A stretch of DNA of 60,445 nucleotides, from the NCBI GenBank assembly GCA_052035325.1, contig JBPOHR010000003.1, positions 1-60,445 on the forward strand, written 5' to 3'. Positions 1 to 60,445 of this stretch are shown one piece after another. Made by a program: the position numbers and the translations under genes. The stretch's first letter is position 1, and each line of letters starts with the position of its first letter. Under the pieces are notes generated by a model. The model was given only the letters and a program-made list of their open reading frames with translations, was not told the origin of the DNA and ran no database searches. The stretch is from Patescibacteria group bacterium (GTDB lineage Bacteria > Patescibacteriota > Microgenomatia > UBA1400 > PJMF01).

Positions 1-3000
1 CATGATTCATGATTTTCTCATTGGGTGCTGTCACTTTCTCGACAAGAAGCTTCAATTCCTCATCGCTAAACTCAACCTTGGCTCGCATCAGTACCACCGA
101 GTCCACGGTGATCAGGCTTTTGTACTCAGCATATGCTTTAGGAAAAATACAAAACTCGATTGCACCGGTGTCATCCTCAAATTTACCAAATGCCATATCG
201 CTGTTGTTCTTTTTCGTCTTAACGATTCGCATTTGCGTAATTACCCCACCAAAGGTGAAAATTTGGCCGTTATGAATGCTGCCATCGAGTTCGTTGAGCT
301 TTCGATTGGCTTGTTTGCTCACCGCTTGGAGGGCACGAGCCATCGGGTGCTCGGTCAAGTACATACCAAGCAGTTCTTTTTCAAACGATAACAGTTCTTG
401 ACGAGGATATTCAGGTAATTTGGCAAAGGTATCGTCCGGAATAGCAGTACTATGACCTACGTCGGCAAAAAGATGATCTTGATTCTCGTCTGCACTCTCA
501 AACTGAACGGCTTGTTTGCGAATATCTTCCAGATTTTCCAGCATACTTGCTCGAGTAGCAAAGGCATCAAATGCTCCCACCTTGATTAGACACTCAAGAA
601 TCTTTTTATTGACTTTGCGGCTGTCTGTTTGCTGCAAAAACTGCGTAAAGGTCGCAAAACTTCCGCCAATCTCCTCTCGAGTCTTGAGTACCGAATCCAT
701 GGCAGCGGTGCCGACATTCTTGATGGCAGAAAAGCCAAAGCGAATGGCTAGGCCCTCGAGTGAGTCAGGATTCTGTTCAATGGTGAAATCAGCGTGGGAC
801 AGATTAATATTCGGTGGCAGAACCAAAATACCCATTTTCTTGCAGGTTTCGACCGCAAGCGCTACCTTTTCATCACGATTAGCATTGTGTGAAGCTGCTT
901 CGACACTCATTAAGGCTGTCATGTACTCCACGGGATAATGAGCTTTCAAGTAGGCAGTTTGATAGGAAATCATCGCGTAGCTAGCCGCATGAGCTTTGTT
1001 GAAACCGTAATTGGCAAAAGCTTCAATAAATCCCCACACTTGATCAGCCACTTCGCGGGTATACCCTTTGGCGACAGATTGTTCGGTGAAGCGCTTTTTA
1101 TTTTCATCAAGCAAGTATTTTTTCTTTTTGCCAATGGCGCGACGCAAGATATCTGCTTCGCCAAGTGTGTAACCAGCCATGACATTGGCAATCTGCAAAA
1201 TCTGCTCCTGGTACACCATTACTCCATATGTCTCTTTGAGGACAGGCTCGAGCGACGGATGTGGATACTGGATCTTATCCGCATTATGTTTGCCTTCTAT
1301 AAAGGTCGGGATCAGGTCCATTGGACCAGGGCGATACAACGCGACCATAGCAGTTATGTCTGAAAATTGGTTTGGTCGTAGCGTGCGAGCCACACGTCGC
1401 ATGCCCGCCGATTCAAGTTGAAAAACACCCATCGTCTCGCCACTCGATAACAGTTCAAAGGTTTTGACATCATCGAGAGGTAATTTTTCCAGGTTCAGAT
1501 CGAGATTTTTCTGCTGTTTGATCAGCCGCAAGGCAGTTTGCATGATGGTGAGATTCCGCAAACCCAAGAAATCAAACTTTAGCAAACCAATCGCATCATC
1601 AGCCACGTTACAGTCAAGCACGTACATGTCGTATTGGGTAACAATTTTGTCAGACTTCTGGTCTTTTTGAATTGGGGTGTACTCCGTCAATGGTTTATCA
1701 GCGATGATAACCGCAGCAGCATGTACCGAGCTATGCCGCACTACCCCTTCCACCTTTTTTGCTAGGTCAATGAGGGTTTTGAACTTGGGTTGTTTATAGT
1801 ATTCAGCTAAATCTGGCACAGTAGTCAACGCCGTATCAAGTGACGTCTTTTTGCCAGGGTCATTGGGAATTAACTTAGAAATCTTATCCGGATCTTCGTA
1901 TGGCATCCCCAGTACCCGACCGATGTCGCGAATCGAGACGCGGGCTTCCATCCGGCCAAAGGTGATCACTTGCGCGACATGATCTTCACCGTATTTTTTG
2001 GCGACATAGCCCAAGACTTCATCACGGCGATCATCTGCGAAGTCCATATCAATATCTGGGGGCGTAGGCCGCTGTGGGTTGAGAAACCGCTCAAAAGGTA
2101 AACCATGTTGTAGTGGATTGATGGTCGTAATCCCCAATGAGTACGAGACCAACGAGCCAGCTGCCGAACCACGTCCTGGTCCCACGCCAATTCCTTGGCT
2201 TTTCGCCCAGTTGACGAAGTCTTGAGTGATCAAAAAGTATGCCGCATAGCCTTTTTGCTTGATAACCCCCATTTCATACTCTAACCGTTGGATATGCTCC
2301 GGCAGAACCGTGTCAAAGCGCTTCGCTAGACCCTCTCGGGCTAATTTTTCAAAGTATGATTCTTCTGTCTCGCCTTTGGGCAAGGGAAACTTGGGGAAAT
2401 GTAGGTGACCTCGGTCGATATCGAGATTACATCGCTCGGCAATGGTAAGTGTGTTTTTAATGGCTTCTGGATACTCATGAAAAAGTTCAGCCATCTCATC
2501 CGCTGTGCGCAGATAATACGTTTGTGAAGCCATCATGCTCATACGTTTGGTGTCGGAAATCAGTTTGCGTGTCTGGACGCACAACAACGCATCTTGGGCA
2601 ACTGCGTCATCTTGGTGGACATAATGGACATCATTGGTGGCAACTAGGGGTAGATTGAGCGTACGAGCCAGCTTGAGTTGCTTTTTGATGAGTTCAGGCA
2701 ATTCGTCAACCCCATCATGCATCTGTAATTCAATATAAAATCGATCTTTGTAGACTTGGCGATACCAATCGGCCAACTCAAGTGCCGATTTTTCATCATC
2801 AGCCAGCAAGAATCGGTTAATTTCGCTGCTCATGCAGCCGCTAGTGGCGATCACTCCCTCGCTGTGCTTTTCGAGCACTTCCTTATCCATTCTTGGCTTG
2901 TACGAGAAGCCCTCCAGATTGGCGATGGAGGTGAGTCGCATTAAGTTTTTGTAGCCTTCATCATTTTCTGCCAGCAATAATTGATGAAACTGGTCTGACC

Positions 3001-3253
3001 CCATCTTGGTTTGTTTATCAAATCTTGACTTAGCAGCTACATAGGCTTCGATGCCGATAATAGGCTTAATGTCATTCTTTTTGCAGTTATTGTAAAAATG
3101 CATTGCCCCGTACATGCCGCCATGATCGGTGACCGCGATGGCGGTCTGGCCATCAGCTTTGGCAGTTTTGAGCAAATCTGGGATGCGTGACAAACCATCG
3201 AGCATCGAGAACTCGGTGTGGACGTGCAGATGGACAAATTGATTGGAACTCAC
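1..3253 (-). CDS. dnaE: DNA polymerase III alpha subunit (3' end truncated by window edge)
   Basis: Hand translation from GTG at 3253 gives MSSNQFVHLHVHTEFSMLDGLSRI...AVTDHGGMYG (PHP domain). The window-edge end, in the same frame, gives the OB-fold region KTKKNNSDMAFGKFEDDTGAIEFCIFP (1084 codons). It is absent from the ORF track because it has no stop in the window. Confidence 0.97.
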   Translation of the reverse strand, partial: MSSNQFVHLHVHTEFSMLDGLSRIPDLLKTAKADGQTAIAVTDHGGMYGAMHFYNNCKKNDIKPIIGIEAYVAAKSRFDKQTKMGSDQFHQLLLAENDEGYKNLMRLTSIANLEGFSYKPRMDKEVLEKHSEGVIATSGCMSSEINRFLLADDEKSALELADWYRQVYKDRFYIELQMHDGVDELPELIKKQLKLARTLNLPLVATNDVHYVHQDDAVAQDALLCVQTRKLISDTKRMSMMASQTYYLRTADEMAELFHEYPEAIKNTLTIAERCNLDIDRGHLHFPKFPLPKGETEESYFEKLAREGLAKRFDTVLPEHIQRLEYEMGVIKQKGYAAYFLITQDFVNWAKSQGIGVGPGRGSAAGSLVSYSLGITTINPLQHGLPFERFLNPQRPTPPDIDMDFADDRRDEVLGYVAKKYGEDHVAQVITFGRMEARVSIRDIGRVLGMPYEDPDKISKLIPNDPGKKTSLDTALTTVPDLAEYYKQPKFKTLIDLAKKVEGVVRHSSVHAAAVIIADKPLTEYTPIQKDQKSDKIVTQYDMYVLDCNVADDAIGLLKFDFLGLRNLTIMQTALRLIKQQKNLDLNLEKLPLDDVKTFELLSSGETMGVFQLESAGMRRVARTLRPNQFSDITAMVALYRPGPMDLIPTFIEGKHNADKIQYPHPSLEPVLKETYGVMVYQEQILQIANVMAGYTLGEADILRRAIGKKKKYLLDENKKRFTEQSVAKGYTREVADQVWGFIEAFANYGFNKAHAASYAMISYQTAYLKAHYPVEYMTALMSVEAASHNANRDEKVALAVETCKKMGILVLPPNINLSHADFTIEQNPDSLEGLAIRFGFSAIKNVGTAAMDSVLKTREEIGGSFATFTQFLQQTDSRKVNKKILECLIKVGAFDAFATRASMLENLEDIRKQAVQFESADENQDHLFADVGHSTAIPDDTFAKLPEYPRQELLSFEKELLGMYLTEHPMARALQAVSKQANRKLNELDGSIHNGQIFTFGGVITQMRIVKTKKNNSDMAFGKFEDDTGAIEFCIFPKAYAEYKSLITVDSVVLMRAKVEFSDEELKLLVEKVTAPNEKIMNH

Positions 3254-3259
3254 AGCTTC

Positions 3260-3265
3260 AGTATA
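3260..3265 (-). promoter_or_regulatory. -10 box TATACT 6 nt upstream of the dnaE GTG (leaderless-type promoter)
   Basis: Minus strand reads TTGGA-TATACT-GAAGCT-GTG; no SD. Confidence 0.65.
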
Positions 3266-3298
3266 TCCAAAAGAAGAGCGAAAGGAAGATGGTGGTGG

Positions 3299-4084
3299 CT
3301 ATTCTTCGGGGGTGGTGTCTTCAGGTGGTTCGTCTACCAACATTGATTTGGTAACATCACCTGGCGAATGGGCCCTACTGGTAAAACCCAGATAGATTGT
3401 GTCATCTATTGCTGACGTGCTTTGATTATGTAGAGGTGAAATACCATTCATACCTAGATCGACACTCTGATGGAATAACTCTTCAAAGAAAGGCAAGTCT
3501 CCTGTCTCAACAAACCTGTCTATTATACTTGTTTTAACGAAATGTGAGATGTCTAACTGAACTTCTTGTTGATGCTGATCATAGTATGTATTCAAATCTT
3601 TGAGACTAAGTGCAGCTTTTAGCTGACCTAAAGCCGGTTGCCAAAACATCCAGTCATTCTTCATCAATAACAACGCACCACACACCGTAAAGGTCATGCG
3701 CTCTTGATGATCATCGACAGTTTCAGCATTGGGTTTGAGGCTAGCACGATCATAAGCATACATTGCAGCAGTGGCGAGCTTTTGATCAAGTCCTCGTTGA
3801 TTCTGTTCGTCACAAATATGTATGGCAATCCGCATTTCCTTATGGACTGTCGATGCTTCAACAAACCATTCGCTAGTGACTTTATCTGACAATCTTTGTC
3901 CTTCACCAGTCAAATCAGGTGAGTGATGTACTGGAGCTGAAGTCATACCACTATTCAATGCATTCACGTCCCAGGGCACACCACTAGCAGTACTGCCATC
4001 ATCTCTTGCTGTTTCAAAATGACGTAGATCTGGTCTCGTACCTTGCTCAGCATCATTATGCTCGAGTGGATCAGCTTCAAACAT
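3299..4084 (-). CDS. Hypothetical protein (261 aa, acidic ends)
   Basis: Long ORF with SD AAAAGGAG 5 nt before ATG, directly downstream of gatB; no recognisable motif. Confidence 0.8.
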   Translation of the reverse strand: MFEADPLEHNDAEQGTRPDLRHFETARDDGSTASGVPWDVNALNSGMTSAPVHHSPDLTGEGQRLSDKVTSEWFVEASTVHKEMRIAIHICDEQNQRGLDQKLATAAMYAYDRASLKPNAETVDDHQERMTFTVCGALLLMKNDWMFWQPALGQLKAALSLKDLNTYYDQHQQEVQLDISHFVKTSIIDRFVETGDLPFFEELFHQSVDLGMNGISPLHNQSTSAIDDTIYLGFTSRAHSPGDVTKSMLVDEPPEDTTPEE

Positions 4085-4101
4085 TTTGTCTCCTTTTCTT
4101 A

Positions 4102-5433
4102 CTAACCTAACAAACGTGTTTCGAGTATCACTTTGACTTGCTGAATATCCACCTTTTTGCCCAGATTTCGCATCACTTGTCCAATTAGGAAACCAAGCAC
4201 TTCTTGTTTGCCAGCCTTATATTTGGCGACTGCATCAGAATTGGCGGCAATAACTGCTTCAACACTTGTTCGAAGTTCTGATTCGTCTACTTGGGCAACA
4301 CTCGTGTCCGCCAGCCATCGTTGTACAGCTTCGGTCGGGTTTTCTGCCATATTGGGCGACGTCTTGCCATTGATTACCGCTGCTGCATACTGGTTGGCAC
4401 GCTGACCCGCCGCTGTAAAGGCTGTTTCATACCATTCCACATCTTGTGCTTTTTCGATAAGTGCAGCACTGTACCGCTTTTCTACACCGTGTTCTTTTTC
4501 CCAACGCTCATATACCTGCTCTGGTAACTGGGGAATCTGCTGACGAATTTTATCGATATCAGCATCACTGAATCGAATTGGAGGTAAATCAGGATCGGGG
4601 AAGTAGCGATAGTCTTCAGCGTCTTCTTTACTTCGCTGCGGGAAGGTCACGTTTTTGGTTGAGTCCCAACCACGAGTTTCTTGAGCCGGCGTACGGCCTT
4701 CATTTAATTCAATAGCCTGACGCTGCATCTCAAAGGTAATTGCTTGTTCGAGAAATCGAAATGAATTAATGTTTTTGACTTCGACTTTGTACTCAGGTAG
4801 CGTGACAGGATCTTTTTTGGGACTCAGTGAAATATTTGCTTCCAGACGCATGCCACCCTGTTCCATATCACATTCAGCCACATCAAGATATCGCAATAGT
4901 TGGCGAATTGCTTTCGCATATTCTTTCGCTTGAGCAGGTGACTTGATGTCAGCCTCAGTCACAATCTCCATAAGTGGGACACTGCTGCGATTGAAGTCAA
5001 TCAAACTTACTTTTTCACCGTTGATCGTTTTGTGTAGTAACTTGCCCGTATCTTCTTCGAGATGAATGCGGTGAATCCGCACTCTACCTTCACTGGTATC
5101 TACATAGCCGTTGACACAAAAAGGAATATCGTACTGACTAATCTGGTAGCCTTTGGGTAGATCTGGATAGAAGTAGTGTTTGCGGTCAAATTTGGAGAAC
5201 AGATTAATTTCACAGTGCAGTGCTAAGCCGACTTTGATTGTCCACTCGATAGCTTTCTGGTTGGCCACCGGTAGTGCCCCTGGCATGCCAAGGCAGACAG
5301 GACAGGTGTAGATATTTGGTTCGGGTGCGCCAAAGGGATCATTTTTGCAGCCACAGAACATTTTTGAAGCAGTATGCAGTTCGGCGTGGATTTCCATGCC
5401 ACAGACGAGATGGTACGAGTTGTTTGTCGTCAT
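4102..5433 (-). CDS. gatB: Asp/Glu-tRNA(Asn/Gln) amidotransferase subunit B
   Basis: [60 protein letters not shown] motifs. Confidence 0.98.
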
Positions 5434-5439
5434 ATAAAA

Positions 5440-5931
5440 TTAAAAGATAAATCTATTATGTGTTTCTTTATCGCTTACAGCAATTTTAGGATCAGTCATG
5501 TTATCAACAAAGAACTGCACATCTGCCTTGATACTAGGGCTAGTAATCATCTCCAACGCATGAGCAGGTGATACCCATTCGTAAGCAGAGTGTTCATCAC
5601 TGATTCGTACCTTCAAGTCCGTTGTAACGCAGTGAAATGTAAAACCATAGACTTCGTTGTCGGCAGACTTTTCGCCACGATGAATGTGCCAAACACGACT
5701 TAATCGCTTAATTTCAAGCTCTGTAATGCCCACTTCTTCTTGCACTTCGCGTCGCAATGCTTCGTCAAGTTCTTCAAACTGGTCAATCCGGCCATAGACT
5801 ATTTCCCACATACCATTCTGAAAATCAGCATCGCGCTTGACAACAAGAATGTTACCACTGGCCTGGTGCTCGATGATGGCGCCTACTGCGACCATGAAGT
5901 GACCAATATGGGTATCTGAAAGGTGGGTCAT
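5440..5931 (-). CDS. NUDIX hydrolase
   Basis: Nudix box GRIDQFEELDEALRREVQEEVGI plus SDEHSAYEW. Start set at ATG 5931, which overlaps the gatA TGA (ATGA). Confidence 0.92.
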   Translation of the reverse strand: MTHLSDTHIGHFMVAVGAIIEHQASGNILVVKRDADFQNGMWEIVYGRIDQFEELDEALRREVQEEVGITELEIKRLSRVWHIHRGEKSADNEVYGFTFHCVTTDLKVRISDEHSAYEWVSPAHALEMITSPSIKADVQFFVDNMTDPKIAVSDKETHNRFIF

Positions 5932-7364
5932 AAGGTGCCTTTCGTGGTGGGTGGAGCTTGAAGATGCCAATTGGTGATTTGTTGATAGGAGTGGCCTAAC
6001 TGCAATAAAGAAGCTTCGGCAAACTTTTTGCCGATCAACTGCATGCCCACCGGAATACTTGATTTAGTAAAACCAGCTGGAATTGCTAAACTAGGTACAC
6101 CAACTACATTGATGGTAACAGTGTACAAATCTTCGAGCATATTTTTGACTGGGTCGTTGATTAATTCGCCAATTTTGGGAGCTGAACTGGGAGTTACTGG
6201 GGCAAGTAATACATCACATTTTGCCAATGCCGCCATGTATTCTTTAATCAGCATTGTTCGCGCTTGTTGTGCTCGGTTGTACAACTCATCAGCATAACCA
6301 GCTGAAAGGGCAAATGAACCAACCATGATTCGCCGCATCGTTTCAGGACTAAAATTGCTGCGATCAGCACCGTATCGAATGCCATCGTATCGAGCCAGAT
6401 TAGAACTGGTCTCACTCAGTGCCAGCAGATAATAAATTGCCACACCATGTGCCATGATGGGGATACTGACTTCCTGTAAAATGGCACCGTTTTCCTCGAG
6501 CTTGTGAGCTGCTGTCTCAACCAAAGCGCGAACTTCAGGATCAAGACCTTCACCGTAAAACTCTTTTGGTAATCCAATTACTTTGCCACGAATATCTCCA
6601 GATAAAAGTGATTCATACTTATCGACAGGTTGTTGCGCACTTGTGGCATCAAGTACGTCATGTCCTGCTATCGCACTAAGCACATAGGCCAAGTCCTCTA
6701 CGGATTTTGCCATTGGTCCAACTGTATCGAGAGATGATGCATACGCAATTGCACCAAACCTTGATACTCGACCATACGTTACTTTCAAACCAGATATTCC
6801 ACACATGTTCGCCGGGTTTCTGATCGATCCGCCTGTATCTTCTCCTACAGCAAATGATACTGTTCGATTAGCAATCGAGATTGCCGAGCCTCCAGATGAA
6901 CCTCCTGGAATATGTGCCTGATCCCATGGGTTTTTGGCGGGTGTGAAATCTGTGTTTTCGGTTGATCCTCCATGACCCCAAGCATCTTGATTATTCTTGC
7001 CAATCAACACTGCGCCCGTTTGCTTAAGTTTGCGATACACTGTCGCATCATAGGTAGGTTGGAAGTTGCCGAGTACATTGCTTCCCGCAGTCGTCCGCAG
7101 ATCTGAGGTGCAGTAGGCATCTTTCATGGAAAACGGTAAACCAAATAAAGGAGATACATCAGCTTTCACACGGTCATCAAGAAGTTTGGCTTGAGTGATG
7201 GTTTCCTCTGCTGTACGTATCGTAACAAAGTCGTGAAGAGAATTATTCCAAGCCAGCGCGCGTGTGATGGCCGCTTCAGCAAGTTCACTAACTTTAACCT
7301 GTTTCGAGACAATCAGGTGGTGGAGTTCACGGATAGACTGATCAAGCACTAAGTGATCACTCAT
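5928..7364 (-). CDS. gatA: Asp/Glu-tRNA(Asn/Gln) amidotransferase subunit A
   Basis: Amidase signature: MKD, PGGSSGGSA, GEDTGGSIRNPA, GLKVTYGRVSRFG, SNLARYDGIRYG. Confidence 0.98.
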   Translation of the reverse strand: MSDHLVLDQSIRELHHLIVSKQVKVSELAEAAITRALAWNNSLHDFVTIRTAEETITQAKLLDDRVKADVSPLFGLPFSMKDAYCTSDLRTTAGSNVLGNFQPTYDATVYRKLKQTGAVLIGKNNQDAWGHGGSTENTDFTPAKNPWDQAHIPGGSSGGSAISIANRTVSFAVGEDTGGSIRNPANMCGISGLKVTYGRVSRFGAIAYASSLDTVGPMAKSVEDLAYVLSAIAGHDVLDATSAQQPVDKYESLLSGDIRGKVIGLPKEFYGEGLDPEVRALVETAAHKLEENGAILQEVSIPIMAHGVAIYYLLALSETSSNLARYDGIRYGADRSNFSPETMRRIMVGSFALSAGYADELYNRAQQARTMLIKEYMAALAKCDVLLAPVTPSSAPKIGELINDPVKNMLEDLYTVTINVVGVPSLAIPAGFTKSSIPVGMQLIGKKFAEASLLQLGHSYQQITNWHLQAPPTTKGTL

Positions 7365-7662
7365 CTTTTTCCTTTAGGATTCGGTCTACGACAAAATAGC
7401 CCTCATACGCTCGATGGGCATTGGCCAGTGCTTGGTCTTGTGTAAATGACTCACCTACTACATCTTCACGCCAGATATTTTCTGCGTCACTGGTGCGTGC
7501 AGTAGCAATTTCAGTTCCCACATCAATGGTACTTATTTGCTCCATCAGCTCCAAAATGGAGGCCAAGTGGCCTTGGTACATCTTTTCTTGCTCGGGTGTT
7601 AAGTCTAAGTTTGCGAGTTTGCTAATGTGGGCAATGGGAACTGCCTGAACTGCTTTTGCCAT
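7357..7662 (-). CDS. gatC: Amidotransferase subunit C
   Basis: 101 aa, HISKLANLDL...WREDVVGESF...ALANA...GYFVVDRIL; overlaps the gatA start. Confidence 0.92.
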   Translation of the reverse strand: MAKAVQAVPIAHISKLANLDLTPEQEKMYQGHLASILELMEQISTIDVGTEIATARTSDAENIWREDVVGESFTQDQALANAHRAYEGYFVVDRILKEKDE

Positions 7663-7669
7663 ACCAGAT

Positions 7670-7678
7670 AGTTTAGCA
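7670..7678 (-). promoter_or_regulatory. Extended -10 TGC-TAAACT 7 nt upstream of the gatC ATG (leaderless-type)
   Basis: TGCTAAACT-ATCTGGT-ATG in a 20-nt intergenic gap; no SD. Confidence 0.6.
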
Positions 7679-7682
7679 GATT

Positions 7683-8594
7683 TTACAGCGATTTTAAGGC
7701 AGCAATTCGCTCACTAACCGGAGGATGTGTTTGGAATAGACCCGCAAACATACCTACCCCATTGTTACCCAAGTTGCGTAGGGGATCTTCAAAATACAGG
7801 TGAGCAGTCGCTTTGTTAGCAGCTTCGAGAGGTTCTTTGTCTTGACTAATTTTACTCAGTGCATTGATTAGACCTTGAGGATTCTTGGTCATGCCCACAC
7901 CAGAGGCATCAGCCAGGTATTCGCGGCGTCGAGAAATAGCTAACTTAATCAACTGGGCAATGAGTGGCGACAGCAAGGCAAGAATCAGACCTACTACAAA
8001 CAAAATCATTTGTAATTGTCCACCTTCTCCATCACGGCTGCGTCGTCGCCCACCACCCCAAGCAGAAACGCGCAAAAACCAGTCGGCAAGCAATGCGACT
8101 AAGCCTACGAGGACAGTCACGATCGACATTAATCGCATATCATAATTTTCGATATGGGCGAGCTCATGCGCGATTACTGCTTCAACTTCTGACCGATTCA
8201 ACCGTGCTAACAATCCCGTCGTCGCACACACCACAGCATGGTCAGGATCGCGGCCAGTCGCAAACGCATTCATCGCCGTATCCTCGATCACATACAGTTT
8301 CGGCATGGGCATCCGCTGGCCCATAGTCAGGTTTTCTGTCACCGTATAGAAATCAAAGAACTCCTGTCGTGTTGCCTCACGAGCACCTGACATGGTCAAA
8401 ATAATTTTATCTGAAAACCAATACGAACCAAATGAAATGAGCCCTGATACCACCAGGGCTATCCCCACCATGTCAAGACTATACCCGAGGCCCATCGCCA
8501 TCACATACGTGGCACCAGCAATGAAGGCTACAAAGAGTGCCATGATTAACCATGATTTTTGCTTATTGGCAGCAATCGCTTGGTAATGTGTCAT
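7683..8594 (-). CDS. htpX: Zinc metalloprotease HtpX (M48)
   Basis: NAFATGRDP, AHELAHIENYD (HExxH), SRRREYLAD, THPP; several TM segments. Start set at ATG 8594. Confidence 0.95.
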   Translation of the reverse strand: MTHYQAIAANKQKSWLIMALFVAFIAGATYVMAMGLGYSLDMVGIALVVSGLISFGSYWFSDKIILTMSGAREATRQEFFDFYTVTENLTMGQRMPMPKLYVIEDTAMNAFATGRDPDHAVVCATTGLLARLNRSEVEAVIAHELAHIENYDMRLMSIVTVLVGLVALLADWFLRVSAWGGGRRRSRDGEGGQLQMILFVVGLILALLSPLIAQLIKLAISRRREYLADASGVGMTKNPQGLINALSKISQDKEPLEAANKATAHLYFEDPLRNLGNNGVGMFAGLFQTHPPVSERIAALKSL

Positions 8595-8603
8595 CGACAA
8601 CTT

Positions 8604-9191
8604 TTATAGGTTGACTTTGATGTCTTTGGTTTCAGCTTCGGCCACCTCGACATGTGCTCCTGTCATGGGTGTGCTCAAGCCTTTTTCTGGCTTAAAACCA
8701 AACAGGTTGGCGACGATGCTTGAAGGAAACACTACCAACTTCTCGTTGTACTCTTGAGACAAGTCAATCAAACTGCGGCGCGAATACATCAATTTATCGG
8801 CCGTATCACTCAACTCACTCATGAAACGAGTGACTGTTTCATTACTTTGGAGTTCAGGATTGTCCTCCACCATCACATTCAAGCGCGGGATAACCGAGTT
8901 CAACTGATCAATCGCCGCATCGATGTCTTTGCCTGAACCAGAATCACTGGCTTTGGAAACAGACTTACGGGCATCAGCCAACAACTCAAAAATCCCTTTC
9001 TCATGCTTGAGAAAGCCTTTGACGGTACTTTCCAAGTTAGGAATAAGAGAAGCTTGACGCTTCAGTTGATTGCCAATTTCTTGGATGCTGGCGACGATCT
9101 GTGTCTTGAGGCGTTGGAGGGTGTTATAGATGCCAACAACGTAGAAAAAGAGTGCAACAGCGATGATGCCAATAATGAGGAGGGGTGTCAT
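8604..9191 (-). CDS. lemA: LemA family protein
   Basis: N-terminal TM, YNTLQRL, QLKRQASLIPNL, E.PELQSNE, YN..L..FPSSIVA..FGF; SD GAAAGG before ATG 9191; typical lemA-htpX pair. Confidence 0.93.
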   Translation of the reverse strand: MTPLLIIGIIAVALFFYVVGIYNTLQRLKTQIVASIQEIGNQLKRQASLIPNLESTVKGFLKHEKGIFELLADARKSVSKASDSGSGKDIDAAIDQLNSVIPRLNVMVEDNPELQSNETVTRFMSELSDTADKLMYSRRSLIDLSQEYNEKLVVFPSSIVANLFGFKPEKGLSTPMTGAHVEVAEAETKDIKVNL

Positions 9192-9254
9192 AGACGCCTT
9201 TCGATATAACTTGAGTATACCAAACAATGGTAAGATTGGTATAATTGACGCTCT

Positions 9255-9327
9255 GGTCCGGTGGTGTAGCGGTTAACATGCCTCCCTGTCACGGAGGAGA
9301 TCGAGGGTTCGATTCCCTTCCGGATCG
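9255..9327 (+). tRNA. tRNA-Asp (GTC), CCA not encoded
   Basis: Acceptor GGTCCGG/CCGGATC, anticodon arm CCTCC-CTGTCAC-GGAGG, T loop TTCGATT; promoter TGG-TATAAT at 9237-9245. Confidence 0.97.
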
Positions 9328-9339
9328 CAAGAACAATAG

Positions 9340-11058
9340 TTATTTAGTCTTTGCCACAACCGGTGGATCGTAGATCACTAAGCTATACCCGTCATTTCCA
9401 TCTTGATAGGTAGTCTTCTCCAACACACGATATGTTTGGGGAATAACGCAATTTTCTCGAATCACAAACAAAACATTTTTACGTGGTTCGATTGGACAAC
9501 TATCAGGGCTAAAATAGTACTTTCCCAGTGAGTATTCTGGCAAAGAGCGCAATGGATACGATGTTTGCAACAATTGCGGCGCGATGAGTCCTTCCAGCGC
9601 GAGATAGACATATGGTTGCCCTGTAAATCGCCCCACACGAATTGTCTCAAAGTCACTTTGACGTCCAGCAACGGCTTCTGCCATGGTGGTGTCGGCATAG
9701 TTACGATGCCACGGATGGTAATACGTCTGAAAAATACTAAACTGATGTATGAAATATCCAATTCCCCACCCATAACCAATCAACACAATGAGACCGAGCA
9801 ACCAGATAGAAAGGCGAACTATCAATGATTTATGCTCAGATCGAATGTGCTGAAGTGTCCGTTCCAACGTAACTGAAATAAAATACAGTAACGGTACAAT
9901 CATCCAAAAGCTGCGTATGGTACTTGGCACTTCTTGGGTCGTGATTGCAGCTGGCAACGGTGCAACACAAAGCCAGATCGTAAAAAAGACTGCAAGCTGT
10001 CTCTGACGCAAGGTGTTTTTTTGTTGAAAAGCTAAGACAATCCCAACCAATAGAAGCGGTAATTCAATCAAGTAGAACAACCCATGAAATGGTACTACGT
10101 AACGATTGGGTTCGCCGCCTGAGAGAAACAGGAAATCAATAGTCAGATGTTGGGTGTAAATCCCACCCATCGAAAAAAGGGCATTAATAATTTTGTTGTG
10201 ATACGCCCGAATGAGTAGTCTCGCCTCGTGGGGTGTTGCTGTCTTGATCTGTTCATCCATCAACAAAAATGCATCACCTTTGGTAAAGACATTGAGCTCG
10301 TTAAACCGCGCCAAACCAGCAGATGCCATAAATGTCACCCCAAGTGTCAGCACTGTCGTCAGTACGATTACCAATACAGGCAAGAGGATCGTCTTTTTCC
10401 ATGACTGCATCACCCACAATACCGCCACTATCAACAGTGGCAGCACCACTTTAGCACTGTGGTAGCTATACATAGTTAAAGCGGCTGTAATAGCAAATAC
10501 ACTTAGATATAGGACCTTTGTCAGCCACTTGCTAGTGGACTGCATGCTATCAATCAATCGTGTCAGCACATACAAGCTAGCCAGGCCAAAAAAGAACGCC
10601 GCAATCACTTCTTGGGTGCTCCGAGATACGATGATATGCCACGGCGATAGTGTCATCAGTAGCGTGATCAACACACTCTGCTCTTCCGAGACCTTGAGCT
10701 GTTGCAGTAAGAGATACAAGATTCCAAGCGATGCAATGCCTAGGAGTGCGGTGGGCAATCGTGCCGCCCAGATTGAAGTACCAAGCAGCGAAATAAACGG
10801 TATCTGTAGATAGGAAATCAACGCAGGTTTGGGATCAATAAATGAGTTGAGAAATAATGGGTAACCTCGTCCATCTTCATCCATGCCTGTCTGGCGAATC
10901 ATCATCGCGTTGTAGAAGAAAGAAGCCTCGTCATTGTGAAAGCCTGCAGGCAGGGAAGGCAAATGGTATAGCCTTGTCACGAGTGCAAGGATTACGATGA
11001 ACAGAGAAAGTAAGAGAATCATTAACTGAGTTTTGGCGAAAAATCGATGCATAATCAC
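9340..11058 (-). CDS. ArnT/PMT-like (GT-C, family 39/83) membrane glycosyltransferase
   Basis: RLYHL..LPAGFHNDEA..FYNA..IRQTGMDEDGRGYP with the conserved DE pair; many TM helices; SPWH motif. Confidence 0.88.
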   Translation of the reverse strand: MIMHRFFAKTQLMILLLSLFIVILALVTRLYHLPSLPAGFHNDEASFFYNAMMIRQTGMDEDGRGYPLFLNSFIDPKPALISYLQIPFISLLGTSIWAARLPTALLGIASLGILYLLLQQLKVSEEQSVLITLLMTLSPWHIIVSRSTQEVIAAFFFGLASLYVLTRLIDSMQSTSKWLTKVLYLSVFAITAALTMYSYHSAKVVLPLLIVAVLWVMQSWKKTILLPVLVIVLTTVLTLGVTFMASAGLARFNELNVFTKGDAFLLMDEQIKTATPHEARLLIRAYHNKIINALFSMGGIYTQHLTIDFLFLSGGEPNRYVVPFHGLFYLIELPLLLVGIVLAFQQKNTLRQRQLAVFFTIWLCVAPLPAAITTQEVPSTIRSFWMIVPLLYFISVTLERTLQHIRSEHKSLIVRLSIWLLGLIVLIGYGWGIGYFIHQFSIFQTYYHPWHRNYADTTMAEAVAGRQSDFETIRVGRFTGQPYVYLALEGLIAPQLLQTSYPLRSLPEYSLGKYYFSPDSCPIEPRKNVLFVIRENCVIPQTYRVLEKTTYQDGNDGYSLVIYDPPVVAKTK

Positions 11059-11182
11059 CTAGCAGTATATGCTCTGTTTTCTTACATTTCTATATATCGT
11101 ACAGGTCACCCTGCTTGCGTGGATAGGGTGTGGGTGTTATATAGAGAGTGATTTTGTTAGAATCTAAAGTTGTAGAAACAGG

Positions 11183-11256
11183 GCGGGATTAGTTCACTGG
11201 TAGAATGATTCCTTCCCAAGGAATAGAAGCGGGTCCGATTCCCGTATCCCGCTCCA
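11183..11256 (+). tRNA. tRNA-Gly (CCC), CCA encoded, T loop TCCGATT
   Basis: Acceptor GCGGGAT/ATCCCGC, U73, CCA; anticodon arm ATTCC-TTCCCAA-GGAAT; promoter TGT-TAGAAT at 11155-11163. Confidence 0.96.
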
Positions 11257-11371
11257 TAAGTAACAGAAATAAATAGCAATTTACATTGACTGATCCAAAA
11301 TTTGAAACTAATGATAGAGCTTTTATACCTGCTCATAGTAGTGCGCCTGGTGTTTTTGGTATCATTTCTGT

Positions 11372-11818
11372 ATGAAAGACATTCATTTACATGCCAAGTG
11401 GCTTATCAAAGCTCCCCAAACGGAAGTGTTTAACATCATTACTGACTTTGAAAAATGGCCAGAATACTTTCCCAAAGTTGCAGCATCCATACAAGTTACC
11501 AAGCATGTTGGAAACAATCTGGAAATGAATGTAATAATTCATTCGTTTGGTCAAAAGTTTCCAGCAAAAATGAAAACTCAGATCCTTCCTGGAAAGGGCT
11601 TCATTTCAGATAACGAAAGCCCAAAATTTGGCACTTCTGGCCACGAAGAACTATTGCTCTCTGAAGATCTAGAGGGAACAATGATCGATTACACTTATCA
11701 AGTATCTATCCATAAACGCTGGCTCCGTATCGTTGCCAAACCACTTATTGGCTGGTTTTCTATGAAATATTGGGAAAAAGCTGTCATAGATGTACTTAAA
11801 AAAAGGCTAGAGAAATAA
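11372..11818 (+). CDS. SRPBCC/START-like (polyketide cyclase family) protein
   Basis: IKAPQTEVFNIITDFEKWPEYFPKV N-terminal signature and C-terminal helix; TGG-TATCAT 6 nt before ATG. Confidence 0.85.
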   Translation: MKDIHLHAKWLIKAPQTEVFNIITDFEKWPEYFPKVAASIQVTKHVGNNLEMNVIIHSFGQKFPAKMKTQILPGKGFISDNESPKFGTSGHEELLLSEDLEGTMIDYTYQVSIHKRWLRIVAKPLIGWFSMKYWEKAVIDVLKKRLEK

Positions 11819-11948
11819 TCGTATGAAATTTTTTTGCACCCGACATCCAGCCGAAATGACGCTTGCTTTGTAATGCAAAAGATGTAACCTACTTTCAAAT
11901 ATGCTAGATTTCTCGATAGATCTACCGATCAAAAATTGAAAGGAAATA

Positions 11949-12386
11949 ATGCCAATACCACCAGGAGCAGAACGTCATCGGCAACTTGTAGATGAGCTAT
12001 CAACAGATTTTGAACTAGTAGCTCGAACGATTGATTTGGTGAGTCGTCTTGTAGAAAGGTACGATAGGCAATACCTAGAAGACACTATTAATGATGCTGA
12101 GGATAGAATTACCGAAATTTCTGCACTACTAAAAGACACAGCTGAGATGCAGTTGCTCACACCCGATCAGATTAGTATGCTTTGCCTTGGTCATGCTCAA
12201 TATCAACAGGTAATAGCTTTTTGCCAATTAGCGTTGGCTGTCCAAAGTGGTGCAATTAATATTGCTGATCTCAGGGCACAACCAAATCATCAACTGCTTC
12301 GAGATATATACTATACAAATATCTTGGTGAAGTTAGCCGAACCAACAGGTGCCCTGGGAGTTTCCATGGCATCTGTAACAGATTAA
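11949..12386 (+). CDS. Hypothetical all-helical protein (145 aa)
   Basis: ORF with SD AAAGGA and upstream TGC-TAGATT; no recognisable family. Confidence 0.72.
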   Translation: MPIPPGAERHRQLVDELSTDFELVARTIDLVSRLVERYDRQYLEDTINDAEDRITEISALLKDTAEMQLLTPDQISMLCLGHAQYQQVIAFCQLALAVQSGAINIADLRAQPNHQLLRDIYYTNILVKLAEPTGALGVSMASVTD

Positions 12387-12730
12387 ACTGAGATATTGCT
12401 GGGTATTCTACCAAACATTTCAAACCCTTCACCTGGATGACCAAAAGCTTGTTATCTCAATGAGATTATTCCTGTTTCTGCAAATTTTGCTTGGCTTATT
12501 GGTGATAAAACAGAGGTCCAAAATTCATCCTACATCAGCTCTTCATGCCTGGCAGAATCAATCATTCCATTATTTTGCAACTGTTTTAGACTTGTAATCT
12601 TAATACTCGTTTCGCTCCGAGAAATAATTGCATCTGTTCCAGACATATTGCAAGCATTTTGTACCAAAACAATATCAATGCAACTCTTTGACGTATTTAG
12701 ATATAGAGTAATAGATACTTGAACCGTCAT
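12383..12730 (-). pseudogene. Possible pseudogene: 116-codon frame with two internal stops
   Basis: The frame from ATG 12730 reads through TAG 12530-12532 and TAA 12452-12454 to TAA 12383-12385, which overlaps the stop of the convergent gene; no homology recognised. Confidence 0.35.
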
Positions 12731-12751
12731 ATTAACAAGGAAATAACAACG

Positions 12752-13132
12752 TCAGTCAGGTTCTAGAACCAAATTAAATCCAACAACTGCCGCAACGCTG
12801 ATCTCACCAAGCTCACCTGCGCCCTCTGTCTGTGGAGTTTTAAGTTGTGGGCGCTCGCGAACATACACAATCACTTCCTTTTGACGCAGTTCACGAATTT
12901 TGTTGGCTTCTGCAAATATCACAAACTTTCCATTGAGCATAACAATCAGCGCATCGGGTCCAAGTATGCTGATGATCATATCTTTTGCTGTCTTAGCGTC
13001 AAAAGAAGTATTTAACTTAATCTCCCAAGAAGGAAACTGTAATTGCCTTTCCCTAGCCCTGGCTTGTCGCTGCTCGACACGATGTGCTGCATACTCAGCA
13101 ACAGCTGACCCAATTTGGCGAAATATTTCCAT
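12752..13132 (-). CDS. Hypothetical protein (126 aa)
   Basis: SD GAGGG before ATG and a TATACT box at 13154-13159 (minus strand); no recognisable family. Confidence 0.7.
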   Translation of the reverse strand: MEIFRQIGSAVAEYAAHRVEQRQARARERQLQFPSWEIKLNTSFDAKTAKDMIISILGPDALIVMLNGKFVIFAEANKIRELRQKEVIVYVRERPQLKTPQTEGAGELGEISVAAVVGFNLVLEPD

Positions 13133-13189
13133 ATACCCTCGTATTATTCATAAAGTATATCCAATTTCTTGATATACTACATACATCTA

Positions 13190-13262
13190 GCCTGTGTAGC
13201 TCAGTTGGTAGAGCGGCGGTATCGTAAACCGCAGGTCGTCGGTCCGATCCCGACCGCAGGCT
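13190..13262 (+). tRNA. tRNA-Thr (CGT), CCA not encoded, T loop TCCGATC, A32
   Basis: Acceptor GCCTGTG/CGCAGGC, D arm GCTC-AGTTGGTA-GAGC, anticodon arm GCGGT-ATCGTAA-ACCGC; promoter TGA-TATACT at 13170-13178. Confidence 0.95.
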
Positions 13263-13315
13263 CACATAGCATACAATCTACATCTCTTCCGTAGACGAGG
13301 TATACTATATAAACT

Positions 13316-14017
13316 ATGGTGTCTTCCCGATTAGCTCGCCACGAACAAGAAAAATTATTGACCCAGACTCTCCTGTTCATTGTCGGAGCAATTGTCCTGG
13401 CATTACTCTTCATTTTCGTGGTATTACCTGGATTTGTGCGCTTAGTGACAGGTTCAAATGCCGTCTCGCCTCTTGGTAGTAGTGACACAATTCCTCCTCA
13501 AATACCGGTACTCGCTCCTCCGCCAGAGGCTACACCAAGCGCACAGATTGCTTTGACCGGCTACGGTGAGGCTAAATCATCTGTGGTACTCGTGCTGAAC
13601 GGCACACAACAAGGTGAAGCACCAATTGGTGATGATGGCGCATTTAGTATCGACGTCCCACTTACTGAAGGTGAAAACATGGTGGCAATTTTCGCACGTG
13701 ATGAAGCTGGCAATGAATCAAACACCACCAATCCCATTACCATTATCCAAGACACTACCGCTCCCAAACTCGAAGTAAACGAGCCCCAGGATGCCCAACA
13801 GGTAGAGTTGCGACGCAATCAGGTTATCACCGTCAAAGGTGCAACTGATCCAGGCACAACGGTGACATTAAATGGTCGACGCGTCTTCACACAGGCAGAT
13901 GGTAGTTTTACGACAACTTTTCAACTCCAAGAAGGTGACAACACGTTACAGTTTGTGGCAATGGATAAAGCTGGCAATAAATCAGAAAAAGCAGTAGCTG
14001 TCCACTTTAAGCTCTAA
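13316..14017 (+). CDS. Membrane-anchored protein with two bacterial Ig-like domains
   Basis: N-terminal TM, Pro-rich linker, two repeats ending LTEGEN..AIFARDEAGNES and LQEGDN.LQFVAMDKAGNKS. Confidence 0.85.
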   Translation: MVSSRLARHEQEKLLTQTLLFIVGAIVLALLFIFVVLPGFVRLVTGSNAVSPLGSSDTIPPQIPVLAPPPEATPSAQIALTGYGEAKSSVVLVLNGTQQGEAPIGDDGAFSIDVPLTEGENMVAIFARDEAGNESNTTNPITIIQDTTAPKLEVNEPQDAQQVELRRNQVITVKGATDPGTTVTLNGRRVFTQADGSFTTTFQLQEGDNTLQFVAMDKAGNKSEKAVAVHFKL

Positions 14018-15179
14018 TTTTCCGCCCAAGAAACGTTAGTATTAGTAGCCAACACCAAATAAACGGTTCAAAAAGTGACGTATTTACTAGACTGTGGATT
14101 AACACAGCCACCCACATTGCCTGTAGCCAAGTAGGCCATCCCAACCATTCTGCCCGATGCATGTACAGAATCCACAGCACAATCGCAGTACCAACAAAAC
14201 CAATTCCACTGATCAGTAAAACAACCAATGAATCTGGCACCTGACTCGTGTCAGCAAGAGCGAATGTGTCATTTTCTCTCAGAGGCTGCACAACTAATCC
14301 TCTCCCGATTAACCACTGATAGGGGCGTAGCTCACGCAACCAGGTTTGCGAAGCATCCGCACGGGCGATGACACTGGCAGTTCGTGCCAATTTAACACCC
14401 TCACCACCCGGGCGTGGTGCGATCAGGATTCCTAGTAAGACCCCAATCACCACACAACCCATACCCAGTAATTGAATTGTCCGCAGTGAGCTTTTACGCA
14501 AAATGAGCACAAGTGAAGCCACTGCCAACGCTAGCCAGCTTGCTCTCGAGAATGTCAGTCCTAGCGCAATCCCAGTCATGATTAATGCCATACTTCGCCA
14601 TGCGGTGTGACGCAAAAAATCTCGACTCCACCAGAGCCCAATCATCACCAATAGCAAGCCAGAAAAATTAGGATCAAAGAGCGTCCCAATGAGCCGAAAA
14701 TAATGATCATCCCACCCAAGTGGTGCAAGCCAACGCGTGTCAGGAAAAATAACATACTGCAAGATTCCAATACCTATCCAAATTGCAAAGAACACACTCA
14801 ACCACTTTTGTCTGGTGAAGTGCTTCAGATGTGCTGCGACACTCCAACTAGCTAATGCATAGGTTATCAATCGTACAGTCCAGAATATAGGTCTTATTAC
14901 CTCTGCTAGTGAGGTAGCTGCCATAATCCAACCAAAGCCTATCCAAATACTTACCATCAAAACCCATATCGGGATTCCCCACCATTTCTTGCTGAATCTA
15001 AGCACTGATCTGTTTTTCCAGACGGCATATCCTGCCAAGATAACTGCGAAGATGTCATGTACATACACGGCAATACTCGGTGATAGTTGTATTCTCTGCA
15101 ACTGACCCAATGTGAGCAGTGCTAGCCAACTTGCTACAGTGATAGAGCTAAGTATCAGATTAGGAGTGAGTCTTTTCAT
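14007..15179 (-). CDS. O-antigen ligase / Wzy-like polytopic membrane protein
   Basis: RLIGTLFDPNFSG, LTFSRASWLAL, LIGRG, HSLVNTSLFEP motifs. Confidence 0.8.
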   Translation of the reverse strand: MKRLTPNLILSSITVASWLALLTLGQLQRIQLSPSIAVYVHDIFAVILAGYAVWKNRSVLRFSKKWWGIPIWVLMVSIWIGFGWIMAATSLAEVIRPIFWTVRLITYALASWSVAAHLKHFTRQKWLSVFFAIWIGIGILQYVIFPDTRWLAPLGWDDHYFRLIGTLFDPNFSGLLLVMIGLWWSRDFLRHTAWRSMALIMTGIALGLTFSRASWLALAVASLVLILRKSSLRTIQLLGMGCVVIGVLLGILIAPRPGGEGVKLARTASVIARADASQTWLRELRPYQWLIGRGLVVQPLRENDTFALADTSQVPDSLVVLLISGIGFVGTAIVLWILYMHRAEWLGWPTWLQAMWVAVLIHSLVNTSLFEPFIWCWLLILTFLGRKIRA

Positions 15180-15936
15180 ATAAAAACGCTCGAACCAACC
15201 ACGAATGCCAACTCATCACTACCGTATAGACAATGCCATGCCATCCATCTCGCCATGCTTGATGACGTAGTATATTCCATACTGTTTTCCCCATGGGATG
15301 CAGTACCAACTGCCAAAGTGAAAAATGTAGTCCCTGTTCGAATCGATGTTGCGCTTCAAGTTCTGCATACCAGGCGACCGAGTGTAAAAAATCCTTGAGT
15401 GTTGCATGTGGGGCATGATGCAATACCACATGCGAATCCAGTACATCGAGATCTGTTTCCACTACTTCATGCACAGGACGCGCGAAGTGGGCAGTAGTCG
15501 TATGCAATAGTCGAATCATCCGTGGTGGACGCGCTTCACCCCAGTGTAGCGTCCGGCCATGCCACTGATCAACACGTTGGAAAGAGACTGCCCCGTATCG
15601 TGAATCAGCCTGCGCCGTATTCAATATCTTTGCATACACTTCCTGATCGTCCTCCCACCATTCGTCACTATCGATATGCAACACCCAGTCATTGATTGCC
15701 AAAGCTGAGCCTTCATTGCGAGTCTTCGCAAAATTTGTAAGCTTTGACACAGGATGAACGGTTACCTGTGGAAAATCATCCTGGAGCACAGATTGGTTTA
15801 ACTGCTGCCTACTGTCCAACAACACAATTTGACTTGCCCAAGCAACTGATCTCAAACATCGTCGCAGATCAGGAGTATCTTCATCAACAATACACACAAC
15901 AGTAATGGGCAATACAGATTTAAGGAAAGCGGACAT
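15160..15936 (-). CDS. GT2 glycosyltransferase (WaaE/KdtX-like)
   Basis: NFAKTRN, WVLHIDSDE (DxD), RLLH...F.RPVHE, Y..LEA motifs; start set at ATG 15936. Confidence 0.88.
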   Translation of the reverse strand: MSAFLKSVLPITVVCIVDEDTPDLRRCLRSVAWASQIVLLDSRQQLNQSVLQDDFPQVTVHPVSKLTNFAKTRNEGSALAINDWVLHIDSDEWWEDDQEVYAKILNTAQADSRYGAVSFQRVDQWHGRTLHWGEARPPRMIRLLHTTTAHFARPVHEVVETDLDVLDSHVVLHHAPHATLKDFLHSVAWYAELEAQHRFEQGLHFSLWQLVLHPMGKTVWNILRHQAWRDGWHGIVYTVVMSWHSWLVRAFLYEKTHS

Positions 15937-16837
15937 AAAGCGTTTCTCGGTCAAGCGGTACGCTGATCATACCGGGATGGACACGCAACGTCGAGGTGGG
16001 CCTATCGATAATTGCTACGATTTTTGCCCAATCCAAATTGGAGTCTGATACCACTGTCACCTGATGTTCGGGAGGTAATGCTTTGGCAATGAAACCATAG
16101 GTTGGCGCTAATTGTACTTGACCATCTGAATTGGTGCGACGGATTTGTACGACTTGATTTCCCACCAGCTGATGCAAAATGAACAGCTCCTGGCGGTGTT
16201 CTCTAATCGTATTTGGGATAGTTGGTACTATATGGAGTAGCCAACCAACACAAACGAAACTGTATAGTAGTGTTACACCTAGGAATACTTGTTGTCGCCC
16301 TCGAGGCAAACCACTATATCCTATTCCAGCCAACAAGCTAATCATGGGGCTCAAGAGTGTTGCGATTGTTTGCCAGGGTAGTTGTAGTATGAGAGCGCTG
16401 GCAATTGTAAGTACGCATACGGTAGCACAAACTTGACCAAGCACCTTTATTGGAGCGTGGGAGCGCTGCCACCAAACAATTCCTGCCATGAATAGCACAA
16501 GTGCGAAGAGCATCACAGTTACACCACTGAGAGTCCGCCCAGCTATGACTGCATTTGGACTAATCGCCATGAGTAGTGCAGCAATCACCGCTGCTTTTTG
16601 CTGTTTAATACTCGCTAGTATCTCGTAGACAATAATCACTAGACAAATACTAATGACCACATTGACCCAACTAACTAGTACAAGATGTTGTGTTATCGAC
16701 TTTTCAAGGTGCATTAGCTGAAGTAGATAGACAAATGTACCAGAAATATATGAATAGCGACTTAGATCAAAAGTTCTAAGTACTGTAGCAACACAAACAA
16801 CTAGTGAAATAGAAATTAGATTCCAAGATTTAATCAT
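15920..16837 (-). CDS. Membrane protein, shortened ArnT/PMT-like fold lacking an obvious DE motif
   Basis: TM1 ending in VLR, IAALLMAISP..VIAGR segment as in GT-C family 39; only 305 aa. Confidence 0.6.
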   Translation of the reverse strand: MIKSWNLISISLVVCVATVLRTFDLSRYSYISGTFVYLLQLMHLEKSITQHLVLVSWVNVVISICLVIIVYEILASIKQQKAAVIAALLMAISPNAVIAGRTLSGVTVMLFALVLFMAGIVWWQRSHAPIKVLGQVCATVCVLTIASALILQLPWQTIATLLSPMISLLAGIGYSGLPRGRQQVFLGVTLLYSFVCVGWLLHIVPTIPNTIREHRQELFILHQLVGNQVVQIRRTNSDGQVQLAPTYGFIAKALPPEHQVTVVSDSNLDWAKIVAIIDRPTSTLRVHPGMISVPLDRETLYVRFP

Positions 16838-18089
16838 GACGGCATTTTAGTTCTGACCACATCAGCCAGGCCAGTACCGGTAGTGTAGCAATGCGGGAAA
16901 ATGCTAATCCAACAACAGCTCCATAGACACCGGCGCGAGGTGTCAAGATAATAATCGCCGAGACCATACTAATAAAGCTCAAAAACTGATGGAAATTCAT
17001 AGCTTTTAGAGAATTGCGTGCCAGCAGCACACTGTAAGACACCATAAAGATAGCTTGAGTCAAACCTGCCACCATCAGCCATCGCACAAGCTCGATAGCG
17101 CCATCCCACTTATCACCAAATACCAAGGGAATGAAAAAGCCGGGTGCGACCAACAATGGTACCGAAAGCAATCCAGCAAACCCGAGTACGCCAACGAGTG
17201 ACTTCAACAATGCTCGTCGTAGACGTTGCTTATCAGTAGCGATTTGCGTCAGAGCTGGCAATGCACCGTGATGCAACGATTTGGCAACCTCATAGGTCGG
17301 CTCATGCGCCAGACTATACGTTGGTTGGTATAAGCCCAACGAGAATGTCCCTGCCAGTTTGCCAATCAACAAATTGTCTACATTTTCATTCAGATACCCC
17401 AACACACTTGAGATGGCAAAACCCTTGGCACTTTGTAAAATGACTTTCGCTCGAGCAGCACTATAGGCGAAGTGTGGCCGTGTGCGAAAGAATAGGAAAG
17501 AAATAGTGACTTCAACTACTGCTGACACAATCAACCCTAGTATCCAACCCACAACACCTTGTAGCCACCAGACTAGACAAATTGCCGCGATTGATTCAAC
17601 CACTCGTAACGTAAACTGATACAACGTATCTGCCCGAAACTTGAAGTTTTTGCGTAAATTAATAATTGCTGGATTGATAAAGCCTTTGATAACGGGTACT
17701 AGCGCAGCAATGGCGGTCAAATATAACAATTCTGGTTTTTGGTACAAATGCTGCAAACCCACACCAAGCAAAATCATTACCAAACCGACCAAAAACCCTC
17801 GCACGATTGCAATAATCCAGGCCGTACTTACGTAGTAGGAGATGCTCTCCCGTGTCCGCAGGAGTGTAGTATTAACACCTGTCTCCATTGCTGCTTCTGT
17901 CACTCCTAATGCAATCATTACCAAGGAAAACACACCAAAATCCTCTGGTCCTAACAATCGAGCTAGAATAGCGATTTTTCCGACAACAATTAGGTTGAGT
18001 ACCACTTTGAGTGCTGTTTGCCACGAAAAACCGGATAGTACTTTTGTTTGATATCCCACACTCCTATTATTCACGTTTGGTCGTTGCAT
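16830..18089 (-). CDS. wzx: Polysaccharide/oligosaccharide flippase (Wzx/WzxC-like)
   Basis: ILARLLGPEDFGVF, NVDNLLIGKLAG..SLGLY, VFGDKW motifs; about 12 TMs. Confidence 0.9.
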   Translation of the reverse strand: MQRPNVNNRSVGYQTKVLSGFSWQTALKVVLNLIVVGKIAILARLLGPEDFGVFSLVMIALGVTEAAMETGVNTTLLRTRESISYYVSTAWIIAIVRGFLVGLVMILLGVGLQHLYQKPELLYLTAIAALVPVIKGFINPAIINLRKNFKFRADTLYQFTLRVVESIAAICLVWWLQGVVGWILGLIVSAVVEVTISFLFFRTRPHFAYSAARAKVILQSAKGFAISSVLGYLNENVDNLLIGKLAGTFSLGLYQPTYSLAHEPTYEVAKSLHHGALPALTQIATDKQRLRRALLKSLVGVLGFAGLLSVPLLVAPGFFIPLVFGDKWDGAIELVRWLMVAGLTQAIFMVSYSVLLARNSLKAMNFHQFLSFISMVSAIIILTPRAGVYGAVVGLAFSRIATLPVLAWLMWSELKCRHD

Positions 18090-18118
18090 CGCTACTAGTG
18101 AAAATAGATAATGACTGA

Positions 18119-18697
18119 ATGCAAAAAGTTGGTGAGTTTTTCCTCGATTTTATGGAAACAATCGTTATCGCACTGTCCATTTTCTTGGTGGTGTACTTGT
18201 TTTTCATGCAACCACATCAAGTGAATGGCCAATCAATGGTTCCCAACTTCCAAAGTGGTCAATACGTCCTTACCGACAAAATCAGCTACAAGTTCCGCAA
18301 TCCCGAGCGCGGTGAGGTTGTAGTCTTCCACGCTCCAGAAAAAGCTCAGTGCCCTCAAGGCACAGGTTGTGACTTTATCAAACGCGTCATTGGTTTACCC
18401 GGCGATACAGTCGAGATTAGCAATAATAAAGTCAAAATTAATGGCGAAGTTCTGCCAGAACCCTACATTCCTGATGACTTTCAAATTTTGGCAGGCTCGT
18501 ACACCAAAAATGGCCCAGTAACTCTTGGTGATGATGAATATATGGTGTTTGGCGATAACCGACCGTATTCCAGTGATTCTCGTGCCTGGGGACCCATCCC
18601 AAAATCTGCCATTGTTGGCCGAGCTTTTTTCCGCTACTTACCGGTAACAGTGGCTGGACTCATTCAGAAAGCTGACTATCCAGAAGGTCAACGCTAA
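18119..18697 (+). CDS. lepB: Signal peptidase I
   Basis: VNGQSMVPNF (Ser), DFIKRVIGLPGD (Lys), GDNRPYSSDSRAWG. Confidence 0.97.
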   Translation: MQKVGEFFLDFMETIVIALSIFLVVYLFFMQPHQVNGQSMVPNFQSGQYVLTDKISYKFRNPERGEVVVFHAPEKAQCPQGTGCDFIKRVIGLPGDTVEISNNKVKINGEVLPEPYIPDDFQILAGSYTKNGPVTLGDDEYMVFGDNRPYSSDSRAWGPIPKSAIVGRAFFRYLPVTVAGLIQKADYPEGQR

Positions 18698-19528
18698 TCA
18701 CTGACCTCGTTTATTGGCAATGTCCATAATTCGTTGGAGATCTTCTTCGGTGCCTTCAGGTGGTCCACTGAGGGTAATGGTGACTCGAGTATGACGAGTC
18801 GAGCGAGATACTTTTAGTTGAGTTTTGGAATGAAAAAATGACTGCCAGCGTTTTTCCCATTTTTTGATCTGGGCATCATCAATATGAATAGAACGTGCGC
18901 CGCGTGCTGATTCCTCTTGTTGATCGCGATCACGAAATCTCCGAGACAACTCTTCAGCTCGACGGACTGAGGCATTTTCTTTCAACAAGATCTTATAACA
19001 CTCAATCATGCTTCGCTCATTATCGATACTGCTAAGAGCGCGTGCGTGTCCCTCACTGATCATTCCGCCAAGCAAACCGTCTTTGACAGCATCTGGCAAT
19101 GTCAGTAGTTTGAGTGAATTACTAATGTAAGGCGCCGACTTGCTGACTTTATCGGCAATTTGTTGTGTGGTGAACCCAAAATCACGCTGAAGTTGTTGGA
19201 ATGCTTGTCCACGCTCGATAGCGTTGAGATCAACCCGTTGGACATTTTCGACAATCGCCATCTCCAGCATCCCACGAGGAGTGGTTTTTTTGACAACTGC
19301 AGGAGCTGTTTTTAGACCTGCAATCTTGGCAGCACGCCAGCGACGCTCACCAGCAATGATCTGCATCCCAGCAGGTGTTTGTGCTACGACAAGTGGCTCC
19401 AAAATGCCATACGCTTTGATTGATTCAACGAGTTCATCTAACTGCGCCTTATCCATCTTACCGCGTGGCTGAAATGGGTTTGGTTGCAATTGAGAAATAT
19501 CGACGTGCTGAACTGAATCTTGTGACAT
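18698..19528 (-). CDS. parB: ParB/Spo0J family CTP-binding protein (no adjacent parA)
   Basis: PNPFQPR, GILEPLVV, IIAGERRWRAA, AIVENVQRVDLN.IE, HTH, GHARAL. Confidence 0.93.
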   Translation of the reverse strand: MSQDSVQHVDISQLQPNPFQPRGKMDKAQLDELVESIKAYGILEPLVVAQTPAGMQIIAGERRWRAAKIAGLKTAPAVVKKTTPRGMLEMAIVENVQRVDLNAIERGQAFQQLQRDFGFTTQQIADKVSKSAPYISNSLKLLTLPDAVKDGLLGGMISEGHARALSSIDNERSMIECYKILLKENASVRRAEELSRRFRDRDQQEESARGARSIHIDDAQIKKWEKRWQSFFHSKTQLKVSRSTRHTRVTITLSGPPEGTEEDLQRIMDIANKRGQ

Positions 19529-19575
19529 GACAATGGTATATCACATCTACTCGAGTATTGAACAGAGGGGATTTA

Positions 19576-19959
19576 TTAAGGTTTACCGACTAAGATTTTT
19601 TTTGCTTTATTAAATGCTGCTTCAAAAGTTTTAGAGAAATTGTTTTTATCTAATGTCTCATCTGTATCGTGTTCATGAAGCAAACTAGACATACCGACAG
19701 TGACAATATGTGGGTTGCCAGCAATAATTGCTAATAACTGTTTACCTGCAGTATTGTCGCCATCAATCTGGCCATCCATAAATACAATAGTGGGTTTAGT
19801 AGTACTAGCTAACCCAGTCAGCACCTCTCTAGCATTTTTGAATGTGTCACACAAGGTTACCCGCTCTTCATCTAGGTGTAGCCTTTGGAGGATTCTTGAT
19901 CCATATGCTGTATATAGTTCATCATCGTCAACAATAACTACACGTGGTGTTATTTCCAT
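19576..19959 (-). CDS. Stand-alone response-regulator receiver domain
   Basis: VVIVDDD acidic pocket, IVFMDG phospho-acceptor Asp, GMSS, conserved Lys in LDK; no output domain. Confidence 0.75.
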   Translation of the reverse strand: MEITPRVVIVDDDELYTAYGSRILQRLHLDEERVTLCDTFKNAREVLTGLASTTKPTIVFMDGQIDGDNTAGKQLLAIIAGNPHIVTVGMSSLLHEHDTDETLDKNNFSKTFEAAFNKAKKILVGKP

Positions 19960-19984
19960 ATAGAAAACAGTATAGCAAAAAAAC

Positions 19985-20236
19985 TTACTTAACGTGAACG
20001 GTGGTTTTGCCTAAGCGTTTGCCAAAGGTCACAATTCCATCCATCATGGCAAAAATCGTGTGATCTCGACCAATTCCCACGCCAGTGACTGGCTTGTACT
20101 TGGCACCACGCTGACGCAAAATGATCTGGCCGACTTTGATGGTTTGACCACCAAACAACTTCAAACCAAGGCGACGACCTTTGCGTTTACCTTGTGCATG
20201 TTGATTGACGCTACCGCCAGCTTTGACGTGTGACAT
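19985..20236 (-). CDS. rpmA: 50S ribosomal protein L27
   Basis: MSHVKAGGS...RLGLKLFGGQ...GQIILRQRG...GIGRDHTIFA. Confidence 0.97.
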   Translation of the reverse strand: MSHVKAGGSVNQHAQGKRKGRRLGLKLFGGQTIKVGQIILRQRGAKYKPVTGVGIGRDHTIFAMMDGIVTFGKRLGKTTVHVK

Positions 20237-20245
20237 AAAGACCTT

Positions 20246-21397
20246 TTACCTCGGATCGAATTTCAGGAAATGTATTTGACGCTGCACAATTGCTTGAGGG
20301 CGATGATACACCACTGGTTCGTGAAGCGTAGTGTAGCCAAATGGTGCCAATTTGTCAATCAACGACTCGAGTGAGTAAGTGTTTTTACCATCTACCACTA
20401 GTGGGAAAATCATTACGATTGTTGCACCAGGAGTCAAAATCCTAGTCCATGCCTTGAATGAACCTAAATACAGTTTTTCTAAACCTTTGAAAATGCCTGG
20501 TAGTTGCACACTGGTTGGCGTCGGCTTACCTAAGAACGGTTCTGTCACAATGTACTGCACTTTTCGACCAATTCGGTCGGCCGTGACTTGCGTAGCATCT
20601 GACATAAATATATTTCCTACAGCTGCTGAATCAAGTTTGAGACGATCTACCATCCAGGCGATGTTGGTGCGGGTGCCAGAACTAGCTTCTTGATCTAAAT
20701 CAGAACCAGCTACGTGAGAACCTCGAACCAACGCCTCGATCAAAACCGTGCCTGAACCACAAAAAGGATCATATAAAACACCAGTTGGCTTATCGGTGCC
20801 ACCAAGTGCACAGTTGACCATCATCCTGGCCACTTTGGGTGGTAGCAGTCCTTTTCGGCGATCCGCATATGGTTTACCACGGTCTCGCAATGTCCAAGCA
20901 TCGATATCTTGCACGGCGACCGTTAGTGCAAGAAATATTGAGTCTTCATTTTGAAAAACTATAATTTCTGCTAGTGATTGGTGGCTAAGTATTGATGATG
21001 AAAGGCCAGTTCGAGGACCCTCAAGATAACGCACTTTCAGCCCTTGCGCTAACAATTCTTTTTTAACTGATGCAACTGAAAGAGCTTCAAGGTGATCTCT
21101 ACCCCATTCAGCAAGACCAAACTTAAACTTTTTCAAATCAAGATTAATCAAAAACTCTATAATTTTCTCTTGAAGAATCTCATCACTTGTGTCATGGGGC
21201 AAGGTCTCGAGTAATCGAGCCGCTTTGATCAGTCCACCACTGGTATCTACCAGCGTGTTTGCGGCTTCATCATCTGGTAACTCCACAGCAATCACATTCT
21301 CAGCAAGTGAGGTTAGCTCGGCAGTGGGTAGTAAAGACTCTAACTCGACACGAGAGAGCTCGGGCGTATTGCCGAGTTGGAGCAGATAAGTTGACAT
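20246..21397 (-). CDS. Class I SAM-dependent RNA methyltransferase, Trm11/TrmG10 (UPF0020)-like
   Basis: LLPPKVARMMVN, LYDPFCGSGTVLIEA, GSDLD, IVTEPFLG; start set at ATG 21397. Confidence 0.8.
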   Translation of the reverse strand: MSTYLLQLGNTPELSRVELESLLPTAELTSLAENVIAVELPDDEAANTLVDTSGGLIKAARLLETLPHDTSDEILQEKIIEFLINLDLKKFKFGLAEWGRDHLEALSVASVKKELLAQGLKVRYLEGPRTGLSSSILSHQSLAEIIVFQNEDSIFLALTVAVQDIDAWTLRDRGKPYADRRKGLLPPKVARMMVNCALGGTDKPTGVLYDPFCGSGTVLIEALVRGSHVAGSDLDQEASSGTRTNIAWMVDRLKLDSAAVGNIFMSDATQVTADRIGRKVQYIVTEPFLGKPTPTSVQLPGIFKGLEKLYLGSFKAWTRILTPGATIVMIFPLVVDGKNTYSLESLIDKLAPFGYTTLHEPVVYHRPQAIVQRQIHFLKFDPR

Positions 21398-21405
21398 GAG
21401 ATCTA

Positions 21406-21720
21406 TTAAACAGCAATTTTCACCACTTCCCAAGTAGTGAGTTCTTGGCGGTGGCCGCGGACTTTGCGGTAGCGGGATTTAGGCTTATACGTAGCAACAC
21501 GGATTTTTTCTCCGCGGTGATGATCTGCAATCTTGAGAGTGACTTTGGCACCTTCTACTAAAGGTGTCCCAATGGTACGTTTTTCACCATCAACCACCAG
21601 CAATACGTCACTGACGGTCAGCGTTGACCCAACTTCCTCAGCAAGACGATTGGTCTCGACTGATTCGCCCTCTTGGACGCGATATTGTTTGCCGGCGATT
21701 TGAATGACTGCGTATTTCAT
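21406..21720 (-). CDS. rplU: 50S ribosomal protein L21
   Basis: MKYAVIQIAGKQYRVQEG...YKPKSRYRKVRGHRQELT; promoter TGG-TACAAT upstream. Confidence 0.97.
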   Translation of the reverse strand: MKYAVIQIAGKQYRVQEGESVETNRLAEEVGSTLTVSDVLLVVDGEKRTIGTPLVEGAKVTLKIADHHRGEKIRVATYKPKSRYRKVRGHRQELTTWEVVKIAV

Positions 21721-21784
21721 AGTTGTTGAGCTAGTATTGTACCACGAGCTTGGCAGTTCAGCAGAGGTAAATAAGGAAAGAGAC

Positions 21785-22849
21785 TTAGGATAGAAAGATT
21801 GACTCTGTCTGTCGGTAAAAATAACGAAGCGACTGTACTAATCCCAACAGCCACGAAATGGCAACAATTGAACTACCCCCATACGACAAAAAAGGTAACG
21901 TAATACCGGTAATAGGTAATAACCCCATATTCATACCTATATTGATTCCCGATTGAACCGTCAACATTACTGCTGTCGCCACAGCTATCGAGCGGCCAGC
22001 AGGATGAGTCGAGTGTTCACCAATCCACAAACAAGCAGCAATCATGGTCATATATACCATAATTACCAATACTGAACCCAAAAAGCCTACTTCTTCGGCA
22101 AAAGAGGCAAAAATGAAGTCAGTTTGACGCTCAGGTAGGAATCTTAGATGAGACTGAATACCCTCACCCAATCCTCTACCAGTCACTTCACCCGAGCCAA
22201 CTGCTATAAGTGCCTGACGAGCGTTGTAACTTGATGCGTCCTGACTGGCTTGTGGATTCGCGAAGCTATAGATTCGCTCTTTCTGATACGGTTTGAGGAA
22301 AAAGAGCCAGGCTACTAACCCAAGAACAGTACCAATACCAATCAAGCCCAAAATATAACGCAAATCTAATTTGCTTATCCACAGTACCGCGCCAAGCGCT
22401 GCGACATAAATCACTGTCGTCCCCAGATCAGGCTCAATAATAATCAGTCCAGCAGGCAACGCAATAATTGCCAAGATTTCGAGTAGTACTCGAAGATCTT
22501 TGCCATCAAATTTTTGCAAACGAGAAATTAGCATTAACACAACAGTAGGAATAGCCAATTGTGACGGCTGAATTGAAAATAAGGTACCCACATTGATCCA
22601 GCCTGTTATACCTCGAGTAGTAGTGCCTGTGACAAGCGGAATTATCAGTAGAACTATCAATGCGACATAGAGCAGTGGTGCGATTTTTAACCACCGTTGA
22701 AGACCATACCATGGCGTGGCAAAGAAAATCACCCCCGCTAATATGAGAAAAAAAAGCTGGAGCGTCGCCACACCAGGTGCAATGCTACGTAGGATGAGCA
22801 AACTCAAGCCACCCAGAATTGCCATACATGTTGGAAGCAACCACTTCAT
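21785..22849 (-). CDS. rodA: SEDS peptidoglycan polymerase RodA
   Basis: IQPSQLA, EPDLGT, LKPYQKERI, ALIAVGSG, FLPERQTDFIF, GITLPFLSYGGSS. Confidence 0.92.
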   Translation of the reverse strand: MKWLLPTCMAILGGLSLLILRSIAPGVATLQLFFLILAGVIFFATPWYGLQRWLKIAPLLYVALIVLLIIPLVTGTTTRGITGWINVGTLFSIQPSQLAIPTVVLMLISRLQKFDGKDLRVLLEILAIIALPAGLIIIEPDLGTTVIYVAALGAVLWISKLDLRYILGLIGIGTVLGLVAWLFFLKPYQKERIYSFANPQASQDASSYNARQALIAVGSGEVTGRGLGEGIQSHLRFLPERQTDFIFASFAEEVGFLGSVLVIMVYMTMIAACLWIGEHSTHPAGRSIAVATAVMLTVQSGINIGMNMGLLPITGITLPFLSYGGSSIVAISWLLGLVQSLRYFYRQTESIFLS

Positions 22850-22903
22850 GAATGGAGTATACGGGTTAATTTCAGAGATGACTAGTTTTCTCGATGTCTC
22901 ATA

Positions 22904-25723
22904 CTATGAAATCTTCAACTCTCCACCTTTTTTCAGCTTCGTATTCGTTTTTTTCTCAATTTCAGCTTGCCACTCTTCTGGCCAAGTCGGAGTTTCAATA
23001 GTAGCTTGGTCACTAGGCTTCAGACCGGCTTCGCGACGTAGTTTCTGGATAGTGCGCATGAGTTCTCGGGCTTCACCTTCTGCTCGTAAGTCATCAGTTA
23101 ATTCTGTATCAAGTACAACAGTCAGTTCACCATCACTTTTGTCCAATTCCACCGTTTTAACATTCAACTCTAACTTGATTACTTCCTCAACCGATACATT
23201 TTTCAGCACGACATTACCAGATACCGCAACCTTGCTAAGTGGTTGGCGCACTTTGATTCCACTCTCTTTACGAGCTGCGTGTCCCGCCTCCACTACCTGT
23301 CGCGCAATCACCATGTCGGCACCAAGTTTATCATTATCGAAATCAAGATATTCGTCTTTATCAGGCCACATCGTCAAGTGAATTGAAGCACTTTCACTAA
23401 CTAAAGTGTGAAACACCACTTCGCTAAAAAACGGGGCAAATGGTGCCATCAGTTGGGCTAACACAAAAAGTGCGTGACCAAAGACGTGCCCAGCTTCGCC
23501 CGTCGAATCATTCTTTATGCGTTCACGACTCAGACGCAGATACCAGGTAGAAAGATCATTCGCAAAAGCCATTAACCGTCGGCTAGCACGAACAACATCA
23601 TATGCATCCATGTAGTTCGTTACTTCTTTAACTAAGGCAGCCAGCTCATGCATCAACCACTGATCCATCACATCGGTTGGGGCAGCTGGCATTACCGTCA
23701 CATCGGCAGGTTTGCTCGCAAACTGCTCGTAAAAAGACAATACATTCCACCAAATCACAAACACATTGCGACGAATATCCGCGACCTCTTTTTCCGCAAA
23801 GTTCAAATTTTCACCCTTCATCACGGTTGAACTCATCAAGTACAAACGCAAACTATCCACACCATACTTTTCGATCAACACCATCGGATCTGGGTAATTT
23901 TTCTTAGATTTGCTCATCTTGGTGCCATCTTCTGCCAAAATCGTGCCCGTCGTCAGGACATTTTCAAATGGCTTTCGATCAAACAAAGCTGTTGACATCA
24001 CATGCATGGTATAGAACCAGGCGCGTGTCTGGGCAATGTACTCACTCACAAACTGCGCGGGTGATCGATCATGAAAGGTCTGTGCATTTTCAAATGGATA
24101 GTGTGGCACTGCAAACGGCATCGAGCCTGACTCGACCCAACAGTCAAACACCTCGGGGACTCGTGTCCCTTTGATCGTTCGCTCTTCGTTAATCCAGATT
24201 TCAATGTCGTCAATATACTCACGGTGAATATCCGTCAAATTAGCGACTCGCTCAGGCTCTACCGCCCACTCTTTTAGCTCAGATATCGAACCCACAATGC
24301 GATACTGCCCTTCAGCGCTCACCCAAATTGGCATGGGTGTACCCCAATATCTTGATCGGGAAATATTCCAATCAGGCGCATTCTCTAGACCTTTTTTGAA
24401 ACGGCCATGTTTGAGATGTTCAGGATACCAGTTAATCTGCTCGTTCAACTCCACAAGTCGCGGACGAAGTCGAGCAATATCAATAAACCAAGCGGGTAAT
24501 GGTGCGTAATACAATCTGGTGCCACACCGATAACAGGTAGCCACACTATGCGTATGTTGGTGGTGAGCATAAATCAACCCACGATCCATCAAGTGAGCAT
24601 CAATACTCTCGTTGGCTTTGAGAATAAATTGACCGGCCCATTCACCAATTTCTGGCTTTAGTTTACCTTCTTCATCGACGTGTTCAATAAGCTGGATACC
24701 TCGGTCTTTCATCACCCGATAGTCATCTTCACCATACACAGCCAACGTCACTACTCCGGTACCTTCTTCAGCGGTCACAAAAGGATCTGCAACCACGACA
24801 CCGAATTTTTCAGTTGACATTCGATCAGGATAAAAATCAAAGTGAGGTATGAACTCTAATTCTTCAAGTTCTTGACCAGTATAGGATTGCACTACTTCAT
24901 AGAATGTCTCTTTTTTTAATTCACTCAAGCGACTCTCCGCCAAAATATAGTACTCATTGCCTTGCTTGACTTTAACGTACCTCAAATCAGGATTCACAGC
25001 CAACGCAGGCGTAGCTAATTTGTTCCACGGCGTCGTCGACCAGGCCAGCAAATACGTATCAGCTTGACCTACTACTGGATACTTATATGTGGTTGAAGGT
25101 TCGCTGACTTCTTTGTAACTATTGTCCATCGCAATTTCGAAGTTAGAGAGAGGCGTCGAGCATCGTGGACAGTACAAGATCACTTTGCGACCTTCATAGA
25201 CTAGCTTTTTCTCCCACAGTTGTTTGAATCCCCACCAGACCGATTCCATGAAAGTGGTATCCATGGTTTTGTAGTTGTGCTCAAAGTCTACCCAACGACC
25301 AAGGCGACCAATGATCCGCTCCCACTCTTTATCGAGCTTCAGCACTTCTTGACGACAAGCATCGTTAAACTGATCAATTCCGAACTCCTCAATCCCTTTT
25401 TTACCACCTTTGATCTCGAGTTTTTGCTCGATCATGTTCTCGATAGGCAAACCATGACAGTCCCAACCCCAGACGCGCTCTACCCTGTAGCCCTTCATCG
25501 TCCAATAGCGAGGAATCACGTCTTTGGTGGTAGAGGCGAGTAAGTGACCGTAATGAGGTAAACCAGTAGCAAATGGTGGACCATCGTAGAACACATAGGC
25601 TTTGTCGGCTGGCCGCTCTTGAACCGACTTTTCAAAGGTCTGATCATCCTGCCAGAACTGTTGCACTTCCTCCTCAAGTTGAGGGAAAGAAGGTGGCTGA
25701 GTAAAGTTAGTTGCTTTGGGCAT
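22904..25723 (-). CDS. ileS: Isoleucine--tRNA ligase, type 2 (IleRS2)
   Basis: DGPPFATGLPHYGH, GWDCHGLPIE, WSTTPW, DWNISRSRYWGTPMPIW, QTRAWFY, KMSKS. Confidence 0.97.
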   Translation of the reverse strand: MPKATNFTQPPSFPQLEEEVQQFWQDDQTFEKSVQERPADKAYVFYDGPPFATGLPHYGHLLASTTKDVIPRYWTMKGYRVERVWGWDCHGLPIENMIEQKLEIKGGKKGIEEFGIDQFNDACRQEVLKLDKEWERIIGRLGRWVDFEHNYKTMDTTFMESVWWGFKQLWEKKLVYEGRKVILYCPRCSTPLSNFEIAMDNSYKEVSEPSTTYKYPVVGQADTYLLAWSTTPWNKLATPALAVNPDLRYVKVKQGNEYYILAESRLSELKKETFYEVVQSYTGQELEELEFIPHFDFYPDRMSTEKFGVVVADPFVTAEEGTGVVTLAVYGEDDYRVMKDRGIQLIEHVDEEGKLKPEIGEWAGQFILKANESIDAHLMDRGLIYAHHQHTHSVATCYRCGTRLYYAPLPAWFIDIARLRPRLVELNEQINWYPEHLKHGRFKKGLENAPDWNISRSRYWGTPMPIWVSAEGQYRIVGSISELKEWAVEPERVANLTDIHREYIDDIEIWINEERTIKGTRVPEVFDCWVESGSMPFAVPHYPFENAQTFHDRSPAQFVSEYIAQTRAWFYTMHVMSTALFDRKPFENVLTTGTILAEDGTKMSKSKKNYPDPMVLIEKYGVDSLRLYLMSSTVMKGENLNFAEKEVADIRRNVFVIWWNVLSFYEQFASKPADVTVMPAAPTDVMDQWLMHELAALVKEVTNYMDAYDVVRASRRLMAFANDLSTWYLRLSRERIKNDSTGEAGHVFGHALFVLAQLMAPFAPFFSEVVFHTLVSESASIHLTMWPDKDEYLDFDNDKLGADMVIARQVVEAGHAARKESGIKVRQPLSKVAVSGNVVLKNVSVEEVIKLELNVKTVELDKSDGELTVVLDTELTDDLRAEGEARELMRTIQKLRREAGLKPSDQATIETPTWPEEWQAEIEKKTNTKLKKGGELKIS

Positions 25724-25766
25724 AAAAAAACCTCCATCGCGCTATATACATAGTGCGTGAAGGTTT
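25724..25766 (-). terminator. ileS leader terminator / SD-sequestering hairpin
   Basis: AAACCUUC-ACGCACUAUGUAUAUAGCGCGAU-GGAGGUUU followed by more U's (7 in total) and then AUG; the 5' arm overlaps the antiterminator. Confidence 0.8.
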
Positions 25767-25905
25767 CTCGAGATCTCTCAAGAAAGGTACCAACCTTCTG
25801 TACTTGATTATGGCTGTATCGGGCTCCCCGGCTCGGTCTAGTGTCTATGCTTCAGCAAAGAGTTCTTCGAGCACCTCCCCTAGTGATGGCTAGGGTTATG
25901 CGGCT
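25724..25905 (-). ncRNA. T-box riboswitch leader of ileS with ultrashort Stem I (specifier AUC)
   Basis: Promoter TGG-TACACT (25912-25920); hairpin CCCUAG-CCAUCA-CUAGGG (25878-25895); T-box AGAAGGU-UGGUACC (25786-25792 bulge); antiterminator closed by CCUU; alternative hairpin followed by U7. Confidence 0.9.
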
Positions 25906-25942
25906 ATATGTAGTGTACCACGAGGCAGCTGGTAACAAAATG

Positions 25943-27484
25943 CTACTTCCCATTTGAAAATGTCAGTTCAGAGCTACTCACTATTTTTGGCGAAAGAGAA
26001 CCTAGATATCTATTCAACCAAAACTTCCTCATCAGTGCAGAAAACCACGTATCATGTTTTCGAAGTGATCTAAGATACTCTCCATGTTTTCTCCCTAATT
26101 CATCTATCTTTGTGCTCACTTCTTTTAGCTGCACAGTATGGACAACCCCAGCTTCACCAGAAAGTGCTGCACTTTCATCCACTTTTTTCAACACGTATGT
26201 TTCAACGATCCCTAAAGCCTCATCAAGTGAAAGACCTAGAGTTGGTCCCGTTAGGCCAGCAAGCACTTGAGGCAAATAGTAGTACCGGACGGCATTATTT
26301 TCTGTTGAAACTTTGCCTAGGTGCTGTACAAACTCACCATGCTTGTGTACAGCGTCGAGTAGTACTTCCATTTGTTGTTTGTTAGCCACTTTTCTGGCAA
26401 GAGCTAGACGTACCGCAGCTACTGCTACCTTTGGTTTTTTTGAATATAACTTTGTGTACTCCGCTTTCATTCCCATAGACTCCATAAAGGACTCAAGCAT
26501 CGCCAACCAGGCTTCTTCTGGTGATTTACCAGCTCTCAGGGCATCAAATGCGCTAGCAACCAACTGCCAGTTCAACCAAGTTCGCTCATTCATGACCACA
26601 CTTGATCCATCAGCTGTAGGTACAACACCGGCCATATCGACTAGATTCTCCAACAGCCACTGCGTAAATTCTTCAGAAGTCTGGAAGATTGACTCGCTTA
26701 GCAATGCCTGTAGCTGCTCGGGACCCGCTTCAAGCCCTTGTGCTAACTGGCCAACATTGGTACTGACACCGCCTTTGATAATTCGTTTAATCCGCTCTTG
26801 GACGTCTGGTGACTGTTTATTTAGCAATGGCAAGAATTGAGCACGTAGTTCAGGCGTGTCCACTAGATAAGCCAGTGCCGCATCATGATCAGTAGTCAAG
26901 TTTGTGCCATGCGACTGAGCGTTTTCATGAATAGCTTTCTCGACTATGCCCAACTTAGCAATATCATGTTGCAGAAGTAGTACTATTTCCGTAGTGAATG
27001 ACTCAACACTTGAAACAGTACTGTTGGCTCGCTCGCACATCTGTTCAAATGAAGCCCGAGTTAAACCACCTGATTTTTCAGCTGAAGTCCGCGGGACAAA
27101 AAGTCTATAGGCTTTGTCAGCCGTAGCTACTTGGTTACCCTTATGAAGCAAAAACAACACATAAATCGACTGGATTGTCTTTTTCTTTTCTGTTTGTGGA
27201 TTTTTTGGTGAATAACTGGCGGCTTCCAGCGAGCGATCAAACAGACCAAGTTCTTCTGGAAATGCACTCTGTAATTTCCGGGAGAATACATCAAAAAATT
27301 GTGTTCTTGATTCTAGCAAATCAGGATCTACCTTTTCAAATTCCTGGAACACATCATTCAGCCAAGTCACGATATCAGCAGGTTTTTCTGATGCTGCTGC
27401 TAGTCTGTCACGGACAGTTTTGGGTACATCCATCCCCCCATCAACCATTTGTCTACGAATTACATCTTCAGCAAAAGAAAACAT
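25943..27484 (-). CDS. Hypothetical 513-aa protein with HD-phosphohydrolase-like motifs
   Basis: LLLQHDIAK, TDHD, NVGQLAQ.E, LVDMAG; TATACT 7 nt before ATG. Confidence 0.7.
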   Translation of the reverse strand: MFSFAEDVIRRQMVDGGMDVPKTVRDRLAAASEKPADIVTWLNDVFQEFEKVDPDLLESRTQFFDVFSRKLQSAFPEELGLFDRSLEAASYSPKNPQTEKKKTIQSIYVLFLLHKGNQVATADKAYRLFVPRTSAEKSGGLTRASFEQMCERANSTVSSVESFTTEIVLLLQHDIAKLGIVEKAIHENAQSHGTNLTTDHDAALAYLVDTPELRAQFLPLLNKQSPDVQERIKRIIKGGVSTNVGQLAQGLEAGPEQLQALLSESIFQTSEEFTQWLLENLVDMAGVVPTADGSSVVMNERTWLNWQLVASAFDALRAGKSPEEAWLAMLESFMESMGMKAEYTKLYSKKPKVAVAAVRLALARKVANKQQMEVLLDAVHKHGEFVQHLGKVSTENNAVRYYYLPQVLAGLTGPTLGLSLDEALGIVETYVLKKVDESAALSGEAGVVHTVQLKEVSTKIDELGRKHGEYLRSLRKHDTWFSALMRKFWLNRYLGSLSPKIVSSSELTFSNGK

Positions 27485-27507
27485 ACTAGCTAGTATAGTT
27501 GATGTTT

Positions 27508-28887
27508 CTACTTCTGTCTCAAGAAAGCGGGAATTTCAAACTCATCATCAAAATCACTGTCAGCTGCTGGTGTTGGAGTCGTTGTCGTCGGTGTCACCAC
27601 TGCTGGTGCAGGCTGGACAGGTGCTGAAGCACGAGATGGTTGCACTTGATCACCAAAAGCTTGTGATCGCACAAATGGTTGTGTCGGCATATTCATGCTC
27701 GAAGAGCCTGACATTTGTTGACTCATTTGTGGTTGCGTGAATGAACTAGGCGCTCGATCAATCTTCGGTGCCATTGGCTCATCACTTGTCTGTGCCAAAC
27801 CAAAAATCCGAGGTTGTCGCAAACCTGTAGCGGGAGCTGCAGCTACGCTTGGGTTATCACCAAGACGTCGTTGTGATTCTCGACCAAACGCGCCAAAAAT
27901 AGGTCGATTGGTAGCCGCGTAACCCATTTGACGTTCATCAAAACCGGTGGCAATCACACTAATCTTGATGCTCGAGCCCATGTCTTCATCAATAGTCGCA
28001 CCAAATATAATGTTGGCGTCAGGAGCAGCCGCATTGGCAATAATGGCTGAAGCATCAGACACTTCACTCATGGTCATATCTGAACCACCAATCACGTTGT
28101 ATAAGATACCGTGGGCACCATCAATTGACACCTCAAGAAGTGGCGAAGAAATGGCCATCCGTGCGGCTGTAGCAGCCCGATTTTCACCAGAGGCTTCACC
28201 AATTCCCATCAAAGCAGAACCAGAATCAGCCATAATGGTCTTCACATCTGCGAAGTCCACATTGATCAAACCAGGTACGGTAATTAAGTCAGAAATACCC
28301 TGGACACCTTGACCAAGTACGTTATCAGCTAAGCGAAACGCATCAAGTAGCGTCATTTTCTTATCCACCACATCCATCAAACGTTGGTTGGGAATCACGA
28401 TTAGTGTATCAACATTTTCTTTGAGCAACTCAATGCCTTCTTCTGCCGACTGCATCCGGCGAATACCTTCAAATGCAAAGGGTTTTGTCACCACAGCCAC
28501 TGTCAAGGCACCAGACTCTTTGGCAATCTGGGCAATAACTGGTGACGCACCGGTCCCCGTGCCACCACCCATACCTGCAGTAATAAACACCATGTCTGTG
28601 TCAAATAACAACTCTTTGATTTTCTCTTTACTTTCCTCAGCTGCAGTGCGACCCACATCAGGGTCGGCGCCAGACCCCAGACCTTTGGTAAAGTTACTGC
28701 CAATTTGCAATTTAGTGTCAGCTTTGGACGTCAACAATGCCTGTGCATCAGTATTGACAGCAATAAACTCCACACCTTGAATCTGGCCAGAGTTGATCAT
28801 CGAGTTGACGGCATTGCCACCACCTCCACCCACGCCAATGACTTTGATCTTGGCGAACGTCGTATTTGTTGGCTTAACCAGTCCCAT
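27508..28887 (-). CDS. ftsZ: Cell division protein FtsZ
   Basis: [23 protein letters not shown] tubulin motif, LINVDFAD, C-terminal [13 protein letters not shown]. Confidence 0.99.
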
Positions 28888-28925
28888 ACATGCCTTTAAT
28901 TACTAACATACCGAAAGTTGAGATC

Positions 28926-28940
28926 AAAGTGTATCACTTT
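28926..28940. promoter_or_regulatory. Inverted repeat AAAGTG-N3-CACTTT overlapping the ftsZ extended -10 (TGA-TACACT, minus strand)
   Basis: Perfect 6-bp arms in the ftsA-ftsZ gap; -10 at 28928-28933. Confidence 0.5.
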
Positions 28941-28969
28941 TTTCTGATGCGCAACAGAGCCTTATCTAG

Positions 28970-30280
28970 TTAGGGAAGTACTGATTTAATCAAATCAACT
29001 AATTTGGTGGCAACCGAACCGATAGGTAATTTTTTGAGTACACCACTGAGATCAAAACCACTAGAGTGTACTTCTGCAATGCCCTGGCGTCGTCCATACT
29101 CTAGGAGTCCAATACATGTAGAAAACGATGGCTTTTGTATATCTGTGACAAGCCCAGTGAGACCCTTTGGCTTACCCACTCTAGCAGGCAGATTTGTAGC
29201 ACGTTTAGCCACTTCCACAATACCAATTGTCTCGGCACCACCCCCAGTAATCACCAAACCAGCGGGAACTTGCCCAACAAGACCTTGTGATTCTAACTGC
29301 TGCATAATGAGCGAAAAAATTTCCTTCATTCGTGGCACCATAATTCCATCTATCAACGTTCGTTTTGATAATGCTTCAGACGCATCTTCCAATCCAAACT
29401 TCTTAGGATCTAGTTCATCGGCTTTTTTGCGCCGCCGGTTAAGTTCTTCTTTTGATTCACCTGGATGTGGCGAAATAGGACTAAGGTCTTCTTTGGACAA
29501 TGCAACTTTAATTTTTTCCGCACTATCTAGACTGACTCGGCAACCAAGAGCAATATCTTGAGTAATGTGACGAGCACCAATCGGCAATGTACCCGAGAAC
29601 ACCAACGCATTTTCAATATAAGCACAAATTGAAGTAGTGCCAGCGCCAATGTCTACCACAAGGACACCTAATTCTTTTTCCGTTTCGGTCACAACAACTT
29701 CTGCTGAAGCAAGTCCAGAGAACACAAAACCATCCACAGTAATTCCTAAATCATGCAAACATTTTTCAAAGTTCCTCAATGCTGTAGACATACCCGTAAT
29801 CAAATGAGCTTTTGCCTCAAGTCTCACGCCTGTCATACCTACCGGATCCTTGATACCATCTTGTGAATCTACCGTAAAATCCCCTGGAATAACATGAATA
29901 ATTTCTCGGTCAGCAGGAAGCGATACCGCTCGTGCAGCCTCGATCACTCGTGAGACATCTTCGCTGGTAATCTCTTGTGATGGCGAAGCAACTGCCACAA
30001 CACCTGTGGAATTCTGTGAACCAATATGCGTCCCCGCAAATGAAATAAACGCACTGCGGACATCAAAACCTGCCATACGCTCCGCAGCGTCAAGACTTTC
30101 GGTCATAGTCTCAAGAGCCTGTTCAAGATTGATTATGGTGCTACGACGAACACCTCGCGTGGGCACGACAGAAACACCTACCACCTGCAACTGATTACTT
30201 CCTTCTGGTTGTGTAGCAATCAGGGTGACACATTTGTCTGTGCCTAAATCTATAGCGGTTATTGGTGCGACACGAGGCAT
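28970..30280 (-). CDS. ftsA: Cell division protein FtsA
   Basis: AIDLGTDK, DPVGMTGVRLE, VDIGAGTT, LVITGGGA, C-terminal amphipathic helix. Confidence 0.98.
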   Translation of the reverse strand: MPRVAPITAIDLGTDKCVTLIATQPEGSNQLQVVGVSVVPTRGVRRSTIINLEQALETMTESLDAAERMAGFDVRSAFISFAGTHIGSQNSTGVVAVASPSQEITSEDVSRVIEAARAVSLPADREIIHVIPGDFTVDSQDGIKDPVGMTGVRLEAKAHLITGMSTALRNFEKCLHDLGITVDGFVFSGLASAEVVVTETEKELGVLVVDIGAGTTSICAYIENALVFSGTLPIGARHITQDIALGCRVSLDSAEKIKVALSKEDLSPISPHPGESKEELNRRRKKADELDPKKFGLEDASEALSKRTLIDGIMVPRMKEIFSLIMQQLESQGLVGQVPAGLVITGGGAETIGIVEVAKRATNLPARVGKPKGLTGLVTDIQKPSFSTCIGLLEYGRRQGIAEVHSSGFDLSGVLKKLPIGSVATKLVDLIKSVLP

Positions 30281-30314
30281 AAAGTAAACGTACGAGCTTT
30301 AAGCATAGCAACTC

Positions 30315-31028
30315 TCATGAATTGTGTCGAGGTAGTGTTGGTGTTGTGCGCAACACGGGCAACGCATAACGAGTATCTACTTCGACAATTGGCTCCGGAT
30401 AGGTGCTCCAGTCTATACCTGACTGGATAACGTGCCAACGCTGCCAATCAAGTTGCCATTCATGCAAGTTTAAAATAACAGTACGCTCATCGCTGCGAAA
30501 CGATAAGACATGAGTATCATCATACGCTATTTCTGTAAGCGCTTGGGAGTGACTTTCGCTCAAAAATGCAGCTAGTAATTGCGTATCACGCATAAACTCC
30601 TCTGATGAGTCTTGCCAAATGTGCCAAACACTAGGTGAGACATGGACGCTTGAAATGGAAGCAGGTATTTCTTGTAACAATAACAACGTGTGGCGATCAG
30701 TAATTGCCCATGACTCTTCTTCTACTTGTGCAATAAACAGAATACGTTCATTTGCTAACGTCACGTGTAAGGTCATTGGCCACCGCCGCGCGTATTCTGC
30801 TATGTATACACCAGTATTCGCCCCAAGGGAAACTACTGGGATTTTATTAAACAACATTCGCTGACCTTGTAGTGACTTAAGAGCTCGTATCTCTGTGTCT
30901 GTACACTCTCGTTCTGGATGACTGCAAGTCACGTGATCTACTTTCCACAGCCATACGCTTCCTACCACGACAGCACTCATCAAGAACCACCAGATAATCG
31001 TTTGGGGTTGGGCTAAACGGGCTGACAT
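30315..31028 (-). CDS. ftsQ: FtsQ/DivIB-like protein (divergent)
   Basis: Position between murG and ftsA, single N-terminal TM, RRWPMTL.V.L segment, C-terminal VEVDTRY..PVLR. Confidence 0.6.
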   Translation of the reverse strand: MSARLAQPQTIIWWFLMSAVVVGSVWLWKVDHVTCSHPERECTDTEIRALKSLQGQRMLFNKIPVVSLGANTGVYIAEYARRWPMTLHVTLANERILFIAQVEEESWAITDRHTLLLLQEIPASISSVHVSPSVWHIWQDSSEEFMRDTQLLAAFLSESHSQALTEIAYDDTHVLSFRSDERTVILNLHEWQLDWQRWHVIQSGIDWSTYPEPIVEVDTRYALPVLRTTPTLPRHNS

Positions 31029-31031
31029 ACA

Positions 31032-32144
31032 CTATGGTGATGCCACATCTTCAATATGTGACCAAAGATGATGAAGTGCTTTATCATTGTAACGATGTTT
31101 CTCAAGATGGCGGCGATAATCTTGGTTTTTGTCGATTGCTTCTTGAAGTGTGTCATGCAAAACTGCTGGAGTTAATGCTGACTGAGGAATACTTCGAGCT
31201 GCACCTGTGGAAACGAGTGGTTCAGCATTTTTTGTCTGCTCATCTTGACTTGCCGTTGGTAATGGAATCAGAATCGCCGGAACGCCAAAGTGAACAAATT
31301 CTGTAATGGTATTGGCTCCAGCTCTACCAACTACAACGGTAGCATGTTGCCAAATCCAAGCTAGTTCCGACTCAGTAAACCATGACTTTGCCATGTACCT
31401 TTGTTGGAGTGCAGTTGGTAGTAATCGTACTGTTGCGTGCAATTCCTCTTGATAGTTATGTTGAATCGTTGCATTGCCACATTGGTGAATAACTATCCAC
31501 TTACTCAACATCACGGGAAGCAATTCTTTGATGACTTGGTTAATAACCAGTGCACCTTGATTGCCCCCAGTTACAAATACGACAGGCACCTTATCCTGGC
31601 ACCACCAGCCTGGCTGTGAAGCCAGCTTACGTAAACCTGGCCTCAATGGATTACCCGTTACATATGCTTTGTGTTGGAGTGAATGTGGTAGTAAACTCCG
31701 TGATGATTCAAAACTAAGGGCAATTCGCTGTGCGAATTGGCCAATAAATCGTGTTGCATACCCAATCACACGTGTCTGTTCATGCGTAACAATAGGAATA
31801 CCTCGGACTGCTGCAGCAACTGCAAACGGGACTGCTTGATACCCCCCAAAGGAAACAAGCACATCAACTTCTTCATCTTGAATAAGTGAGAATGCTTGCC
31901 AAACTGCCTTCAACATTCTGAACAAACTTAGCACCGATTTCACTCCCCTTGGTGCGGCAAATAGCACAAATCGAGTATTACGATGTTGTCCCACTTCATG
32001 GCTCTCATGACTCTCTTGGAGTAATTGATCTTGGCTATATTTCCTGCCAGCAAACACTATTTGTACGTCGCTACGTGCTTCTTCCAAGTACTCAATAAGT
32101 GCCAATGCAGGTGTGAGGTGACCACCGGGTATAAGTATTGTCAT
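31032..32144 (-). CDS. murG: Lipid II GlcNAc transferase MurG
   Basis: GGHLTPALA, SFGGYQAVP, HEQT, TGNPLR, VTGGNQGA, GRAGANT, DEQTKNA. Confidence 0.96.
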   Translation of the reverse strand: MTILIPGGHLTPALALIEYLEEARSDVQIVFAGRKYSQDQLLQESHESHEVGQHRNTRFVLFAAPRGVKSVLSLFRMLKAVWQAFSLIQDEEVDVLVSFGGYQAVPFAVAAAVRGIPIVTHEQTRVIGYATRFIGQFAQRIALSFESSRSLLPHSLQHKAYVTGNPLRPGLRKLASQPGWWCQDKVPVVFVTGGNQGALVINQVIKELLPVMLSKWIVIHQCGNATIQHNYQEELHATVRLLPTALQQRYMAKSWFTESELAWIWQHATVVVGRAGANTITEFVHFGVPAILIPLPTASQDEQTKNAEPLVSTGAARSIPQSALTPAVLHDTLQEAIDKNQDYRRHLEKHRYNDKALHHLWSHIEDVASP

Positions 32145-33268
32145 GATGCTGACTGTAGTGTACTGGATTTTCGCGATACTGTCCCGTGTCGGCTGGCATG
32201 CAATAGTACGCCGCTAGCAAATAAAATCATGATGAGAGCTGTCCCTCCATATGAGAAAAAAGGCAGTGGCACCCCCGTAAGTGGAACCAGTGCCACCACA
32301 GCGCCCAGATTAAGCACAGTTTGGGCTGTTAACCATGTCAATATGCCAAAACTTAATAATTGTGCGGTTTTATCAAGTTCACTGGTAATAATGACGCGCA
32401 AACTTGTCGCAAAAAAAGCTATGTAGAGCCCTATCAGTAGTAACGAGCCAACAAGACCCACTTCTTCAGCTATTACCGCAAAAATTGAATCAGTGCTCGG
32501 CTCAGGCAAGTATGAATACTTTTGTTGAGACTGACCAATTCCTTGACCAAACACCCCGCCATTTCCCAAGGCTAGTGTTATTTGTCTAATATGAAAGCTT
32601 GCTCCCAATGGGTCAGATTCAGGGTTAAGGTAGGTCAATAGTCTTTCGCGTCGATATGGTGCTGCCAATACTAATATGGCCAAAATCACAATGCCAACAG
32701 TTCCCACACCTAGTAAATGTTTGAATTGGCCACCCGCCACATAATACTGTGCGCCAGCAATGCTAAGCAAAATGAGAACTGAACCCAAATCAGGTTGAAG
32801 CAGTACTAAACCTGCCGGAATTGCAGTTAAAGCGAGAAAAGGGACTAATCGTTGATGTCGACTCATCCACATGGCAAAAAACGCGACTGTTGCAAACTTT
32901 ACCACTTCAATTGGTTGGAAAATAAAACCGGCAATTGAAATCCACCGGTGTGCTCCATTTAGTTCTCTGCCAATTCCAGGAATGAAAATCGCAATCAACA
33001 GTAAGATACTAAGGCCATACAACCACGGGCTTAGAGTACTCCACACCTTTGTGGGCATCAAATAACCGATTGCTAAAGCCCCAATACCTAACAAAAAGTG
33101 AAATGCTTGCTGTTTGAACAAAAAATATGGATCATTAAAGGTGACGTACGACTCGTATAAAGACGCATTCAAAACGAAAAACAAACCTAGTCCACTCAAA
33201 ACAAGAATCAAGATTAATAACACTCGACTAGACGTAAACAAGCTAACGTTTAAATGACGGCGAGCCAT
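32141..33268 (-). CDS. ftsW: SEDS protein FtsW
   Basis: NGAHRWI, FQPIEVVK, QPDLGS, PYRRERL, YLPEPSTDSIF, TGVPLPFFSYGG; start set at ATG 33268. Confidence 0.95.
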   Translation of the reverse strand: MARRHLNVSLFTSSRVLLILILVLSGLGLFFVLNASLYESYVTFNDPYFLFKQQAFHFLLGIGALAIGYLMPTKVWSTLSPWLYGLSILLLIAIFIPGIGRELNGAHRWISIAGFIFQPIEVVKFATVAFFAMWMSRHQRLVPFLALTAIPAGLVLLQPDLGSVLILLSIAGAQYYVAGGQFKHLLGVGTVGIVILAILVLAAPYRRERLLTYLNPESDPLGASFHIRQITLALGNGGVFGQGIGQSQQKYSYLPEPSTDSIFAVIAEEVGLVGSLLLIGLYIAFFATSLRVIITSELDKTAQLLSFGILTWLTAQTVLNLGAVVALVPLTGVPLPFFSYGGTALIMILFASGVLLHASRHGTVSRKSSTLQSAS

Positions 33269-34293
33269 AGACCAAATAGCGTGAGAATAATTTGTGCCAC
33301 CCACGCCCGTTGGACAATTTTAGGCTCTTCCCAGCCATACTTCTGTAAGAACAAGTGAAAAGGCGCGGCAGGAATAATCTTTTTTTTCAAAAATCGCTTT
33401 GACATCAGTTGGATAAATGAACTAGAAATTTCAAAGACGAAAATAAACCCAATCACCAGCAACGCAATCACTTTGCCCAGAAGTAAGCCGACCACAGCCA
33501 GCGTCGCGCCAAAAGCCAACGCACCAACATCACCCATAAACATCCGCGCCGGATACACATTGAAGTAGATAAAAGAGATCAAAGCACCAATCCATAATGC
33601 CAAGAAGGTTGACAAAGCTACATCCAAAATCGAGGCTGACAAAAACATTAATCCAAATAGCGAGATCATCAAAACGCCTGATGCCAAACCATCAAGCCCA
33701 TCTGTAATATTGACGGCGTTGGCAAACGCCACCACTACAAAAGCAGCAAATGGTATATAAAATAAGCCGAGTTGAAATGTGCCAATGAACGGGATGTTGA
33801 GAATTGAAATTCCCAAGTTGAAGTACAGCATACAAGCCACTATGACTGCCAAGATCACTTGTAGTACTAACTTCTGATGTAGTCGCATGCCAAAAAAGCC
33901 ACTTTTTTCGAACTGAAAGAATTTTTTAATATCATCATAGAGACCAAGCAAACCAAATGACAAAAAAGTAAAGAAGATGATGTTAATTTCAGCCTGGTAG
34001 TTACTATATACACCGGTAATATTCAGTCCTGCAAACTGCATCAACGGCACAATTAAACCAAACAAAATCGATACGACCATAATTACCAGCAAACCACCTC
34101 CGACTGGTACTCCCACTTTGTGTCCATGAAATTTGTCAAAAATTGGCGTCAATACACCAAAGGCATCTCGAGTAACTTGCTTGGCTCTTTGAAACTTTAA
34201 ACGGTATAAGGTATTGATAAAGGGCACGATTAAAACACTAGTGACAATAAAGGAGAAAAGTAGAATGCCAAGAAAAGTCGCAAGTTGGTTCAT
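33250..34293 (-). CDS. mraY: Phospho-MurNAc-pentapeptide transferase MraY
   Basis: GLYDD, NAVNITDGLDGLA, FNVYPARMFMGDVG, APFHLFL...GWEE.KIV.R. Confidence 0.95.
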   Translation of the reverse strand: MNQLATFLGILLFSFIVTSVLIVPFINTLYRLKFQRAKQVTRDAFGVLTPIFDKFHGHKVGVPVGGGLLVIMVVSILFGLIVPLMQFAGLNITGVYSNYQAEINIIFFTFLSFGLLGLYDDIKKFFQFEKSGFFGMRLHQKLVLQVILAVIVACMLYFNLGISILNIPFIGTFQLGLFYIPFAAFVVVAFANAVNITDGLDGLASGVLMISLFGLMFLSASILDVALSTFLALWIGALISFIYFNVYPARMFMGDVGALAFGATLAVVGLLLGKVIALLVIGFIFVFEISSSFIQLMSKRFLKKKIIPAAPFHLFLQKYGWEEPKIVQRAWVAQIILTLFGLWLAVI

Positions 34294-34322
34294 GTGTAGT
34301 TATCTTACAACGGATTGAATTG

Positions 34323-35651
34323 CTAGTGTCGTTCAATTTTTGCGCCCATGGCACTAAGTTGATCATCAAGACGTTCGTAACCTCGATCAATATGATCGGT
34401 AGGATCATCAAGAATTGTCTGACCAGCTGCAATTATGCCAGCCACCATCAATGTCGCTCCGTGACGAAGGTCTTTGACGGCAAAATGACCACCTGTCAGC
34501 GCAGTTGGCCCAGTTATTCGCAACGCATGTGGCTCCAGTCTTGAGTCATCATCAAGATTGAAGTTGTAAGTACTGTCCCAATTATCCACTTCAGGTTGAA
34601 AAGTCTCGAGGCTTGCTCCCATTTGCTGCAGTTCATCACGATAACCGAACCGCTGTCGATGTACCGTTTCATGCACCACACTAATTCCCTGAGCCTGGGT
34701 CATCATCGTCACCCAAAGAGGCTGCCAGTCGGTCTTAAAGCCTGGATGTATCGCAGTAGTAACGTCCGTAGCTCGCAAGGGTTGTGTGTAGTAGAAGCGA
34801 ATACCGAAGTGACCCACATCATAACCAGCACCAATCTCATCCAGCTTTGCCAAAAAGGCGGTCAGATCTTTTGCTCGAGCATTCTCAACAATCACGTCAC
34901 CTTTTGTCGCTAAAGCTGCACACGCAAATGACACAACCTGGTTTTGATCTGGCATCACCCGATAAATGGCTCCATGTAGTTGTGGAACACCATTGATGGT
35001 AATGGTACGTGGTGCGGTTCGTTTGATATCAGCACCCATTGCATTTAGAAATCCAATCAGATCATCAACTTCTGTCTCCTCGGCAGCATTTTCCAAAATG
35101 GTTTGCCCTTCAGCAAGTGCTGCGGCCATCACCAACGTTTCGGTGCCAGTATGAGAGTTTTTGCTAAATCGATAGGTCGCACCATGTAGTTTTTCAGCTG
35201 TCGTGACGATTGTGTCACCCTGCACTTCAACATGTGCCCCCAGTGCCTGCAAGCCTTCGAAGTGCCGTTCCAATGGCCGAGGGCCAATTTTGTCACCACC
35301 AGGTTGTGGCACAACTGCCCGCCCATGTCGTGCCAGTAGCACAGGAATAAATAAGGTTGATGCTCGAGAAGCCGCGCCGTGCTTGGCACTAATTTCAGTT
35401 ACATTGGCATCACTCCATGCACTCGGATCTACCATGTATGCCCTATCACCCACCTGATGTGCTGTCGCACCTAATTCGGTAATAATCTGTGCCACACGTT
35501 CAACATCACTGATATGACTGAAATTCAGCAACCTTGATGGTGTATCAGCTAACAATGCCGCAATCATCAGTTTGTAGGAAGCATTTTTTGCGCCACCAAC
35601 TCGTACGGAACCATAGAGTGGGGTTCCCCCCGTGATTAAGAAGGTACTCAT
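34323..35651 (-). CDS. murA: UDP-GlcNAc 1-carboxyvinyltransferase MurA (Asp at the active-site Cys position)
   Basis: GAKNAS, PGGDKIGPRP, HPGFKTD, ETVHRQRF, KDLRHGA, IDRGYE; start set at ATG 35651. Confidence 0.95.
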   Translation of the reverse strand: MSTFLITGGTPLYGSVRVGGAKNASYKLMIAALLADTPSRLLNFSHISDVERVAQIITELGATAHQVGDRAYMVDPSAWSDANVTEISAKHGAASRASTLFIPVLLARHGRAVVPQPGGDKIGPRPLERHFEGLQALGAHVEVQGDTIVTTAEKLHGATYRFSKNSHTGTETLVMAAALAEGQTILENAAEETEVDDLIGFLNAMGADIKRTAPRTITINGVPQLHGAIYRVMPDQNQVVSFACAALATKGDVIVENARAKDLTAFLAKLDEIGAGYDVGHFGIRFYYTQPLRATDVTTAIHPGFKTDWQPLWVTMMTQAQGISVVHETVHRQRFGYRDELQQMGASLETFQPEVDNWDSTYNFNLDDDSRLEPHALRITGPTALTGGHFAVKDLRHGATLMVAGIIAAGQTILDDPTDHIDRGYERLDDQLSAMGAKIERH

Positions 35652-35652
35652 A

Positions 35653-36615
35653 TTAGGTAGTCCCCAAGTAGAAGACTTCTTCCTGCAAGTGTACACCAAA
35701 TGTCTCAAATACGCGTTTTTTCACTAGTTCAATAAGGTCTTTAACTTGCTGAGCGGTACCGTTTCCTGTATTGACCATAAATGCTGCATGGACCTGACTT
35801 ACCTCAATATCGCCAATTCGCGTGCCTTTGAGGCCTGCATGATCAATTAAAAAACCTGCGGGCACATGACTACGATGGGCAAATTGAGGAAAACGCGATT
35901 TGAGTTCGTCTGTGTTGGGCGGATTTTGGAAAATACAGCCTGAACTAGGTACTCCGAGCGGCTGTGTGCTTGCTCGGTACTGCGTTGCCTGCTTGATCAA
36001 TGCTTGTGAAGTTGCCTCATCCCCATCGGGCAATCGGAACTCCACCGCCCAAATAATCTCGTTACTCGTTTGGAAGCGGCTATGGTCATACTCAAAATCA
36101 CACTGCTCGGCATCCAACCACTGGACATAACCATCCTCAATATCAACGACTTGGACACGTGTCACATATTCGCTTATCAGGTGCTCCATGTAGTGTGCAT
36201 TGTTAAAAATTGCACCACCTATCGTACCGGGCACCCCCAAAAAATACTCTAGCCCACTTAGGCCGGCTTGAATTACTTGGCGAACGGCGGTGGCAGTCTT
36301 GCAACCTGCGCCGATCACACACCGATGTGGATCTTCTGTATTAAAAACGATCTCGCGAAAGGCTACTCTTATCACAATACCGTCAATTCCTTTGTCAGAA
36401 ACCACTACGTTACTTGCTCCACCTAATACGGTAACTGGACAATTTTCCGCCTGACACCACACTAAAACGTGTTGCAGTACCACAAGTGTATCAACATCAA
36501 GAAAAAGCTCGGCTACTCCACCTAACTTGAAGTAAGTAATCGTCGACAAGTCAAAATCAAGTTGCCAAGATAATGTAGGAAAGTCAGTAATAATCTTAGT
36601 TTGCCATGCTGTCAT
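35653..36615 (-). CDS. murB: UDP-N-acetylenolpyruvoylglucosamine reductase MurB
   Basis: TYFKLGG, LGGASNVVV, GLEYFLGVPGTIGGA, SSGCIFQNP, HAAFMVN, LQEEV. Confidence 0.95.
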   Translation of the reverse strand: MTAWQTKIITDFPTLSWQLDFDLSTITYFKLGGVAELFLDVDTLVVLQHVLVWCQAENCPVTVLGGASNVVVSDKGIDGIVIRVAFREIVFNTEDPHRCVIGAGCKTATAVRQVIQAGLSGLEYFLGVPGTIGGAIFNNAHYMEHLISEYVTRVQVVDIEDGYVQWLDAEQCDFEYDHSRFQTSNEIIWAVEFRLPDGDEATSQALIKQATQYRASTQPLGVPSSGCIFQNPPNTDELKSRFPQFAHRSHVPAGFLIDHAGLKGTRIGDIEVSQVHAAFMVNTGNGTAQQVKDLIELVKKRVFETFGVHLQEEVFYLGTT

Positions 36616-36621
36616 AAATTA

Positions 36622-38064
36622 TCAATCTAGTTTCAGTCCATCATACACATGATAAATATCACCTGCACCTACCGTCAAACACACCATACCTTTCTCTAAT
36701 TTTGTGACCAATATCTCCCTTAGCGTCGGCAAAGTATGATAATTCGTTGCTTTGTGAGCACCTGCGTGTGTGTTGATCGAATCACACAATAAATCACTTG
36801 TCACCGTAGGATCAAGTGCCTCCCGTGCTGAGGGAAAAATATCGATCATTGCCACTTCGTCTGCTTCATCAAACGCCGTTACAAAGTCAGCAAATAAAGC
36901 TTTGGTCCGAGAAAAGGTATGAGATTGAAAAGCCACCATCAACCGAGATTCAGGAAACCACTCTCGATAAGCATGAATGATTGCTCGCACTTCATGCGGG
37001 TGATGAGCATAGTCGTCATACAGTTTTGCTCCTCGATAGTGACCAATATATTCAGCACGACGTTTAGTGGAACGGAAAGATGTCAACGCCTCAACTGCAG
37101 CAGCTACTGTTACACCGTATTTCTGGACTGCCAACACCGCTGCTAAGGCATTCAATAGATTAAAGCGACCGGGTAGTTGCAACCGCAGGGTAGCTGGCTG
37201 TCCTAAGACCAGAATGTCGGTCTCTGTCATTCCTGCATTTGCCACAACATCACCAATAAGTCGTGCATCCGCAGTGGCATCGTCACCAAAGTAGGTGTAC
37301 TGTACTTTTAGTTGATGTATTGCTCGAATTTCTTCAGCGGCTTTTCGATGGGAGACATTCATAATGATCTGCCCATCAGCCGGTACTGTCTCAAAAAAAG
37401 TTCCAAATACTTCTAGTGTATGAGCAAAGTCTCGATACACATCGGGATGATCAAACTCCAGATTGGTACACACAATCGTCTGTGGTCGCAAAAAAGAAAA
37501 GCGAGGAGTGATTGGTTCGCCTCTGCTAGGTGCTGTACTGTCGATCACGTACTCGTCTGCCTCTGCCACGAAAACTTGACTCGTCTCGCGCCACGCACCA
37601 GTACCAAGCAAACCTGGGATCCCACCTACCCCTATCGCATAACTTGGCGTGTGAGCGGTTTTTTCGAGGATCCAGGCAATCATTGCTGAGGTAGTTGATT
37701 TACCACCGACGCCACAAACTGCAATCCCTTCTTTCTGATTGAACATCCAGCTGAGTGCTTCTGCGTGTGAGGCCGTCGGAATTTCTTGCTCATTTGCCCG
37801 CACCACTTGAGGATTAAACTTACCTTGATGCGCTGCCGTATAGACGACGACATCTGTATCTGGCGGCAAAGGCGCCAAAAAATCAGTACCAATTGGTACT
37901 GACAACTGATCGAGTGCTTCTTTGGTCACAAAATCTTCCGACACGTCAACGCCAGTTACTCGTTTGCCGGCTGCCGCCAAACACTGAGCTAAAGCTGTCA
38001 TCGCCACACCCTTGATCCCAACTAAATGCCACTGGTCAAATGACTGCCACAAAGGAACTGTCAT
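36622..38064 (-). CDS. murC: UDP-MurNAc--L-alanine ligase MurC
   Basis: GIKGVAMTALA, GKSTTS, VAEADE, EFDHPD, DDYAHHPHEV, FQSHTFSRT, GAGDI. Confidence 0.95.
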   Translation of the reverse strand: MTVPLWQSFDQWHLVGIKGVAMTALAQCLAAAGKRVTGVDVSEDFVTKEALDQLSVPIGTDFLAPLPPDTDVVVYTAAHQGKFNPQVVRANEQEIPTASHAEALSWMFNQKEGIAVCGVGGKSTTSAMIAWILEKTAHTPSYAIGVGGIPGLLGTGAWRETSQVFVAEADEYVIDSTAPSRGEPITPRFSFLRPQTIVCTNLEFDHPDVYRDFAHTLEVFGTFFETVPADGQIIMNVSHRKAAEEIRAIHQLKVQYTYFGDDATADARLIGDVVANAGMTETDILVLGQPATLRLQLPGRFNLLNALAAVLAVQKYGVTVAAAVEALTSFRSTKRRAEYIGHYRGAKLYDDYAHHPHEVRAIIHAYREWFPESRLMVAFQSHTFSRTKALFADFVTAFDEADEVAMIDIFPSAREALDPTVTSDLLCDSINTHAGAHKATNYHTLPTLREILVTKLEKGMVCLTVGAGDIYHVYDGLKLD

Positions 38065-39035
38065 GTGAGTACTTCCTGAAATACAGGCGAGAGTTTGCTA
38101 GAGTCATGTCGGAGCAGTGATCGATGTGCAGTATCAACTTCTGATGTTTGGAATACTTCATTGGCAATCACCGATCGACGTAGAACTCGGGGATCATCAC
38201 CCATATCATCAACCACAGGATACTCGTGTTCTTCGGCATAGTACTTCAATGTTTGATCATCGATGACTTCAGTATTAATCAGTATGTAGTCCACTGGTCG
38301 ACCCAATGCAGACTCGATACCAGCGATATGATCATGTGCTGACATATCTGGAGTTTGGGTGTTGCGAGTCATTAAATTGAGGACATACAGCACCTTACCA
38401 GAAATATGTGCGAAGACTTCTTTCGTCCCGCCAGCAACAAGCACCGCCATCAAACTAGCATAATAATCACCTGGTCCTATCACAATCAAATCAGCAGTTC
38501 CCAGTGCGTCGGCAGCTTGTGGATTCAGCTGGGCGGGAGGTTGTAAACTAACGGAACTTACTTTTTTCGGCTTGGCACTATCCTCATCCAAAATATGCTC
38601 ACCCACTGCCATAGTTCCATCACTGTAGTTGATCTGCAATTGGACATTTTCTTTAGTCGCTGGAATGACCGTGCCATCGATACGGAACACTTTTTCGGCA
38701 ATTTCTAAAGCTTGAGTCGTATCACCAGTCATATCTTGCAAGGCAGTTAGAATAAGATTACCCAAGTTATGACCCTTGAGACCCTCACCCTTCTTGAATC
38801 GATACAATAGAATGTTTCGAATCCACTCCTCACCTTGATTTTCAGCAAGAGCTGCCAATGACTGGCGCAAATCACCCACAGCCTGAAAACCAAACTCATC
38901 TCGGATACGCCCCGTCGAACCTCCCGAGTCTGAAACAGCTATCACCGTTGAGATTGATGCTCCTATTTGTTTAAACGCCTGGATCACGGGAAATGTTCCG
39001 GTTCCACCGCCCATCACTACAACTTGTTTTGCCAT
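38061..39035 (-). CDS. yvcK: YvcK/GlmR (UPF0052, CofD-like) UDP-sugar-binding protein
   Basis: VVMGGGTG, DSGGSTGRIR, GDLRQ, GHNLGNL, IGPG, LLRHDS.KL. Confidence 0.9.
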   Translation of the reverse strand: MAKQVVVMGGGTGTFPVIQAFKQIGASISTVIAVSDSGGSTGRIRDEFGFQAVGDLRQSLAALAENQGEEWIRNILLYRFKKGEGLKGHNLGNLILTALQDMTGDTTQALEIAEKVFRIDGTVIPATKENVQLQINYSDGTMAVGEHILDEDSAKPKKVSSVSLQPPAQLNPQAADALGTADLIVIGPGDYYASLMAVLVAGGTKEVFAHISGKVLYVLNLMTRNTQTPDMSAHDHIAGIESALGRPVDYILINTEVIDDQTLKYYAEEHEYPVVDDMGDDPRVLRRSVIANEVFQTSEVDTAHRSLLRHDSSKLSPVFQEVLT

Positions 39036-39044
39036 GGTATCTTT

Positions 39045-40274
39045 CTAAGAAGTCGTTGAAGCTTCACCAAGAGCCCGTTTAACGGCTCCCAGATCACTCC
39101 ATGGATATTCGGTAGTACCAATACACATACTTGCTTCGTGGCCTTTACCAAAAATCCCAACGATATCTCCTTTTTTCGCCAATTCAGTGATAGCAAAGGT
39201 AATAGCCATTTGTCGATCGGCAATTGTGAGAATTTTGTTATGACCCGTCGTCAGCTGTTCCTTCATTTCACGAATAATACTCCAGATATCTTCTTGACGT
39301 GGGTCTTCAGCCGTCAAAATAACGTAATCTGCTAAATCACACGCGATAGCTGTCATCATGGGACGTTTGCCACGATCACGTTCACTAGCACATCCAAATA
39401 CAGCAATTATTTTTGATTTCGATTGTTTTTTTTGCATTTGAAGTGCTGTGAGTGCATTTTCCAATCCTTGAGGGGTGTGTGCAAAGTCGATCACAATATC
39501 TAAGCCTTTTTTGTTGGGGACACGTTCCATTCTGCCAGGAACAGCAGTAAAAGTCGCAAATCCTGCTGCCGCTTGCTCCGGTGTGACACCAACCCGAGAT
39601 GCCAATGCATACACAAGTCGCGCATTCGAGTGATTGTATGGCTCAAGAAATCGATCATCAATCGCTTGCGCTACTACTTTGGGTAATGTGTCTTGAACTG
39701 AATACTCCACAACTTGTGCTGCATTTCCACGCAGTTCTTTACGCACCTTGGCGTGTGATTGGTCATCCGCATTTATCACTGCCACAGTAGCTGATTTTAA
39801 CAACAAGGCCTTAGCTGCCACATATCGCTCATACGTTAGATGATAGTCAAGATGTTCATGAGCAATGTTGGTCAGTCCAGCTAGATTTGGTCGCCATCCC
39901 CAGGTGCGTGATTGATAAATACCATGCGAGGTTGTTTCGATTACCAAGTGTGTGCAACCTTCACGCACCATCTCTCGCATGAACGAGAATACTTGACTTG
40001 GCAGCGGAGCAGTAACGTGAAATCCTGTGTCAAATTGTCGATCACCAATGTACGCCGCAACTGTACTAATAAGACCCACCTTATACCCTGCCGACTTCAG
40101 TACGTGGTAGAGCATCGTCGCCGAGGTGGTTTTCCCATCTGTGCCAGTAATAGCAAGTATCTGGAGTTTACGTTGAGGAAAGCCATTTCTAATCATTGCT
40201 GGCAGACCATTGAACAAACCTGTCTTGATTATGTGAACAGGTCTTTTGAGCCAATAGAGCAATTCAGCTAGCAT
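39045..40274 (-). CDS. murE: MurE-like Mur ligase (short, 409 aa)
   Basis: ITGTDGKTT, HVTAP, ETTSHG, EHLDYH, VPGRME, DFAHTP, GCASERDRGKRP.M, TAEDPR, GKGHE. Confidence 0.85.
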   Translation of the reverse strand: MLAELLYWLKRPVHIIKTGLFNGLPAMIRNGFPQRKLQILAITGTDGKTTSATMLYHVLKSAGYKVGLISTVAAYIGDRQFDTGFHVTAPLPSQVFSFMREMVREGCTHLVIETTSHGIYQSRTWGWRPNLAGLTNIAHEHLDYHLTYERYVAAKALLLKSATVAVINADDQSHAKVRKELRGNAAQVVEYSVQDTLPKVVAQAIDDRFLEPYNHSNARLVYALASRVGVTPEQAAAGFATFTAVPGRMERVPNKKGLDIVIDFAHTPQGLENALTALQMQKKQSKSKIIAVFGCASERDRGKRPMMTAIACDLADYVILTAEDPRQEDIWSIIREMKEQLTTGHNKILTIADRQMAITFAITELAKKGDIVGIFGKGHEASMCIGTTEYPWSDLGAVKRALGEASTTS

Positions 40275-40293
40275 ATGAATGATTGATTATAGC

Positions 40294-42060
40294 CTAGTTC
40301 AAAATTGATTTATCAGGGGGAATATTCATTACTAAAAATACCTTTTTTGCCACTCGATACCAGAGCGGGGCCGCTGTCTCTGCTGCCCATGGGGAGGATG
40401 TTGGCTCAACCAACTTCACCAACATTATAAACTCGGGGTGATCAGGTGGAGCAAATCCTATGAATGTCGCAATGGTCCTATCTGTAGCATAGCCACCCGG
40501 AATCGGAACTTGAGATGTACCAGTTTTGGCTGCCACCCAATGATCATTCGACGCAATCCATTGCGCTTCACCTTTTTGAGCTGCATACACCATCATTTCA
40601 GTTACTTTTTGCGCTGTCTGGGCAGAGACTGGTTCTGATTCAATTACTGGTTCACTCATCAGGATTTCACCTGTATTGAAGTCTTCTGCTGTTTTGATAA
40701 GCGTAGGTCGGACAACTTTCCCTTGATTGGCAATTGCATTAATAGCTTTCAAGACTTGCAGGCTTGTCGTACTAATACCCTGGCCAAACGAAATCGTCGC
40801 CAACTCTACAGGGCCCCACTGTGCTGGAAATGGTGGTGAAGTATCCTCTTGCAACTCAACTCCAGCTTCGTGACCTAAACCAAATTTCTGAAGATAGCTC
40901 TTTAACTTTTCAGATCCCAACTGTTCTGCTACAAAAATCATTGCCGTATTGTCCGACTTTGCGATTGCCTCGGTCATGGTGATATTAGGATGATATTCAT
41001 TGTTCCACGTCTTCAAGGTGAAACCTGCAATTTTGCGAGGACCATCACACTGCGGGCACTGTGTTTCTGGCGTAATGACGCCTGCATCGATTCCAGCTGC
41101 CACGGTCAGTGTTTTCAAGGTAGATCCCGGCTCATATCCGCTGGAAACCGCAGGGTTTTTATAGAGTTGTGCATCAAAATCAGCAAACGCAGCAGGATCA
41201 TAGCCAGGAGCAGTTGCCATTGCCAAAATGTGACCGGTTTGGGGTTGCATAATAATAATTTCGCCACTTTTGGCACCGTACTGCTCTAATCCATACGCCA
41301 AATTTTCCTCTGCGATATGTTGTAAATCTCGTCGAATCGTTAACGTAATGTCACGACCATCCTGAGGTCTTGAAGCTAATAAACTGCTTGGAAGCTTTAA
41401 ACCAGGTAATACTCGAGGCAATATGCGGCGATCAAATGCTCCACTCAACTCACGATCCAACGCGCCTTCTATTCCAAAATATCCCACATCATCTCCTCCC
41501 TCATTTTTTCCAACAAACCCTACCACTTGTGCTGCTAAAGATGCTTCTGGATACGCTCGCGCAAAATATGGTTCTGTGCCTACACCTGTAATTTCAAGAT
41601 GCTTGACCGCACTACGATGCACTTCATCAAGTCCATCTAGCAACATCACCCACTTTGCTCCCTGCCTGGACAACTTCACTACTAAAGTATCCTCGATTTG
41701 TCGTAACTGAGTTGCCGCAGAAACTGAAGCCGAAACAGGGGCTAAATCAAGTACGAGCGGTGCCAATTGTCTTGCTACCTCTGATGGGGTAGTGGTAAGT
41801 AAATGTGGTTGGGCAAATAACCGATATCGCTGTTCTGTCATCACCACGGTATACCCATCGGCAGTTTTGATACTTCCTCGCTTACCTTGAGTAATTATCA
41901 GTTTTTCGTATTGGGATTTCGCCTCTGCTCGTAAAACAGGACCCCTAATTATTTGCCAGTAACTTAGCCGCACAACTATGGCAATCATCAGCAATATAAA
42001 TACAACCACCATCACCTGGAGTCTCTCCGGTGCTAAATGTTCCGCTGTTGATTGAATCAT
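40294..42060 (-). CDS. ftsI: Class B penicillin-binding protein (FtsI/PBP3)
   Basis: YEPGSTLK (SxxK), KSDN (SxN), AKTGT (KTG); follows ftsL. Confidence 0.92.
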   Translation of the reverse strand: MIQSTAEHLAPERLQVMVVVFILLMIAIVVRLSYWQIIRGPVLRAEAKSQYEKLIITQGKRGSIKTADGYTVVMTEQRYRLFAQPHLLTTTPSEVARQLAPLVLDLAPVSASVSAATQLRQIEDTLVVKLSRQGAKWVMLLDGLDEVHRSAVKHLEITGVGTEPYFARAYPEASLAAQVVGFVGKNEGGDDVGYFGIEGALDRELSGAFDRRILPRVLPGLKLPSSLLASRPQDGRDITLTIRRDLQHIAEENLAYGLEQYGAKSGEIIIMQPQTGHILAMATAPGYDPAAFADFDAQLYKNPAVSSGYEPGSTLKTLTVAAGIDAGVITPETQCPQCDGPRKIAGFTLKTWNNEYHPNITMTEAIAKSDNTAMIFVAEQLGSEKLKSYLQKFGLGHEAGVELQEDTSPPFPAQWGPVELATISFGQGISTTSLQVLKAINAIANQGKVVRPTLIKTAEDFNTGEILMSEPVIESEPVSAQTAQKVTEMMVYAAQKGEAQWIASNDHWVAAKTGTSQVPIPGGYATDRTIATFIGFAPPDHPEFIMLVKLVEPTSSPWAAETAAPLWYRVAKKVFLVMNIPPDKSILN

Positions 42061-42344
42061 CGCAAAGCCACGGTGGTAGGTGCTGTCACTGCAGCAACCT
42101 GTTCAATAGGCTGGAATTGGTTATACACAGAACTTGACTTAAGTTGAAGCAGCGAGTGTTGGTATGCCAACGTTCGCTCCAAATCCTGACGTTCAGAAAG
42201 TAAGTCTGCCTTATTTTTTTGTAGATCTGCGACAGATTGTTGAGATGCCAAAGCCGTCCCAGAAGTGATTACTGTACTTAACGCCTGAATAACTACAATG
42301 GCAATGAGCAAACCATAGTACAGTGCAGTGGTGCGGTATGTCAT
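42057..42344 (-). CDS. ftsL: FtsL-like protein
   Basis: 95 aa, TM plus coiled coil, between rsmH and ftsI with overlapping stop/start codons. Confidence 0.6.
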   Translation of the reverse strand: MTYRTTALYYGLLIAIVVIQALSTVITSGTALASQQSVADLQKNKADLLSERQDLERTLAYQHSLLQLKSSSVYNQFQPIEQVAAVTAPTTVALR

Positions 42345-43228
42345 ACTTCAAATATCCTTAGTTTTGCGCTGCGACTGCGAGGATTTTCCTCGAGCTCAAC
42401 AGCACCTGGTGTTAGTACGTCTTTGTTAATGCGGTGACCATATCCTGATTTTTCCCAAGCAACAAACTGTTGCTTAACCAAGCGGTCTTCCCCTTCGTGA
42501 AATGCAATCGTGATAATTCGTCCTTGTTTCAATAAATTTGGAATCTGAACTAAGACCTGAGATATGACGTCCATTTCTTGATTCACTGCCACTCGTAATG
42601 CTTGAAAAATCTTGGTAGCGGGATGCAGATGACCAGTGCGAGGATTGTGTTTAGCAATCAAATCAGCTAATTCCTGAGCACTTGGGTGCTCTGCAGCCGA
42701 AAAACGAGCAATCCACTTTTTGATGGTGGGGGCTAGTCGGTACGCCGCAAACTCGCCATGTTCTTTGAAGAGTTGTTCAAGCTGCTTAACCGGCAAGACC
42801 CTGAGCAAATCTTCGGCGGTCACACCCAAGCGATCATCCATCCTCATATCAAGAGGGGCTGAACTTGTGAAGCCAAAACCACGGTGATCGGCGAGAAGTT
42901 GATCAGAACTTGTCCCAAAATCAAACAAAATCCCGCGTAAATTATCGAGTGCGAATGTTGAGTTACCAACAGCTGACTTAACCGCTGCTGCTAGTTCAGA
43001 GAAGTTGCGACGTAGCAACACTACTTGTTCTGCAGAAATTGCTGATTTGAACTCTGTTTGACCGTACTCAATTGCTTCAGTATCTACATCCAGTGCAAGC
43101 ACTTTGCCACCTCGGCTTAAGATTTCACGAGTGTGTCCTCCTCGACCGAAAGTCGCATCTATGTACCAGTTACCTGGCTCTACTTGTAGGGCATCGACGG
43201 CTTCATGAAGTAAGACGGTTTTATGCAT
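42341..43228 (-). CDS. rsmH: 16S rRNA m4C1402 methyltransferase RsmH (MraW)
   Basis: H.TVLL.E, IDATFGRGGH, PLDMRMD, HPATKIFQALRVAVN, FHEGEDR, ENPRSRSAKLR; start set at ATG 43228 (43249 also possible). Confidence 0.96.
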   Translation of the reverse strand: MHKTVLLHEAVDALQVEPGNWYIDATFGRGGHTREILSRGGKVLALDVDTEAIEYGQTEFKSAISAEQVVLLRRNFSELAAAVKSAVGNSTFALDNLRGILFDFGTSSDQLLADHRGFGFTSSAPLDMRMDDRLGVTAEDLLRVLPVKQLEQLFKEHGEFAAYRLAPTIKKWIARFSAAEHPSAQELADLIAKHNPRTGHLHPATKIFQALRVAVNQEMDVISQVLVQIPNLLKQGRIITIAFHEGEDRLVKQQFVAWEKSGYGHRINKDVLTPGAVELEENPRSRSAKLRIFEV

Positions 43229-43673
43229 GGTGTTGTTTGAGTGTTGCATCAGGTGAATCTGTCATGTGTTCGGCAATATCTTCTGCTTGGCTCTCCAAGT
43301 TATCGACATACGTGTGATAGAGAGGCACGTCCCAGATCTCAATCCAGGAAAAGCTGCCTACAATTACCACATTTTTCTGAAGTTTGGCGAACTCAATCAA
43401 GTACTCGGGCAGTTGTACTCGACCATTGTTGTCAACCTCGACTTCGACGGCGTCATTTGTCATAAGACGAACAAAGTCACGATTATATTTCACTGTGAAG
43501 GTGCGCTCCGAGAGCTCCGCAATTTTCTGTTGAAAGTCCTGGGCGGGAAAACCAAATAGTCCCCCATCCAAACCTCTCGTCAGTATCCAGTTGGTGGTGT
43601 ACTCACGAAATGTTTTGGGCAGCGAGAGGCGATTATTCGTCTCAATGGTGTGATAAAAGCGCCCGATGAACAT
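43221..43673 (-). CDS. mraZ: Transcriptional regulator MraZ
   Basis: MFIGRFYHTIE..NRLSLP, TRGLDG.L, VDNNGRVQLP, EIWD; start set at ATG 43673. Confidence 0.96.
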   Translation of the reverse strand: MFIGRFYHTIETNNRLSLPKTFREYTTNWILTRGLDGGLFGFPAQDFQQKIAELSERTFTVKYNRDFVRLMTNDAVEVEVDNNGRVQLPEYLIEFAKLQKNVVIVGSFSWIEIWDVPLYHTYVDNLESQAEDIAEHMTDSPDATLKQHHA

Positions 43674-43684
43674 TTTTATAAGCT

Positions 43685-43704
43685 TTTTTACCAATTTTTA
43701 CCAA
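43685..43704 (-). promoter_or_regulatory. Tandem 10-bp direct repeat (TTGGTAAAAA)x2 upstream of mraZ, a candidate MraZ operator
   Basis: Perfect 10-bp period, 12-31 nt upstream of the mraZ ATG. Confidence 0.65.
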
Positions 43705-43789
43705 CTGGCATATATTTAGTAAACACCATCTGGTAGCAGATGTAAAGAGGGAGATTTAGTTTATAATATTGATCTGTTAATAAGGATCT

Positions 43790-44503
43790 ATGCCCACCTT
43801 ACTAGGAAAAGAACTGTTGCAAGAAGAAGAAGCGATGATTGCTATAGCAGAAGGGGCAAATCGGGAAAGTGAGAAAGATGAGCTTTTTCACGATGGCGAA
43901 CTTGCTGAGATTGATTCCCCCTCGCTAAATGTATTAGATCAGTTAATCAAGTCAAATGAGCAACTGAGCGAGGCTGTTTTAGAATTTTTACGTATCGCAG
44001 CACAACTAGAAAACGTTAAAAAAAGGTTGAATTACTTGAGTAAAGAAAGTGCTATTATTTTAGGGCTCTTTTTTTCGATTATTACGACCATTTTTTTCTC
44101 CACATATCCAATCCCACCTGACATGGAGGCTAGAATCGGTCAACTGTTTCTTTCCTCAGCAGCCTCATTATCTGCAACCGCATTTTTGTATACTACAAAC
44201 CTTATTAATTCAATAAAAAGAATAATTACTAAAGTTAACAGACAAAGAATCGAAGAATACAGCCTTCTGCTGGAACAGCAAGTTAGGCTTAGTAGCGAAC
44301 TGGAAGAATCAAGTGTGAGCGTTCAGCGAGCCATCGATTACTATTCAAATAAAAATGGAAAACCATTTGCCGCTAGACGTCTGCTGACACTTCTAACGAC
44401 AATTCCCCGTTTTCAAAGCTCATATCAATACAATCTCAAATACGTATTTATTGAGATAGCAAAACCTAAGGCAAAAAAAGAGGAAGGTACCTCAGTTAAA
44501 TGA
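43790..44503 (+). CDS. Hypothetical protein with a two-TM hairpin between coiled coils
   Basis: TATAAT at 43762-43767, SD AAGGA, 237-aa ORF; A/T-rich. Confidence 0.75.
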   Translation: MPTLLGKELLQEEEAMIAIAEGANRESEKDELFHDGELAEIDSPSLNVLDQLIKSNEQLSEAVLEFLRIAAQLENVKKRLNYLSKESAIILGLFFSIITTIFFSTYPIPPDMEARIGQLFLSSAASLSATAFLYTTNLINSIKRIITKVNRQRIEEYSLLLEQQVRLSSELEESSVSVQRAIDYYSNKNGKPFAARRLLTLLTTIPRFQSSYQYNLKYVFIEIAKPKAKKEEGTSVK

Positions 44504-44507
44504 GGTA

Positions 44508-45305
44508 TTACTTCGTCACCACGTAGAGCTCCATGAGTGGCACGGTTGCTGTAGCCGTTTTGCCATCTACTGCTGTCTCAAAACTCTGCCATTTCTGACC
44601 GTCCCAACCTTGGATTTTCAGGCTGCCCTCTTCGTTGGCACGCATAGTCAGCTTCACTTGTCCATTGAGGCTTGAGCTAGACGTTAGAGAATATGGATCA
44701 GAAACGGGAGTCCCAGACAAACCAGCAGGATAACCAGCAGTGTTGAAGATCACCAGGTATCGCACGGTTTTCAAACCATCTGACTCGATCTGGAACTTGG
44801 CATCTTTTGAACTAAATGCCGCTTCCTTAGCCTTGTTATCTATGTACTTCCAATCAGACTTCAGGGCATACGCTTCAGCTGCATCGTAGCGAGTAGTAAT
44901 AGAACCACCTCGTACGTCCTCATGGAATGTGCAGGCTCCACCAGCACTACAACTACCAAGTAAAATGGTCTTGCTCGCTGGTAGCGTGCCCAATGTGAGC
45001 TCACCAAAAGCACCTTGCAAGAGTGAACCTGCCTGATACTCAATTTCATACTCAACAGTGCTGGCAGTTTTGGGAACACTCAAAACTTTGAACGTAATGT
45101 TGTGTCCATCTACTTCTGGAACAATCTGCAAATATGGTCGTTCAGCGACTGAAATAGTATTGACAGGAGCAGACTTGCGTTTTTTCTCAGCCACTTTTGC
45201 ATCTTCAGTAGGCTTACCACCACGAGTTGCTAGAAAAACACCCCCGCCGATTACTAGTACAAGAATTACGATAGCACCAATAATAAGCGGGAGTTTTTGC
45301 TTCAT
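44508..45305 (-). CDS. Membrane-anchored extracytoplasmic protein (unknown function)
   Basis: N-terminal TM, Lys-rich linker, beta-rich domain with CSAGGAC; 6 nt downstream of glyQS. Confidence 0.8.
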   Translation of the reverse strand: MKQKLPLIIGAIVILVLVIGGGVFLATRGGKPTEDAKVAEKKRKSAPVNTISVAERPYLQIVPEVDGHNITFKVLSVPKTASTVEYEIEYQAGSLLQGAFGELTLGTLPASKTILLGSCSAGGACTFHEDVRGGSITTRYDAAEAYALKSDWKYIDNKAKEAAFSSKDAKFQIESDGLKTVRYLVIFNTAGYPAGLSGTPVSDPYSLTSSSSLNGQVKLTMRANEEGSLKIQGWDGQKWQSFETAVDGKTATATVPLMELYVVTK

Positions 45306-45311
45306 AGACGT

Positions 45312-46709
45312 TTAGCTTACCATGTTTGCGAGGTAGGGCTCAAGTTCGGTGATGGGCACGCGCTGCTGCTCGGCAGTGTCGCGATTTCGAACAGTCACTG
45401 CTCCATCGGTAAGCGTCTCGAAGTCAATCGTGACGCAGGCAGGTGTACCAATTTCGTCTTGATACAGATATGCCTTACCAATGTTCCCCCGATTATCCCA
45501 AGCAGTACGCATGGTGGCGGATAATTGAGTGAAGACTTCTTGTGCCTTAGCCACGAGCTCTGGCTTGTTCTTGAGCAAGGGAATCACCGCCACTCGGTAT
45601 GGGGCCAGTGCCGGATTCAACCTCAGGACAGTGCGTTGTTTGGAGTCGTCGAACCAGTAGGCATCGGTCAGGATCATCAGAAACAACCGATTGATACCAA
45701 CGGCTGGCTCGATGACGTGGGGCAAGAACTTCTCACCCGATTGTGGATCGGTGTACTCGAGGCTTTGGCCCGAGTGATCTTGATGCTGCTTGAGATCGTA
45801 GTTCGTACGATATGCGACACCCCAGAGTTCTTTCCAGCCAAAACTAAAGTTATAATCCAGATCGTAGGTATCTTTACTGTAGTGACTGCGTTCTTTGTCG
45901 GTGTGTTGACGCCAACGCAAGTTCTCTGCCTTGATACCTAGCTGTTGCGTCACAAACTCCCACATGGCATCTTTCCACTTAGCGAGCTCATCTTCCCATT
46001 TAGATTGATTAGGATTGAAAAAGTACTCAATCTCGGCCTGCTCAAACTCAATCGTCCTGAAGACAAACTGCCCCGTAGTGATTTCATTGCGGAAACTACG
46101 TCCAATGTTACCCACCCCAAACGGCAGTTGCACACGAGTGCTGTCGAGAATTTGCTTGAAGTTGGCAAAAATGCCTTGGGCCGTCTCACCGCGGAGGTAG
46201 ACCTTTGACTTCTCACCCGTGACGGTGCCAATAGCTGTTTCAAACAATAAATTAAAACTCTTGGGTGCCGTGACGGGGTTACCATCGGGGCTGAGGATGT
46301 GATGCTCTGAGATAAAAGTAGCCATCTCGTCGATCTTCATATCCTCTACTGATACACCCATTACCTCAGTGTGCTTCGCTAACCAAGCCTCAATTAGATG
46401 ATCTGCCCGATAGCGCTTGTGACTAACCGTATCCTCCACCAACGGATCGCTGAAAGAAGCCACATGGCCAGACGCCACCCAAGTCTCAGGATGTTGGAGA
46501 ATCTGGGTGTCGAGACCAACCATGTCGGTACGACGGTGAATAAAGTGAGTCCACCACAAGTTACGAATATTACGAAGCAATTCAGCACCCAAAGGACCGT
46601 AGTCGTAGGAATTGGCTAACCCGCCATAAATCTGCGAAGTAGGAAATACGAAGCCGCGGCGTTTGGCCAAAGCAACGATGTCATCTAGTTTGACAGAAGT
46701 GTCTGTCAT
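45312..46709 (-). CDS. glyQS: Glycine--tRNA ligase, homodimeric (alpha2) type
   Basis: KRRGFVFP..QIYGG, YDYGPLG, LRGETAQG, FRNEIT, IEFEQAEIE, PHVIEPAVG, RYLYQDEIGTP-like anticodon-binding domain. Confidence 0.97.
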   Translation of the reverse strand: MTDTSVKLDDIVALAKRRGFVFPTSQIYGGLANSYDYGPLGAELLRNIRNLWWTHFIHRRTDMVGLDTQILQHPETWVASGHVASFSDPLVEDTVSHKRYRADHLIEAWLAKHTEVMGVSVEDMKIDEMATFISEHHILSPDGNPVTAPKSFNLLFETAIGTVTGEKSKVYLRGETAQGIFANFKQILDSTRVQLPFGVGNIGRSFRNEITTGQFVFRTIEFEQAEIEYFFNPNQSKWEDELAKWKDAMWEFVTQQLGIKAENLRWRQHTDKERSHYSKDTYDLDYNFSFGWKELWGVAYRTNYDLKQHQDHSGQSLEYTDPQSGEKFLPHVIEPAVGINRLFLMILTDAYWFDDSKQRTVLRLNPALAPYRVAVIPLLKNKPELVAKAQEVFTQLSATMRTAWDNRGNIGKAYLYQDEIGTPACVTIDFETLTDGAVTVRNRDTAEQQRVPITELEPYLANMVS

Positions 46710-46741
46710 AGAACCCTTTCTTGCCTGAGATCAGCGTATAC

Positions 46742-46779
46742 AAAAAAGCCCCAGGCATCAATCATGATTGCCTAGGGAC
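46742..46779 (-). terminator. glyQS leader intrinsic terminator
   Basis: GUCCCUAGGCA-AUCAUGAUUGA-UGCCUGGGGC-UUUUUU; the 5' arm competes with the antiterminator. The SD GAAAGGG lies about 20 nt further downstream, unsequestered. Confidence 0.85.
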
Positions 46780-46898
46780 CCGGTGCCTTGCGGGCTAAGC
46801 AGAGACGTGTGGGCGGTTCCACCCTAGTTCTCACAGAGATCTATCGAAAACTGCGAGCACTTTTGAAAAAATGTGTTAAGACTGGTTGCCAGACCAGT
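46742..46898 (-). ncRNA. T-box riboswitch leader of glyQS with ultrashort Stem I (specifier GGC)
   Basis: Promoter TGA-TATACT (46905-46913); hairpin ACUGGU-CUGGCA-ACCAGU (46881-46898); Stem III CUCGCAG/CUGUGAG; T-box AACUAGGG-UGGAACC-GCCC; antiterminator closed by GGGUCCCU; terminator plus U6. Confidence 0.93.
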
Positions 46899-46941
46899 GT
46901 GTTAAGTATATCACGACAAAGGGACATTCCAGTACGACTAC

Positions 46942-47556
46942 TCATTTTTTTCGTCCAAGCAAGGCAGTTTTATTAGCAATAACTGATTGCTTAAGAAAGA
47001 GCACGTTTTGTCGTATGCTTCTTAATTCTTGAGGCCAAGTGTGATCAGCAGCGATTAGTTGATCCAGTTCACGTAGCAATTCCTGACAATAGGTAAGGGT
47101 TTCAATATAGTCAACACTCGTCACCATTCCCTGCATATCGTTGAGATGTCGTTTTACCAACTCGCGGTATTGAGCTGATCGAGCGGGAATGGCTCGCTTT
47201 CGCTCAAGTTTTCTCTGCATAATGGGATCTATAATGGTTTCTTTCGCCAAAACCGCATCATCTGAGGTCTTATCATGCAAGCTTAATGCCGTTTCCAGTA
47301 AATTGAGCAACCGTCTTTCTCGTTCTGTATCCTGATAGTTGTATAACGTATCTCGTATTTCCCCCAGTATTTCTGCAACCTTTGGCTGGGACTCAAAGAA
47401 GTTGGCAAATCCATAGGCTGGCTCGTCTGAATATGGAAGAGAAGATCTTTTCCTCTCACCCTTAAATAAACTTCTTACAAACGCCACCCACCTCTGCCAC
47501 CTGGTATCTAGGTGGTTGGTACTCTCATTTTTTTGAGGTTCTCTGTCTTTGGGCAT
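46942..47556 (-). CDS. Hypothetical helical protein (204 aa)
   Basis: Long ORF with TGC-TATGTT 8 nt before ATG; charged N-terminus followed by WQRWVAFVRSLF. Confidence 0.75.
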   Translation of the reverse strand: MPKDREPQKNESTNHLDTRWQRWVAFVRSLFKGERKRSSLPYSDEPAYGFANFFESQPKVAEILGEIRDTLYNYQDTERERRLLNLLETALSLHDKTSDDAVLAKETIIDPIMQRKLERKRAIPARSAQYRELVKRHLNDMQGMVTSVDYIETLTYCQELLRELDQLIAADHTWPQELRSIRQNVLFLKQSVIANKTALLGRKK

Positions 47557-47593
47557 ACAGGTTAAACATAGCAGATACTTGTACTATTTTGTA

Positions 47594-48136
47594 TTACAGT
47601 TTCAAATACTCCCAACTCTTCAGCTGCCGATCTGCTAAAGCTGATACGTACTCCGTCAATGAGCTGTACTGCGTTTCCCTCAGTGGTTGATATCCAAGCA
47701 ACTCCACCACTTCCTCAAGTTGCAACAACACTAACCCCGTCGTTGCACCTTCCGAGACAATTTCATCGCGAATTTTCAACACCAAATTAAAGATATCTGC
47801 ATCCTGCAGCTCTGCCACAAATAACGCATCAATCATCTCCAACACCTGCCATAACTGGCGAATCTTTGGTAATCGAGTTTGGATAACGTGACAATCACTA
47901 ATCAGTGTCGCTTGCGTAAGCAAGGACATCGCCCCTTCTTTTACCAACAGCTGACACTTAATGACATTGCCAAGTTCAAGCACTGCCCGCTTGGAAGATT
48001 TGAGATTTCGCGCACCTTTGGCGATGACGGTAATTTTACCCAGTTCTTCGGTCAATAAGGTAACGACACGATCAGCTTCACCCGTACTAACTCGCTTCAA
48101 CACGAGAGCCCGAGTATTGAGCGCTTGGCGACTCAC
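47594..48136 (-). CDS. recO: DNA repair protein RecO (short)
   Basis: ALVLKR...GEADRVVTLLTEELGKI..IAKGAR..KS N-terminal OB fold; SD AAAGG before GTG. Confidence 0.88.
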   Translation of the reverse strand: MSRQALNTRALVLKRVSTGEADRVVTLLTEELGKITVIAKGARNLKSSKRAVLELGNVIKCQLLVKEGAMSLLTQATLISDCHVIQTRLPKIRQLWQVLEMIDALFVAELQDADIFNLVLKIRDEIVSEGATTGLVLLQLEEVVELLGYQPLRETQYSSLTEYVSALADRQLKSWEYLKL

Positions 48137-48145
48137 AGAGCCTTT

Positions 48146-50167
48146 CTAGAAGGCAACTTCTACCATCTGATCTTTGTCCACCAAGACTTCTTCTTCACTA
48201 CCATTGACATCAAGTAATGTCTTGAATGGGCTCACACCACCTTGCTTCCAGAGCTTAATCCGGTAGGTCTTGGTGTCGAGATAAGGCACAGTGTAGGTAA
48301 GACGAATTTTGGCTTGACTGTTTGGTTCCAAGATAAAGAAGCCATCTATCACCGTTGCGTTAATCTCAGAATAGGTCAGTGGCTGCTGTGTAAAGCCTTG
48401 TGCTTCGACCAGCTCAGCACCGGGAGGTAGATACAATCTTGCCCAGTCGCGTAGTGTCGAGTTAAGACACAGTAAGCCGGCTTCAAGATTACAGTTATCA
48501 CCGCGACGATGATTGGTATAAGTGACCTCGACAGTTTTGGTAATTTTACCATTTTCTGGCGCAGAAACAGTCTGCTTCACCTCATAATCAATGAACAAAT
48601 TCGACTTAGCACCACCCAAATTAGCATCGACGATAGCTAAGAAATCTTGATCGGTGGTTGTAGGTGGAATCAGACGACCGCCTGCGTTGATTTGCTCTGC
48701 TGCACGTTGAGCATTTTCATCAAAAAAGTACATTTGGACATTGCGACCAGCGATATTCTTCAAGCCATTCTCAAACAGTAATGGCCACTGTTGGCGAGGT
48801 GCACCATACGCCTTGGTCAAAATGGCACGCATCATGGGCCCTAGAATCCCTTTGCGATCAGTCCGCATGTAGGGAGTTGGCCGAGTAATAATCTCCGACA
48901 GCGCATACACCACTTGAGGACAGTCACACTTGGGATCATTCTCAGCACTGAATGTGCCATATCCTGGTACTTCTACCGGACCTAGCACTTTCAGTAAATC
49001 GATCAACACCTGGGTGTCGATGGCAATGATACCGTCGATATCTTGAGGTTCACCCTTAACCGTTTTATAGTTTTGCAAAAATTGGTCCATCGACACACGG
49101 AAATCAGGCGACGTGTTCATATCACGAAGGTTCCAGTACTTCTCGGTGGTGAGGTAGCGACCAAGTGCATCTGGGATTGGCAAATTCTTGGTGAACTTCT
49201 TGTCGAGTTCATAAATGTCATCAGACTTATCTGGAGTAACTTTGCCATCTTCAACATAAATGACAGAATATGCTGTCAAAAAGCCTCCTGTGGGGCGTAA
49301 CTCATTGTCATTCTGGAAGAGAATAAGATATTTTTTGCGCTCTCCGCGGCCACCAGCAATTGCCGGCATTTGTTCAATGACTGGTCGGTAATCCACCAAG
49401 GTAGTCGCCAGCGTTTTACTCATTTCCTTGGCCTGCACAATGTTCGGGCGGATCGCTTTGCCTTTCAAGGTCTCTGGATAGCGTTTCTCGTTAATTTGAC
49501 CAAGCTCTTTCTGGACGGTATCCAAATCAGCGGAAATTGCATCAAGTTGTGGCGTGACTTTATCGAGTGTCTGGAGAACAACTTTCAGGCGATCTTCTGC
49601 AGTACCACCTGTGAATGTCCCAGCCCCTTCGAAACCCAATACATCCGCATATGGGGTTACTGCTTCAACTGCCTTGAGAGAAGCAGCAATACCAGCATCA
49701 GCAGCATTCAGACCATGAAGACCGTCCTGGTAGTATCCATGCGCAATCGGGATGACGTTGTACAAAGCTAGTTTTGAGTAAGTGCTACGCACTGTTTGTA
49801 GTTTGGACTGGACATCTTTAAGTTGTGCTTCAGTCTGGGGTAGGTTCTGAGCCTTAAAACTGTCATATGCTGCCCGACCAGTCGTCTGGATTTCGGCGGC
49901 TTGAGCCATCATTTGCTGTGCGACGCTGTACGTATAGAAACCTAGCACCACGCCAATCATCAGCAATACCAGGAGCACACCACCTACAATGAGAGAAATC
50001 TTACCCGCCTTCGATTTAAGAAAGCCAAATCGATCACCTAATGACCTTTTGATTGACACCGTCTCCTCTACGACTGGTGTTTCAAGAGTTTCAGGTAACA
50101 CCGACTCATTTGTCTCCAACCAAGTTGGCAAAGAAGTTTCTTCTGGAGATGGAGTGGCAGCAAACAT
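48146..50167 (-). CDS. DUF4012-domain membrane-anchored protein
   Basis: N-terminal TM, helical stalk, YLILFQNDNELRPTGGF, RDMNTSPDF, GIIAIDT, DANLGGAKSN; start 50167 or 50173. Confidence 0.85.
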   Translation of the reverse strand: MFAATPSPEETSLPTWLETNESVLPETLETPVVEETVSIKRSLGDRFGFLKSKAGKISLIVGGVLLVLLMIGVVLGFYTYSVAQQMMAQAAEIQTTGRAAYDSFKAQNLPQTEAQLKDVQSKLQTVRSTYSKLALYNVIPIAHGYYQDGLHGLNAADAGIAASLKAVEAVTPYADVLGFEGAGTFTGGTAEDRLKVVLQTLDKVTPQLDAISADLDTVQKELGQINEKRYPETLKGKAIRPNIVQAKEMSKTLATTLVDYRPVIEQMPAIAGGRGERKKYLILFQNDNELRPTGGFLTAYSVIYVEDGKVTPDKSDDIYELDKKFTKNLPIPDALGRYLTTEKYWNLRDMNTSPDFRVSMDQFLQNYKTVKGEPQDIDGIIAIDTQVLIDLLKVLGPVEVPGYGTFSAENDPKCDCPQVVYALSEIITRPTPYMRTDRKGILGPMMRAILTKAYGAPRQQWPLLFENGLKNIAGRNVQMYFFDENAQRAAEQINAGGRLIPPTTTDQDFLAIVDANLGGAKSNLFIDYEVKQTVSAPENGKITKTVEVTYTNHRRGDNCNLEAGLLCLNSTLRDWARLYLPPGAELVEAQGFTQQPLTYSEINATVIDGFFILEPNSQAKIRLTYTVPYLDTKTYRIKLWKQGGVSPFKTLLDVNGSEEEVLVDKDQMVEVAF

Positions 50168-50220
50168 AGTCATCTAGTATAGCTGATGAATGGCGTATGC
50201 TGCAACTTAGCTTTTAGCTT

Positions 50221-51873
50221 TCACGCTGACAGTAATGATTGCATCTTGTTTAGTAACTTGGGAAGCATATTTATAAAACGGAGGACTTCCGCAGGGCTGA
50301 CTGACTCTACTCCATGTAAGCGAGCAATTTCACCAATACCTGTCACTAGACCATATACAGTTGATTGGCGCTGTTTAAGCCTGGCAACCAGAGTGGCAAT
50401 ATCGGTCATATATTTAACAGTAATTGTCTCAACCTGCTCACCAACCTCTGCGCTCAAATAGTTGAGCAGCTCAGCCATGCGCTGATCTGGCTCAGTGACT
50501 ACGCAGTCTGTGTTTGTTACCTTTTCTAGTCTTAGTTCCGTCTGTGAGGTAAACGTATCTGGACTTGCCTGAAAATCAAAGATGGCAGCAACCAGAACTT
50601 CCGTATCAAGCTGTCCCCAGTTGCCAGTGACAGTTGCCAAAACCGGGTTGCTATTTTGTTTGGTTTTCTCACCCCAGGTTACTGCCTGTACCCGCGACGA
50701 AAAGTTGGTTTGTTCCAAAACACGCAATACCACATATAAAACCGGCATGATCGTTTCGTCTTGATCAAGATTATACTCAGAAGGATGCCGCTTGGTTGAA
50801 ATACTCTCGATACGAATTGTTCCATGTTGGTCAACTTCGATGCGACAGGTGCCTTCCCGGAGCAGCTCCTGACCTCGACGGATCATCTTTTCCTCTGAGG
50901 AGATTGAGTTCGAGGTCTCCCAACAACCCTCAACCTCACCAGGGGGAACCACTTCGTTTGTTCGAAAATCGAGAACTGCCCGTAGGCCATCCGCTGTCAC
51001 CCCACCATACGTGGAAGTACCAGAGGTTGGACCAAGCATGCTCGGTCTTTCAAGAGAAGGACGATACGTCTTTTCCTGGACCTCACGCAAATGGCGACAG
51101 AAATCCATTGCAGCTGTTGCAACACTTTCAATACTTAAAAGGTCGCTTTTGACAGATGCAGCATGCTTTCCGCGATGACCAATTGCCAGAGTTGGCTTTT
51201 CTCCAACTGATTCTAAAGCAATGCATGCGACAGGATGATTAGCGGAAATTAGGCTCAGTAAGGCATCTAGCATAGCTGAACTGCCACGACAACCAAGCTC
51301 TTCATGATCAGTGATATCCACTTGCACAGCCCCTGTTATGGGTATTTCGATTCTGGATAAGGTTGCCAACATGGCAGCGGCGTGTATGGTGTCATCCTGC
51401 ACAGTACGTCCAACTAAGTTTCCAGCTTCGTCGATCGATAAGCTATGATCATTATCTGGAGTAGCAATAGTATCGTGATGCACCATCAGCACGGTGGTTG
51501 GTCCAGTAGTAGGATCACCAAATGTCACCAGAACGTTGAAAGTGTTGGTGCCAGTACGAGGATCAACTGCTTCAATTTTCTCAAGCTTGATATTCCTGCG
51601 CGCAAGATCTTCAGCGTCTTTCGCACCCAGTTGCTGAAGAACTAACTCATAAACCAAATCAGCCTTGTCATTTGCAGCATTCTCTCTAGTGTTGGGGTCG
51701 TTAACTAGTTCATGAAGCTGGAGAAAAATCTCCATCGTGCGTCGAACTAGCTCTTTGAGAGCATCGCTCTCTGCGAGCTCATCACAACCCTGGAGAAATG
51801 ACTCAATTATTGCAGCTGAAGGTGACTCTGCTGTTGCGTCAACTGGTTGTCGGACATTTTCAAGTACATGCAT
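50221..51873 (-). CDS. M20/ArgE/DapE-family metallopeptidase (550 aa)
   Basis: LMVHHDT (HxD), GRTVQDD, TDHEELGCRGS (EE), ALES, C-terminal RLHGVES. Confidence 0.8.
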   Translation of the reverse strand: MHVLENVRQPVDATAESPSAAIIESFLQGCDELAESDALKELVRRTMEIFLQLHELVNDPNTRENAANDKADLVYELVLQQLGAKDAEDLARRNIKLEKIEAVDPRTGTNTFNVLVTFGDPTTGPTTVLMVHHDTIATPDNDHSLSIDEAGNLVGRTVQDDTIHAAAMLATLSRIEIPITGAVQVDITDHEELGCRGSSAMLDALLSLISANHPVACIALESVGEKPTLAIGHRGKHAASVKSDLLSIESVATAAMDFCRHLREVQEKTYRPSLERPSMLGPTSGTSTYGGVTADGLRAVLDFRTNEVVPPGEVEGCWETSNSISSEEKMIRRGQELLREGTCRIEVDQHGTIRIESISTKRHPSEYNLDQDETIMPVLYVVLRVLEQTNFSSRVQAVTWGEKTKQNSNPVLATVTGNWGQLDTEVLVAAIFDFQASPDTFTSQTELRLEKVTNTDCVVTEPDQRMAELLNYLSAEVGEQVETITVKYMTDIATLVARLKQRQSTVYGLVTGIGEIARLHGVESVSPAEVLRFINMLPKLLNKMQSLLSA

Positions 51874-51896
51874 ACATCACAAGTCTAATACATAGA

Positions 51897-52517
51897 CTAC
51901 CACTTGGAAATCATAGCTTTGGGGGTTTTGATTAAAATCTCAATATCCTTCAAGATTGACCGATTGCGCGCATACTCGGCATCCATCTTGGCCCTGATTG
52001 GAAACGGCACCTCGTTGCGCCCACCTGTTTGCCAAGGACCAGTGATCCCAGGCTTAACCGATAAAATATCTTTGATTATTTCTCTAGTTTCCGGATATTT
52101 TTGGCTTTGTTCATCAAGTTCACGACGGACATACGCCCGAGGCCCCACCATACTCATGTCGCCTTTGAGCACATTGTAGATCTGAGGAAACTCGTCTATT
52201 GTCAGAGAACGCAAGGCTTTACCGAGTTTGGTGATGCGAGGATCGTTTTGGATCTTCCAATCACCTTTTTTAAACTCTTCGAGCAGCTTCTTATCTCGTT
52301 TATGCAAGATATCATCGGCATCTTTGACCATGGATCTGAACTTATACAAATAAAATTCTTTACCATCTTTGCCTACCCGTTTGTGATAAAACAAGATCGG
52401 CCACCCCGAATCAAGAAATACCAAAATCGGCACCACAAACCAGAACGGTAAAAAGAGCACAATCAGGCCAAGTGCAACCACAATATCGAGAATACGTTTT
52501 TGCTGTTCGTACTGCAT
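51897..52517 (-). CDS. Initiating phosphoglycosyl transferase (bacterial sugar transferase, small PGT)
   Basis: KRILDIV, LYKFRSM, DPRITKLG..LR...IDEFPQIYNVLKGDMSMVGPR, VKPGITGPWQ. Confidence 0.95.
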   Translation of the reverse strand: MQYEQQKRILDIVVALGLIVLFLPFWFVVPILVFLDSGWPILFYHKRVGKDGKEFYLYKFRSMVKDADDILHKRDKKLLEEFKKGDWKIQNDPRITKLGKALRSLTIDEFPQIYNVLKGDMSMVGPRAYVRRELDEQSQKYPETREIIKDILSVKPGITGPWQTGGRNEVPFPIRAKMDAEYARNRSILKDIEILIKTPKAMISKW

Positions 52518-52523
52518 AGTGCC

Positions 52524-53627
52524 TTAGAGGTACTCTTTTTGATCTTCCTCTTTCAATCGCTCTACCAATTTTTTGACGTCTTGACTTCGTTTCTTGGGCG
52601 CGATCATCAAAATTTCAGGAGTGTCAACAATTATCATATCGTCAATACCAACCAAAGCAATAAGTCTATCGCTCAAGTGAATCATGTTATTCTTCGAATC
52701 AATAGTAAGCGTTTTGCCTTTTTGATCTTCAGCCAAAATCACTGTCCCATCAGCATTCTTTTTGCCCAAATCATACACAACTTTCCATTCACCGATATCA
52801 TCCCACCCAAAATCTCCAGGAATCAGTAATAAATTATCAGCCTTTTCTGAAATGGCGTAATCAATAGAAATTGAAGGTGCCTTCTCATAAATGCTGGGCA
52901 ATTGTGCAAAAAAATCCTTAGCAGACAATGTTGGCAGTTTCTTTGTCAGTTCGAACACCTCTGGCATATGCAGTTCAAAAGCATCCTGGAGTGCTTGTGC
53001 TGACCATACATAGTTGTTGGCATTCCAGAAGTACTTGCCCGTTGATATAAATGCTCGAGCGGTTGCTGTATCTGGTTTTTCCGTAAAGCTATCTACCTTG
53101 AATACTGATACTTTACCTGCCATTTTGCGCACTTCGGCTCCAACTTTAATGTATCCAAAAGCGCTTGATGGATAGGTAGGAGTAATGCCAACTGATACTA
53201 GATAGTGAGGGTCAGTAGCGACTTCTACTGCAGCTCGCATCAGACGCAGAAACTCCTGTTCACGGACTACGACGTGATCTGCTGCGTCATTGACCAAGAT
53301 TGCCTCTGCATCCAGAGATTTGGCATATAGTGCCGCTGTTAACATTGCGAGAGCTGTATCTTTCTTTGCTGGCTCGGCAATAATGTTTTCAATAGGTATA
53401 AGAGGAAGCTCTTTTTTAACCTCATCAACGTACGCTTTGGTTGTAATAACAATCAGCCGCTCCCAGGGAACTAACTTTGCAAAACGACTTGCTGTGACCT
53501 GGAGCATTGTGTCTTCACCAGTGAGTTTGAGAAATTGCTTGGGAGTCTTTGTACGCGACTTCGGCCATAACCGAGTTCCGCCACCACCAGCTAGAATAAC
53601 AGCATAGGCGTGATCAAGTGGATTCAT
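52524..53627 (-). CDS. manC: Mannose-1-phosphate guanylyltransferase
   Basis: ILAGGGGTRLWPKSR...PKQFL, EPAKKDTA, FTEKP, FWNAN, SIDYAISEK, GWDDIGEW; SD GAAAGGA before ATG 53627. Confidence 0.93.
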   Translation of the reverse strand: MNPLDHAYAVILAGGGGTRLWPKSRTKTPKQFLKLTGEDTMLQVTASRFAKLVPWERLIVITTKAYVDEVKKELPLIPIENIIAEPAKKDTALAMLTAALYAKSLDAEAILVNDAADHVVVREQEFLRLMRAAVEVATDPHYLVSVGITPTYPSSAFGYIKVGAEVRKMAGKVSVFKVDSFTEKPDTATARAFISTGKYFWNANNYVWSAQALQDAFELHMPEVFELTKKLPTLSAKDFFAQLPSIYEKAPSISIDYAISEKADNLLLIPGDFGWDDIGEWKVVYDLGKKNADGTVILAEDQKGKTLTIDSKNNMIHLSDRLIALVGIDDMIIVDTPEILMIAPKKRSQDVKKLVERLKEEDQKEYL

Positions 53628-54741
53628 GACGGTCCTTTCGCGAGTTTGCCTGGTGGTGCTGCCACTCTGTCGTGACATACGTTTGCCACTGGCGAACGAA
53701 GCTAGTTGTACCATATTTTTGTGCAATTTGCCTCAATTGACTAGCATTCATTTTTGTACTAGATAGATTTCTGATCGCAGCAACTACCGCTTCGACGGTT
53801 GATTCGGTAATATGGATGGCATGTTTCGCGTCAAGTATTTCTGCTACCCCACTTTTTGTATGCATAATCGTGGGTGTCCCCACAGCAGCTGCTTCTAAAG
53901 CGGTTATTCCGAAGTCCTCAATTCCAGGCATCAGTAAGGCTTCGGCATCAGTCAGTGCTGTCACAACTACATCATCTGGCTGTTGGCCAAGCCAAATAAC
54001 TGGACCATCCTTTGCTATCTGTCGTAGCCGTGACTCATCAGGACCAGTACCAATTATGACCAGTGGTTTCCCCAGTTGTGCACAAGCTTTGATTGCCAAA
54101 TCAATCTGTTTGTATGCTACCAACCTTGAAACAACTAAAACATACGGCGATGTTGGTAGTAAAATCTGACGCATTTCACTTCCTGTTATTTCACGAACCG
54201 GCGGATACATGACTTTTGCTGGCGCAAAGTGATATGACTCTCGTACTCGCGCCGCAACTAAATGTGAGATGGGTACTGTCAGATCTGGCCTCCTAGCGGC
54301 GACTTGATCTGAGGCCTGTACATATCGATAGATAAACGAAGAAAGTGGTGATGAAAAATACATGGCACGATGACTATACAAATATCGAGGAGGCGTCAAC
54401 AAATAACAAATATGCAATTGTGTGGGTGTAGTCAACACGCCCTTTGCAGTCGCACTTGTTACCGAAATAATCACTTCAAATTCGTGTAAATCAAGTGTTT
54501 CAAACGCGAGTGGGCTGAAGAGCATGACAAATCGTTGTCGACGCAACCATTCTGGCAATAGTTGCAACCAGGTAGTTCTCACATCCCATTCGTTCAACCA
54601 GGTTGTACGAGACTCGATGCGCTGCGACGTGTAGAGTGGTGCATCAGGAAAAGCTATATGTAGGGCTTGGAGCACCTGCTCTGCACCACCAACCGGAGTA
54701 TCCAGCCAATCATAGACAATTGCTACCTTAGGTTGAGTCAT
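53614..54741 (-). CDS. GT4 glycosyltransferase (probable mannosyltransferase)
   Basis: KVAIVYDWL...GGAEQVL, YLLTPPRYLY, SRLVAYKQID, EDFGITALEA; start set at ATG 54741. Confidence 0.92.
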   Translation of the reverse strand: MTQPKVAIVYDWLDTPVGGAEQVLQALHIAFPDAPLYTSQRIESRTTWLNEWDVRTTWLQLLPEWLRRQRFVMLFSPLAFETLDLHEFEVIISVTSATAKGVLTTPTQLHICYLLTPPRYLYSHRAMYFSSPLSSFIYRYVQASDQVAARRPDLTVPISHLVAARVRESYHFAPAKVMYPPVREITGSEMRQILLPTSPYVLVVSRLVAYKQIDLAIKACAQLGKPLVIIGTGPDESRLRQIAKDGPVIWLGQQPDDVVVTALTDAEALLMPGIEDFGITALEAAAVGTPTIMHTKSGVAEILDAKHAIHITESTVEAVVAAIRNLSSTKMNASQLRQIAQKYGTTSFVRQWQTYVTTEWQHHQANSRKDRHEST

Positions 54742-54745
54742 ATAG

Positions 54746-55828
54746 CTACACCCTCTGATACGCTGCAAGTGTCTGTTTTGCCATATTGTCCCAAGAATAC
54801 TGTGCTACCCACCTAAGCCCGTCTTTTCGAAGCTGTTCACGCTTTTCAAGTGTCAATTCAGCCAATGCCATCACAAGTGAATTGGCATTTTCTGGATCAA
54901 AAAATACTGCAGCGCTACCATACACTTCACGGAAAATAGCTAAATCCGATGCAACTACCGGCAAACCACTCGCCATCGCCTCAATTCCGGTTAAACCAAA
55001 GCCTTCTGATAATGATGGCTGCACCAAGGCTGTGGCTTTTTTGAGATATGGCTCAAGTTTTTCGTCAGAAACATACCCTGCCCACTCGATTTGCGATGCT
55101 ACTCCCAACCGATTTGCTTGATCTTGAACCGCTGACTGAAAAACAGAACGTGAACCAATAACAATCAGCTGCAAACTTCGAGATTGCTTTAGAGCCTCCA
55201 GTACAACTGCAATGTTTTTGTGCGGATACAACGAACCAATGTACAACAAAGTATGGTGTGTCGACCGATTCACACTAACTGGCGAATCTAACAATGCCGT
55301 AGCACCTTCCTTTGTCACGATAACTTTATTAACCTGGTCCGGATAATAGGTAGCAATTTCTCGTTGCACGGTAGCTGCAGGCACGAGAATTGTAGATGCC
55401 TGGGTAATCGCATGTCGAGCCACCAGTCGATACGCTACATATTTAAGCCAATACTGCCATGAGGGCAACGTAGTCACTTGAGTACCACGTTGGTGATGCC
55501 ACAGTAAATCATGAATTGTCACTACTAGTTTGCCAGAATAGAATAACGGCACATTGAAGTGTGGCACATGCAGGACATCAACTTGAGCCGCGGCAAAATG
55601 TCGAGGCATTTCAAATTGCTCTCTAAGACCATAATGTGGAACAGTAACAACACATTTTTGCACATTCGGTGCATCGGGAACTTCATCCGCCTGACTTTGC
55701 TCATTAAACCAAAACACCCACTCCGTTTCCGGAGCGAGTGCTGGTAATCGCAAAATTAAGTTAAGAATATACCGACCAATGCCGGCGTGACGGATCCCAC
55801 TGAGTCGACAATCGACGCCGATTTTCAT
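54746..55828 (-). CDS. GT4 glycosyltransferase (MtfB-like)
   Basis: GIGRY, VVTIHDL, GSLYPHKN, PSLSEGFGL.GIEAMASGLPV.ASD. Confidence 0.92.
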   Translation of the reverse strand: MKIGVDCRLSGIRHAGIGRYILNLILRLPALAPETEWVFWFNEQSQADEVPDAPNVQKCVVTVPHYGLREQFEMPRHFAAAQVDVLHVPHFNVPLFYSGKLVVTIHDLLWHHQRGTQVTTLPSWQYWLKYVAYRLVARHAITQASTILVPAATVQREIATYYPDQVNKVIVTKEGATALLDSPVSVNRSTHHTLLYIGSLYPHKNIAVVLEALKQSRSLQLIVIGSRSVFQSAVQDQANRLGVASQIEWAGYVSDEKLEPYLKKATALVQPSLSEGFGLTGIEAMASGLPVVASDLAIFREVYGSAAVFFDPENANSLVMALAELTLEKREQLRKDGLRWVAQYSWDNMAKQTLAAYQRV

Positions 55829-55844
55829 GGCAGGCTAGTCTCGT

Positions 55845-56273
55845 TTACTTTGCTGTACGACGAGCTTTCTTGGTTTTGGTTGTTTTCGCAGAACGAGTGG
55901 TCTTGGTAGCAGTTTCCATGTCTTTCATGGCAGCCTGAAGTGCTTTGACACTGTCTTGTTCTGTTGCAGTAGGCCATGTGTTAGCAAACAACTCTTTTTC
56001 AAGTTTACGTGCTTGCATCTCACGCATCATGTTCATCACGACAGCATAGATAAAGTACCCAGCACCAATCGCAAAGATTACTACGGGCATTAACTTGAAG
56101 ACTGCAGGTTGTTCTAGTAATTGTTGACCGGCAAATACGTATTGAATTAGTAGCTGTGGCAAGATTACCAGAGCAAAAAATGCTGCAACTATCACAGCAA
56201 TTGATTCGAGGGTTGTTTGCACATTGCGAGCTCGCAATTGCGTAATCATGAATTCATGGTGGGCGGTTGTCAT
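55845..56273 (-). CDS. Small two-TM membrane protein with a Lys/Thr/Arg-rich C-terminal tail
   Basis: SD AAGGAG, ATG 56273 overlapping the upstream TGA; tail TATKTTRSAKTTKTKKARRTAK. Confidence 0.8.
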   Translation of the reverse strand: MTTAHHEFMITQLRARNVQTTLESIAVIVAAFFALVILPQLLIQYVFAGQQLLEQPAVFKLMPVVIFAIGAGYFIYAVVMNMMREMQARKLEKELFANTWPTATEQDSVKALQAAMKDMETATKTTRSAKTTKTKKARRTAK

Positions 56274-57148
56274 ACTGCTCCTTTTTTTATTTGTAAGACA
56301 ATGTCTATCACAGAGCGAACCCATTTGGGGTACGCGTTTTGATAGTATTTGTCATAGTATTGCAACATTGTGTCAAAAAACAAGTGGTGAGTTTTGGTTG
56401 CGGTTTGTTTAGAGAGGCTGGAAATGCCTGATTTATACTTATGATGAATAATGTTCACATCTGGGTTAAAGACTATTTTCCACCCAGCTTCACGGAAACG
56501 TCGACACCAATCAAGATCTTCAGCATACATAAAGAACTGTTCATCAAGTAAGCCCACTTTCTTCATTGCTGCCGTCCTGACGATCATCGCGGCACCAGAA
56601 CACGCATCAATTTCGTGAATTGATTCAAGTGATTTGTAGTATTGGTGATATTGACCAAACCATTCACTATGAGGAAACAAACCTTCTAGTCCAAGATAGT
56701 AGGTAAAAGCAGCCCAAAGTGTTGGCTCACCTCGATGTGATGCGGGATCTATACTACCATTTTCAAGCACTATCTTTGGCGTGATCACACCCACTTCTAC
56801 ATGTGCATCCATGTATGCCAATAATACATCCAGATTGCTCGCAGTTGTCAGCTCTGTATCAGAGTTTAGCAACATTGCATAGGTTGTATCGACATGTGCT
56901 AGAGCTTTGTTATTTGCTGCTGCAAAACCCACATTTTCTGGTAATTCTATAAGTTCTACATCTCGGTATGAGCGCCGAACTAATTCTTGGCTATCGTCAA
57001 CACTGCCATTGTCTACCACCACTACCTTCACCAATGTTTTTGTTTTTGATAGATACCATTCTTGAAGAGATTCAAGCGTCTTTTTCAGCCAAAAGCTACT
57101 GTTGTAACTAACAAGAATAATAGTGAGTGAACTGCGTGTTTTTGACAT
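56270..57148 (-). CDS. GT2 glycosyltransferase (WbbL/rhamnosyltransferase-like)
   Basis: IILVSYNS, VVVDNGSVD, NVGFAAANN, LLNSD, SGAAMIVR, DEQFFMYAEDLDWC; start set at ATG 57148. Confidence 0.92.
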   Translation of the reverse strand: MSKTRSSLTIILVSYNSSFWLKKTLESLQEWYLSKTKTLVKVVVVDNGSVDDSQELVRRSYRDVELIELPENVGFAAANNKALAHVDTTYAMLLNSDTELTTASNLDVLLAYMDAHVEVGVITPKIVLENGSIDPASHRGEPTLWAAFTYYLGLEGLFPHSEWFGQYHQYYKSLESIHEIDACSGAAMIVRTAAMKKVGLLDEQFFMYAEDLDWCRRFREAGWKIVFNPDVNIIHHKYKSGISSLSKQTATKTHHLFFDTMLQYYDKYYQNAYPKWVRSVIDIVLQIKKGAV

Positions 57149-57149
57149 G

Positions 57150-58343
57150 TCAAATCGTCCCAAGTTCACGATACACCCGATCGAGCTGCTGTGAAATCAG
57201 CTTCCAGTCATATCGCGTCTGTACAAATTTTTTTCCAGCTTCAGCTAGTGATGCCCGTAATGAGGCATCTCTTAATAATCGCACCGCTTCGTTGGCCATT
57301 CCATCAGCAGTATTACTAAGCAGTATCTCCTTTTCGTGTGTAACACCTAGTCCTTCAACCGCAATAGTCGTTGCCACAATAGGTGTTCCGCTTGCCATTC
57401 CCTCGAGTATTTTGTAGCGTGTCCCTTTACCACTAAACACTGGTGCTACCAACACATGTGCGCCCTTAAATGCGTCACGAATATCAGGAATACCACCTGT
57501 TACCGTAATGCTACTATCGGTTTGCTGATACTCAAGCACTTCTTGAGTTGGTGCATTGCCAACAATCCACAGTCGAGCGCGGGGTATCTGTTTTTTTATC
57601 CTTGGCCACACTTCTTTGACTAAAAATTGTACTGCCTCAACATTGGGCAACCATTTGAATGTGCCCACCGATAAAATGGTGGGTTCGCTCGGCAGTTTGG
57701 TTGAATGCGCCTCAAACCACTCCGCATCCACCCCATTCGCTACCACTTCAATTTTACTGCTATCTATTTCTTGACTGATAAATGCTCGATCCTCTTCGCT
57801 CATTACAATCAACTTATCGCATGATTGCCAATAGAATTTTTCCCAGCGTTTAATCTTCGCGATATCAATCGCCAGTAGTTGTTTGAGAAAGGGAAACTTA
57901 CTCTTAGCTGCATAACTTTCATACCCTAAATACTCAATAGTTTGTTCAACCAAAATTGTCGGTACTGTTGTCTGCGGCAAATGAGGCATCATGTAAAATG
58001 TTTCGGCATGAATCAAATCATACTTCTCGTCTGAAAGTTCTTGCTCAATAGCACCGATTGTTTCCGGCACATAATTTCTAATTACCAAAAAAGGGAAACT
58101 TGATAGTAACGTGCGAAAAATATTCAGTGGTGTAAAAGGTTGCTTGGAGCGCTTGAAAACTCGTACCTTACTACAAAACTTTTCCAACTCAGGGATGTAC
58201 TGTTTCTCACTGTGATCTTTTATCAACGCAAACAATGTAATTTCGTGTTTTTTGGCTAGTTTCTTGAGCAAATTGTAGGTTCTAATTTGGCCACCAGACA
58301 GTAAAGGATACGGCAAATAGGGAGTAAGCATCAAGATTTTCAT
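57150..58343 (-). CDS. GT4 glycosyltransferase
   Basis: PYPLLSGGQIRTYNL, VVANGVD, GTFKWLPN, GKGTRYKILEGMASG.PIV.T. Confidence 0.92.
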   Translation of the reverse strand: MKILMLTPYLPYPLLSGGQIRTYNLLKKLAKKHEITLFALIKDHSEKQYIPELEKFCSKVRVFKRSKQPFTPLNIFRTLLSSFPFLVIRNYVPETIGAIEQELSDEKYDLIHAETFYMMPHLPQTTVPTILVEQTIEYLGYESYAAKSKFPFLKQLLAIDIAKIKRWEKFYWQSCDKLIVMSEEDRAFISQEIDSSKIEVVANGVDAEWFEAHSTKLPSEPTILSVGTFKWLPNVEAVQFLVKEVWPRIKKQIPRARLWIVGNAPTQEVLEYQQTDSSITVTGGIPDIRDAFKGAHVLVAPVFSGKGTRYKILEGMASGTPIVATTIAVEGLGVTHEKEILLSNTADGMANEAVRLLRDASLRASLAEAGKKFVQTRYDWKLISQQLDRVYRELGTI

Positions 58344-58344
58344 A

Positions 58345-59796
58345 TCACTTCAGTTGAGCACTACTGGTTGCAATAGGTTGTTGCAAATCCAAGATCGTAT
58401 ATCGCTTGCCTTTTTCCAGTGTGGTAAAACGTTGTTGAAGGCTTCGTAATTCATCGTCTTCAACCGTCGTCACGTAGTGTGTCGCACCTTCGCGAATTTT
58501 TTGATCTATATCACTTCCTAATGCCCAACCTGTCCTGTTTGTCTGGAAAAGAAATTGTGTGTCAGTAAACGCAGGAGCAATAATTTTGGCATCAGGAGAA
58601 GTCAGACGATCAATGGCCTGCCCTGCTTCTACATATTCCCAATGATTAATATTATAAAAGCCTTTAATGTGCTGCCAAGCAATTAACTCCATTGCAATCA
58701 AAAGAATTGCCACTGTCACACCTGCTATGTTGGCACTAAATCGTTTCAGCAACCAGTCGTAAACAATAATTACCCCTCTGCCAATACTGATCGATACGAT
58801 AGGCACCAGAATCACTTGATAATAATCATGTTGGACATTTCCAGTTGCCACTGCTGACAAATATGCCACCATACCCAACCACCAAGCAGCGTAAATCACC
58901 ACTTCTTTTTTCCGCCAGGCAACCAAATTGATTGCTCCAAATAACGCCCCTATTATGCCGCCTATTAATAAAGTCAGCCGCTCCCATAACAACCACCGGA
59001 ACCAGGCTGGTCGCCAACGAATACCATTGCCATTCCATAACCATTCATTGGCAGGAATACCACTTGGGTACTGCTCAATCCATTTTCGCCAAGCAATAAA
59101 AGGAACGAAAGATAACCCTGCTAATAAATAGATGCGATAATCCAAAAATCCCTTCCAACCACGTCTATACCAGGTCAAAGCAACAAACAAAGGTGCCAAA
59201 AACACCACAAAAGGCTTGAGTAACACCGCTAATGTCAAACTCATCAGTGCCACTAGATACGCTGTAAGTGTCTTCTTCTCTAACCAATAGTCATACGCTA
59301 GTAGCGCTGTCCCAATCACCCCCAGCATAACTGCTTCTGGCAAAATCGCCCGAGAATAGTACACACTGTATGGCAAAATCGCCATGACCACTGCAGTCAC
59401 CAAGGCGACCTTTTCATCTGACACTCTTCTCACTAATCCATATAGTGTCGCTATTCCCAACAATGAAAAGATAATGGATACCAATCGCCCTACCACAATT
59501 TCGTTAGCACCAGTGATTAGAATAAGTCCTGCCGTCAACCCGTTCACCCATGGAAACTCAACCATTCGCCAACCTTCAGTATTTGGGGTTCCTGATTGCG
59601 AGTTGGATAAGTCCTGATAACGAGGATGAAGCAAATCAATGCCATGCTTTACATATTCTCTGGTAACTGAGGCGGTGTCCGCTTGACGAAATGAGTGCCA
59701 GTCTGCAACAGGATTTTGCATCCAAAATAATCTGAGTACGAATGCAACAGCTAAAATCAGTAAGACCCATCGATAGCGAATCAACCAAGTTGGCAT
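58345..59796 (-). CDS. ArnT/PMT-like (GT-C) membrane glycosyltransferase
   Basis: VLRL, DWHSFRQADTA, EFPW, YSRAILPE, VLLKPF, QHDYYQ; many TMs. Confidence 0.85.
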   Translation of the reverse strand: MPTWLIRYRWVLLILAVAFVLRLFWMQNPVADWHSFRQADTASVTREYVKHGIDLLHPRYQDLSNSQSGTPNTEGWRMVEFPWVNGLTAGLILITGANEIVVGRLVSIIFSLLGIATLYGLVRRVSDEKVALVTAVVMAILPYSVYYSRAILPEAVMLGVIGTALLAYDYWLEKKTLTAYLVALMSLTLAVLLKPFVVFLAPLFVALTWYRRGWKGFLDYRIYLLAGLSFVPFIAWRKWIEQYPSGIPANEWLWNGNGIRWRPAWFRWLLWERLTLLIGGIIGALFGAINLVAWRKKEVVIYAAWWLGMVAYLSAVATGNVQHDYYQVILVPIVSISIGRGVIIVYDWLLKRFSANIAGVTVAILLIAMELIAWQHIKGFYNINHWEYVEAGQAIDRLTSPDAKIIAPAFTDTQFLFQTNRTGWALGSDIDQKIREGATHYVTTVEDDELRSLQQRFTTLEKGKRYTILDLQQPIATSSAQLK

Positions 59797-59797
59797 A

Positions 59798-60445
59798 TCA
59801 CTTCTTCTTGCGTTTTACCCGTGGCGTATCAGGTGAAGACGCTGGCAAAGACGCAGGTTTTGTCACAAAATATGCCATCACTAAACCAGCTAGTGCCCAG
59901 TAGCTCATGGCTACCTTTGATGCTGCAAACACATCAATAAACGAAGCATTAATCAGTAATCCTACCGTGCCAGCCAACCAACCAATACTAAGTGCTCTTC
60001 CCAGCACGTCCTGATCGGTAATATGACGCAGAACAAACCAAGCAACTACAGCGATAACTCCATAGAACGTAATAAAACCTAGAGCTCCCGTTTCGCCTAG
60101 GGTTCTCAGGAAATTATTGTCGGTACTCTCTGCTTCAGTGAACTGCACCACACTTTCTTTTGTGAGTGTGGCGTACCCACTACCGAGTAAAGGATTGCGC
60201 CAAAAACCGGCGATTGCCCGTGGCCACAAGGTCTCTAAACGGATGCACACCGATAGACTTTGCTTCAACGCACAATCAGACCAAACTCGAGGCCCTTTGT
60301 CTACCAATATAGTGGTAGCAGAACCAGATGCTGATATTGTCGCTACTTCTACTATGTCCGGCACGTCCACTACCACATCACTCGGTCGAGTAGCCACAGG
60401 TCGTTCATCTGACGGGACTAGGACACCTTGCGCAATCGCATCGTC
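59798..60445 (-). CDS. O-antigen ligase / Wzy-like protein, C-terminal part (5' end outside window)
   Basis: Frame open to the window edge; WPRAI.GF.RNPLLGSGY, TDNNFLRTLGETGALG, NASFIDVFAASK. Confidence 0.78.
   Translation of the reverse strand, partial: DDAIAQGVLVPSDERPVATRPSDVVVDVPDIVEVATISASGSATTILVDKGPRVWSDCALKQSLSVCIRLETLWPRAIAGFWRNPLLGSGYATLTKESVVQFTEAESTDNNFLRTLGETGALGFITFYGVIAVVAWFVLRHITDQDVLGRALSIGWLAGTVGLLINASFIDVFAASKVAMSYWALAGLVMAYFVTKPASLPASSPDTPRVKRKKK

Follow-up and report, generated by a model that had tools for sequence, protein, structure and literature searches.

A predicted T-box leader with a reduced Stem I upstream of alpha2-type glyS genes in Patescibacteria and Chloroflexota

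The closest described systems are the T-box riboswitches. In canonical systems, the discriminator alone is necessary and sufficient for sensing aminoacylation (PMC7583486), and the 5'-RRRxG purine string of Stem III is defined as one of its motifs (Table 1 and section 5.2 of PMC7583486). According to the same review, transcriptional T-boxes require an elbow-binding platform for fast tRNA binding, the tRNA affinity of a truncated Stem I without Stem II is barely detectable, and T-box function without a K-turn is an open question. For the glycine T-boxes, its authors reason that Stem II can be spared, the GGC:GCC duplex being sufficiently strong, and they cite the structures of ileS T-boxes with an ultrashort Stem I (6UFG and 6UFM).

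The leader described here precedes a glycyl-tRNA synthetase gene on the minus strand of the window, by which we mean the whole stretch of patescibacterial DNA that was analysed (60,445 nt). An earlier note on this DNA had proposed that the leader has neither the long Stem I elbow clamp nor an S-turn in Stem II, and this proposal is supported both for the window and for the whole family of related leaders, in which the hairpins have 3 to 8 bp and GGC stands about 28 to 35 nt from Stem III. Judged from its sequence, the leader is a structurally new version of an established type of riboswitch, with a putative function: it is quite probably a transcription-attenuating T-box that senses uncharged tRNA-Gly(GCC), controls alpha2-type glyS, and belongs to a reduced class present in Patescibacteria and Chloroflexota. 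The literature searched contained no account of such a minimal T-box class and no paper tying T-boxes to Patescibacteria.

Setting and parts of the leader

The synthetase of the window combines a class II core with an HGTP anticodon domain. The gene had earlier been labeled glyQS; the identification as a glycyl-tRNA synthetase stands, while the glyQS label does not, because an alpha2-type enzyme of this composition makes the gene glyS-type. The whole leader runs from 46913 to 46742 on the minus strand, with the ATG 35 nt further downstream (Table 1). The ribosome-binding site (AAAGGG, 46719-14, minus strand) lies beyond the intrinsic terminator, and sequestration of the Shine-Dalgarno (SD) sequence was not seen in the window leader, which has that terminator instead. 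Upstream, an ORF of 204 aa (stop codon 46944-42) ends 43 nt ahead of the specifier hairpin. The upstream neighbor varies among the relatives, with recO directly upstream in L081, L082, L166, and L168 (L numbers denote the loci of related leaders).

No tRNA-Gly(GCC) gene was found in the window or in any retrieved locus; the only tRNA-Gly gene found was tRNA-Gly(CCC), in the window, which has a discriminator U and the anticodon flanks U32 U33 and A37 A38. The usual anticodon loop of tRNA-Gly(GCC) is UUGCCAA. Because the GCC gene was not found, the complementarity to GGC rests on this usual loop and on the flanks of the CCC tRNA.

Table 1. Positions of the glyS leader features in the window
Feature	Positions	Strand	Support
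Extended -10, UGaUAUACU (TG + TATACT), UGAUAUACU	46905..46913	-	sequence; box kept in relatives
Specifier hairpin (reduced Stem I), 18 nt	46881..46898	-	-6.8 kcal/mol; compensatory changes in relatives
Single-stranded A/U-rich linker CUUAACACAUUUUUUC, 16 nt	46865..46880	-	sequence variable across family
Stem III purine string AAAAGUG, 5'-RRRxG motif (AAGUG 46862-58)	46858..46864	-	family conservation
Stem III, CUCGCAG 46857-51 / 14-nt loop / CUGUGAG 46836-30, 7 bp, one G.U	46830..46857	-	
Conserved AA between Stem III and helix A1	46828..46829	-	invariant in alignments A1 and A2
Antiterminator (A1, bulge, A2)	46772..46827	-	outer A1 pairs covary
Intrinsic terminator, CCCUAGGCA / 11-nt loop / UGCCUGGGG, then C + U6 (46747-42)	46742..46777	-	
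UCUCAGGCA, complementary to terminator 3' strand UGCCUGGGG	46722..46730	-	just 5' of RBS
Glycine--tRNA ligase, alpha2 (single-chain) type, 465 aa	45312..46709	-	PF00587 + PF03129; so named by sources

Transcription is predicted to start at A46898, 7 nt past the -10 element. The earlier note had placed +1 at this same position, the first base of ACUGGU-CUGGCA-ACCAGU, and the sequence agrees with this predicted start. A generic promoter scan of the window did not call the extended -10 of the leader because its -35 is poor. The closest relatives (L081, L167, L168, L169, L087, and L003) have the same TGnTAnAnT box 4 to 9 nt ahead of the hairpin. More broadly, 66 of 78 leaders have a -10-like hexamer no more than 45 nt ahead of Stem I, compared to 5.6% of control windows, and so do 21 of the 22 K-turn-less leaders, at a median distance of 14 nt. 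Several Chloroflexota leaders (other than L054) have a -35/-10 pair 10 to 20 nt ahead of the K-turn helix.

The reduced Stem I is a perfect 6-bp hairpin in which ACUGGU (46898-93) pairs with ACCAGU (46886-81) around the 6-nt loop CUGGCA (46892-87). The Gly codon GGC, upstream of GlyRS, occupies 46890-46888 of this terminal loop, as had been noted earlier, and is followed by A46887. The stems of relatives carry compensatory changes (GUUGGU/ACCAAC, AUUGGU/ACCAAU, and UCGGU/ACCGA). The window leader lacks the distal Stem I platform of interdigitated T-loops, its Stem I being the 18-nt hairpin that begins at the predicted +1; it has no S-turn or internal-loop specifier, the codon standing in the terminal loop; and it shows no K-turn, with neither a GA/GA motif nor a basal helix around 46898/46881.

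In the window leader, only the variable linker separates this hairpin from the purine string, and no Stem II S-turn and no Stem IIA/B pseudoknot (F-box) were found. The earlier note had described a weak U/A-rich hairpin in this region (CAC-A-UUUU-UUC-AAAA-GUG, about 46875-46858, minus strand), which it suggested might hide a conserved motif. The hairpin is present but marginal, at only -1.6 kcal/mol. The comparison with related leaders did not bear out the suggestion, as the 3' half is the known 5'-RRRxG and the hairpin is absent from the consensus fold of the window's clade and from most of the family; it was rejected as a hidden substitute for Stem II. Since its 3' half is the purine string of the discriminator, the hairpin is no replacement for Stem II, and since that string is invariant, covariation cannot be read in it. 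Weak pairing between (C)AUUU and AAGUG recurs in the window, L081, L087, L167, and L029, and a clade-specific masking of the purine string by such pairing is conceivable from these sequences.

The consensus fold of the clade has no helix between the hairpin and the purine string. Across the family, GGC lies about 28 to 35 nt from Stem III, with no conserved element in between except RRRxG, and almost every leader has (A)AAAG(U/C/A)G immediately 5' of Stem III. Because this short spacing ends in the purine string, Stem II and Stem IIA/B (about 70 nt) cannot fit. The linkers of the K-turn-less leaders are longer (29.5 versus 17 nt), but geometric compensation was rejected as an explanation, the distance from GGC to Stem III being nearly equal (34.5 versus 31 nt); the difference is largely trivial because the 3' strand of the former basal helix is now counted as linker.

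The 3' half of the leader is a complete canonical discriminator, comprising RRRxG, Stem III, AA, A1, UGGAACC, and A2 with its G.U. The 7-bp Stem III, the T-box core AGGG-UGGAACC-GCCC, and the strong terminator listed in the earlier note are all present, and its estimate of about 75 nt from +1 to the T-box bulge is close to the 77 nt measured to the first bulge base, U46821. In the core CUAGGG-UGGAACC-GCCC (46827-46811, minus strand), the CUAGGG of helix A1 (46827-22) pairs with CCCUAG (46777-72), and the GCCC of A2 (46814-11) pairs with GGGU (46781-78), closing with G46814.U46778. The bulge UGGAACC occupies 46821-15, and its UGGA is complementary to the UCCA end of tRNA. A 29-nt insertion in the A2 loop (46810-46782) is common only to the window and L081.

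The terminator has a folding energy of -20.3 kcal/mol (z = -3.7), ends in U6, and also forms part of the whole-leader minimum free energy (MFE) structure. It was not called by a generic terminator scan of the window because its loop exceeds 8 nt. Its 5' strand overlaps A1', so that terminator and antiterminator are mutually exclusive. Further downstream, UCUCAGGCA can form 9 contiguous pairs with UGCCUGGGG, compared to 5.3 in shuffles (0 of 200), and this pairing is kept, with both sides changed, in L081, L003, L087, L167, L168, and L169. It may serve as an alternative pairing in the read-through mRNA.

A family of related leaders

Among 163 glyS loci with usable upstream sequence, 91 contain GGGUGGNACC, and 82 distinct related leaders were collected upstream of orthologous glyS genes in Patescibacteria and Chloroflexota. 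They follow a common plan: a short Stem I with a (U)GGCA(A) terminal loop, no room for Stem II or IIA/B, and a canonical discriminator whose Stem III comes after about 30 nt. A terminator comparable to that of the window is found in 65 of the 82, while a few members (L064 and L072) appear to pair A1' with the SD sequence instead. The shortest members measure about 120 nt from hairpin to U-run. A K-turn lies below the hairpin in 56 of the 82 leaders (a 3-nt bulge, tandem G.A, then U.G or A.G) and is absent from the window and its closest relatives L081, L167, L087, L168, and L169. This loss in the window variant had not been remarked on earlier.

The 13-mer T-box motif is weak by itself (1 match in the window versus 0.36 expected). 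A covariance model (R1) was built from 38 related leaders, with the window and its closest relative left out. It has one significant match in the 60 kb window (46745-46905, minus strand, 51.3 bits, E = 5.7e-10) and matches each of the 83 sources (the window and 82 loci) exactly once. Paired cells amount to 87.3%, compared to 63.5% in shuffles, and the covariation score is 0.553, compared to 0.176 in shuffles (0 of 500 reach 0.553) and at most 0.103 in slid controls; these shuffle statistics are inflated by the phylogenetic relatedness of the sequences and by the fitting of alignment A3 to the model.

Double (compensatory) changes occur at all 7 pairs of Stem III, in 27 to 39 of the 83 sequences each, and both A1 and A2 covary, with 39 double changes at one outer A1 pair. 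The bulge is UGGAACC in 78 of 80 parsed leaders, AA follows Stem III in 67 of 80, and A2 opens with a G.U pair in 69 of 82 sequences of the model alignment and in 67 of 80 in the leader parse. A Stem III loop motif, GGAUAUCAU, is conserved in a subset of the family. Even between the window and L081, whose GlyRS proteins are 90% identical, the hairpin and Stem III have both been altered in a compensatory way.

The specifier hairpin was assessed by a flank-permutation test instead of an N-padded hand alignment of Stem I, which was not used for counting pairs because it had been built by requiring pairing. The family has 47 distinct stem sequences, and the mean stem length is 4.54 bp, compared to 2.53 ± 0.15 bp in 2000 flank permutations. 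In all 78 curated distinct leaders, GGC lies in the 5- to 9-nt terminal loop of a 3- to 8-bp hairpin, and A follows the codon in 70 of them. A specifier-loop count across the family gave GGC in 54 of 54, U(-1) in 51, and A(+1) in 49. U(-1) is replaced by C in some members and A(+1) by G or C in a few, so an extended loop-loop pairing is not universal. The 5' half of the loops is pyrimidine-rich, (C)UU(U).

With the Rfam T-box model the window leader scores 24.1 bits, where gathering requires 93, and nothing at this locus reaches gathering. The match covers Stem III and the T-box, while its Stem I and its Stem II are forced to lie in the upstream ORF; as evidence of a conventional Stem I this alignment was rejected, since it falls in coding sequence and has almost no supported pairs. 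An upstream pseudo-Stem I suggested by the Rfam alignment at the Chloroflexota locus L054 falls in a region that is repetitive and unconserved among relatives. None of the 20 family loci scanned passes the RF00230 gathering threshold, with sub-threshold scores of 22 to 50 bits.

A proposed mechanism and its alternatives

We tentatively propose, as a reading about which we remain in some doubt, that tRNA-Gly is sensed through only two contacts, a kissing hairpin and the discriminator, with no other stabilizer and with a co-transcriptional decision. The hairpin would mimic an anticodon stem-loop, with U before and A after the triplet, and would join the GCC anticodon loop in a loop-loop complex held by three G-C pairs; pairing or stacking of U(-1) with A37 and of A(+1) with U33 may lengthen this complex. 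The flexible linker would then allow the UGGA of the discriminator to capture a free UCCA 3' end. With an uncharged end, A1/A2 and the purine string would close, the terminator would be blocked, and glyS would be transcribed. Were the 3' end to carry a glycyl group, this group would clash with the sieve made up of the G.U and the purine string, the terminator would form, and transcription would stop at U6.

Given that a truncated Stem I barely binds without Stem II and that transcriptional T-boxes need the platform (PMC7583486), the hairpin alone may not suffice without a helper. Such a helper could be a protein, a modified feature of the tRNA, or an unrecognized tertiary contact, made for instance by the 29-nt A2 insertion or by the loop of Stem III, and its existence would modify the main explanation rather than exclude it. 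The conservation of the A2 insertion between the window and L081 and of the Stem III loop motif in part of the family would fit this idea. However, no extra element is conserved family-wide, the insertion is missing from L167, L087, L168, L169, and L003 despite the same hairpin, and the shortest members leave little sequence for another domain, so that we regard a helper as rather unlikely. The hairpin might instead have nothing to do with tRNA identity, serving transcript stability or protein binding while the discriminator alone senses any uncharged U73 tRNA. The sufficiency of the canonical discriminator for sensing aminoacylation would allow this, and a 5'-terminal hairpin could protect the mRNA; yet all 78 loops keep GGC while their stems vary freely, and a merely stabilizing hairpin explains neither the U/A flanks, which resemble those of an anticodon triplet, nor the constrained spacing of about 28 to 35 nt. 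This alternative seems very improbable.

It is also improbable, though slightly less so, that the leader is a decaying T-box relic whose terminator damps glyS or is read through constitutively, with no sensing of tRNA. The reduced genomes of Patescibacteria, the loss of the K-turn in the window's clade, and Rfam scores far under threshold are what decay would predict, but both phyla have kept GGC, the following A, RRRxG, AA, UGGA, G.U, and the terminator overlap, and the helices change in a compensatory way, as the hairpin and Stem III do between the window and L081. Finally, transcription could begin well upstream, for instance by read-through out of the 204-aa ORF, and a conventional long Stem I could be completed by upstream sequence, a case that the earlier note had itself raised against its proposal. 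No terminator was seen between the stop codon of that ORF and the hairpin, and the Rfam global alignment places Stem I at 46971-46930. This placement is nearly devoid of supported pairs and lies within coding sequence, however, and a conventional specifier sits in an internal loop, whereas here GGC stands in the loop of a perfect, covarying 6-bp hairpin. The upstream gene differs among relatives while the leader is unchanged, and the -10 boxes directly upstream of Stem I, which abut the hairpin in nearly all K-turn-less leaders, argue against a hidden conventional Stem I. We consider an upstream start extremely improbable.

If the two-contact reading is true, the leader would be a minimal tRNA-sensing riboswitch of about 120 to 160 nt, and each "essential" T-box accessory would be dispensable where the codon-anticodon duplex is all G-C. 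The family, which is not covered by current T-box rules or by Rfam, has strong evolutionary support as a natural counter-example to the need for a long Stem I and platform and to the need of a truncated Stem I for help from Stem II, and it bears likewise on the K-turn question. With members as short as about 120 nt, it offers a compact system in which to study the minimal requirements of reading tRNA identity and charge. Because the family falls below the Rfam gathering threshold and no paper on T-boxes in Patescibacteria was found in the literature searched, catalogues built on this threshold likely under-count T-boxes in Patescibacteria and Chloroflexota. The glyS-plus-leader design common to both phyla is also a regulatory trait relevant to whether they are related, as has been proposed, or have exchanged genes.

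Comparison with known T-boxes and tRNA complexes

The staphylococcal glyS T-boxes (PMC4574755, PMC9177973) resemble the present leaders in regulating an alpha2-type glyS. Their lineage-specific insertion "stem Sa," in the antiterminator/terminator domain, may be analogous to the 29-nt A2 insertion of the window and L081, although the two appear unrelated at the sequence level, and the staphylococcal leaders apparently have a conventional Stem I. The actinobacterial ultrashort ileS T-boxes share a short Stem I whose apical loop holds the specifier, the absence of an elbow platform, and, with most of the glyS family, the K-turn below the hairpin. They act translationally, through sequestration of the SD sequence, and their codon is A/U-rich, whereas the window leader has an all-G/C codon and no Stem II domain, and the window and 65 of the 82 family leaders have an intrinsic terminator.

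Outside the T-boxes, the hairpin recalls anticodon-anticodon complexes, in which two stem-loops pair through complementary triplets, each with a 5' U and a 3' purine flank. In work of the 1970s by Eisinger and by Grosjean, Soll, and Crothers, complementary anticodon loops reportedly paired far more stably than free trinucleotides. They offer a physical precedent for the reading of a GCC anticodon by an unaided hairpin. These complexes are an in vitro property of tRNA pairs and not regulatory RNAs, and we infer their relevance to the hairpin.

The Firmicute glycine T-boxes (glyQS/glyQ, RF00230) come closest in overall design. They are transcriptional and, like the leaders described here, carry GGC followed by a purine and lack Stem II and IIA/B; a short linker leads to a discriminator of RRRxG, Stem III, and AA, with a UGGA bulge and a G.U at the base of A2, and a terminator/antiterminator switch follows. 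The K-turn at the base of their Stem I is also found in 56 of the 82 family members. Unlike them, the family regulates alpha2-type GlyRS, scores 22 to 50 bits with RF00230 against the 93 of the gathering threshold, and has no S-turn, hinge, or interdigitated T-loop elbow platform above the specifier, and the window's clade lacks the K-turn and basal helix as well. Because the parts of Stem I above the specifier are missing, the codon comes to stand in a terminal loop.

Anatomy of the glyS leader

The leader occupies a 232-nt intergenic gap on the minus strand, between a 204-aa ORF (stop at 46944-46942) and a 465-aa ORF (ATG at 46709). An earlier note had called a minimal glyQS T-box here; all of the elements it listed are in the sequence where it placed them, so that its observation of the leader is confirmed. 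The gene name was wrong, as the downstream ORF encodes a class II glycine--tRNA ligase (GlyRS) of the alpha2 type, that is, a glyS-type gene. The amino-acid match of the GGC specifier to this gene stands despite the mistaken label.

Elements of the leader in the window
Element	Position	Strand	Basis
Extended -10, UGaUAUACU	46913-46905	-	sequence
Specifier hairpin ACUGGU/CUGGCA/ACCAGU, perfect; GGC-A inside 6-nt loop	46898-46881	-	sequence; -6.8 kcal/mol
A/U-rich linker, 16 nt	between specifier hairpin and 46864	-	sequence
Purine string AAAAGUG	46864-46858	-	sequence
Stem III, 7 bp, then AA	46857-46830	-	sequence
CUAGGG-UGGAACC-GCCC (A1 / bulge / A2), then 29-nt loop	46827-46811	-	sequence
GGGU-CCCUAG (3' strands of A2, A1)	46781-46772	-	sequence
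Terminator CCCUAGGCA/UGCCUGGGG + U6	end at 46742	-	sequence; -20.3 kcal/mol

In a 2020 review by Zhang (PMC7583486), the T-box discriminator comprises 5'-RRRxG-Stem III-AA-3', A1, a bulge of 7 nt, and A2, whose closing G.U wobble discriminates against aminoacyl groups; the window matches this definition point by point. Discriminator and terminator are mutually exclusive. The earlier note had also drawn a U/A hairpin before Stem III and suggested that covariation might reveal a conserved motif hidden in it. Its predicted folding energy is only -1.6 kcal/mol, and it is not part of the consensus fold of the window clade (eight sequences), in which the specifier hairpin, Stem III, and terminator are recovered, each with compensatory changes. 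Because AAAAGUG matches RRRxG, the 3' half of the supposed hairpin is the purine string, which in the tRNA-bound form has to stay unpaired in order to follow the minor groove.

Adjoining the ribosome-binding site, 12 nt 5' of the ATG, UCUCAGGCA (46722-46730, minus strand) is the complement of the terminator 3' strand UGCCUGGGG (46749-46757, minus strand). The nine pairs were reached by 0 of 200 shuffles, and the pairing is kept, with both sides changed, in six of the collected glyS loci (L081, L003, L087, L167, L168, and L169). In read-through mRNA this element might sequester the terminator strand, or it might make a 5' stabilizing hairpin. The 29-nt A2-loop insertion ACACGUCUCUGCUUAGCCCGCAAGGCACC (46782-46810, minus strand) is common only to the window and L081 (90% identity), with three substitutions; the A2 loop is 4 to 14 nt in other clade members. 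It recalls the lineage-specific "stem Sa" that is inserted in staphylococcal glyS T-boxes. The specifier hairpin lies between two copies of an 8-nt direct repeat, CUUAACAC (46899-46906 and 46873-46880, minus strand), which is missing in L081 and is probably incidental.

A family of related leaders

Rfam at its gathering threshold gave no match at the window leader; a local scan by E-value with the T-box model gave 24.1 bits, versus a gathering score of 93, and its match was confined to Stem III and the T-box sequence. Relatives were gathered via the GlyRS protein from species-representative genomes (80 loci) and metagenomes (80 loci), and nine further loci were taken from contigs coding for the closest GlyRS homologues. 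GGGUGGNACC lies immediately 5' of glyS in 91 of the 163 loci with usable upstream sequence, yielding 82 distinct leaders from many Patescibacteria lineages and from Chloroflexota (Ardenticatenaceae, Caldilineaceae, Promineifilaceae, and Anaerolineae). A covariance model trained on 38 family leaders, which included neither the window nor its nearest relative, found a single significant match in the 60-kb window, at 46745-46905 (51.3 bits, E = 5.7e-10), which is the whole leader, and one match per source in 83/83 (the window and 82 loci). The Rfam T-box threshold was passed by 0 of 20 family loci, with sub-threshold scores of 22 to 50 bits. As judged from these comparisons, the reduced leader design generalizes to a conserved family across two phyla.

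The family plan consists of a short Stem I with the terminal loop (C)UU-U-GGC-A-A, a short linker, (A)AAAG(U/C)G, Stem III, and AA, then helix A1 (NNAGGG), the UGGAACC bulge, helix A2, and the A2 and A1 3' strands; a stable terminator abuts a U-run in 65 of 82 leaders. By statistics that ignore the leaders' kinship, 87.3% of cells in a model-based alignment were paired versus 63.5% in shuffles, and the covariation score was 0.553 versus 0.176 (reached by 0 of 500 shuffles), falling to 0.103 or less with slid partners. Double changes occur at all seven Stem III pairs, in 27 to 39 sequences per pair, and 69 of 82 scored sequences have G.U as the first A2 pair. Since this alignment is poor at Stem I, the specifier hairpin was tested separately in 54 non-redundant leaders, again ignoring kinship: the mean length of the stem that carries GGC is 4.54 bp, compared with 2.53 ± 0.15 bp (maximum, 3.09; 2000 permutations) when 5' and 3' flanks are exchanged between leaders. 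These stems comprise 47 distinct sequences around an invariant GGC, preceded by U in 51/54 and followed by A in 49/54.

Several members show variations. Eleven (L001, L004, L007, L009, L032, L043, L073, L082, L084, L106, and L166) have a long Stem III with a conserved loop, approximately (U)GGAUAUCAU, which is missing from the window and, lying on the discriminator side, could contact the tRNA or take part in a tertiary interaction. The specifier loop GGUGGAAC at L100:756-898 suggests a GGA specifier (tRNA-Gly UCC) in place of GGC. L064 and L072, and possibly L026, L033, L121, and L141, have no U-run terminator; in L064/L072, A1' (CCCUUU/CCCUUC) pairs with the Shine-Dalgarno sequence (AAAGGG/GAAAGG) directly 5' of the ATG, so the minimal design seems to exist with a translational (sequestrator) platform too. 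The sequence (c)uGUGGCAAAAAAA is conserved immediately 5' of the K-turn helix in L042, L044, L053, L056, and L075. A Moraniibacteriota MAG (L050:810-3880) carries tandem GlyRS paralogues of 507 and 467 aa, with a minimal T-box (38.3 bits) 5' of the first only. GlyRS proteins of Patescibacteria and Chloroflexota are 64 to 70% identical and share the leader design, which fits either common ancestry of the two phyla or gene transfer. Many MAGs titled "uncultured Pseudomonadales" or "Vitreimonas sp." look like mislabelled Patescibacteria bins.

Missing stabilizers and the transcription start

Both known stabilizers are missing, as the earlier note had inferred. Stem I has 3 to 8 bp with the specifier in its terminal loop, so the S-turn, hinge, and elbow platform are all absent. 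Only 28 to 35 nt separate GGC from the first Stem III pair (median, 31 with a K-turn and 34.5 without), with no conserved element besides RRRxG in family leaders, and the Stem II/IIA-B domain, typically ~70 nt (PMC7583486), cannot fit. A textbook K-turn (3-nt bulge, tandem G.A/A.G, then U.G or A.G) lies under the hairpin in 56 of 82 leaders, above a covarying basal helix of mostly 4 to 6 bp (range, 2 to 10). It is absent from the window, L081 (90% GlyRS identity), L167 (82%), L087 (80%), L168, L169, L003, and L098. Its retention in equally close relatives (L082/83, 83%; L084/85, 81%; L166 and L001, 80%) means that the loss is recent within the window clade. That K-turn and basal helix were lost together makes geometric sense, there being no helix below the specifier to redirect.

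A far-upstream start supplying a conventional Stem I would undo this reading, and the evidence argues strongly against it, the +1 being a predicted one: -10 boxes adjoin Stem I, and the upstream gene differs between relatives that share the leader. Of 78 leaders, 66 carry a -10-like hexamer in the 45 nt preceding Stem I, versus 5.6% of control windows within the ORF; among K-turn-less leaders it is found in 21/22, where the median distance from its end to the hairpin is 14 nt and it often has a TG extension. L087 has a complete TTGACA / TGnTATAAT pair ending 4 nt before the hairpin, and several Chloroflexota leaders have a consensus -35/-10 pair 10 to 20 nt upstream of the basal helix. Among close relatives, recO is directly upstream in most (L081, L082, L166, and L168), and an extra ORF intervenes in L084 (a different one, 418 aa) and in the window, where the 204-aa ORF between recO and the leader (46942-47556, minus strand) has only a weak, sub-threshold DUF6744 match; the leader is unchanged. 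Insertions seem to be favored in the recO-glyS gap. The best promoter of some Ardenticatenaceae/Promineifilaceae leaders is ~95 nt upstream, with an AGAGA-rich hairpin in the extra leader (~90 nt from promoter to K-turn helix in L039, L040, L044, and L075).

Proposed mechanism and relation to known T-boxes

The anticodon loop of bacterial tRNA-Gly(GCC) is usually UUGCCAA. UGGCA is the reverse complement of its positions 33-37 (UGCCA), and UUGGCAA would complement the whole loop. UGGA in the bulge complements UCCA, the expected 3' end of tRNA-Gly. No tRNA-Gly(GCC) gene lies in the window, whose tRNA genes (9255-13263, plus strand) are tRNA-Asp(GTC), tRNA-Gly(CCC), and tRNA-Thr(CGT); the CCC isoacceptor (loop UUCCCAA, discriminator U) is non-cognate for the GGC specifier and has the same U32 U33 / A37 A38 flanks. 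The hairpin would present U-GGC-A like an anticodon-loop triplet (U33 before, purine 37 after) and engage the GCC anticodon loop in a loop-loop complex. Anticodon binding would tether the tRNA, and the discriminator ~30 nt downstream would test its 3' end before polymerase passes U6. Truncated Stem I elements are reported to have hardly any affinity for tRNA when Stem II is missing, and the elbow platform is described as essential in transcriptional T-boxes (PMC7583486); these demands mean that a helper may be required, such as a protein, slow transcription, or an RNA element specific to the clade. T-box function of the window leader is a well-founded inference from its sequence, and the interpretation in the earlier note is supported once the glyS-type gene, the purine string in place of the U/A hairpin, and the additional absence of the K-turn are taken into account.

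The literature searched contained no transcriptional T-box class without both elbow platform and Stem II, an older mention of reduced glyS leaders being possible, and no paper connecting T-boxes with Patescibacteria. Glycine T-boxes have been noted in Chloroflexi (PMC5622331). TBDB is based on the Rfam model and a class II model, the latter run on Actinobacteria and on class I hits with truncated Stem I. We file the window leader and its family, from sequence comparison, as a new structural variant of the T-box riboswitch class. The all-G-C GGC:GCC duplex has been argued to let glycine T-boxes do without Stem II (PMC7583486), and this family appears to extend the same logic from Stem II to the elbow clamp.
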